From Betaproteobacteria bacterium (lineage in GTDB: Bacteria; Pseudomonadota; Gammaproteobacteria; Burkholderiales; SG8-41), in assembly GCA_025353085.1 (NCBI GenBank), contig JANXRI010000451.1, positions 1 to 36,048 of the forward strand: 36,048 nt of DNA. Reading direction: 5' to 3'. This document shows, piece after piece, positions 1 to 36,048 of the stretch; position 1 is the stretch's first letter; each line of letters starts with the position of its first letter. The position numbers and the translations under genes were made by a program. The notes beneath the pieces are model-generated. The model was not told where the DNA came from. It did no database searches and was given only the letters and a program-made list of their open reading frames with translations.

Positions 1-137
1 CTCAACGGCGCGCAGAATTTCTGCATCATCCGCTCCTATCTCGATACCATGCACAAGCAAGGACATAATTTGTTCGAGGTATTGCGCTTGACCTTCTTGG
101 GGCACGCCCCTATGCCTGCCTCAGGCTGAATAGTCAC
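1..137 (+). mobile_element. 3' end of IS66-family insertion sequence (transposase C-terminus and right terminal repeat), truncated by the window edge
   Basis: Frame 1 (1..129) reads LNGAQNFCIIRSYLDTMHKQGHNLFEVLRLTFLGHAPMPASG*, matching the GA-F-IRSY-T-KQG-N-F-G-P tail of single-ORF IS66 transposases. The stop overlaps GGCTGAATAGTCAC, which resembles an IS66 ...TTAC terminus. Confidence 0.75.
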
Positions 138-219
138 GAAAAAAATACAATTACGTCTGCCTTGCGCATCATAAGCGCCGGTGCTGTTGTGCGCGCGTAG
201 CAGCTAGCTGTAACCTAGG

Positions 220-1659
220 GTGATGCTATACCCGGGCTCGTTTTTAAAACTGCTGCTGGTCGCATTCTCACTCGTCGCGTTGCCGCTTGTCGTGGCGTTG
301 GTGACGAGTGCAATCGCGGTCGACCAACTGGCAGATCGCAGCGAGACCGCCGTATATCAGGCGGTTAGGGCGACCCAAAGCAGTCGCCGTCTGAGCGAAC
401 TGCTGACGACGATGGAGCGCAGCGCGCGTCAGATCGTTATTTTGAACGACCGCAGCCTGCTGGCCGCCTATGAAATCAGCCGCGCCCAGTTTGCGGACAC
501 GACCGCGCAGTTTGCGCAGTTGCCGTTCGATGCCGAACAGCGCGGCGAACTCGATTCGATTATCGCAACCGAACAGCAGATCTACGATGCGCTTTCGCAC
601 GCCGAACTGCTGGCACCGTCTGCGCTGCGCACGCAGGTCGGTCGCTTCGGCGATCTCGCCAACCGCGCGCAATCGATTATGGCCAAAAGCGCGCGCGCAA
701 TCGACCACGAGGTCGAGGAGTTGCGTAGAACCGCGCTCGAAGCACGGCGCATTATGTTGTGGCAGGCGCTCGCACTGGTCCCGGTCGTAATGTTTCTCGT
801 CTTCGGCTTTGCAGCAGTGATCGCGCGGCCGATCAGACAGATCGATGCCGCGATCCGCCAGTTGGGCGGCGGAAAATTTGACACGCCGGTCACTGTATCC
901 GGGCCGGCCGATCTCGAGTACCTGGGTAGCCGCCTCGAGTGGATGCGCCGCCAGCTCATAGACCTGGAACAGCAGAAGAACCGGTTTCTGCAACAGATAT
1001 CGCATGATCTCAAAACGCCGTTAACGGCGCTGCGGGAGGGTGCGCAACTTCTGTCCGACGATGTGATAGGCAGCTTGACGGCCGAGCAGCGAGAAATCGT
1101 TGAGATCCTGCGGCAAAACAGCATAAAGATGCAAAAACAGATAGAAGAGCTCCTCGACTACAGCGCGATTCCCCTGCGCAAGCTCGAGCTGGCGCCGATT
1201 AATCCCGGTCAGTTAATGACCGCTGTAGCGAGCGATCACAAGCTGCCCTTACAAGCCAAAAACCTCAGGCTGGAAACGCACGATGCCGGCACCGGGATGG
1301 TGGGCGACGCCGCCAAAATTCGCGTCGTTCTCGACAATTTGCTTTCCAACGCAATCAAGTTTTCCCCGCCCGGTGGCATCATCACGATGGACCTGCGCAC
1401 TGAAGGGGGCGAAATGATTGTCGACGTGGTTGATGATGGCCCGGGCATCGCGCCGTCGGACAGGCCGCACGTATTCGAACCTTTCTATCAAGGCAGAGTC
1501 GAAAGCATGGGCCCGGTGAAGGGCAGCGGGCTTGGACTGTCGATAGTGAGAGAGCATGTCGTGGCGCACGGCGGCAGCGCCGAGATTCTTGCGAAGGAGG
1601 GTGCTTCCGGCACTCATTTTCGGGTACGGCTGCCCCTGAACGGCGGGGCCGCGGCATGA
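220..1659 (+). CDS. glrK: Sensor histidine kinase, GlrK/QseE type
   Basis: Two TM segments, HAMP domain, H-box SHDLKTPL, N-box NLLSNAIKFSP, G-boxes DDGPG and GSGLGL; lies in a kinase-lipoprotein-sigma54 regulator triad. Confidence 0.85.
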   Translation: MMLYPGSFLKLLLVAFSLVALPLVVALVTSAIAVDQLADRSETAVYQAVRATQSSRRLSELLTTMERSARQIVILNDRSLLAAYEISRAQFADTTAQFAQLPFDAEQRGELDSIIATEQQIYDALSHAELLAPSALRTQVGRFGDLANRAQSIMAKSARAIDHEVEELRRTALEARRIMLWQALALVPVVMFLVFGFAAVIARPIRQIDAAIRQLGGGKFDTPVTVSGPADLEYLGSRLEWMRRQLIDLEQQKNRFLQQISHDLKTPLTALREGAQLLSDDVIGSLTAEQREIVEILRQNSIKMQKQIEELLDYSAIPLRKLELAPINPGQLMTAVASDHKLPLQAKNLRLETHDAGTGMVGDAAKIRVVLDNLLSNAIKFSPPGGIITMDLRTEGGEMIVDVVDDGPGIAPSDRPHVFEPFYQGRVESMGPVKGSGLGLSIVREHVVAHGGSAEILAKEGASGTHFRVRLPLNGGAAA

Positions 1660-2165
1660 AGCGGGATCTTGTTGTGCTAGCCGGAGCGATGGCGTTAGGG
1701 CTTGCGGGCTGTGGCACGCGCGGCACGCCAGCCACGCCTGCTGTTTCCGCAGCGCCGGCTAATATCGAGTCTGAAGTCAAGCCGCCGTCGCCTGCACCGA
1801 TGCGCCCGGTGGTGGTGAGTGACAGTGAAATGCTGCTGACCTATGTAGATCAGGTGCGTAAGATGCCGGCAGGCGAACTGGCGAAAGAAAACGATCAAGT
1901 GCGTAAACTTTACGCGAAGACGCGAACGGATATTACGCGTATGCGCTATGCAATTTTGTTAAGCGCTTCGAATCCTGCGCCCGGCGATGATGTGCGCACT
2001 GCCGAACTGCTGGACCCGGTGCTCAAAGGCGCCGATGTGGGGTTGCGCGCACTGGCCTACTTGCTGAGCGCGCAATTTCAGGAGCAGAGGCGGGCCCAGG
2101 CGCTTCAACAAAAGCTTGATGCATTAATGTCGCTAGACAAGACCATCATCGAACGTGGAAGGTAG
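1656..2165 (+). CDS. QseG/YfhG-like lipoprotein
   Basis: Lipobox LAGC, Pro/Ala linker, C-terminal coiled coil LQQKLDALMSLD; overlaps the kinase stop and precedes the regulator, as qseG does. Confidence 0.7.
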   Translation: MKRDLVVLAGAMALGLAGCGTRGTPATPAVSAAPANIESEVKPPSPAPMRPVVVSDSEMLLTYVDQVRKMPAGELAKENDQVRKLYAKTRTDITRMRYAILLSASNPAPGDDVRTAELLDPVLKGADVGLRALAYLLSAQFQEQRRAQALQQKLDALMSLDKTIIERGR

Positions 2166-2171
2166 GAGATT

Positions 2172-3527
2172 ATGAGCGAGCCCGCGCGCAGGATTTTGGC
2201 GGTGGACGACGATCCGGACTTGCTGCGACTGCTTACGATCCGGCTTAAATCGGCGGGCTACGACGTAACGGCCGTCGATAGCGGCGAAAAAGCGATCGCG
2301 CAATTGGCCGTCGCGCGTCCAGAACTCGTCGTGACCGACTTGAAAATGAGTGGCATGGACGGCATGGCCTTGCTCGATGCCATACATCAAACATATCCGA
2401 CCCTGCCCTCCATTATTCTGACCGCGCATGGAACGATACCGGAGGCCGTGGCAGCAACCAAACGCGGCGTATTCGGCTATCTGACCAAACCGTTCGACGC
2501 GCAGGAGTTGCTCGGCGAAGTCGAGCGCGCGCTCGCCGTCGGCGGCGGCATGCAGCCCGTGGCACAAGGCGATGAATGGCGCTCGGCAATTATCACCTGC
2601 AATCCGGTGATGGAAGACATCCTTGCCAAAGCGCGCATGGTCGCGACCGGAGATGCGAGCGTCTTTATCTACGGCGAGTCGGGGACTGGCAAGGAGTTGC
2701 TCGCGCAGGCGATTCACAATGCGAGCGCCCGGCGCGACCGCGCGTTCGTCGCTATTAACTGCGGCGCGATTCCCGAGCAATTGCTCGAGTCTGAGCTGTT
2801 CGGGCACGTCAAAGGCGCGTTCACTGGCGCGGTGCGCGACAACAAGGGTCTATTTCAGACGGCCGATCGCGGCACGCTGTTCCTCGATGAAATCGGCGAT
2901 CTCGCGCTGCCGCTTCAAGTAAAGCTGTTGCGCGTTTTGCAGGAGCGGCAAGTGCGTCCCGTCGGCTCGACGCAAAGTTATGAAGTCGACGTGCGGGTGA
3001 TTTCAGCGACCCATCGCACCATCGAAACTGAAATGGCGCAGGGACGTTTTCGAGAAGACCTTTACTACCGTTTGAATGTCGTCGCGTTCAACCTGCCATC
3101 GCTGCGTGAACGGCGCGAAGACATACCGCTGCTCGCCGGACATTTTCTGGCCCTGCTTGCCAAGAAATACGGCAAGGCGATCAACCGGATCGCGCCCGAG
3201 GCGCTCCAGCTTTTGGTCGGCGCGAACTGGCCGGGTAATGTGCGTCAGCTCTATAACGTCATCGAGCGCTCAGTCGCCCTGTGCAATTCTGCGCTGATAC
3301 CTGCGTCGCTGGTGCAACAGGCGATTCAGCACCAGCAAACCGAATTCGCGTCCTTCGAGAAGGCTCGCAGGCAGTTCGAGCGTGAATATCTGGTTCGTTT
3401 GTTGAAGATCACCGGCGGCAACGTTTCCCAGGCGGCGAAGCTTGCCCAGCGAAACCGCACCGAGTTCTACAAATTGCTCCAGCGGCATGCGCTCGATCCA
3501 TCGTCGTTCAAGGCCGCGGTGTCCTGA
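2172..3527 (+). CDS. glrR: Sigma54-dependent response regulator GlrR/QseF
   Basis: REC domain, AAA+ motifs GESGTGKE and GAFTGA, HTH tail [24 protein letters not shown] typical of GlrR. Confidence 0.9.
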
Positions 3528-3543
3528 CGCTTAGCGCGCGGGA

Positions 3544-3626
3544 CGTCGCTGTGCGGCGACAAAAATATTCAAACGATATCAATCCGCCCTGCAGGTTTCG
3601 CAGCGAGCTGTCTCCCGATGGCGACG
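3544..3626. promoter_or_regulatory. Two putative GlrR binding sites (TGTC-N10-GACA)
   Basis: CGTC-gctgtgcggc-GACA at 3544-3561 and TGTC-tcccgatggc-GACG at 3609-3626, each one mismatch from the enterobacterial GlrR site; upstream of a sigma54 promoter. Confidence 0.7.
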
Positions 3627-3690
3627 ATTGGTTCCGTGAACGGGTGCGAGTGCGATTTCAAGGCACTGAACCGTTTAAATAAAACTCTTT

Positions 3691-3706
3691 TGGCATGATG
3701 GTTGCT
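3691..3706 (+). promoter_or_regulatory. Sigma54 (-24/-12) promoter
   Basis: TGGCATGATGGTTGCT fits TGGCACG-N4-TTGC with correct GG/GC spacing; AT-rich tract just upstream; AGGAGA RBS before the ATG at 3784. Confidence 0.8.
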
Positions 3707-3783
3707 GCGCATTACGCACACGAATCGCACCTGATTTATAGCGTTCTTTAGGGCGGGTAAGATGACGTCCGCAGGAGAAAATT

Positions 3784-4086
3784 ATGCGAGCCGTTTTATT
3801 ACAGCCAAAGGCAAACCACCAAGGGTGGTTGTATCCGTTGCTTATCATAGCCGCCATCTCGGTGATCATATTGAGCGCGATAGGCGCCGCCGCACTGGCG
3901 GGCTGGTTGCCGCGTGCCGAATCTGCGAATGATAGACAGTCGGCAGTCGGGTATCAGCAGAACGTAGTTCACTATGAAAAACAGGGCGCAGTTTCCGGGT
4001 TGAGCGGGTCGCGGAATCCCGGCGGTTTTTTTGTTCGGGCAATCGCTCTGCATCGTTGCCGAATTGCCGGTAAAGTTACGCCATGA
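3784..4086 (+). CDS. Small membrane-anchored hypothetical protein
   Basis: Good RBS; hydrophobic segment YPLLIIAAISVIILSAIGAAALAGWLP resembles the N-anchor of betaproteobacterial glycine-zipper 2TM proteins, but no glycine zipper follows. Confidence 0.6.
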   Translation: MRAVLLQPKANHQGWLYPLLIIAAISVIILSAIGAAALAGWLPRAESANDRQSAVGYQQNVVHYEKQGAVSGLSGSRNPGGFFVRAIALHRCRIAGKVTP

Positions 4087-4370
4087 GAAAACGACTGATT
4101 GCTTTGACCATTGCGATATTGGCCGGTTGCGCCGGCCAACCGATCAGCGGGCCCGAAACTATTCCACCAGCACCAGCACCCCGCGCGCCAACGGCCGCGG
4201 CACCGGGTGTTAATCTGTCCGGCTATCCGGCGGCTTTTCGGGCTGGCTACGTGGACGGCTGTAATAGCGTAGATGGGGTGCGCAAGCGCGACGACGTGCG
4301 CTTTAAAAACGAGACGGATTACGCGCAGGGCTGGCGCGACGGCAACGACATTTGCAAGCGCAGGAAGTAA
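4083..4370 (+). CDS. Small lipoprotein of unknown function
   Basis: Signal peptide with lipobox LAGC, Pro-rich linker, internally repeated F/YxxGY/WxDG motif (FRAGYVDGC, YAQGWRDG); ATGA overlap with the upstream ORF. Confidence 0.75.
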   Translation: MRKRLIALTIAILAGCAGQPISGPETIPPAPAPRAPTAAAPGVNLSGYPAAFRAGYVDGCNSVDGVRKRDDVRFKNETDYAQGWRDGNDICKRRK

Positions 4371-4382
4371 GTGCGCTTTGTG

Positions 4383-6557
4383 TCAGTCAAAGCGTCGATG
4401 CGTGACGCGCATGATGCGGATCACTTCCGGCAAGCGCCGCAATACGCGCATGATTTGCGCCAGATGCAGCCGGTTGAACACCTGGAGCGTGAAATGCATC
4501 GTCGCATAAGGGTCGCCTTCTTCGGGGTCGACGGTCACGTTGTCGATGTTTGAGTCGGCGCCGGCGATTGCCGCGGCGACTTTGGCGAGCACACCCCGCT
4601 GGTTTAAGACGACCAACTTGATGCTGACGTTGAAAAGCTTCTTGGTTTCCGGCGACCACTCGACATCGATTACCTTGCCCGGATCGGCGCGCGTTTTCGC
4701 AATGACCGAGCAATCGTGGGTATGAATTACCATGCCCTGGCCTTTGCTGATCAGGCCTATGATTGGATCACCGGGGATCGGTTTGCAGCACTGCGCAAAT
4801 TGAACAGCCATTCCTTCCGAGCCGCGAATCATCACGGGTGCAACGTCCCGACGCTCCTCGCCCGCCGCATCGCTCAGCGACAACAAGCGGCGCGCCACCA
4901 CCACACTCAGGCGCTTGCCTAGACCGATGTCAGCAAGGATGTCCTGGCGCGATTTGGCGCCGGTATCTTTGAGGAGCTTGGCCCATTGCGGGTCCTTGAT
5001 CTCGTCAACGCCGGTGTGCAAGACACTCAGCGCCTGGTTGAGCAAGCGCTCGCCTAACTGTGCGGACTCCTGCGACTGCACGGACTTCAGGAAATGCCGG
5101 ATATGCGAGCGCGCTTTGGCGGTGATCACATAGTTGAGCCACAGCGGGTTCGGTTTCGCGTGTGAGGCGGTGATGATCTCGACCCGCTCGCCGTTCTTGA
5201 GATCGGTTCTGAGTGGCATCAATTCATCGTTGATTTTGACCGCAACGCAGCGGTTGCCGATGTCCGTGTGCACCGCGTACGCGAAATCCACCGCGGTCGC
5301 TCCGCGCGGCAAGGAAAGTATTTTGCCTTTCGGTGTAAACACGTAAACGGCATCCGGAAATAAATCGACTTTCAGGTGCTCGAGAAATTCGGTCGAATCA
5401 CCGGTGCCGGATTGGATTTCGAGCAGGCTCTGCAGCCATTGATGGGTTTTTTTCTGGAGCTCGTTGAGCGACGCGTCCATACTCTTGTAAAGCCAGTGCG
5501 AGGCGACTCCGGCTTCGGCAATCTTGTGCATTTCCTGGGTGCGCACCTGCGCTTCGATCGGGCTGCCGAAGGGGCCGAACAGCGTCGTGTGCAGCGATTG
5601 ATACCCGTTCGCCTTGGGAATCGCGATGTAGTCCTTGAATTTGCCCGGGATCGGCTTGTAGAGCGAGTGCAGCGCGCCCAGCACCAGATAGCAGGACGGT
5701 ACATCCTTGACGATGATGCGAAAACCGAACACGTCATGCACCTTCGCAAACGACAAGTGCTTCTCGCGCATCTTGCGGTAAATGCTATACAGGTGTTTCT
5801 CGCGGCCGTGCACCTCCGCTTCGATGCCGTCTTTCTTTAAGCGCTTGATGACTGTGTCTTCGACCTTGCCGACGACTTCGCGGCGGTTGCCGCGCGCACT
5901 TTTGAGCGCTTTCGAAAGAACGCGGTTGCGCGCCGGGTAAAGGTAAAGGAAAGCGAGGTCTTCGAGTTCCTGGTAAATGCTGTTGAGTCCAAGGCGATTG
6001 GCGATTGGCGCGTAAATGTCGAGCGTCTCGCGCGCGATGCGTTTTCTTTTTGGCGCCGGCACCGCGGCGAGCGTGCGCATGTTATGCAGGCGGTCCGCCA
6101 GCTTGATGAGAATGACACGCACATCGCGGGCCATCGCGAGCAGCATCTTGCGGAAATTCTCAGCCTGCGCTTCTTCGTGCGTTTCGAATTCGATACGGTC
6201 GAGCTTCGAAACCCCGTCGACGAGGTCCGCGACCGGCTTGCCGAATTTTTTGCTGATTTCCGCTTTAGTGACCGCCGTGTCTTCGACAACGTCATGCAAT
6301 AGCGCGGCGGAGAGCGCCTGCGAATCGAGATGCAGTTGCGCGAGGATGTTGGCGACTGCGAGCGGATGCGAAATGTACGGATCGCCGGAGGCGCGGAATT
6401 GGCCGTGGTGCGCGGCCTCGCTAAAGTGGTACGCGGTTTCGACCCGCGCTATATCGTCCGGCTTGAGGTAGCCGGCCCATTTCTTGAACAGCGTGGCGGC
6501 TTCGGGCATGGCGCCGGCGGGATCAAGTGAGAGGTTGAAAGACCGGGCTTGGGGCAA
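4383..6557 (-). CDS. spoT: Bifunctional (p)ppGpp synthetase/hydrolase (start may be ATG at 6509)
   Basis: Intact HD motif ALLHDVVEDT, IKLADRLHNMRTL, synthetase NGYQSLHT, TGS and ACT domains; follows gmk-rpoZ. Confidence 0.95.
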   Translation of the reverse strand: MPQARSFNLSLDPAGAMPEAATLFKKWAGYLKPDDIARVETAYHFSEAAHHGQFRASGDPYISHPLAVANILAQLHLDSQALSAALLHDVVEDTAVTKAEISKKFGKPVADLVDGVSKLDRIEFETHEEAQAENFRKMLLAMARDVRVILIKLADRLHNMRTLAAVPAPKRKRIARETLDIYAPIANRLGLNSIYQELEDLAFLYLYPARNRVLSKALKSARGNRREVVGKVEDTVIKRLKKDGIEAEVHGREKHLYSIYRKMREKHLSFAKVHDVFGFRIIVKDVPSCYLVLGALHSLYKPIPGKFKDYIAIPKANGYQSLHTTLFGPFGSPIEAQVRTQEMHKIAEAGVASHWLYKSMDASLNELQKKTHQWLQSLLEIQSGTGDSTEFLEHLKVDLFPDAVYVFTPKGKILSLPRGATAVDFAYAVHTDIGNRCVAVKINDELMPLRTDLKNGERVEIITASHAKPNPLWLNYVITAKARSHIRHFLKSVQSQESAQLGERLLNQALSVLHTGVDEIKDPQWAKLLKDTGAKSRQDILADIGLGKRLSVVVARRLLSLSDAAGEERRDVAPVMIRGSEGMAVQFAQCCKPIPGDPIIGLISKGQGMVIHTHDCSVIAKTRADPGKVIDVEWSPETKKLFNVSIKLVVLNQRGVLAKVAAAIAGADSNIDNVTVDPEEGDPYATMHFTLQVFNRLHLAQIMRVLRRLPEVIRIMRVTHRRFD

Positions 6558-6611
6558 GTTGCGAGAGGCGCCGGATTTCCATGCTGTATTCCCGGCGGCT
6601 TAAGCGCGCGA

Positions 6612-6818
6612 TTAAGTCGGCGTCTTGTTGAGTATGTCGAGTCCGTAATGCGCTTCGGCGAGTTCGCGCAACGCTATGACTGTCGCCTTGTCGCGGTTCG
6701 CTTCGATCATCGGCGTGGCGCCGTTGGCAAGCTGGCGCGCGCGGTAAGTCGCGGCCAAGGTCAACTCAAAACGGTTCGGGATGATCTTCAGGCAATCTTC
6801 TACAGTAATGCGAGCCAT
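6612..6818 (-). CDS. rpoZ: RNA polymerase omega subunit
   Basis: [10 protein letters not shown]...[16 protein letters not shown] signature. Confidence 0.97.
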
Positions 6819-6875
6819 GAGTATTTCCTTAAGTGTAGTTGCAGCCGCAAAGAGCAGGTCTTCTTCGCAACAAGG

Positions 6876-7484
6876 CTACGTCATGCGGTTAATCAGCTCG
6901 CTGTGATGAGCCAGTTGGCTGGATGCCAGCAGTCGCCGGGCGCGAACTATGCTGACCAAGTCCAGCACCGCCTCGTCGAATTTGTCGTTAATAATAACAT
7001 AGTTAAACTCGCTCACGTGACTGATTTCCGCGCGCGCAGCCGCGATCCGGCGCGCAATAACGGCGGGCGGGTCCTGCGCTCGTGTATTGAGCCGGCTCAT
7101 CAACGCATCGAGGGATGGCGGGAGGATAAAAATACCGATCGCGTCCGGAACCAATTTGCGCACCTGGGCTGCGCCCTGCCAGTCGATCTCAAGCATGATG
7201 TCGGCGCCCGCCGCGCGCTGATCACTGATCCAGTGCTGCGAAGTCCCATAGTAATTGCCATGCACGAATGCGCTTTCGAGGAAGGCGCCGCCGGCCGCGA
7301 GTTCATGAAACCTGGGCTCATCGATAAAATGGTATTCACGCCCGTCGACTTCGCCGCCGCGCGGTTGGCGCGTTGTATAAGAAACCGACAAGCGGATGCC
7401 GGTATCCGCTACGAGCAGTCCGGTGACGAGGGTGGTCTTGCCGGCGCCCGACGGCGCGCACACGATGAAGAGACTGCCGCTCAT
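6876..7484 (-). CDS. gmk: Guanylate kinase
   Basis: P-loop APSGAGKTT, SYTTR, GNYYGT, LEIDWQGA. Confidence 0.97.
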   Translation of the reverse strand: MSGSLFIVCAPSGAGKTTLVTGLLVADTGIRLSVSYTTRQPRGGEVDGREYHFIDEPRFHELAAGGAFLESAFVHGNYYGTSQHWISDQRAAGADIMLEIDWQGAAQVRKLVPDAIGIFILPPSLDALMSRLNTRAQDPPAVIARRIAAARAEISHVSEFNYVIINDKFDEAVLDLVSIVRARRLLASSQLAHHSELINRMT

Positions 7485-8356
7485 TCGATATTTTGAATCT
7501 GTTCCCTCATCTGCTCGATCAGCAGCTTTAAATCGAGGGCGACTTTGGTTACTTCGGCATCGACTGATTTCGAGCCCAGCGTATTCGCCTCCCGGTTTAA
7601 TTCCTGCATCATGAAATCGAGGCGTTTACCGACCGCGCCGCCGGTCGCGAGGATGCGCTTGATTTCACTGAAATGCGCGGTGAGGCGCGACAGTTCCTCA
7701 TCAACGTCGATGCGGTTGGCAAACAGCGTAATTTCCTGGCGAATGCGTTCGTCATCGTTAACCGCCATCGCCTCGTGCAGGCGCAGCGCAAGTTTCTCGC
7801 GATAGGCGGCGAGCACCTCGGGCATGCGCGGCGCCACCGTCGCGATGCGTTCTTCCATCGAGGCCACGCGCTCGAGCAGAATGGCCTTCAATTTTTCACC
7901 TTCGCGCGAACGCGACGCTGTGAATTCGCCCAGTACCTCGAGCAGCGCCGAGTGACACGCGGCGCGCATCTCATCGAGCGGCACCGATTCGGCACCCAGC
8001 ATGCCGGGCCAGCGCAATATGTCCGCGGCGGTGAGTCCCTGCACGCTCGGCCAGGCCTGGCGCAACTGTTCGCTCAACGCGCGCAACTGCTTCAGCACTT
8101 CCAGGTTGAGATCGATCGATTTTTGCGCTGTGGGCAGCGCGTTAAGAGCGATCCGGCATTCGACCTTGCCGCGATTGAGCTTGCCCACGATCTGTTCGCG
8201 CAGGCCGGCTTCGAGCGCGCGCAATTCATCCGGCAGGCGGAACTGCAAATCGAGATAGCGGTGATTGACGGAGCGCAACTCTACATTGAGCGCGGTGGTC
8301 GAAAGTTCGCGCGTCGCACTGGCAAATCCGGTCATGCTGTAGATCATTTTGTCCAT
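7481..8356 (-). CDS. yicC: YicC/YloC family endoribonuclease (start 8356 or 8347; the ORF track over-extends it)
   Basis: IYSMTGF, ELRSVNHRYL, GKRLDFMMQELNREANTLGSK, EQMREQIQNIE. Confidence 0.93.
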   Translation of the reverse strand: MDKMIYSMTGFASATRELSTTALNVELRSVNHRYLDLQFRLPDELRALEAGLREQIVGKLNRGKVECRIALNALPTAQKSIDLNLEVLKQLRALSEQLRQAWPSVQGLTAADILRWPGMLGAESVPLDEMRAACHSALLEVLGEFTASRSREGEKLKAILLERVASMEERIATVAPRMPEVLAAYREKLALRLHEAMAVNDDERIRQEITLFANRIDVDEELSRLTAHFSEIKRILATGGAVGKRLDFMMQELNREANTLGSKSVDAEVTKVALDLKLLIEQMREQIQNIE

Positions 8357-8470
8357 CGCGAGTGATATGTGCGGAGTGGAGGGTAAAATACGCGGCTGTC
8401 CGAATCCGGTAAAGCGACCGGACTTTAACGCATCAGCATCCCGAATTTTAGCCCTGAAAGATAGCACATT

Positions 8471-9187
8471 ATGCGGCCCAGCCAGCGCCAGCCAGACGAG
8501 TTACGCAAGATCCGGATCACCCGTCGCTACACGCGCCACGCCGAGGGCGCGGTGCTGATCGAGGCGGGCGACACCAAGGTGTTGTGCACAGTGAGCGTGG
8601 AGGACAAAGTGCCGCCGTTTTTGAAAGGCCGCGGGCAAGGCTGGCTCACCGCGGAATACGGCATGTTGCCACGCGCTACCAACACGCGCTCCGACCGCGA
8701 GGCAGCGCGCGGCAAACAATCCGGTCGCACGCAGGAAATCCAGCGCTTGATCGGCCGTGCGTTGCGGGCGGTGGTGGATCTAGGGGCGCTCGGCGAGCGC
8801 ACCCTCCAAATCGACTGCGATGTGATTCAGGCCGATGGCGGTACGCGCACCGCCAGTATCACCGGCGCATTCGTTGCCGTGCAGGACGCCGTGCGCTATT
8901 TGCTCGACCAGAAATTGCTCGCGGCCTCACCGGTGCGCGATTCCGTCGCCGCGGTTTCCGTCGGCATCTATCAGGGCGTGCCGGTGCTCGACCTCGATTA
9001 TCCCGAGGACTCCAAATGCGACACGGACATGAACGTTGTGATGACGGGCAGCGGCGGTCTTATCGAAGTGCAGGGCACCGCCGAAGGCGCGCCATTTTCT
9101 CGCGCCGGGATGAATGCATTGCTCGACCTCGCGCAGAAGGGCATTGCCGAGTTGATTGAAGCGCAGAAAGCAGCGTTGGCGAACTGA
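8471..9187 (+). CDS. rph: Ribonuclease PH
   Basis: [36 protein letters not shown]. Confidence 0.97.
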
Positions 9188-9199
9188 CACGGTTACGTT

Positions 9200-9874
9200 A
9201 TGCCGATGAAAAAAATTGTCATCGCCACGAACAACGTCGGCAAATTGAACGAGATCGGCGCGATACTGGCGCCCCTCGACATCGAGATCGTGGCGCAATC
9301 CACGCTCGGGGTCAGCGAAGCGCCTGAACCGCATTGTACGTTTCTTGAAAATGCGCTCGCCAAGGCGCGCCATTCGAGCGCGCATACCGGATTGCCGGCA
9401 TTGGCTGACGACTCGGGCATCTGCGTCGATGCGCTTAACGGCGCGCCCGGCGTGTATTCGGCGCGGTTTGCCGGTGAACCAGCCGCTGGCGTTGCTGGCA
9501 GTCGCGCGAACCAGGACGTGCGCAACAACCAAAAGCTGCTTGAACTGCTCGCCAACGAAAATAATCGCCACGCGCATTATTATTGCGTCATCGTATTGAC
9601 CCGCCGCGCCGACGATCCGCAGCCGCTCGTGTGCGAGGCTGAATGGCATGGTGAGATCATAAAGACGCTGCGCGGCAGCGGTGGCTTTGGGTACGATCCA
9701 TTGTTCCTGATTCCAGCGCTCAACAAGACCGGCGCGGAATTAAAGCCGGCGGAAAAAAACCGCATCAGCCATCGCGCGCAGGCATTGGCAGTACTTGCCG
9801 CAAGGCTCGCAGGATTGGGGACAGCGCAGCGAGGGGCCGACGATCGAGGACCGCCGGCGCCGCGCCGGCGTTAA
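9200..9874 (+). CDS. rdgB: Non-canonical purine NTP pyrophosphatase (RdgB/HAM1)
   Basis: ATNNVGK, ALADDSG, GAPGVYSAR, GFGYDPLF, KNRISHR. Confidence 0.95.
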   Translation: MPMKKIVIATNNVGKLNEIGAILAPLDIEIVAQSTLGVSEAPEPHCTFLENALAKARHSSAHTGLPALADDSGICVDALNGAPGVYSARFAGEPAAGVAGSRANQDVRNNQKLLELLANENNRHAHYYCVIVLTRRADDPQPLVCEAEWHGEIIKTLRGSGGFGYDPLFLIPALNKTGAELKPAEKNRISHRAQALAVLAARLAGLGTAQRGADDRGPPAPRRR

Positions 9875-9877
9875 CCC

Positions 9878-11086
9878 GTGTCGCTCCCGCCTGCGCCGCA
9901 ATCCACAATTATCGATCCTCGATCGCCAAAGTTCAAGGCGCTGCCGCCGCTTTCTCTCTACATCCACATTCCATGGTGCGTGCGCAAATGCCCGTACTGC
10001 GATTTCAATTCGCATGAGGTACGCGAACCGGTTCCTGAAAACAGCTACGTCGATGCGTTGATCGCGGATCTCGAAGCCGCACTTCCGCTGATCTGGGGGC
10101 GCAAGATCTACACGGTGTTTTTCGGCGGTGGCACACCGAGCGTGTTTTCCGCCGCGAGCATCGAACGCATACTCGCCGCAGTGCGCGCGCGGGTTCCCTT
10201 ATCGAGCGAGGCTGAGATTACACTCGAAGCCAATCCGGGTACTTTTGAAGCGGACAAATTCCGCGCGTTTCGCGAAGCTGGCGTTAACCGCTTGTCGATC
10301 GGCATTCAAAGCTTCAATCCGGCGCATCTCAAAGCGCTCGGGCGCATACACGACGACCGTGAGGCGCGTGACGCCATCGACATCGCGCGCGCCAATTTCG
10401 ACAACTTCAATCTCGATCTCATGTACGGTCTGCCGGCGCAAACGCCCGACGAAGCGCTCGCCGACATCGAAAGCGCGCTCGCGTTCTCGCCGCCGCATCT
10501 GTCGGCCTACCACCTGACACTCGAGCCCAACACCTTATTTCATCGCTATCCGCCAAGCCTGCCCGACGATGACGCGACTGCGCAAATGCAGGATGCTATC
10601 GAGGCGCGTCTTGCTGCGGCCGGTTACCGCCATTACGAAACGTCGGCGTTTGCCATACCGGGGCGGCAGGCGCGGCACAACATGAACTACTGGACCTTCG
10701 CCGACTATCTCGGCATCGGCGCCGGCGCCCACAGCAAGCTGTCATTTCCCGACCGCATCACGCGCTACGTTCGCTTCAAGCAGCCGCGGCAATACATGGA
10801 AAGCGCCGCTGCCGGCGATGCAGTACAGGAATGTCACGACGTTGACGGCGGCGAAATCGGGTTCGAGTTCATGATGAATGCGCTGCGTCTGACCGGCGGT
10901 TTTCCGCTGGTGCTGTTTGAGGAGCGCGCGGGCATTCCTTTGACGACGGTGCTCAGGCAACTCGATGACGCGGAAAAACGTGGCCTGATCGAACGCGATC
11001 ATCAGCGCGTGACGCCGACTCAACTAGGCCGGCGGTTCCTCAACGATTTGCTGCAGATATTTCTGCCGCCGCGCGCAACGGCTTAA
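9878..11086 (+). CDS. hemW: Radical SAM heme chaperone HemW
   Basis: LYIHIPWCVRKCPYCDFNSH, GGGTPS, HNMNYW; rph-rdgB-hemW synteny. Confidence 0.93.
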   Translation: MSLPPAPQSTIIDPRSPKFKALPPLSLYIHIPWCVRKCPYCDFNSHEVREPVPENSYVDALIADLEAALPLIWGRKIYTVFFGGGTPSVFSAASIERILAAVRARVPLSSEAEITLEANPGTFEADKFRAFREAGVNRLSIGIQSFNPAHLKALGRIHDDREARDAIDIARANFDNFNLDLMYGLPAQTPDEALADIESALAFSPPHLSAYHLTLEPNTLFHRYPPSLPDDDATAQMQDAIEARLAAAGYRHYETSAFAIPGRQARHNMNYWTFADYLGIGAGAHSKLSFPDRITRYVRFKQPRQYMESAAAGDAVQECHDVDGGEIGFEFMMNALRLTGGFPLVLFEERAGIPLTTVLRQLDDAEKRGLIERDHQRVTPTQLGRRFLNDLLQIFLPPRATA

Positions 11087-11439
11087 ATTTTTTGAGCCGC
11101 TTTGACGGCAGGAAACTGCTGCGGCGCTTCTGCCCGCTCGAACATACCGTAGTCGCGCACGACCGAGGCGACACGCAGACGGTAATCGGCAAACACGCCG
11201 CCGCGCCCCTGCCATTGCGCGCGATGGTGTTCATCATGCTGCCGCCAGTTGAGAATCGCTGCCTCATCGCGCCAGAAAGAGAGCGACAGAATTTTGCCGG
11301 GCTTGGTTAAGCTTGCAAAGCGCTCGATTGAGACGAAGCCGTCGATTTTTTCGAGCTCAGGCCGCAACGTGGCGGCAATGTCGAGATAGTCCTGTTGCTT
11401 GCCGGGCGCCGGCTCGACTTCAAAAATAACTGCAAGCAT
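11083..11439 (-). CDS. Antibiotic biosynthesis monooxygenase (ABM) family protein
   Basis: MLAVIFEV...GFVSIERF.SL...GKILSLSFWRDE...HHRAQ..GR..VFADYRLRVA pattern. Confidence 0.85.
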   Translation of the reverse strand: MLAVIFEVEPAPGKQQDYLDIAATLRPELEKIDGFVSIERFASLTKPGKILSLSFWRDEAAILNWRQHDEHHRAQWQGRGGVFADYRLRVASVVRDYGMFERAEAPQQFPAVKAAQKI

Positions 11440-11555
11440 GTGGGAATCCTCGCGATAGAGCCTAAAGCAAATGATATCGCACGTGTGCGGGCGAATTGCA
11501 TTTTAGGTATCTTGCACTAGAATAAGCGCCGCAGGGAACAAGCTAAGGAGGCGTC

Positions 11556-12530
11556 ATGAAATTCACCGGTCGGCTAATCAGTGCCAGCGTAATCGCGTGC
11601 TCGGCAATAGGCGGTTCTGCAAACGCGCAGGACTATCCAAACAAGCTCGTCAGATTTATCGTGACTTACCCTGCGGGGGGCAGCTCCGACGTAATGGCGC
11701 GCATCATTGGCCATAAACTTACTGAGTACTGGGGCCAGGTGGTGCTGGTCGATTCACGGCCCGGTGCGGATGGCTCGATCGGCATGGAATATGCGGCGCG
11801 CCAGCCGGCGGATGGATATACGTTCCTGCTCGGCAATTTCGGTCCCGTCGTCGCCAAACCGCTGCTCGCAAAAGTTTCCTACGATTGGCAAAAGGACTTT
11901 GCGCCGGTATCGCGCATCACCAATTCAGCGAACATCCTGGTGGTGCCGGCGACTTTACCGGTGAAAAATACCAGGGAACTCATTGCGCTGGCGAAGCGGC
12001 ATCCCGGCGAACTTAGCTATGGCACGAGCGGCCCTGGCAGCATGTCGCATTTTGCCGGCGAAATGTTCAAGCGGCTGGCGGAAGTAAATATGATCACGGT
12101 GCCGTATAAGGGCAATGCGCTGGCCATCACCGATGTCATGGGAGGGCAGATCACGACGATGTTTTCGGACGCATTGCCCGCGATGCAGGCGATGAAAACC
12201 GGCAAACTTCGCGCGCTCGCCGTCACGAGCGAGAAGCGCTGGCCGTTTACGCCTGAGCTGCCGACGCTCGCCGAAGAAGGCATAAAAGGTTTTGCCGCGG
12301 TGAACTGGTGGGGCATTCTGTTTCCGGCGGGTGTGCCGCGGACCATCATCGAGAAGGTCAATGCGGATCTCGTCAAAGCGCTCGCAACCCAGGATGTGAA
12401 GAACAAGCTCGCCGAACTCGGCGTCGAAGCAGTCTCAAGCACGCCTGAGCAATTTGGCCAGTTCATGGCGAGTGAAACGGCGCGGTGGGGCAAGCTCGTC
12501 AAGGAAGCGAATCTGCGCGTAGAGCCGTAA
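11556..12530 (+). CDS. Bug/TctC tripartite tricarboxylate transporter substrate-binding protein
   Basis: Signal peptide, YPAGGSSDVMAR, ADGYT, VPYKG, GKLRALAVT, PTLAE. Confidence 0.92.
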   Translation: MKFTGRLISASVIACSAIGGSANAQDYPNKLVRFIVTYPAGGSSDVMARIIGHKLTEYWGQVVLVDSRPGADGSIGMEYAARQPADGYTFLLGNFGPVVAKPLLAKVSYDWQKDFAPVSRITNSANILVVPATLPVKNTRELIALAKRHPGELSYGTSGPGSMSHFAGEMFKRLAEVNMITVPYKGNALAITDVMGGQITTMFSDALPAMQAMKTGKLRALAVTSEKRWPFTPELPTLAEEGIKGFAAVNWWGILFPAGVPRTIIEKVNADLVKALATQDVKNKLAELGVEAVSSTPEQFGQFMASETARWGKLVKEANLRVEP

Positions 12531-12566
12531 CGAAGCGAGCGCGCGATGTGAGAGTTGCGCGCCCGT

Positions 12567-12830
12567 TCAGCGTTTGTATTCTCGTAAGTTCGGATCGAGA
12601 CGATCGATATCGGCTTGCACCTGCGCCCGGCTGCGCTCGTAAACAATTTCGCGTCCCATCGCCGATCCCACATAGGCGAGCCCGGTGCGCGTCGGCGACA
12701 GGTTGCATTTCACGCTGTGCACGCCCTCGCCCAGCACCACTTGTATCCCGGCCGCGCGTTTGTCGTAAACCACGACTTCCATGGTCTGTCCGCTTTCTGT
12801 CACCCGCACTTTTATTTTTTCGATATTCAT
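12567..12830 (-). CDS. Hypothetical protein (87 aa)
   Basis: ATG 27 bp after the trmB stop, host-like codon usage, plausible beta-rich sequence; no family recognised. Confidence 0.65.
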   Translation of the reverse strand: MNIEKIKVRVTESGQTMEVVVYDKRAAGIQVVLGEGVHSVKCNLSPTRTGLAYVGSAMGREIVYERSRAQVQADIDRLDPNLREYKR

Positions 12831-12857
12831 CGCGTTGTCCGTTCTTAAGTTGAGAAA

Positions 12858-13538
12858 TCAGGTTCGCTTGAAAATCACATCCCACACGCCGTGGCCGAGC
12901 TTGAGCCCGCGCGTTTCGAACTTGGTCTGCGGGCGGTAATCCGGGCGCGGCGCGTAATCCCGCGCGGTGTTGACGAGCTGCAGGTTGTCGCGTAGCACGG
13001 CGAGGATGTACTCCGCGTATTCCTGCCAATCGGTTGCAACATGCAGATACGCGCTGGACTTCATGCGTTCAACGAGCAGCGCGACGAGCGGCGGCTGCAA
13101 GAGGCGGCGCTTGTGATGACGCTTTTTGGGCCACGGGTCAGGGAAGAACACATGCACCGCGTCGAACGTGTTGGGCGTAATCATGTGGCATAGCACTTCA
13201 ACGGCGTCATGCTGCACGATGCGCACATTGGCAAGACCCCGCTCACCAATGGCTTTCAAGAGGCTGCCGACGCCGGGCGTGTGGACTTCAATGCCGAGGT
13301 AATCAATTTCTGGATGCAGTGCGGCGATCTCAACCGTCGTTTCACCCATGCCAAAGCCGATCTCGAGAACTTTCGGCGCATGGCGGCCGAATATCGCATC
13401 GAGATCGATGGAGTGCGGCGCGTATGGAATGCCGAATCGGGGCAGCAGCGTTTCGTGCGCGCGCTGCTGGGCGTTCGATACGCGTCCCTGGCGCAGCACA
13501 AAACTGCGGATCGGGCGGTGGGTGGTATTCATGGCCAC
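12858..13538 (-). CDS. trmB: tRNA (guanine-N7)-methyltransferase
   Basis: [48 protein letters not shown]. Confidence 0.96.
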
Positions 13539-13608
13539 CGCAGTGTAACGGTGGGGCGAAGTGCGCGCCAGACGCTGAGCGTCAATCAGCCCGCGTCCTT
13601 ATGCAGGA

Positions 13609-14475
13609 CTAAAGCCTCACTGTGCGATCGATGGGTTTGTCTTGGTTTGCCGGTCTTGCGGCTGTGCTTGCGGCAGTCGGCGCAATCGTGCCGGCGGACG
13701 GCGAACTCGCCGAAGCAGTGTACGGTTTCTTCGGCATGCGGCCGGCCAGGAAAGCTTCGCGCCCCGCTTCAACCGCTTTTTTCATCGCAGAGGCCATCAT
13801 CACCGGATTTTTTGCGGTCGCAATCGCGGTGTTCATCAGTACGCCTTGGCAGCCGAGCTCCATCGCGATCGCCGCGTCCGATGCTGTGCCCACGCCCGCA
13901 TCAACGATCACGGGAACCTTCGCGTTGTCGATGATAATCTGCAAATTCCACGGATTGAGTATGCCCATGCCCGAACCGATCAACGACGCGAGCGGCATCA
14001 CCGCGCAGCAACCGATCTCTTCGAGTTGTCGGGCTGCAATTGGATCGTCGCTGCAATAGACCATGACCTCAAAGCCGTCTTTGACCAGCGTCGCTGCGGC
14101 GCTCAGGGTTTCGGCCATATTCGGAAACAAAGTCTTCTGATCGCCGAGCACTTCGAGCTTGACGAGCGAGTGCCCGTCAAGGAGCTCACGCGCGAGCCGC
14201 AAAGTACGCACGGCGTCGTCGGCGGTATAGCAGCCGGCCGTATTCGGCAGAATGGTGAATTGCGCCGGCGGCAGCACTTCGAGCAGGCTTGGCTGCTTTG
14301 GATCCTGGCCGATATTCGTGCGCCGGATGGCGACGGTAACGATCTGCGCGCCGCTGGCATCGATTGCCGCGCGTGTTTCCGCGAAGTCTCTGTACTTGCC
14401 GGTGCCGACCAGCAGGCGCGATTGATACGGCTTGCCGGCGATCAAAAGGGTGTCGAGATTTTCACTGGGTTTCAT
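13609..14475 (-). CDS. thiG: Thiazole synthase
   Basis: [36 protein letters not shown]. Confidence 0.97.
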
Positions 14476-14517
14476 GGGAGCAGGATTCGGGAGTCAGGAT
14501 TCGGTCTTCAGGATACA
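14476..14517 (+). repeat. Degenerate heptamer tandem repeat between thiS and thiG
   Basis: gggagca-ggattcg-ggagtca-ggattcg-gtcttca-ggataca; CAGGAT recurs at 14481, 14495 and 14509. Confidence 0.6.
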
Positions 14518-14565
14518 GCCAAAGTATGCATCGTTAACAGGTTCGCAGCATTTGACCCCGGTCGA

Positions 14566-14769
14566 TCAGCCGCCGCCGACGGCGACGACGATTTCGAGCG
14601 TGTCGCCATGAGCGAGCATTTCCTCCGCATGGCGGCCGCGAGGAACGATCTCGCCGTTGCGCTCGAGCGCTATGCGTTTGCCCGCAAGATTCAGATGCTC
14701 GAGAAGTTCGCGGCAATTGAGCGGGCGTGCGAACTGATGGGCTTCGCCATTGACGGTGAGTGCGATCAC
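14566..14769 (-). CDS. thiS: Sulfur carrier protein ThiS (GTG start 14769)
   Basis: TVNGE...IALERNGEIVPR...GDTLEIVVAVGGG with C-terminal GG; upstream of thiG. Confidence 0.93.
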   Translation of the reverse strand: MIALTVNGEAHQFARPLNCRELLEHLNLAGKRIALERNGEIVPRGRHAEEMLAHGDTLEIVVAVGGG

Positions 14770-14834
14770 GACTGGTTCCGGGAAAATACGACGTAAAATT
14801 CTTGCAGCGTGGCGATCAACCGGCAACCGGGAAA

Positions 14835-16958
14835 TCAAAACTGCAATTGGGCGTTGACGCCGACGAGGTAATTGCGCGTCGGCGACGGCTCGTAGAATCG
14901 CAGGTTGCTGTCGGCAACAATCACCGAGCCCACGTATTGGCGGTTGGTAATGTTATCGATGCGCGCGAATTCGGTAACGCGCCATTTGCCGCTGCGTTGC
15001 TCAAAGCCGGCGCGCATATTGCCAATCGTGTAAGGATCGGCAAACGCGCTGTTCTGGTCGTTCACATAAACTTTGCCCGACGAACGCACTTCGGCCGCGG
15101 CGTGAAAACCGCTCGTCGCATGCCGCCACACCACTTCGCCGTAAATTGTGTAAAGCGGCACGCCCGGCAACCGGTTGCCGGAAGCCACGCTGACGGCCGG
15201 CGTGCCCGACGTGAACGGCTGGGAGAATCCGGCGTTGAGCCAGGTATAGGCGAGCGCCGCTTCGAAGCCGGCGCCGAGATAACTTTCCACCGACAGTTCG
15301 ATGCCTTTGCGATCGGTCTTCGGCGCGTTTTTGTAAGTGGTGCGGCCGCCGACTGATGTATCGACCACGATTTCGTTATCGGTGTTGACTTGGAACAGCG
15401 TGAGATTGACGCGCGCGGCTTTGCCGAGCTTGCCCTTGACGCCGATTTCCCTGCTCAAACTGGTCGACGGTTGCAGCGCAAAGTTGAGGCCTGTGCCGGT
15501 ATTACGGTACGCGAGTTCAATCAATGTCGGCGTCTCAAAGCCGCGCCCGATGTTGGCATATACATTCCACGACTGCGCCAGATTGAAAAGCACGCCCGCG
15601 ACCGGTGTTGTCTTCGCATAACTGACCGCGCCGCTATCGTTGCCGTTGCTGACAAAATAATCGTTGGAATTGAAGCGCACATTGCTGTAACGCAGGCCCG
15701 CCGTCGTGCTCCAGCGTGGCGCAAACTTCCATTCGAATTGCCCGTATAAGTCGCTATTCGTGACGGTGTTTTTTTCGTCGCGTTTGAGCGTGCCCTGAAT
15801 GCCGTTATTGTTGAGATAGCCTTTGCGATGCTGGGCCATGCGGTCGTAGTCGACGCCGGCGCTGAAATTAAGCGGGCGGTCGCCGTCGCTGAGGGTATGC
15901 GTCCAGCGCACGCCGAGACCTTCGTAGCCAAAATCCTGATCGACCACGGCGCCCGACGACGTGGCGACGAGTTGGGCCGCGAGCGGAATCGCCTGGAATT
16001 GCGTGACCTGGCGGTCGCCGAGATAAGTGCGCGCCTGGATCTTGTCGGCGCTGCCGAGATTCATGTCATAAACGAGACCGACCTGGTTTTGCCGCACGCT
16101 TTTGCGCGTGTTGAACAGCCTCGCGCTCGGATCGGCTTGGCGCGGGTTCGCGATGACCTGCGCACGGGTCAAGCCGAGCGGATCCTGGGTTTCAGGTTGA
16201 TCGACCGCGTTCACGACCATCGTTAACTGGCCACCGGGCGCCGGCATTTTGAATTTGGCATTCGACAGGTCGCGCGTCACCGTGCTGTGGTCGCGATAAC
16301 CGTCGCTGTGAAAGCGCGATGTGTCGAACATGTAATTGAAACGGCCATCCTGCCCGCCGAACTGCAGGCCGCCTTTGTACGTGCCATAGCTGCCGCCGAA
16401 AGTGGAGCCGCTGAGCGTCGGCTCGGGCGGACCATCGGCCGTGAACAGTTGAATTACGCCGCCCGATGCATTGCCATAAAGACTCGAGAAGGGTCCGCGC
16501 ATGACTTCGATGCGCTCGGCCGAATTCAAATCGAAGCTGGACGCCTGGGCGGAGCCGTCGGGGAGGGTTGCGGGGATGCCATCGGCAATCAGCCGGATGC
16601 CGCGTACGCCGAACGCCGAGCGCGCGCCGAAACCGCGCGATGAAATCTGCAGGTCCTGCGCATAATTCTGGCGATTGAGTATCGAAATACCCGGCACGCG
16701 ATTGAGCGATTCAGAAAGGTTGACCTGCAAGCGGTCTTCGCGGATGACGCTCTTGTCTACGCTGTCGATCGCGACCGGCAGATCGAAACTGTCGCGCGCG
16801 CTGCGCGTGGCGCTCGTGACGACTTCGGGCAACAGGACCGGCGCTGCTGCCGGTTTGGACTCCTGAGCGAACGCGTCAGGCGCCAGGGCCGCGAGCGCAT
16901 AACCGGACAGAACGTATAACGACGCGGTTAGGTTCATGTGAAGAAGCACCGTTCGCAA
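14835..16958 (-). CDS. TonB-dependent receptor, YncD/PqqU-like (candidate PQQ importer)
   Basis: TonB-box-like EVVTSATR, plug RQNYAQDLQISSRGFGARSAFGVRGIRLIADGIPATLPDG resembling E. coli YncD as I recall it, C-terminal Phe. Confidence 0.8.
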   Translation of the reverse strand: MRTVLLHMNLTASLYVLSGYALAALAPDAFAQESKPAAAPVLLPEVVTSATRSARDSFDLPVAIDSVDKSVIREDRLQVNLSESLNRVPGISILNRQNYAQDLQISSRGFGARSAFGVRGIRLIADGIPATLPDGSAQASSFDLNSAERIEVMRGPFSSLYGNASGGVIQLFTADGPPEPTLSGSTFGGSYGTYKGGLQFGGQDGRFNYMFDTSRFHSDGYRDHSTVTRDLSNAKFKMPAPGGQLTMVVNAVDQPETQDPLGLTRAQVIANPRQADPSARLFNTRKSVRQNQVGLVYDMNLGSADKIQARTYLGDRQVTQFQAIPLAAQLVATSSGAVVDQDFGYEGLGVRWTHTLSDGDRPLNFSAGVDYDRMAQHRKGYLNNNGIQGTLKRDEKNTVTNSDLYGQFEWKFAPRWSTTAGLRYSNVRFNSNDYFVSNGNDSGAVSYAKTTPVAGVLFNLAQSWNVYANIGRGFETPTLIELAYRNTGTGLNFALQPSTSLSREIGVKGKLGKAARVNLTLFQVNTDNEIVVDTSVGGRTTYKNAPKTDRKGIELSVESYLGAGFEAALAYTWLNAGFSQPFTSGTPAVSVASGNRLPGVPLYTIYGEVVWRHATSGFHAAAEVRSSGKVYVNDQNSAFADPYTIGNMRAGFEQRSGKWRVTEFARIDNITNRQYVGSVIVADSNLRFYEPSPTRNYLVGVNAQLQF

Positions 16959-16963
16959 GCGAC

Positions 16964-17557
16964 TTAGCGCATACCGGAAAAATAATTGGCGAGCATATCG
17001 ATATCGGCTTCCGACAGCGGCTGGGCGGCCGAGGTCATCTGGCCATCCATGTCGAAGCGCGTCGATGCCTTGAACCCGCGCAACTGCGTTTTGAGGTAAT
17101 CACGCTGTTGGCCGGCGAGTCGTGGAATATGTTGTTGGCCGAGCAGCGCCGGTCCGTGACACTGCACGCAATTGTATTGTTGAGAGAGGCGGGCGCCGGC
17201 CTGCGTAGCAGTGGCATCTACACCCGTAGTCGGCGGCGTCAATTTTTGCGTCGTGAAATAAGCGGCGAGATTATTCAAATCGGTATTCGTGAGATTGGCG
17301 GCGAATGGCGACATTTGCGCGTCCTTGCGTTTGCCTTCCCGAAACATCAAAAGCTGTGTGGCAATGAATTGAGCGGGTTGTCCGGCCAGCGACGGTACGG
17401 TCGGATTGCTGGATATACCTTCGGCGCCGTGACATGCAACGCAGACCTGGGCTTTTTGCATGCCGGCGGCCGCATCAGCGGCGAGCGCCGGATAAGATAA
17501 CGCGGTGGCGAGTAATCCCGCCACCGCGTGTGCAGTAACTATCTTAGTCAGGCTCAC
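16964..17557 (-). CDS. Periplasmic diheme c4-type cytochrome
   Basis: Signal peptide, CVACH and CVQCH, each followed by P.LAGQ; overlaps the dehydrogenase stop. Confidence 0.9.
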   Translation of the reverse strand: MSLTKIVTAHAVAGLLATALSYPALAADAAAGMQKAQVCVACHGAEGISSNPTVPSLAGQPAQFIATQLLMFREGKRKDAQMSPFAANLTNTDLNNLAAYFTTQKLTPPTTGVDATATQAGARLSQQYNCVQCHGPALLGQQHIPRLAGQQRDYLKTQLRGFKASTRFDMDGQMTSAAQPLSEADIDMLANYFSGMR

Positions 17558-18813
17558 TTCTTGTAACTGATCCGGTAAATGATTCCGTTGTAATCGTCGG
17601 ACACGAGCATCGCGCCGTCACGCATCATCATTACGTCGACCGGGCGGCCCCACATTGGCGGATCGCCTTTCTCGTCGGTCAGGAAGCCGTCGAGGAACGG
17701 TTTCAACGTGGCTTTGCCCTGGCCGTCTACCACCACGCGCATCACGTTATAGCCGTGCTTGGTGCTGCGGTTCCATGAACCGTGCATCGCCACGAAAATG
17801 TTGCCCTGGTATTCGGCCGGAAACATCTTGCCGGTGTAAAAACGCATGCCGAGCGGAGCGATGTGCGGACCGAGTTTTAACGCTGGCGCATCAAACTCCG
17901 CGCAGGCGCGGCCTTTGCCGAATTCAGGATCGGGCAGGTCGCCCTGATGGCAGAACGGATAGCCGTAATTCATATTCTTGTGCGAGACGCGGTGCAGCGT
18001 ATCGTTCGGCAGATCGTCGCTGATCCAGTCGCGCGCGTGGTTGGTGAACCACAGTTCCTTGGTCTTGGGGTTCCAGTCGAAGCCGACTGAATTGCGCACG
18101 CCATGGGCGACGGTCTCGAGTGTGCCCGTCTTGGGATCGACGCGGTGGATGGCCGCCTGCATGTAATTCGGCATCACGATGTTGCCGGGCGCGCCGATGT
18201 TGAAATACAGCTTGCCATCGGGGCCGAGGGCTAAAAATTTCCAAAAGTGGCCGGGCTGCGAAGACGGATCCAGGTTGTCGATAACGATTTTGGCCTCCGG
18301 CGGATTGTCGAGGCGGTCTTCGATCCCATCGTAACGCGTGATGCGGTGGCGCTCGGCGACGAACAGCGTGCCTTTGCTGAATGCGACGCCGTTTGGCGCG
18401 TTAAGGCCGGCCAGCAATTTTTTGACTTCGCGCTTGCCGCCGCGGTCGATGATTGCGTACACGTCGGAAAGATTGCGGTTGCCGGCGAACACGGTACCTT
18501 TGTCGCCGAGTGCGAGCGAGCGCGCCTCGGGGATGCCCTCTGCCCATACTTCGATTTTGAAGCCCGGCGGCAGCTTCAATTTGCTGAGCGGCAACTCGCT
18601 TGACGGGCGTCCCGTGAACAGCGGCGCGAACGGATGCAGGGTTGACGTCCCTTGCTCAGTTGAGCGGCCTTGCTGCCACGATGGCGGTGCGGCCGGCGCG
18701 GCGGTCGGCGGCGTCTGCGCCCATGCGCTCGTAAGAAGCAGTGAAGCGGCAATCACGCCCGCCCCACGCTGGAATCCGCGGTGCAGTTGGTTCAACCCGA
18801 TGGAAACTTGCAT
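17554..18813 (-). CDS. PQQ-dependent sugar/sorbosone dehydrogenase family beta-propeller (start 18813)
   Basis: AGGAGA RBS, signal peptide, KLPPGFKIEVWA, GPDGKLY, GVRNSVGFDW, YGYPFCH, HGSWNRS, GRPVDV, LVSDD. Confidence 0.88.
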   Translation of the reverse strand: MQVSIGLNQLHRGFQRGAGVIAASLLLTSAWAQTPPTAAPAAPPSWQQGRSTEQGTSTLHPFAPLFTGRPSSELPLSKLKLPPGFKIEVWAEGIPEARSLALGDKGTVFAGNRNLSDVYAIIDRGGKREVKKLLAGLNAPNGVAFSKGTLFVAERHRITRYDGIEDRLDNPPEAKIVIDNLDPSSQPGHFWKFLALGPDGKLYFNIGAPGNIVMPNYMQAAIHRVDPKTGTLETVAHGVRNSVGFDWNPKTKELWFTNHARDWISDDLPNDTLHRVSHKNMNYGYPFCHQGDLPDPEFGKGRACAEFDAPALKLGPHIAPLGMRFYTGKMFPAEYQGNIFVAMHGSWNRSTKHGYNVMRVVVDGQGKATLKPFLDGFLTDEKGDPPMWGRPVDVMMMRDGAMLVSDDYNGIIYRISYKK

Positions 18814-18972
18814 ATTTTCTCCTATGATAAAAACGAGACCTGTTGGCGTGGTTCGACGTCCGGTTTCCACGTGAGGCAGTATCTTCTGCAGTATCAGAAT
18901 AAGTGTAGCACTCCGAGCGGACCGGGATGCCGTAACTGCTAAAAACAGAAACATGGATAACGGAATTCGCCT

Positions 18973-19614
18973 CTATATCACCCTGAAGTAACCGTGTTTT
19001 GCAAAGGTGCAGCCGAATTTGCTTTCGCGCGCAGTATCGGCCTGCAGGCGTCCCGGATTCGCGGCCAGGTACTCGATGATCGCCTCCATCGGTCCGGGTC
19101 CAAAATCGGGCCTTACCGGATGTCCGTTGACGATGGTGTCTTCGACGACGAGATAGTCGCCCGGTTTGAGCCACGGTACCCATACCGTGAGTTCCTTGAA
19201 CACATGCGACGCGGTGTGATCGGAATCGAGCATTAGCAGTAAACCGTGCCGCCGTTTCGGCGGGATGATCGCGGCAACCTGTTCGACCATATCGTCCGCC
19301 GCGCTGTCGCCGAGCAAAAACCGGATGTGTGAATGGGTCGTGGCGACCGGATCCAGCGCGTCATGCGTTACGTCGATCGTGACGACGCTGCCCTCGCGAT
19401 CGCCTGCCGCGAGCAGATCCGCAAAAAACAGGGCCGAGCCGCCGTGGCGGGTGCCCGTTTCGAGCACCCAGTGCAGGTTATTTTCAAAAATGATTTCCTG
19501 GTAGTTCCACATATCGAGTGGCAGCTTCAGCGTCCGAACGCCGCGATAGTGCAGATCCTTCCAGACATGGGTGCCGTAAAACCACTCGAGATACTGCTGT
19601 CCTTCAGGAGTCAC
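18973..19614 (-). CDS. CmcI (cephalosporin hydroxylase)/rhamnosyl O-methyltransferase family protein
   Basis: K.PLDMWNYQEII, ETGTRHGGSALFFA, LDSDHTASHV..EL, GDYLVVEDT. Confidence 0.88.
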   Translation of the reverse strand: MTPEGQQYLEWFYGTHVWKDLHYRGVRTLKLPLDMWNYQEIIFENNLHWVLETGTRHGGSALFFADLLAAGDREGSVVTIDVTHDALDPVATTHSHIRFLLGDSAADDMVEQVAAIIPPKRRHGLLLMLDSDHTASHVFKELTVWVPWLKPGDYLVVEDTIVNGHPVRPDFGPGPMEAIIEYLAANPGRLQADTARESKFGCTFAKHGYFRVI

Positions 19615-19624
19615 CGGGTGCCCT

Positions 19625-20152
19625 TTAACGCTCAGGTTTTTTTTCGCCGACGATCCGCATATCCCGCGGCTCCCGCAGCTTGAACTGGGCAGGTTCCTGC
19701 CGCAGATTTACAAGTCCCGCTTCATGCATGACTTCCCCGAGGCTCGCCGGCGAATAACCCCAGCGATGGTTCATCAACGGGTCCTTCCATGCTGGGTCGC
19801 CATAAAATACCCACATTGAACGTTGCCCTTCCTGACCCGGCCCAGTGGCGACATCGGGGTTGCGCAGCAGCTCCTGACAAGCTGAAATCAAGTTCGGGCA
19901 TTCGAGAATCATCATGCCGCCCGGCTTCATCACGCGCAGCCATTCCTTGAGAACGTCGACAACCTCCCAGCGCCAGAAATGCTCGACGACATGGACTGAG
20001 AGTATTTCGTCGATCGTGTCATCGTCGAACGGCGTAAGCCGATGCAAATCGCACAGCACATCGGGCTTATGGCCGCGCCGGCTGGCGGCGACATCGACAT
20101 TAACGTAGCCGGCAAGAATTTTGTCGCCGCAGCCGAGATTCAGCTTTCTCAA
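19625..20152 (-). CDS. Class I SAM-dependent methyltransferase (type 11-like)
   Basis: KLNLGCG...GYVNVD, HVVEHF, EWLRVMKPGG...ECPNL. Confidence 0.85.
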   Translation of the reverse strand: MRKLNLGCGDKILAGYVNVDVAASRRGHKPDVLCDLHRLTPFDDDTIDEILSVHVVEHFWRWEVVDVLKEWLRVMKPGGMMILECPNLISACQELLRNPDVATGPGQEGQRSMWVFYGDPAWKDPLMNHRWGYSPASLGEVMHEAGLVNLRQEPAQFKLREPRDMRIVGEKKPER

Positions 20153-20310
20153 GAACGTTTCCCCATTCCAGCGCTGTTAGCTCACAACAATAGCGGTATA
20201 TGTTACTTGATCGCGCCGGTATAGAATTCGCGTGCCGGTGAAAACAAGACATCTTTACAATCGCGCGCCGGGTCCGTGGATAATTTTCAGGCCGAACGCC
20301 GGATAGGTTT

Positions 20311-21321
20311 ATGAAGGCAGTCTGGATCGTGCCACAGCACGCGCTCAAAACCAATGCCGGCGGCACGGGATCGGACCTCGCGAGCATTCGCTATCGCGCA
20401 ATTATGCCGATGCAGGGCCTGATCGCGCGTGGGCACGACGCGTCGGTGATCGGACTTGATCGAAATTGCGCCGATAACGTGCGCAAGCACATTGCGGACG
20501 CCGACCACCTCGTGTTCATAAAGAATTACGCTGATCCCGTCTGCAGCGAAACAGTGCTCGAAGAGCAACGCGTTAACGGTATAAAGACATGGTTTGATCT
20601 TACCGATGACCGTTTCGAAGGCGCCGCCAGCGAGCATCTTCACCGCATGGTTTTGCTCGCCGACAATGTCATCACGGTATCGTCCGCGCTGCGGCAGATT
20701 ATTTTGCAACATACCGGCAAAGATTCCGTTATCGTCGGTGATCCCTTTGAGGGCCCGCGCGGGACGCCGACGTGGTCGCCGGATGGCGCGCGCCTTAAGA
20801 CGTTATGGTTCGGCTATGGATGGAACATTCCGGGCTTAATGAAGGCGTTGCCTTCATTATTGGAAGCCGCCCGGCAATTTCCGATGGATCTGCGCATCGT
20901 GACCGCGGGTGTCGAGGGCATCGAGCGCTATTGCGAGAAGTTCAATCGCAAAAATGGCGGCGCCTTGTCGCTTGTGTACGTGCCATGGTCCAGCGCCGAA
21001 ACATGGAACACGCTGGCCGCCACCGAGGTTGTGCTTATTCCAGCCTTGCAGGACGAGCCATAGACACTTGCAAAAAGTCCTAACCGGATCATTGAGGCAC
21101 TTTGGTCCGGCCGTTTCGTCATCGCTCATCCGATTCCTTCGTACCTGAAATTCAAGGACTGGGCGTGAATCGGCGCCGACCTGGCGGAAGGCGTCGCATG
21201 GACGATGAACAACCAGGATTCGATCGTTGCGCGTATCGGCGGCGCGCAGACTCATATTGAGTCGGCCTATTCCCCCGCCACGATCGCCTTGCGGCGGGAG
21301 CAGGTTTTCGAGAACGCTTGA
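20311..21321 (+). pseudogene. Glycosyltransferase-like gene with two in-frame stops
   Basis: ASIRYRA N-terminus, DLTDD, WFG motif. The frame continues past TAG (21061) as TLAKSPNRIIEALWSGRFVIAHPIPSY (GT-B-type motif), and past TGA (21166) to a natural end at 21321. Confidence 0.75.
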
Positions 21322-21901
21322 CCCCATACATTTTCTGACGCCACTGACTGACCGGTCCCGGTTGGGCGACGTTTAAAACGCGCCCTGTTTAAAAGTCAGA
21401 CTTCGCCTGCAGTGTGGTTTCCCGTCCATATTTCCCCGCCGGGTTCTTATTTGAGTTATGCCTTAGATATTTATCTGGACGCCCGACCCTCGGATTTTGG
21501 TCATCTATTCGTCATAATGATGGACCGGCACCACTTAAGTTCATGCCGAACAGCACAGGTAACGCGATGTATTCCGCGGGATATGCATCCAGCATCCGAA
21601 CGATCCGCAGTGCCAGCGACCTTAATGTGTTGTAGGCCACTCCAGGACGAATGGCGTGCGTACTCCGGTTTATATATGCCAATGCGTTTGGCATTCTTCG
21701 AGGAAAAATTACAAAAATCCATTCGTTCGATTCTGGATCACGCAATCTCAGAACACACACACACGTTCACCAAACCGAATCGATCGATCACCGCCACCGG
21801 GTACAACAAATCAAATTGGAATAGTGGTGGCTTCCAATCGATTTGGAAGAGGAGTCCATACACACGAACATTCGTCAGTGATTTCAAGACTCTCGGCGGC
21901 G

Positions 21902-22519
21902 TCACTTTGATTGCAGGAACTCGGCGACCGCTTTCATATCGGTAAGCTTCAATTCCGTGATCAACCCATGCATCACCGACGACTTGCGTAAATTGGTCTG
22001 GATAACCTGTAACTGTCTGACGACGTACGCCGCATGCTGTCCGGCCAGGCGTGGAAATATTGTGTTGCCCTCGGCATTGGCGCCATGGCAACTGACACAG
22101 GCCGTGATCTTTCTTGAGTCGTCGCCATTTTCGAATAAGTGCTTGCCCTGTGCGATGAGGGCGGGATCGCCGGGCTTGCCCGTCGCCGGCGTCTGCGATG
22201 AATAGTAGCCGGCCAATCCATCGACTAAAGCCTCATCCAATGTCGCGGCAATTCCCCACATATAGTCGTGGGCCTCGGGGTCGCTGCGGCTTTTGTCCTT
22301 GAGAGCCCTGAGTTGTGCGGATAGATACATCTTCTGCTGCCCGGCGAGTTTGGGAAATGTCGGTGATATGCTATTGCCCGCCGGACCGTGGCACGAAGAA
22401 CACAAATTGACCGCGACTTTGGCGGCGGCATTGTTGATCGCTTCTGATGATTCGGCCGCTAGTGCGGCACTCGAACTTAACGCCAGCGCCAATCCAACTG
22501 TTGTTGCAATACGCTTCAT
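21902..22519 (-). CDS. Periplasmic diheme c4-type cytochrome (Cyc1-like; start 22519)
   Basis: Signal peptide MKRIATTVGLALALSSSAALA, CSSCH and CVSCH each followed by FP.LAGQ, Met ligand candidates YMWG and VMHG; directly downstream of the cytochrome-porin. Confidence 0.88.
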   Translation of the reverse strand: MKRIATTVGLALALSSSAALAAESSEAINNAAAKVAVNLCSSCHGPAGNSISPTFPKLAGQQKMYLSAQLRALKDKSRSDPEAHDYMWGIAATLDEALVDGLAGYYSSQTPATGKPGDPALIAQGKHLFENGDDSRKITACVSCHGANAEGNTIFPRLAGQHAAYVVRQLQVIQTNLRKSSVMHGLITELKLTDMKAVAEFLQSK

Positions 22520-22593
22520 CGCCACGCCCCCATTCTTTTTAGCGGTTGGTTGCACTGAAGCGATGCTGGTTTTATAAACCGTGATTGCGCGCA

Positions 22594-23997
22594 TCAAAAT
22601 GCCACCCACACATTTGCAAACAGCAGATTATTGTCGCGTGCACTTCGCGTGCCGACGCCGTCGTAGGCGGTGCCCCCACCGTTGAACTTCGTGAATCCCG
22701 TGTACTGGAGCATTAGTCGCACATTCTGAATCGGCAGATAATTCAGTTCCACGATGTAGCCGGTGCTGTTGGGACTCCCGTTCGCGCTGCCGGTGACAGC
22801 CGCAGGAGCGTAAAGCCCCGCATCGGCGCTTCCCGTCGTGTTGAAATACGCCACGGTTGCGCCATACTTGCGCTGATAATAGTACGTGCCCTTGACCTTG
22901 AATGTTTGCAGGTTGTTCGTGGCATTGATAGGAACCGGGCCGGCACCAATTCCGCCCGCCGGGAAGCTCGCTTTGTAATCCTGCTTTTCCCAGATATAAG
23001 CGGCCTGCGCGGTGTATGTGTGTACCCCCGACACCGACTGAAATTGGGCATCCACCGCGTAATCCGTGTACTGGTCGGTCGGCGTACTGGGCATTGAATT
23101 ATCGGGATACCGGTTCACGCGCAGGCCGTAGGTGCCTACCATGACCGAGTTCGGCCCCCATTCATGGTTCCATGCGAGACGCCAGTACGGGTTATAGCCT
23201 CGGAGGCGCGCGACGGCGCCAGGAGTCGCGGTGTCCTGTCCAGCGCGGAAGAACGAGAATGCTCCGTCGGCCGTACGATAGAACGATAGCTCCGCGTAAA
23301 TGGATTTTTTCAAAAAAATGTAGCCCCCCATTCCGGCGACCTGCTGGGCGAGCGTGTTGTCTACCTGGGTCTTCGCGGCAGGGTTTACAGCGAACGGCGA
23401 GGCGGTGTATGGGAAACCAAATGCCGACGTGCTGTTCCAAACGTCCTGCACCGTTGGATTGTTGTGCACGGTCAACCCGTAGATTAGTTCGGGCTCCTGT
23501 GAACCGGAGCCGGCATATTTGCCAACAAGACGTATGTCGCTATTGTCGAGCCCCGAGTGTCCTTTGAGGGAGGTGATCCCGTTCGCATCCGTGGAAGAAG
23601 AAACATTGTTGTAGGTGTATTGAACAAATCCGCCGAGATAATCCGTCGCTTTTCCCGCGACGAACAGACTTGCCGCGCTGAATACCGCATCGTTATTTCG
23701 GTTGTTTATGACTGATGCGCCTGAGCCAGTGCCGTCGTCGTTATTGCGGATGGAGTTATACGAAGCCTGCGCCATTACCGCGACCGGAAATAGCTGGCGA
23801 TCGCCTATCGTATATCCGGTTAGTTTGAAATAGCGGCCATACGCGGTAAGTTCCGGGAAACTAATGTGGCATGCGACACATGCCTGGCCGGTCTGTCGAG
23901 CATAGCTGGGGACGGCATGTGCATGTGGCAAAGCTACAAGTAGTAGCACGCCCGAGCACAACGCTTTCAATGGCAGAAATGGCTCTATCGATCGCAT
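22594..23997 (-). CDS. cyc2: Cyc2-type fused monoheme cytochrome-porin (outer-membrane electron conduit, putative Fe(II) oxidase)
   Basis: AGGAGG RBS; signal peptide ending AHA; AVPSYARQTGQACVACHISFPELTAYGRYFKLTGYT is the Cyc2 N-terminal signature; rest is Gly/Tyr/Asn-rich amphipathic beta-strands ending in Phe. Confidence 0.85.
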   Translation of the reverse strand: MRSIEPFLPLKALCSGVLLLVALPHAHAVPSYARQTGQACVACHISFPELTAYGRYFKLTGYTIGDRQLFPVAVMAQASYNSIRNNDDGTGSGASVINNRNNDAVFSAASLFVAGKATDYLGGFVQYTYNNVSSSTDANGITSLKGHSGLDNSDIRLVGKYAGSGSQEPELIYGLTVHNNPTVQDVWNSTSAFGFPYTASPFAVNPAAKTQVDNTLAQQVAGMGGYIFLKKSIYAELSFYRTADGAFSFFRAGQDTATPGAVARLRGYNPYWRLAWNHEWGPNSVMVGTYGLRVNRYPDNSMPSTPTDQYTDYAVDAQFQSVSGVHTYTAQAAYIWEKQDYKASFPAGGIGAGPVPINATNNLQTFKVKGTYYYQRKYGATVAYFNTTGSADAGLYAPAAVTGSANGSPNSTGYIVELNYLPIQNVRLMLQYTGFTKFNGGGTAYDGVGTRSARDNNLLFANVWVAF

Positions 23998-24148
23998 GAC
24001 TAAACCTCCTTGTTATTCCACCATATCTCGCTGTGGGCCACCGTACTACATTCCCTTAAAGACGATGTCACAGACTCCCTATGCGTTAGCGGACAGAGCG
24101 TGGCTTAAATTAAGTTTGACAATTGTGCAGTCCGCTCGACGAGTACGT

Positions 24149-24162
24149 TTGATCTAGATCAA
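24149..24162 (-). promoter_or_regulatory. FNR/ANR/DNR-family binding site upstream of cyc2
   Basis: TTGATCTAGATCAA is a perfect TTGAT-N4-ATCAA. Minus-strand -10-like CACAAT at 24127-24122 puts the site centre near -41 (class II geometry). Confidence 0.8.
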
Positions 24163-24404
24163 TTCAACTCGAATTAGACCGCTCACAAGGGCGGGGCTTG
24201 ATGAAGTAAAAACCGAGGGTTATTCAGAGTAATCGCGCCGCCGGGAGTCTTGGGATCACTGACCTATGAGCCAGTAGATTCACCCGAACTCGATATACCG
24301 CCGATGCGGCACCTTTGCTCTGCTGATTTGCATTCCCTCGATCCGCCGTTAACATATCGATTTCTTGGTGTATGTGAAACGGAGGCAGAATCATTGCGGC
24401 TTCC

Positions 24405-25088
24405 AAGCTCACGCCAGCCCGGAAGGACCGGATAGTCCGTGCGCTTCAGTCGCGCGGCCACGTGGTCGGCTTTCTCGGCGACGGCATTAACGACTCGCCA
24501 GCTTTGCGCACGGCGGACATCGGTATTTCCGTAGATACCGCGGTCGACATTGCGAAGGAGTCGGCCGACATAATTTTGCTTGAAAAAAGCCTGATGGTGC
24601 TCGAGGAGGGCGTGCTTGAAGGCCGCAGAACGTTCGGCAACATTTCAAAATATATCAGGATGGCGGCGAGTTCGAATTTCGGCAACATGTTCAGCATCTT
24701 GGGCGCGAGCGCATTTCTGCCTTTCCTCCCGATGCTTCCGCTACAGATTCTGCTTCAGAACTTGCTCTATGACATTTCGCAGATCGCCATTCCCTTCGAT
24801 GACGTAGACAAGGAATACACCGAGAAGCCGCGCAAATGGGTGATCGGCAGTCTGGCTCGTTTCATGATCTGTATCGGCCCGGTCAGTTCCATCTTTGATT
24901 ATGTGACGTTCGCGATGATGTGGTTTGTGTTCTCGGCGCAAGTCCCCACCTCACAATCCCTCTTTCAATCGGGCTGGTTTATCGAAGGGCTACTGTCGCA
25001 GACGCTAATCGTTTATATCATCCGCACGGCAAAAATTCCGTTTATTCAGAGCCGGGCCGCCCTGCCTTTATTGTTGACGACGGCTGCC
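24405..25088 (+). pseudogene. mgtA: Internal fragment of Mg2+-translocating P-type ATPase (MgtA/MgtB)
   Basis: [69 protein letters not shown]; lacks the N-terminal two thirds and the final TM helices. Confidence 0.88.
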
Positions 25089-26239
25089 ACGGTAAGTTCG
25101 GAGTTCTCCAGTCGACCAATAGGGAACCATACCTTGTAACGTTGACTAAAAACGCGTCACTTCCAATGGTTCTGCGTAAGCGCATGGCTTTGTTGGCGCG
25201 GGGTTCGACTCTTTCAGAGAGCGATGGGATGGGTTTTAAGGCTGTATTAACGGAACGGGAGGATTGTAAAGATCGTTATAGCGATAGCGATGTATTAACA
25301 ATATCGAATGACTACGATTACTTAAGCGAGGGTGACATCATCCGGTTAGACCCCGTTACAGGTTCAATGCGGTCTCTTTTCAGAAGGAACTCACTTCACA
25401 ATACGATCCTGCTAACGGAGCAATGCAATCACTATTGTTTGATGTGTTCACAGCCTCCGAAGCGAGCAGACGATTCGTGGCTATTAAAGGAAGCGTTTGA
25501 GCTAGTAGATTTAATACCTCGAGACACTCAAGCAATCGGATTTAGCGGCGGGGAGCCGACATTGTACGGCGACAAACTGATAGAGCTATTGGCCCATGTT
25601 AAAAGAAACTTACCAAACACCGCTGTCGATATTCTTTCCAACGGGCGCACTTTCAAGGACTTTGAGTTTGCCAAGAAATATGCCGCCGTCTGTCATCCTG
25701 ACATTCTGGTTGGAATACCGATTTACTCTGATGACCCGGTTCGCCACGATTATGTCGTTCAAAGCAAGGGGGCATTTGACGAAACAGTTCGAGGTATTCT
25801 TAATCTAAAAAGAGTTCAACAGAAGGTGGAGATCAGAGTCGTTATTCATAAGCAAACGATAGATCGACTTGTTAAGACATGCGAATTCATCGCTCGAAAC
25901 CTATTGTTTGTCGATCACGTCGCCTTAATGGGGTTGGAAATCACCGGGTTCACTAGAGCAAATCTGGATGACCTTTGGATTGATCCATACGAATACAAGG
26001 ACGTACTCAGTGAAGCAGTTTCATTGCTAAACAGCTACGGAATGACATCGTCCGTGTACAACCACCAGCTATGCACTGTAAATTCTGACGTGTTGGGAAA
26101 TTACAGAAAATCAATTAGTGATTGGAAGAATGAATATCTTGAGGAATGTGCGTCGTGCACAAAATTCGTCGAATGTGGCGGGTTGTTTTCCTTGGCAAAA
26201 ATGTACAAACATAGCCAATACATAAGAGCATTTACCTAG
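25088..26239 (+). CDS. hxsC: His-Xaa-Ser system radical SAM maturase HxsC, native start apparently lost (internal ATGs at 25166 and 25184)
   Basis: [17 protein letters not shown] (CxxxCxxC), [51 protein letters not shown]....CGG; visibly AT-rich. Confidence 0.8.
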
Positions 26240-26542
26240 ATGTCCTGCTGAATGTTAGTAGCAGTTTGACGCCGGGTGGTCATTTACACAATGCCGATGT
26301 GTTGCAATCCGAATTGAAGAAGACCGCAATAGCTGTGTCGTCAACGACTCAATTCAGTAAAAATCAGCACGCTTCCCCAAGCACACCATCCAAATTTACT
26401 GAGGGCAGACTAGTAGTTCCCCGTGCAGGGTCATCAGACACTTCAGTAAAAGTCACCGCTCTCCACCCATATACATCTTTTACTGAACCCAAACAGTCTG
26501 TTGGAGGCAGGTCCGGTAGTAGCGTAAAATCGCCGCCAGTCC

Positions 26543-26616
26543 GCGGGTGTAGTTCAATGGCAGAACGGCAGCTTCCCAAGCTGCATACGAGGGTTCGATT
26601 CCCTTCACCCGCTCCA
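26543..26616 (+). tRNA. tRNA-Gly (anticodon CCC)
   Basis: GCGGGTG/CACCCGC acceptor stem, anticodon arm GCAGC-TTCCCAA-GCTGC, GGTTCGATTCC T-arm, encoded CCA; TAAAAT -10 and GC-rich discriminator upstream. Confidence 0.97.
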
Positions 26617-26656
26617 TTTGAATCGCGCGCGTCATCAACCAGACGGGGTCTGCGCC

Positions 26657-28894
26657 ATGAATAAAATCGTTAAATTTGTCGTCTTGCCGCTAGCCGCTTT
26701 GATTGTCGTCGTCGTGGCCATCGGCGCGTATGTCGCAGCGACTTTCGACCCGAACGAGTACAAAGCGCAGATCGTGCAGGCGGTAAAGGACAAAACCAAG
26801 CGCACCTTGCGGCTCGATGGCGACATCAAGCTGTCGCTGTTTCCGAGCATAGGCGCCAGGGTCGGCAAGGCGTCGCTGTCGGAATACGGCAAAGACCAGG
26901 AATTCGCGAGCGTCGATGAAATGCGCGTCTCGCTGAAGGTCATGCCGCTACTGTCTAAAGAGCTGATCATCGACGCGATCGAGATTAAAAACCTGCGCGC
27001 GAACCTGGTCCGCGGCAAAGACGGCAAACTGAACGTTGACGACCTGACGGGTAGCGACAAGCCGGCGCCGACCGCAAAAACCGAGACGTCGCCCGTTAAA
27101 ATCGATATCGACCACGTGACACTGGACAACGCGACGGTGTCTTATGTCGACCAAGCGGCCGGCACCAAGTACGCGCTGTCGAAGGTAAACCTTAAGACCG
27201 GCCGCATTGCGAACGGCGTGCCGGGCAAAATTGATCTCGCGTTTAACGCGCAAAGCGAAAAACCGAAGCTTAATCTCGACGCTGCGCTCAAAACCTCGCT
27301 TATGTTCAATCTGGACCAGCAGCATTACGTGCTCGACGGATTGGATTTCAACGCCAATGGTACGGCAGCCGGAATCAATAACCTGGCCGCGACCGTCAAG
27401 GGCGACATCGACGCCAAGCCGGCGACCAAGGAACTCGTGGTATCGAAACTTGCGGTTGCAGCGACCGGCAAACCGGCAGGCGGCGGCGACCTTAACGTGA
27501 AGTTCGACGCGCCCAAACTCAATGTGACCAAAGATAAAGTGAATGGCGAGAAAATTGTGCTCGATGCGACTATGTCCGACGCCAAGGGCAAGACCCTGGT
27601 CAAGCTTGAGATCCCAAGCTTGGACGGCACCGCCAAGGCGTTCACCGCTGCGAGCATGACGTTGAATATCGAAACGCAAAGCGATGGTGCGACGATGAAG
27701 GCCAAAGTCACGAGCCCGCTGACGGGCAGCGTCGATGCGGAAAAAATTGAGCTTGCCAAATTGACGGCGACCGTCAATGTCAACAACCCCAAGTTGCCGA
27801 AGAACCCGATTGATGCAACGGTCACCGGCTCAGCAGCGGTAGATCTGGTCAAGCAGAATGCGAACTTTGTTTTCGCCACTAAATTCGACGATAGCAATAT
27901 CAACGGCAAAGCGGGGTTGACCAAATTTACGCCGCCGTTTTACACGTTCGATATTAATATCGATCAGCTCGATGCAGATCGTTATCTGCCCAAATCGGAC
28001 CCCAAGCAGAAACAACCCGAGCAGCCGATCGACCTCGCCTCGTTAAAAGGCTTAAACGCCAACGGCACCATCAAAATCGGCACGCTAAAAGTGGCGAACG
28101 TCAAAGCAGCGAATGTGCGCGTTGAAGTGAAAGCGGCGAACGGCCGGGTCGACGTCAGTCCGATCGCCGCCAACCTCTATCAAGGTACGCTCGCCGGAGC
28201 GCTGTCGGTGCAGTCCGGAGCGACGCCGGTCATCGCCGTCAAGCAAACGCTTACCGGCATTAATGTCGGCCCAATGCTGAAAGATGCGGCGAACTTCGAT
28301 TCGCTTGAAGGCAAAGGCAATTTGTCGCTCGATGTGAGCGGACAGGGACACACTGTGTCGGCGATCAAAAAAGCGCTGAGCGGCAACGCCGCGATCAGGC
28401 TCACCGATGGTGCAATCAAGGGTATCAACATTGCCGGATCAATCCGCGATGCGAAGTCGAAACTGGGTGCGTTGAAAGGCGAGAAGTCGCAGGCCGCCAG
28501 CCAGACCGAGAAAACCGACTTCTCGGAATTAACCGGCACCTTCAATATCAAGAACGGCGTTGCGCACAATAACGACCTCGCCGGAAAATCGCCATTGCTC
28601 CGGCTCGGCGGCGATGGCGACATCGACCTCGGCAATGAAAATCTTAACTACCTGGTCAAGGCGACAGTGGTCGCGACGGCGGCAGGCCAGGGCGGCCGGG
28701 AGCTCGCGGAATTGAAAGGGCTGACGGTGCCGGTCAAGCTGACGGGGCCGTTTTCTGCGCCTCAGTACCAAATCGATTTCAGCGGTATTGCGGCGAGTGC
28801 GGCGCAAGCGGTCGTCGAAAGCAAGAAGGAAGAGATCAAGGCCAAGGTGCAGGATCAGCTGCAGGACAAACTCAAGGGGCTGTTTGGGCGCTAA
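26657..28894 (+). CDS. asmA: AsmA family protein (start 26657)
   Basis: N-terminal TM, FDPNEYKAQI..AVKDKTKRTL.LDGDIKLSLFP, C-terminal TDFSELTGTF.IKNGVAHNNDL; asmA-mutY synteny. Confidence 0.88.
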   Translation: MNKIVKFVVLPLAALIVVVVAIGAYVAATFDPNEYKAQIVQAVKDKTKRTLRLDGDIKLSLFPSIGARVGKASLSEYGKDQEFASVDEMRVSLKVMPLLSKELIIDAIEIKNLRANLVRGKDGKLNVDDLTGSDKPAPTAKTETSPVKIDIDHVTLDNATVSYVDQAAGTKYALSKVNLKTGRIANGVPGKIDLAFNAQSEKPKLNLDAALKTSLMFNLDQQHYVLDGLDFNANGTAAGINNLAATVKGDIDAKPATKELVVSKLAVAATGKPAGGGDLNVKFDAPKLNVTKDKVNGEKIVLDATMSDAKGKTLVKLEIPSLDGTAKAFTAASMTLNIETQSDGATMKAKVTSPLTGSVDAEKIELAKLTATVNVNNPKLPKNPIDATVTGSAAVDLVKQNANFVFATKFDDSNINGKAGLTKFTPPFYTFDINIDQLDADRYLPKSDPKQKQPEQPIDLASLKGLNANGTIKIGTLKVANVKAANVRVEVKAANGRVDVSPIAANLYQGTLAGALSVQSGATPVIAVKQTLTGINVGPMLKDAANFDSLEGKGNLSLDVSGQGHTVSAIKKALSGNAAIRLTDGAIKGINIAGSIRDAKSKLGALKGEKSQAASQTEKTDFSELTGTFNIKNGVAHNNDLAGKSPLLRLGGDGDIDLGNENLNYLVKATVVATAAGQGGRELAELKGLTVPVKLTGPFSAPQYQIDFSGIAASAAQAVVESKKEEIKAKVQDQLQDKLKGLFGR

Positions 28895-28928
28895 GGTCAG
28901 ACCCAAGGCCCGCCCGCGCGCAGCAGCC

Positions 28929-29975
28929 GTGCAGGGCGCGACCTTCGCGAGCAAGGTCGTGCAATGGCAACAACTGCATGGTCGGCATGATTTGCCATGG
29001 CAGAAATCGCGCGATGCCTACCGCATCTGGTTATCAGAGATCATGCTGCAGCAAACCCAGGTCTCGACCGTCATTCCTTATTTTCAGCGCTGTCTCGAGC
29101 GCTTCCCCGATATCAAATCGCTCGCTGCAGCGGCGCAGGATGACGTGCTCGCGCTATGGAGCGGGCTCGGCTACTACTCGCGGGCGCGAAATTTGCATCG
29201 CGCTGCACAGCAAGTGTTGGCTGAACACGGCGGGCAGATTCCGCGCGAATTCACCGCGTTGATTGCGTTGCCGGGGATAGGGCGCTCGACGGCCGCAGCC
29301 ATCGCAGTATTTGCATTCGGCGCGCGTCACGCCATTCTCGACGGCAACGTGAAGCGCTTGTTCGCGCGCCGTTTCGGCATTGCCGGGTATCCCGGCGACG
29401 CCAAAGTGATGATCACTCTATGGCGAGAGACCGAGCGACAGTTGCCGTCGCGCAATATCAAGTCGTATACACAAGGCCTCATGGATTTGGGCTCGACCAT
29501 CTGCAAACGCACGCGACCGCGCTGTGAACTTTGCCCGGTAGCGTCCGCCTGCATTGCACGCAAGACCGATACGATCAAGCAATTCCCCGCGCCACGGCCA
29601 CGCAAAACACTGCCGCAACGGCACACGCAAATGCTGGTGCTGTTGCATGCGAAACAGGTGCTGCTCGAGAAGCGCGCGCCCACCGGGATTTGGGGCGGCA
29701 TGTGGAGCCTGCCGGAAGCTGCGGCGGGCGTCGATATCGTTGCTCTGTGCAAACAGCGCTTCGGCGCGAGCGTCGCGATGCAGCAGGCGATGCCGGTGCT
29801 CGCTCACGGCTTCACGCACTTCAAGCTCGATATCGCGCCGCAGCGCTTGCTCATCAGTGATATCGCGCCGCATGCCGCTGCGCCCGGCGTAAGCTGGTTG
29901 CCGATCGAAGATGCGCTCGGCGCGGCGATTCCAGCGCCGGTAAAACGAATTTTGCTCGCGATCCAGGCAGACTGA
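28929..29975 (+). CDS. mutY: A/G-specific adenine glycosylase (start approximate)
   Basis: GRHDLPWQ, WLSEIMLQQTQV, GLGYYSRARN, LPGIGRSTA, LDGNVKR, Fe-S motif C-X6-C-X2-C-X5-C. Confidence 0.95.
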   Translation: MQGATFASKVVQWQQLHGRHDLPWQKSRDAYRIWLSEIMLQQTQVSTVIPYFQRCLERFPDIKSLAAAAQDDVLALWSGLGYYSRARNLHRAAQQVLAEHGGQIPREFTALIALPGIGRSTAAAIAVFAFGARHAILDGNVKRLFARRFGIAGYPGDAKVMITLWRETERQLPSRNIKSYTQGLMDLGSTICKRTRPRCELCPVASACIARKTDTIKQFPAPRPRKTLPQRHTQMLVLLHAKQVLLEKRAPTGIWGGMWSLPEAAAGVDIVALCKQRFGASVAMQQAMPVLAHGFTHFKLDIAPQRLLISDIAPHAAAPGVSWLPIEDALGAAIPAPVKRILLAIQAD

Positions 29976-30108
29976 TTGTTTTATTCAAATTTGTCGCAGC
30001 GCTTCCCGTGCTGAGCCGGGCCGGTAATATCGGCAACGATGCGAGTCACCGGTGTATCCTTGGAACTTATTGAGCGTTTCATGATGGATGACAATCGGAA
30101 CGCTCAAT

Positions 30109-30142
30109 CCCTCACCCCGGCCCTCCCAAAGGAGAGGGTGAG
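30109..30142. repeat. REP-like GC-rich palindrome
   Basis: CCCTCACCCCGGCCCTCCCAAAGGAGAGGGTGAG resembles the common proteobacterial CCCTCACCCC..CCCTCTCCC...GGGAGAGGG repeat; single copy in this window. Confidence 0.55.
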
Positions 30143-30256
30143 AATGGCACTAACCCGCTGTTGCGAATTAGTGAAACATCAACAATCGACTCTAAGGCGT
30201 TCAATCCGGGATCGGCGATGCAGAAATAAGCGCGGAGCACGGCAGCCCAAAAATTT

Positions 30257-31012
30257 ATGGATCCGAACTGGATTGAAATCAGAGAGTGGCGCAAGCAGAA
30301 GCGCGCGGAACTGATCGCGCAACGCGAGGCGTTGGAAGCCGTCCGCCATCGCCAGATGAATGCCGCGATCAGCGCGCATATTGAAGCCGGCTTCACGCTG
30401 CTCTCGAACATGACTATCGGTTTTTGCTGGCCGTATAAAAGCGAATTCGACGCCCGTTTTGTGGTCAGGCACTTTCGTCAACTCGGCGCTGCCGCGGCGC
30501 TGCCGGTAGTAATCGCGAAGGCTCAACCGCTGCAATTTCGCGCATGGTGGCCGGGCGCGCCTATGATGAAGGGCGTCTATGACATTCCGATTCCCGATGG
30601 CACTGCATTGGTAGTACCGGATGCGGCCATTGTGCCGATGATCGGCTTTGACGCGCAGGCTTACCGCTTGGGCTACGGCGGCGGCTATTTCGATCGCACG
30701 CTCGATGCTGCCTCGCCGCGACCGTTGGCGATCGGCGTCGCATTCGAATTTGCGGGGCTGCCGACGATACGGCCGCAACCGCATGACGTGCCGATGGATT
30801 TCGTCGTGACCGAAGCGGGCATCTATGTTGCAAAGAATGCCGAACTGGCGCGTATCAGCGCGGAGGTCTGCCGCGAACGCGCGCAGCAACTGTGCCAGCA
30901 GCGGGGCCTGCCGCGCCCGCGCTCACAACCCGCCGGCGGGTATGCATCGCCGCCGTGTTATGCCGGCGAATTTCCAGGCTACTTCGGCGAGAGCGATGAA
31001 ACGAAGCACTAG
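30257..31012 (+). CDS. 5-formyltetrahydrofolate cyclo-ligase with C-terminal extension
   Basis: VPMIGFDAQAYRLGYGGGYFDRTL, PHDVPMDFVVTE. Confidence 0.9.
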   Translation: MDPNWIEIREWRKQKRAELIAQREALEAVRHRQMNAAISAHIEAGFTLLSNMTIGFCWPYKSEFDARFVVRHFRQLGAAAALPVVIAKAQPLQFRAWWPGAPMMKGVYDIPIPDGTALVVPDAAIVPMIGFDAQAYRLGYGGGYFDRTLDAASPRPLAIGVAFEFAGLPTIRPQPHDVPMDFVVTEAGIYVAKNAELARISAEVCRERAQQLCQQRGLPRPRSQPAGGYASPPCYAGEFPGYFGESDETKH

Positions 31013-31022
31013 GGACGAAGCG

Positions 31023-31646
31023 CTACGGCCTGATCGAGCGCAGGCCCTGCGCTGACAGAATTTCGCCTAACTGCGACAGCCGCGCCTGCGGATCTGTGAG
31101 GCGCAAAAGTTGCTGTTTTACTTTCAGGCTGATCGGCAGCACTTCACTCAAGCGATAGCCTATCCACGCGGCGTTATTGAAACGATGCGGCGATGGAAAA
31201 TGTTCGGCGCCGATTTTCTCGATGATGGCTTTAAGCACGTCGCTGCACAGCGTTTCTGCGGGCGCCACTTCAGAGTCTTGCGCCTGGCACTCAATTGTCG
31301 CGGAGATCAACCCGTTCTTTTCCACTTCCGTGGCCACAATGCGAAACCGCCGCACGCCTTCGACTTGCAGATGAAACACCCCCAATTGCGGCATATCCCA
31401 GTGCACGATGCGCGCGAGACATCCGATGTCTTGAGGCACCGCGGGCGTGCCGGTTTCGCGGCCTTCCTTGATGAGGCACACACCAAACGGCCGCTCCTCG
31501 CTGATGCACCGTTTCGTCATTTCAATATACCGCTGCTCGAAAATCTTGAGCGGCAGGGCGCCGCCTGGAAATAGCACCGTATTCAGCGGAAATATAAAGG
31601 TCCGCGCGCTGTCTTCGAGTGTCGATGCAGGTATTTTTTCGCTCAT
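31023..31646 (-). CDS. LON peptidase substrate-binding (N-terminal) domain protein (start 31646)
   Basis: [40 protein letters not shown]; ATG overlaps the rapZ stop. Confidence 0.88.
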
Positions 31647-32482
31647 ATTGAAAGTTCGCGGTGCCGAACCAGCACGCGGCGAGCAGCCCGAAAATTTTCC
31701 GCCAGCTTCTCGACGAAATAAACCGACCGATGCTCGCCGCCAGTGCAGCCGATCGCGACAGTCACGTAACTGCGGTTGTCGGCAACGAAACAGGGTAGCC
31801 AATTCTGGACGAAATCACGTATATCGGCGTACATCCGGCCGACATTGGCGTTGGCCTCCAGAAAATCGACAACCGCACGGTGTTTGCCGGTCAACGGGCG
31901 CAAAGCGGGATCGTAAAATGGATTGGGCAGGCAGCGAACGTCGAACACAAAGTCGGCGTCGAGGGGAATGCCGTGCTTGTAACCGAACGACTGAAACAGC
32001 AGAGTCAGGCCCGAATGATCGGACTCGACAAACTCTTTGATCCATGCGCGCAGTGCGCTCGGATTTAATTCACTGGTGTCGATATGATGCGACTCGGCGC
32101 CGATATCGGCGAGTAACTCGCGCTCGCGCGCGATGCATTCGCCGACCGTGAGTTCGCCAGCGCTCAACGGATGGCGCCGCCGTGTTTCGGAGAAGCGTTT
32201 CAACAGCGTTTCGGTTTTGGCTTCGAGGAATAACACCCGAACGCCGACGCCTCGCGCCTTCAGGTCGCGCACGTGCTGCGGCAGATCGCTCAGGGTGCCG
32301 CCGCTGCGAGCGTCGATGCTGACGGCGACGCGCGCATAACCGGCTTCGCGCAGAAACCCGACCATGTCGGGCAGCAGTTTGGCCGGCAGGTTATCGGTGG
32401 TGTAGAAGGCGCCGTCTTCGAGCACCTTGAGCGCGACGCTTTTGCCGGACCCCGAAAGTCCGGTGATGATGACGAGTTGCAT
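31643..32482 (-). CDS. rapZ: RNase adapter RapZ
   Basis: [52 protein letters not shown]. Confidence 0.95.
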
Positions 32483-32507
32483 GCGGGGTGTCGTCGGCGC
32501 CTGCTGG

Positions 32508-33452
32508 TTACTGGATATCGTTTTTCATTTGCAGTGCCTGACGCTCGATGAATTCGCGCGTGCTGTCGATGCCGCGCAATTGCAATACATGGTTGCGCAC
32601 CGCGGCTTCGACCAATACTGCCAGGTTGCGGCCGGCTGCCACCGGTATGGTGACTTTGCTGATGCTGACGCCGAGGATTTCAAGCATGCCCGGCTTGAGC
32701 GGCAGGCGATCAACATACTGCGTCTCGCTGCCGGCGGGCTTTTCGAGCTGCACGATCAATTTCATGTTCTTGCGCGGTCGCAACGCGGCCTCCCCGAATA
32801 TAGTGCGGATGTTGAGCACACCCAGGCCGCGCACTTCCAGGAAATCGCACAGCAATAGCGGGCACCGGCCTTCGAGCGTTTCGGGCGCGATTCTGTAAAG
32901 TTCGATGACGTCATCAGCGATCAGGCCGCTGCCACGGCTGATCAGCTCGAGCGCGAGTTCGCTTTTGCCCACGCCGCTGTCGCCCGTGATCATGACGCCC
33001 ATGCCGAGCACATCGAGAAACACGCCATGCATGGTGGTCGATTCGGCCAGCGCACGCGCGAGGTAGGGCCGCAGAAGCCACATGAGCTCGACGCTTTCGA
33101 GCGGCGACGCGAGCAGCGCAACATGCAGGGTATCGGCAAGCGTGCCCAGATGCCCGGGCGGCGCCTCGCCGCCGGCGACGATGATGCAGGCCAAGTCGGA
33201 AGTCGCGAGCTGGTGCAGCGTCTGTTGCCGCATGACTGTATCGAGCGCGTTAAGGTGATCGATCTCCGGCCGGGCGAGTATCTGTATCCAGTTCGGATGG
33301 ATGAAATTGAGGTGCCCGATCAGGCCGCCGCGCGAACCTTTCTGGTGGGCGCTGTCGAGCGTCTTGATGCCGCCATCGCGCCCCGCGATCCACGTGAGGC
33401 GCAGCTTGTCACGATTGTCGTCAAACAGCTGCGCTACGCTGATTTGCGGCAT
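32508..33452 (-). CDS. hprK: HPr kinase/phosphorylase (start 33452)
   Basis: [44 protein letters not shown]. Confidence 0.95.
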
Positions 33453-33906
33453 GAGGTTGCCATTCGGCAATCGACTGGTGCATGGCTTCGGCAGACGCCG
33501 ACTTGAGCAATTGCTCGCGAAACGCGTGATCGCTGAACATTTGTGCGAGCTCGCTCAGGATTTGCAGATGTAGATCGGTCGCCCGCTCGGGCACCAGCAA
33601 TACGAAGATGAGATTAACCGGCAGGCCGTCAGGGGCGTCGAATGGAATCGGTTCGTGCATGCGAATCAGCGCGCCGACGGCCTCTTTCAGCCCCTTGATA
33701 CGCCCGTGCGGAATTGCGATGCCCTGGCCCAGGCCGGTCGAGCCCAGTTTTTCCCGCGCAAAAAGACTGTCGAAGACCTGGCTGCGCGCAACGTTTTGAT
33801 TGTTTTCGAACAACAAGCCGGCGTGCTCGAACACGCGTTTTTTGCTGCCGACGTCGAGATCGGCCACTACATTCTGGCTTGGTAGAAGTGTGGCGATAAG
33901 ATTCAT
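33421..33906 (-). CDS. ptsN: PTS IIA(Ntr) nitrogen regulatory protein (start 33906)
   Basis: SKKRVFE, REKLGSTGLGQGIAIPHGR, FDAPDG.PV. Confidence 0.95.
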   Translation of the reverse strand: MNLIATLLPSQNVVADLDVGSKKRVFEHAGLLFENNQNVARSQVFDSLFAREKLGSTGLGQGIAIPHGRIKGLKEAVGALIRMHEPIPFDAPDGLPVNLIFVLLVPERATDLHLQILSELAQMFSDHAFREQLLKSASAEAMHQSIAEWQPHAANQRSAAV

Positions 33907-33972
33907 AGTGGTTAAGTTAGCAGCACGCAGCGGGGATGCAGGGTGGGACGATGGCACGCACGCGGCGGCGCG

Positions 33973-34299
33973 TCAATCTTCGCTGACCTCACGCCCCGGT
34001 TCGCGCCCGCCCCGATGCTCATTATTGCGTTCCTTGTGCTTGAGGATCTGGCGGTCGAGTTTGTCGACCAGCGCATCAATCGCTGCATACATGTCGGCGT
34101 CGGCGCATTCGACGAAAATGTCTTTGCCGCTGAGGTGCACATTGGCTTCGATTTTCTGGGTGAGCTTTTCCACCGACACGATCACGTTGACGTCGATGAC
34201 GTGATCGAAGTGACGCGTGATTCGCGTAAATTTGCTGGTGACATAGTCGCGTATTGCGGGGGTAACCTCGACATGATGACCGCTCAGATGAAGATTCAT
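33973..34299 (-). CDS. hpf: Ribosome hibernation promoting factor
   Basis: SGHHVEVTPAIRDYV, DMYAAIDALVDKLDRQ; follows rpoN. Confidence 0.93.
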   Translation of the reverse strand: MNLHLSGHHVEVTPAIRDYVTSKFTRITRHFDHVIDVNVIVSVEKLTQKIEANVHLSGKDIFVECADADMYAAIDALVDKLDRQILKHKERNNEHRGGREPGREVSED

Positions 34300-34351
34300 A
34301 CAATCACTCCTCGGTTAGGTTGCGGTATTTCAGATTGCGGCTTGCGGGATA

Positions 34352-35797
34352 TCACAGCGACTTACGAAGATTGACCGGCAATATCTGCATAGATTCCCGA
34401 TATTTCGCGACGGTGCGCCGCGCGACGACGATGCCTTGCTGGCCGAGAATTTCAGATATCTGGCTGTCGGACAACGGTTTTTTGCCGTTCTCTGCACTGA
34501 CGAGCTGCTTGATCAACGCGCGGATCGCCGTACTCGACGCCGAGCCGCCCGTGTCGGTCGTGACGTGGCTGCCAAAAAAATACTTAAGTTCGTAGATGCC
34601 GCGCGCCGTGAACATGAACTTCTGGGTGGTTACACGCGACACGGTCGATTCATGCAGATCGAGGGTGTCCGCGATTTCGCGCAGCACCAGCGGCCGCATC
34701 GCCACTTCCCCATGCTCGAAGAAGTGGCGCTGGCGGTCGACGATCGCCTGGGATACACGCAATATGGTATCGAAGCGCTGCTGCACATTTTTGATCAACC
34801 AGCGGGCTTCCTGAAGCTGGCCGGCGAGCTGCTGGTGTCCCGCGTCGCGATTGCGCTGCAAAATGTCGGCGTACAACCGGTTGATGCGCAGTTTCGGCAT
34901 CGCGTCGGGATTAAGGGCGGCGAGCCACACACCTTTCAATTTTTTGACGATCACGTCAGGCACGATATAGCGGGTATCGCCCGACGAAAAACTAGCACCC
35001 GGACGCGGATTGAGACTGGTGATCAGGTTCTTGACGCCGCGCAGAACCGCGTCCTCGCAACGTAATACTTTTTTCAGCTTCAAAAAATCGCGCGCGGCCA
35101 GCACGTCGAGATGGTTTGTCACGATCTCGATCGCATGCCCGCGATACGGCGTGGCAGAGGGCAGGGTCTCCAATTGAAGCCTGAGACATTCGCCGAGCGT
35201 GCGCGCGCCCACGCCCGGCGGGTCGAGATTCTGCAGGTGCCTTAGCGCAACCTGCAGATCCTCGATTTCGATATTGAGTTCGGGCGGCAGCAACTCGATG
35301 AGTTCAGCTAAATCCTGATGGAGATAGCCGTGATCATCCAGCGAATCGATAAGCAGTGTGACGAGTCGTTGGTCGTGATCCGGGATTTGGGTCAACGACA
35401 ACTGCGAGATCAGATGCTCGCGCAATGACGGCGTTTCAGCAGCAACCTGCGGGTATTCGATTTCATCGTTGTCGTCGCGGGTGCCGCCGTGGCTGTAGTC
35501 TTCTTCAAAACCAGGTGTGTCGGCGCTGCCATGCGTGTCGCTGGCAGTCGTGTCGGCTACCGTGTCGCTTGGCGTTGCAGGTGCGGTGTTCGTCGTAAAG
35601 TCGCTACTGCCGGGGGAGGGCACCACGGGTTCTTCGCGCAGACCGTCTTCGCGTTCCAGCAACGGGTTGTCCTGCAGGAATTTCTCAATCTCCTGATTGA
35701 GCTCCAGCGTCGACAGTTGCAGCAGCCGGATGGATTGCTGCAATTGCGGCGTCAGCGTTAAATGCTGGGACAGCCTGAGTTGTAGCGAATGCTTCAT
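34352..35797 (-). CDS. rpoN: RNA polymerase sigma-54 factor
   Basis: LTPQLQQSIRLLQLS, HESTVSRVT, RpoN box ARRTVAKYRE. Confidence 0.98.
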   Translation of the reverse strand: MKHSLQLRLSQHLTLTPQLQQSIRLLQLSTLELNQEIEKFLQDNPLLEREDGLREEPVVPSPGSSDFTTNTAPATPSDTVADTTASDTHGSADTPGFEEDYSHGGTRDDNDEIEYPQVAAETPSLREHLISQLSLTQIPDHDQRLVTLLIDSLDDHGYLHQDLAELIELLPPELNIEIEDLQVALRHLQNLDPPGVGARTLGECLRLQLETLPSATPYRGHAIEIVTNHLDVLAARDFLKLKKVLRCEDAVLRGVKNLITSLNPRPGASFSSGDTRYIVPDVIVKKLKGVWLAALNPDAMPKLRINRLYADILQRNRDAGHQQLAGQLQEARWLIKNVQQRFDTILRVSQAIVDRQRHFFEHGEVAMRPLVLREIADTLDLHESTVSRVTTQKFMFTARGIYELKYFFGSHVTTDTGGSASSTAIRALIKQLVSAENGKKPLSDSQISEILGQQGIVVARRTVAKYRESMQILPVNLRKSL

Positions 35798-35842
35798 GGC
35801 CCCGAGAGAATGTGCGGCGCGTCGCGATGAGTGCTTAAACTT

Positions 35843-35875
35843 AAAAGAAAAAAGAGCCGCCGGCGCGCAGGCCGG
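35843..35875 (-). terminator. Possible weak intrinsic terminator between lptB and rpoN
   Basis: Minus strand CCGGC-CTGCGC-GCCGG hairpin followed after 6 nt by a long T-rich run; stem is short. Confidence 0.35.
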
Positions 35876-35895
35876 GAGTGGACTGTAGAGCGTAT

Positions 35896-36048
35896 CTACA
35901 ACCGGAAATGCTCTCCGAGATAGACCTTTCTCACGCTGTCATTATAAACGATTTCGTCAGGTTTTCCGTAGGCGAGCACGCTGCCGTCGTTGATAATATA
36001 AGCGCGGTCGCAGATGCCCAATGTCTCGCGCACGTTGTGATCGGTGAT
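35896..36048 (-). CDS. lptB: LPS export ABC transporter ATP-binding protein, 3' end only
   Basis: Manual translation [50 protein letters not shown]; lptB-rpoN synteny. Confidence 0.95.

Follow-up and report, generated by a model that had tools for sequence, protein, structure and literature searches.

The window analysed here, a stretch of 36,048 nucleotides from the genome of an uncultured betaproteobacterium of soil or sediment, carries on its reverse strand a gene for a fused monoheme cytochrome-porin followed by a gene for a diheme cytochrome c4 (Table 1). The first of these ORFs begins with ATG, has no internal stops and encodes a 467-residue protein which starts, behind AHA, with VPSYARQTGQACVACHISFPELTAYGRYFKLTGY and ends in NVWVAF, that is, with a final Phe. 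Its signal peptide, read by eye as MRSIEPFLPLKALCSGVLLLVALPHAHA ahead of VPSY, combines a basic n-region with the h-region LCSGVLLLVAL and places AHA ahead of the head motif; residues 7-22, in the signal-peptide region, are helical in the AlphaFold2 model. The Shine-Dalgarno sequence of the gene is a strong translation signal.

Table 1. Features of the cyc2-c4 locus and its surroundings (positions in the window).
Feature	Position	Strand	Basis or remark
250-aa ORF, no known family, outside cassette	20311..21063	+	intact; no Pfam/NCBIfam match
Segment absent from nearest same-genus genome (G006), 6.1 kb	20410..26515	.	tblastn, blastn vs syntenic stretches
cyc1-like gene, 205-aa periplasmic diheme cytochrome c4	21902..22519	-	two Cytochrom_C domains
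cyc2/c4 spacer, 74 nt	22520..22593	-	from ORF coordinates
cyc2-like gene, 467-aa fused monoheme cytochrome c / 16-strand outer-membrane porin	22594..23997	-	intact ORF
Shine-Dalgarno AAGGAGG	24005..24011	-	read from sequence; 7 nt ahead of cyc2 ATG
Perfect FNR/Anr-type palindrome TTGATCTAGATCAA	24149..24162	.	centred 158 nt upstream of cyc2 ATG
mgtA remnant (Mg-translocating P-type ATPase), last quarter only	24462..25139	+	TIGR01524 positions 605-812 of 867
Orphan HxsC radical-SAM maturase gene, low G+C	25322..26239	+	TIGR03977 397 bits, positions 2-290 of 292
tRNA-Gly(CCC), right border of variable patch	26543..26616	+	ARAGORN, Rfam

The hallmarks that Keffer et al. (2021, PMC8406198) name for the Cyc2 family include a signal peptide, one N-terminal CXXCH with the motif AXPXFAR[Q/K][T/Y] upstream of it, a PXL motif four residues after CXXCH, a 16-stranded barrel and a length of at least 365 residues. 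In the window protein (i) the single CXXCH lies near the N-terminus (C40-V-A-C-H44), (ii) the head A28-V-P-S-Y-A-R-Q-T36 follows the motif except for a conservative replacement of Phe by Tyr, which recurs in 3 of the 24 displayed rows of the homologue alignment, and (iii) PXL is found, four residues past CXXCH, as H44-I-S-F-P48-E-L50, with L50 invariant and P48 nearly invariant across 48 aligned sequences. A literal PXFAR regular expression overlooks the protein with its Tyr. The AlphaFold2 model (pLDDT 91.7, pTM 0.88) has 16 strands, and Foldseek returned 290 matches at E≤1e-3 for it, with 16-strand general porins (OmpF/OmpC-type) on top (E ~1e-9). Pfam and NCBIfam scans of the protein yielded zero matches, neither library having a model for the Cyc2 family, and phmmer retrieved 2594 clusters (50% identity) at E≤1e-3, 360 of which reach E≤1e-30, so that the resemblance is far above chance. 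Judged by its sequence, we classify the 467-residue protein as a Cyc2-family member, since, the Phe-to-Tyr exchange aside, it agrees with all of the named sequence criteria that are checkable here. The original prediction of an intact secreted cytochrome-porin ending in Phe, for which a barrel was to be expected, is in agreement with the ORF, the head, the CXXCH and the modelled structure.

For the downstream gene the longest ORF spans 21902..22609(-), and the ATG at 22519 (MKRIATT...) was taken as start; with this choice the distance from cyc2 is exactly the 74 nt originally given. The signal peptide was again assigned by eye (MKRIATTVGLALALSSSAALA ahead of AE), and the expectation of two exported products free of lesions holds for both intact ORFs. 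PF00034 was found twice, corresponding to two class-I cytochrome c domains, and C40/C43/H44 with M87 as well as C141/C144/H145 with M183 are invariant in 39 aligned partners. A comparison with solved structures gave full-length matches to four c4 proteins, the best being 1H1O of A. ferrooxidans (E 1.5e-35; 126 bits vs 104.5 bits for Pseudomonas stutzeri c4). By these matches the product is a true cytochrome c4, with the c4 of the A. ferrooxidans iron chain (Cyc1/CYC41) as closest solved relative and with two hemes, two class-I domains and His/Met ligands in common. There, however, the c4 is fed through rusticyanin, for which the window genome (an 89.5% complete assembly) gave no match, so that the c4 described here would draw electrons from Cyc2 directly or via an unlinked carrier. 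Identity with a PdsA-type shuttle was rejected (57.6 bits vs a cut-off of 330). A terminator-like hairpin (22625-22600) overlaps the end of cyc2; such matches are no commoner than in shuffles, and the match counts of the promoter and terminator scans were likewise not above shuffles.

A profile search with a 10-row alignment provided the related loci, of which the best 80, with identities down to 42%, were considered. Among these, cyc2 and c4 are kept together in 58 of the 72 evaluable loci, and the largest other neighbour cluster is represented in 11 of the 80; all six close homologues from the genome search also keep the pair. The identities of Cyc2 and c4 to their window counterparts co-vary (Spearman 0.77 for 58 pairs, which are kin and non-independent). 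The two genes are inherited as one unit, in line with the minimal two-gene conduit that had been proposed. Sphaerotilaceae (Rhizobacter, Roseateles) form the named clade that is closest to the window Cyc2 in the tree (SH-aLRT 83), and named carriers among the best 80 loci comprise Paraburkholderia, Burkholderia, Ralstonia, Trinickia, Dyella, Rhodanobacter, Roseateles and Methylophilaceae, mostly heterotrophs that are overwhelmingly not known as iron oxidisers. Cyc2 homologues with 35.5-35.7% identity are borne by Acidiphilium plasmids (A. cryptum JF-5, A. multivorum); the pair is passed from genome to genome and also to plasmids. RefSeq names such plasmid homologues 'cytochrome C' or 'hypothetical protein', much as had been anticipated for automated pipelines. 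An apparent 'A. ferrooxidans' plasmid match was rejected as a rus-operon Cyc2, its scores being identical to those of the Acidiphilium cryptum plasmid.

Acidiphilium cryptum and A. multivorum are known as acidophilic heterotrophs that reduce Fe(III), and their homologues mean that homology leaves the direction of electron flow unfixed. The pair might thus be a general low-oxygen redox port, working outward (with Fe(III), humics or further extracellular acceptors as sink for respiratory electrons) or taking up electrons from reduced humics, Mn or sulfur species, a reading which we consider fairly unlikely even though the carriers are mainly heterotrophs. It sits poorly with a c4 closest to that of an iron-oxidising chain, c4 proteins being high-potential donors to oxidases, and with the finding that in the best 80 related loci no quinol-dehydrogenase-type cytochrome lies beside the pair. 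While Keffer et al. allow for 'additional functions', the three biochemically tested family members that they cover all oxidise Fe(II) (PMC8406198).

The window Cyc2 aligns over residues 10-465, with 33% identity (E 4e-69), with a Cyc2 (L118:9963-11348, genome G408) heading a cyc2-cupredoxin-like-coxB-coxA-...-ctaA-ctaB-rusticyanin-like operon, which served as the Acidithiobacillus-type reference and is defined as such by operon synteny, not by the A. ferrooxidans Cyc2 sequence itself; the rusticyanin-like gene of this operon scores 136 bits vs a cut-off of 146.7. HFQ after CXXCH marks Cluster 1, and HFQ-type proteins in same-order genomes match the window Cyc2 at residues ~6-68 only (E 1e-8 to 5.5e-10). 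The contrast between full-length and head-only matches supports the assignment of the two-gene module to the Acidithiobacillus-like branch (Cluster 2 type) of the family, the branch to which the head had been thought to belong. A search of 400 same-class genomes for rusticyanin gave one above the cut-off and four at E≤1e-10, and the genome with the best rusticyanin (G337) has no match with the Cyc2 alignment profile.

In the rus operon the genes are arranged as cyc2-cyc1-cup-coxBACD-rus. The Cyc2 encoded there (A. ferrooxidans type) resembles the window protein in its signal peptide, one CXXCH, AxPxFARQ-type head, PxL, 16-strand barrel and similar length, but the latter has Tyr for Phe in the motif and an FNR-type box upstream of its gene. 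The window pair, moreover, is without linked rusticyanin, cup/acoP or coxBACD, and its host, unlike A. ferrooxidans, shows no sign of acidophily or autotrophy. Cyc2PV-1 and Gallionellaceae Cyc2 (Cluster 1, from neutrophilic iron oxidisers) share the architecture and the head motif, but, with the HFQ-type proteins as stand-in, are alignable with the window Cyc2 at the head only. Stand-alone cyc2/cyc1 are among the arrangements already described, and a similarity network links AfCyc2 to Burkholderiales, Rhodanobacteraceae and others (PMC10654088). The same two-gene content is reported for stand-alone Cluster 2 cyc2-cyc1 pairs of Sulfuriferula, Thiomonas and the Leptothrix-Sphaerotilus group (PMC12285272, PMC11412304). 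The Cluster 2 cyc2 of the last group (PMC11412304), taken with Sphaerotilaceae as the nearest named clade in the tree, is indirect evidence for a Cluster 2 placement of the window Cyc2. For Sulfuriferula isolates with Cluster 2 cyc2 and cyc1, growth on Fe(II) is documented (PMC12285272). The pair described here adds one more, unexceptional member to a known and very large family.

That the cassette is accessory and horizontally acquired, as first suggested, is borne out by the comparison with relatives. The nearest same-genus genome (G006) holds 218 bp in place of the window's 6.1 kb, the inner part (21326-26477) is also missing from the relatives G019 and G007, and the pair is lacking in all three of these relatives with a readable syntenic locus; within the genus its distribution is patchy (5 of 24 other genomes searched). 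The G+C content of the patch is 0.46-0.56 (0.461 for 25001-26000) vs 0.58-0.61, and homology with the relatives restarts at 26478-26543. In Roseateles koreensis an intact mgtA is divergent from cyc2-c4; the window shares this neighbour as a remnant, which shares 75% identity with the corresponding part of the intact 920-residue ATPase ORF and has lost 1.8 kb. No HxsA/B/D genes lie beside the hxsC gene. The original view that the neighbours on both sides are broken holds upstream of cyc2, with the mgtA remnant and the orphan hxsC, but not on the other side, where the 250-residue ORF is intact and conserved at the same locus in G019 and G007 (75-80% amino acid identity); no recognisable gene was found in 21064-21901. 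By the AU test, a single clade uniting the four same-genus copies is not rejected (p 0.339, for a group named after the tree had been seen), so that import is shown by synteny and not by the tree. Searching plasmids with the patch (blastn) returned mgtA- and hxsC-like pieces only, with 11-14% cover. The idea that an integrase had placed an island at the 3' end of the tRNA was rejected: the patch lies 5' of the tRNA, and the scanned patch ORFs include no match to an integrase or transposase family. The pair would have been imported with further genes in one larger block (c4-cyc2-mgtA...), which settled in a variable locus next to tRNA-Gly; the passengers of the block may since have decayed, leaving the pair intact. 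The position of the cassette among decaying genes was counted against the functional reading favoured below, as were the Tyr for Phe in the head motif and the lack of an fnr match in the assembly.

A drop in G+C within a patch is also what would be seen if DNA from another organism had been chimerically joined into the contig during assembly; the metagenome-assembled genome consists of 476 contigs with 2.36% contamination and a second partial AsmA copy, and no Logan contig crosses the tRNA junction (26543), where depth exceeds 2000. Logan contigs from three runs of one study, which may include the source sample, nevertheless bridge 19000-20627, 20123-22759, 21149-23076, 23437-24159 and 24458-26132. 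They pass from a core methyltransferase gene via the 250-residue ORF and c4 into cyc2 (20123-22759), and others continue through the mgtA remnant and hxsC, so that the left junction and the cassette are not a chimeric join, and we regard such an artefact as highly improbable. A related strain from a second study (run X5) contains the cyc2 region with ~97% identity in different flanks, with 20505-22009 lacking cover.

The palindrome upstream of cyc2 matches the FNR/Anr consensus TTGAT-N4-ATCAA perfectly; it is the sole match with at most one mismatch in the window, and the 3.3-Mb genome has 11 perfect boxes in all, this one included. Of the 72 evaluable loci from the best 80, 27 have a box of this type (at most one mismatch) ahead of cyc2, which is perfect in 14 of them, vs means of 1.06 and 0.06 loci, and maxima of 5 and 1, in 200 shuffles; none was found in 71 downstream control regions. 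The box and its conservation are new observations made here, and the box hints at induction of the operon when oxygen is low. The same genome has another such box, with one mismatch, ~86 nt ahead of ccoN. Such control would have a parallel in the pioABC iron-oxidation operon of Rhodopseudomonas palustris TIE-1, for which control by FixK is described (PMC3050613), and where an FNR-family regulator likewise ties an outer-membrane iron-oxidation system to low oxygen; that conduit, however, consists of a decaheme PioA and a porin PioB, and control of the window operon is predicted from the conserved box only. The box suits anaerobic electron disposal, as by the redox port considered above, equally well with microaerobic uptake.

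In the 89.5% complete assembly no fnr gene was found, and the three Crp-family proteins found in the genome are all without the FNR-type Cys cluster. Together with the truncated mgtA and orphan hxsC as flanks and the absence of the pair from the three syntenic relatives, this could indicate a silent passenger, intact by recent import alone, unexpressed or useless in its host and bound to decay. We deem this improbable, as, of 28 other genomes in the genus, 18 have an FNR above the cut-off, the second-study strain keeps the cyc2 region amid other flanks, and the ORFs, the Shine-Dalgarno sequence, the FNR-type box and the invariant residues are all intact, in contrast to what has been lost from mgtA. 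No RNA runs are listed with 21902-23997, which is no evidence either way on expression.

The explanation that we favour, with a chance of about one in two of being right, is an imported Cyc2-c4 module which, under low-oxygen control by FNR, passes electrons from Fe(II) via c4 to an oxidase. After export, the 467-residue protein would be placed in the outer membrane by BAM to form a 16-strand barrel, with the monoheme domain at or in the barrel; the haem of this domain would accept electrons one at a time from a reductant that is extracellular and soluble, dissolved Fe(II) being the most probable one, and would reduce the periplasmic c4. The latter may pass them on to a cytochrome c oxidase encoded elsewhere: cbb3 would be the likeliest and aa3 a possible sink. 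CcoN (cbb3) and CtaD (aa3) are indeed encoded on other contigs of the genome, as are two HiPIPs elsewhere in it, and a search for NarG gave none above the cut-off; beside the pair, the window has no rusticyanin, cupredoxin or aa3 oxidase genes, so that the remark in the original prediction that neither rusticyanin nor terminal oxidase genes are adjacent was correct. Through the FNR-type box the operon would be turned on at low oxygen, where Fe(II) persists and cbb3 is used. Fe(II) oxidation by the window Cyc2 is a prediction from its sequence, and no heterotroph-derived member of its subfamily is known to oxidise Fe(II). Much of Clusters 2 and 3 is in fact described as functionally unverified (Keffer et al., PMC8406198).

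RuBisCO was not found in the 89.5% complete assembly, so that the host, as a heterotroph, would gain extra energy or get rid of Fe(II) rather than grow autotrophically. In the extreme, the role of the pair could be purely protective, with Fe(II) being oxidised outside the cell at low oxygen in order to limit periplasmic Fenton chemistry and without meaningful energy gain. Besides the heterotrophy of the hosts, the patchy occurrence in the genus, a pattern typical of accessory stress traits, is in keeping with this, and Fe(II) detoxification has been discussed as an alternative in heterotrophic oxidisers (He et al. 2017, PMC5566968). We hold a purely protective role to be unlikely: transfer from c4 to a proton-pumping oxidase conserves energy whichever benefit is selected. 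As energy is conserved either way, protection overlaps with the Fe(II)-to-oxidase module that we favour, and sequence separates neither from the other.

For the genome from which the window was taken, the finding is an ordinary one. Cyc2 is, however, used as a metagenomic marker gene for microbial iron oxidation, and most of its homologues reside in heterotrophs, where its function is inferred; the FNR-type box, frequent in the window's branch of the family, predicts low oxygen as the relevant condition. It is thus tempting to speculate, although we are doubtful that the idea will hold in full, that the Cluster 2-type Cyc2-c4 pair represents a self-contained, horizontally mobile and FNR-switched respiratory add-on leading from Fe(II) to cbb3. 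The cultured, non-pathogenic carriers Roseateles koreensis and Dyella halodurans make Cyc2-c4 function directly testable. If the idea is true, a major fraction of the ordinary soil and sediment heterotrophs (Burkholderiaceae, Sphaerotilaceae, Rhodanobacteraceae, Methylophilaceae and Casimicrobiaceae) would become facultative microaerobic iron oxidisers as oxygen falls, and the list of recognised iron oxidisers would greatly understate how common lithoheterotrophic Fe(II) oxidation is in soils.

The cyc2-like and c4 genes form a real and intact Cyc2-c4 pair that was correctly read in the original prediction, its coordinates, lengths and 74-nt spacer matching exactly the open reading frames read from the sequence (table below). 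The window is one entire contig (C184) of a 3.3-Mb genome in 476 contigs (89.5% complete, 2.36% contamination). The Cyc2-like protein, P0001, has a signal-peptide-like N-terminus ending in AHA, followed by VPSYARQTGQACVACHISFPELTAYGRYFKLTGY, and its C-terminus is ...VWVAF. No model in Pfam or NCBIfam and, by sequence, no solved structure matched P0001. Its place among the Cyc2 proteins is secure. A passage of Keffer et al. 2021 (PMC8406198) defines Cyc2 by a signal peptide, a single CXXCH, a porin of 16 strands, a length of 365 residues or more, AXPXFAR[Q/K][T/Y] just before the CXXCH and PXL four residues after it; P0001 displays every one of these features, the sole deviation being Tyr for Phe in the AXPXFAR motif, which recurs in three of 24 displayed rows of the 48-sequence family alignment. 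The barrel, for which structure prediction had been proposed as a check, appears in an AlphaFold2 model built from this alignment (mean pLDDT 91.7, pTM 0.88) as short N-terminal helices followed by 16 strands, and Foldseek groups it with OmpF/OmpC-type porins (290 matches at E ≤ 1e-3). The family is very large, with 2934 matches at E ≤ 1e-3 among 8000 scored candidates and 2594 clusters at 50% identity, 360 of them at E ≤ 1e-30; the Cyc2 alignment published with PMC8406198 comprises 1,593 sequences.

Features of the cassette, its upstream region and its surroundings
Feature	Position	Strand	Remarks
cyc2-like ORF	22594-23997	minus	467 codons, uninterrupted, ATG start
Shine-Dalgarno sequence			strong; 7 nt upstream of cyc2 ATG
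c4 ORF	21902-22519		205 codons; 74 nt beyond cyc2 ORF
TTGAT-N4-ATCAA palindrome	24149-24162		perfect; centre 158 nt upstream of cyc2 ATG
mgtA remnant			profile positions 605-812 of 867
Orphan HxsC radical-SAM maturase	24920-26239	+	TIGR03977, 397 bits
Core genes, one side			spoT, rph, hemW-like, thiG, trmB, TonB receptor; continued by diheme cytochrome with GSDH-like protein, two methyltransferases
Core genes, other side			tRNA-Gly, asmA, mutY, rapZ, hprK, ptsN, rpoN

The partner protein, P0002, comprises two class-I cytochrome c domains, and four c4 cytochromes of solved structure align along its entire sequence. The top match, at E 1.5e-35 and 126 bits compared with 104.5 bits for Pseudomonas stutzeri c4, is 1H1O, identified in PMC5982212 as the c4 cytochrome in the iron-respiring electron chain of A. 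ferrooxidans. Among 39 partner sequences, neither CXXCH motif varies, nor do the methionines M87 and M183. Relatives were sought by pattern in one genome per species, which yielded at least 599 stretches, at least 592 of them confirmed as relatives, and the best 80 of these (42-64% identical) were compared. A motif filter recovered the Cyc2 ORF in 73 of the 80 loci, the seven without one (L024, L053, L058, L073, L078, L084 and L085) being left out, and 72 of the 73 offered the at least 650 nt downstream of cyc2 that made a locus evaluable. A diheme ORF starting between -150 and +400 nt of the cyc2 stop follows in 58 of these 72 loci, drawn from the best 80 of at least 592, a tetraheme ORF in one and no such ORF in 13; it likewise follows in all six close homologues from a genome search. 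The next most frequent neighbour cluster occurs in just 11 of the best 80 of at least 592 loci. The pair is thus a conserved unit beside which no further neighbour recurs widely, in line with the predicted minimal two-gene module. Identities of Cyc2 and c4 to the window proteins co-vary across the 58 pairs, which as kin are not independent (Spearman 0.77).

Among the best 80 of at least 592 relatives, carriers belong to Casimicrobiaceae, Sphaerotilaceae, Burkholderiaceae (Paraburkholderia, Burkholderia, Trinickia, Ralstonia), Rhodanobacteraceae (Dyella, Rhodanobacter), Methylophilaceae, Neisseriaceae and others, none of which is known as a lithotrophic iron oxidiser. Carriers in culture that are non-pathogenic include Roseateles koreensis hw8, Dyella halodurans DHOG02 and Rhodanobacter sp. 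OK091. Homologues also occur in fifteen plasmid or megaplasmid records; the one on a conjugative plasmid of Acidiphilium cryptum JF-5 adjoins a transposase gene. As anticipated for automated pipelines, the plasmid copies are annotated 'cytochrome C' or 'hypothetical protein'. On the 734-kb plasmid pSBC1_3 of Caballeronia sp. SBC1 (L109 2909-5926), a HiPIP gene lies upstream of the pair, an arrangement resembling the HiPIP-containing Bradyrhizobium cluster cited in PMC5566968. Passages of Li et al. 2023 (PMC10654088) connect AfCyc2 and AfCyc1 in similarity networks to these same lineages and mention stand-alone cyc2/cyc1, and an excerpt of PMC12285272 reports growth on Fe(II) of Sulfuriferula isolates with Cluster 2 cyc2 and cyc1; the stand-alone cyc2-cyc1 kind is therefore already known. 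Cyc2 loci also stand in a record titled Candidatus Levyibacteriota (L068) and in Acidobacteriota (L069). The Cyc2 of a CPR-binned contig pairs tightly with a Casimicrobiaceae copy (SH-aLRT 100, 89-member tree) and probably reflects a mis-binned contig rather than an outer-membrane protein of CPR bacteria.

For assignment within the family, synteny served to choose a rus-type reference. Among 400 genomes from the same class searched for the rusticyanin family, four had matches at E ≤ 1e-10, one of them G408, which has a Cyc2 homologue (425 bits against the profile of the family alignment) followed on the same strand by a membrane-anchored ORF without family match, coxB, coxA, ctaA, ctaB and a rusticyanin-like gene (136 bits against a cut-off of 146.7); this is the rus-type order given for Acidihalobacter in a passage of Li et al. 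2023 (PMC10654088). P0001 aligns with the G408 protein over residues 10-465 (33% identity, E 4e-69), whereas its matches to CxxCHFQ-head proteins of genomes of the same order (L010, L011; E 1e-8 to 5.5e-10) are limited to the first ~60 residues. Among 89 family members placed in a maximum-likelihood tree, P0001 falls into a fully supported clade with four metagenome proteins (76-86% identity); the neighbouring clade (SH-aLRT 83, not starred) consists of one MAG together with Rhizobacter and Roseateles koreensis. A Cluster 2 cyc2 is noted for the Leptothrix-Sphaerotilus group in an excerpt of PMC11412304. The end-to-end match to G408, the head-only matches to HFQ-type proteins and the tree neighbours support, at the level of sequence, the predicted Acidithiobacillus-type (Cluster 2) affiliation.

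Core chromosome flanks the cassette on both sides. In the nearest genome of the same genus, G006 (AsmA 91% identical), 218 bp separate the methyltransferase genes from the tRNA/asmA region, whereas the window has 6.1 kb (20410-26515); in G019 and G007 orf250 is present at the locus and 21326-26477 is absent. Within the unique 5.15 kb are the c4 and cyc2 genes, the terminal quarter of mgtA and an orphan hxsC, and the patch has a G+C content of 0.46-0.56 against 0.58-0.61 outside. The kilobase of the window with the lowest G+C (0.461) contains hxsC; neither HxsA, HxsB or HxsD of the His-Xaa-Ser system with it nor a second hxsC copy in the genome was found. Next to cyc2-c4 in Roseateles koreensis, divergently oriented and 206 bp away, stands an intact gene of 920 codons for a P-type ATPase, and since the window remnant is 75% identical to the matching part of this ATPase, the import probably comprised at least c4-cyc2-mgtA, with about 600 mgtA codons lost afterwards. 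There is clear evidence for a recent insertion with decaying passengers; that the pair, its own frames intact, is itself a silent passenger appears improbable. A chimeric assembly is unlikely for the left junction and the cassette, the two parts that the counter-evidence covers.

Presence and absence across relatives, a comparison proposed earlier, is patchy: five of 24 other genomes of the genus searched contain a match, and G006, G019 and G007 lack the cassette at the locus. The copies in G004, G003 and G022 (61-65% identical) lie off the asmA-bearing contig, and that of G002 falls into a separate, fully supported clade of the 89-member tree. In an AU test, a single group of the window, G004, G003 and G022 copies, named after the tree had been seen, was not rejected (p 0.339); this counts against a purely horizontal origin. 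The accessory character claimed in the original prediction is supported by the insertion relative to G006, G019 and G007 and by the low G+C.

Several further observations concern the locus. In a second study, contigs of sequencing run X5 match the methyltransferase genes and the cyc2 region (window 19000-25088) at 95-99% and turn into unlike sequence at 20395 and 25088; a related strain may carry the cassette in different flanks. A second, partial AsmA copy (G000:C172:1229-2110, 76% identical to that of the window) points to another strain, or a contaminating relative, among the binned contigs. A Mg-type P-type ATPase gene adjoins cyc2-c4 in Roseateles koreensis hw8 (L036 921-5997), L009, L027 and L030, and another kind of P-type ATPase, carrying a hemerythrin domain at its C-terminus, is a neighbour in seven of the best 80 of at least 592 loci. 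The cassette may have a metal-homeostasis link. Window 14835-18954 (minus strand) holds a conserved core cluster of a TonB-dependent receptor, a second diheme cytochrome c (197 aa, PdsA-like, 83 bits, far below cut-off) and a 466-aa GSDH-like/PVC-type haem-binding-domain-like protein, in the same order in G006, G019, G003 and G020 and in part in G007, which may represent a periplasmic dehydrogenase with its own cytochrome.

The palindrome upstream of cyc2 corresponds to the FNR-type consensus. Nothing else in the window matches this consensus with at most one mismatch, and the genome as a whole has 11 perfect boxes, this one included. Within 360 nt upstream of cyc2 in 72 related loci (from the best 80 of at least 592), the box occurs with at most one mismatch in 27 and perfectly in 14; 200 dinucleotide-preserving shuffles gave means of 1.06 and 0.06 (maxima 5 and 1), and 360-nt downstream controls none in 71. 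The same genome has a further box, with one mismatch, ~86 nt upstream of ccoN. No fnr or FNR-family match was found in this 89.5% complete assembly; because FNR passes the cut-off in 18 of 28 further genomes from this genus, G006 included, an assembly gap is the likeliest explanation. A literature search for cyc2 and FNR listed no publication linking them, and in the single paper containing both terms 'fnr' appears just in a reference; the nearest precedent is FixK control of the pio operon (PMC3050613).

As candidate electron sinks, the genome encodes a cbb3 oxidase (CcoN, 750 bits) and an aa3 oxidase (CtaD, partial frame, 648 bits, just below the 670.75 cut-off). Two HiPIPs are encoded elsewhere. 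The genome search gave no RuBisCO, no NarG over cut-off and no rusticyanin, in agreement with the predicted lack of an adjacent rusticyanin gene. That the same Cyc2-c4 hardware serves another donor or acceptor seems rather unlikely. Most likely, the pair is a low-oxygen-induced conduit from extracellular Fe(II) to a terminal oxidase: its expression would be induced at low oxygen, Fe(II) outside the cell would give electrons to the Cyc2 haem, this would pass them to periplasmic c4, and c4 to the cbb3 (or aa3) oxidase. For this host, FNR control is an inference, as are the substrate, the direction of electron flow and a direct contact between Cyc2 and c4. The pair belongs to a known, very large kind, and the value added is modest, namely an insertion that is recent and whose passengers are decaying, a syntenic tie to Roseateles, and the conserved FNR-type box, for which quantitative support in this Cyc2 branch is new. 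A purely protective role is, in our estimate, unlikely; acting as the Fe(II)-to-oxidase conduit, the pair would provide its heterotrophic host with extra energy or protection.
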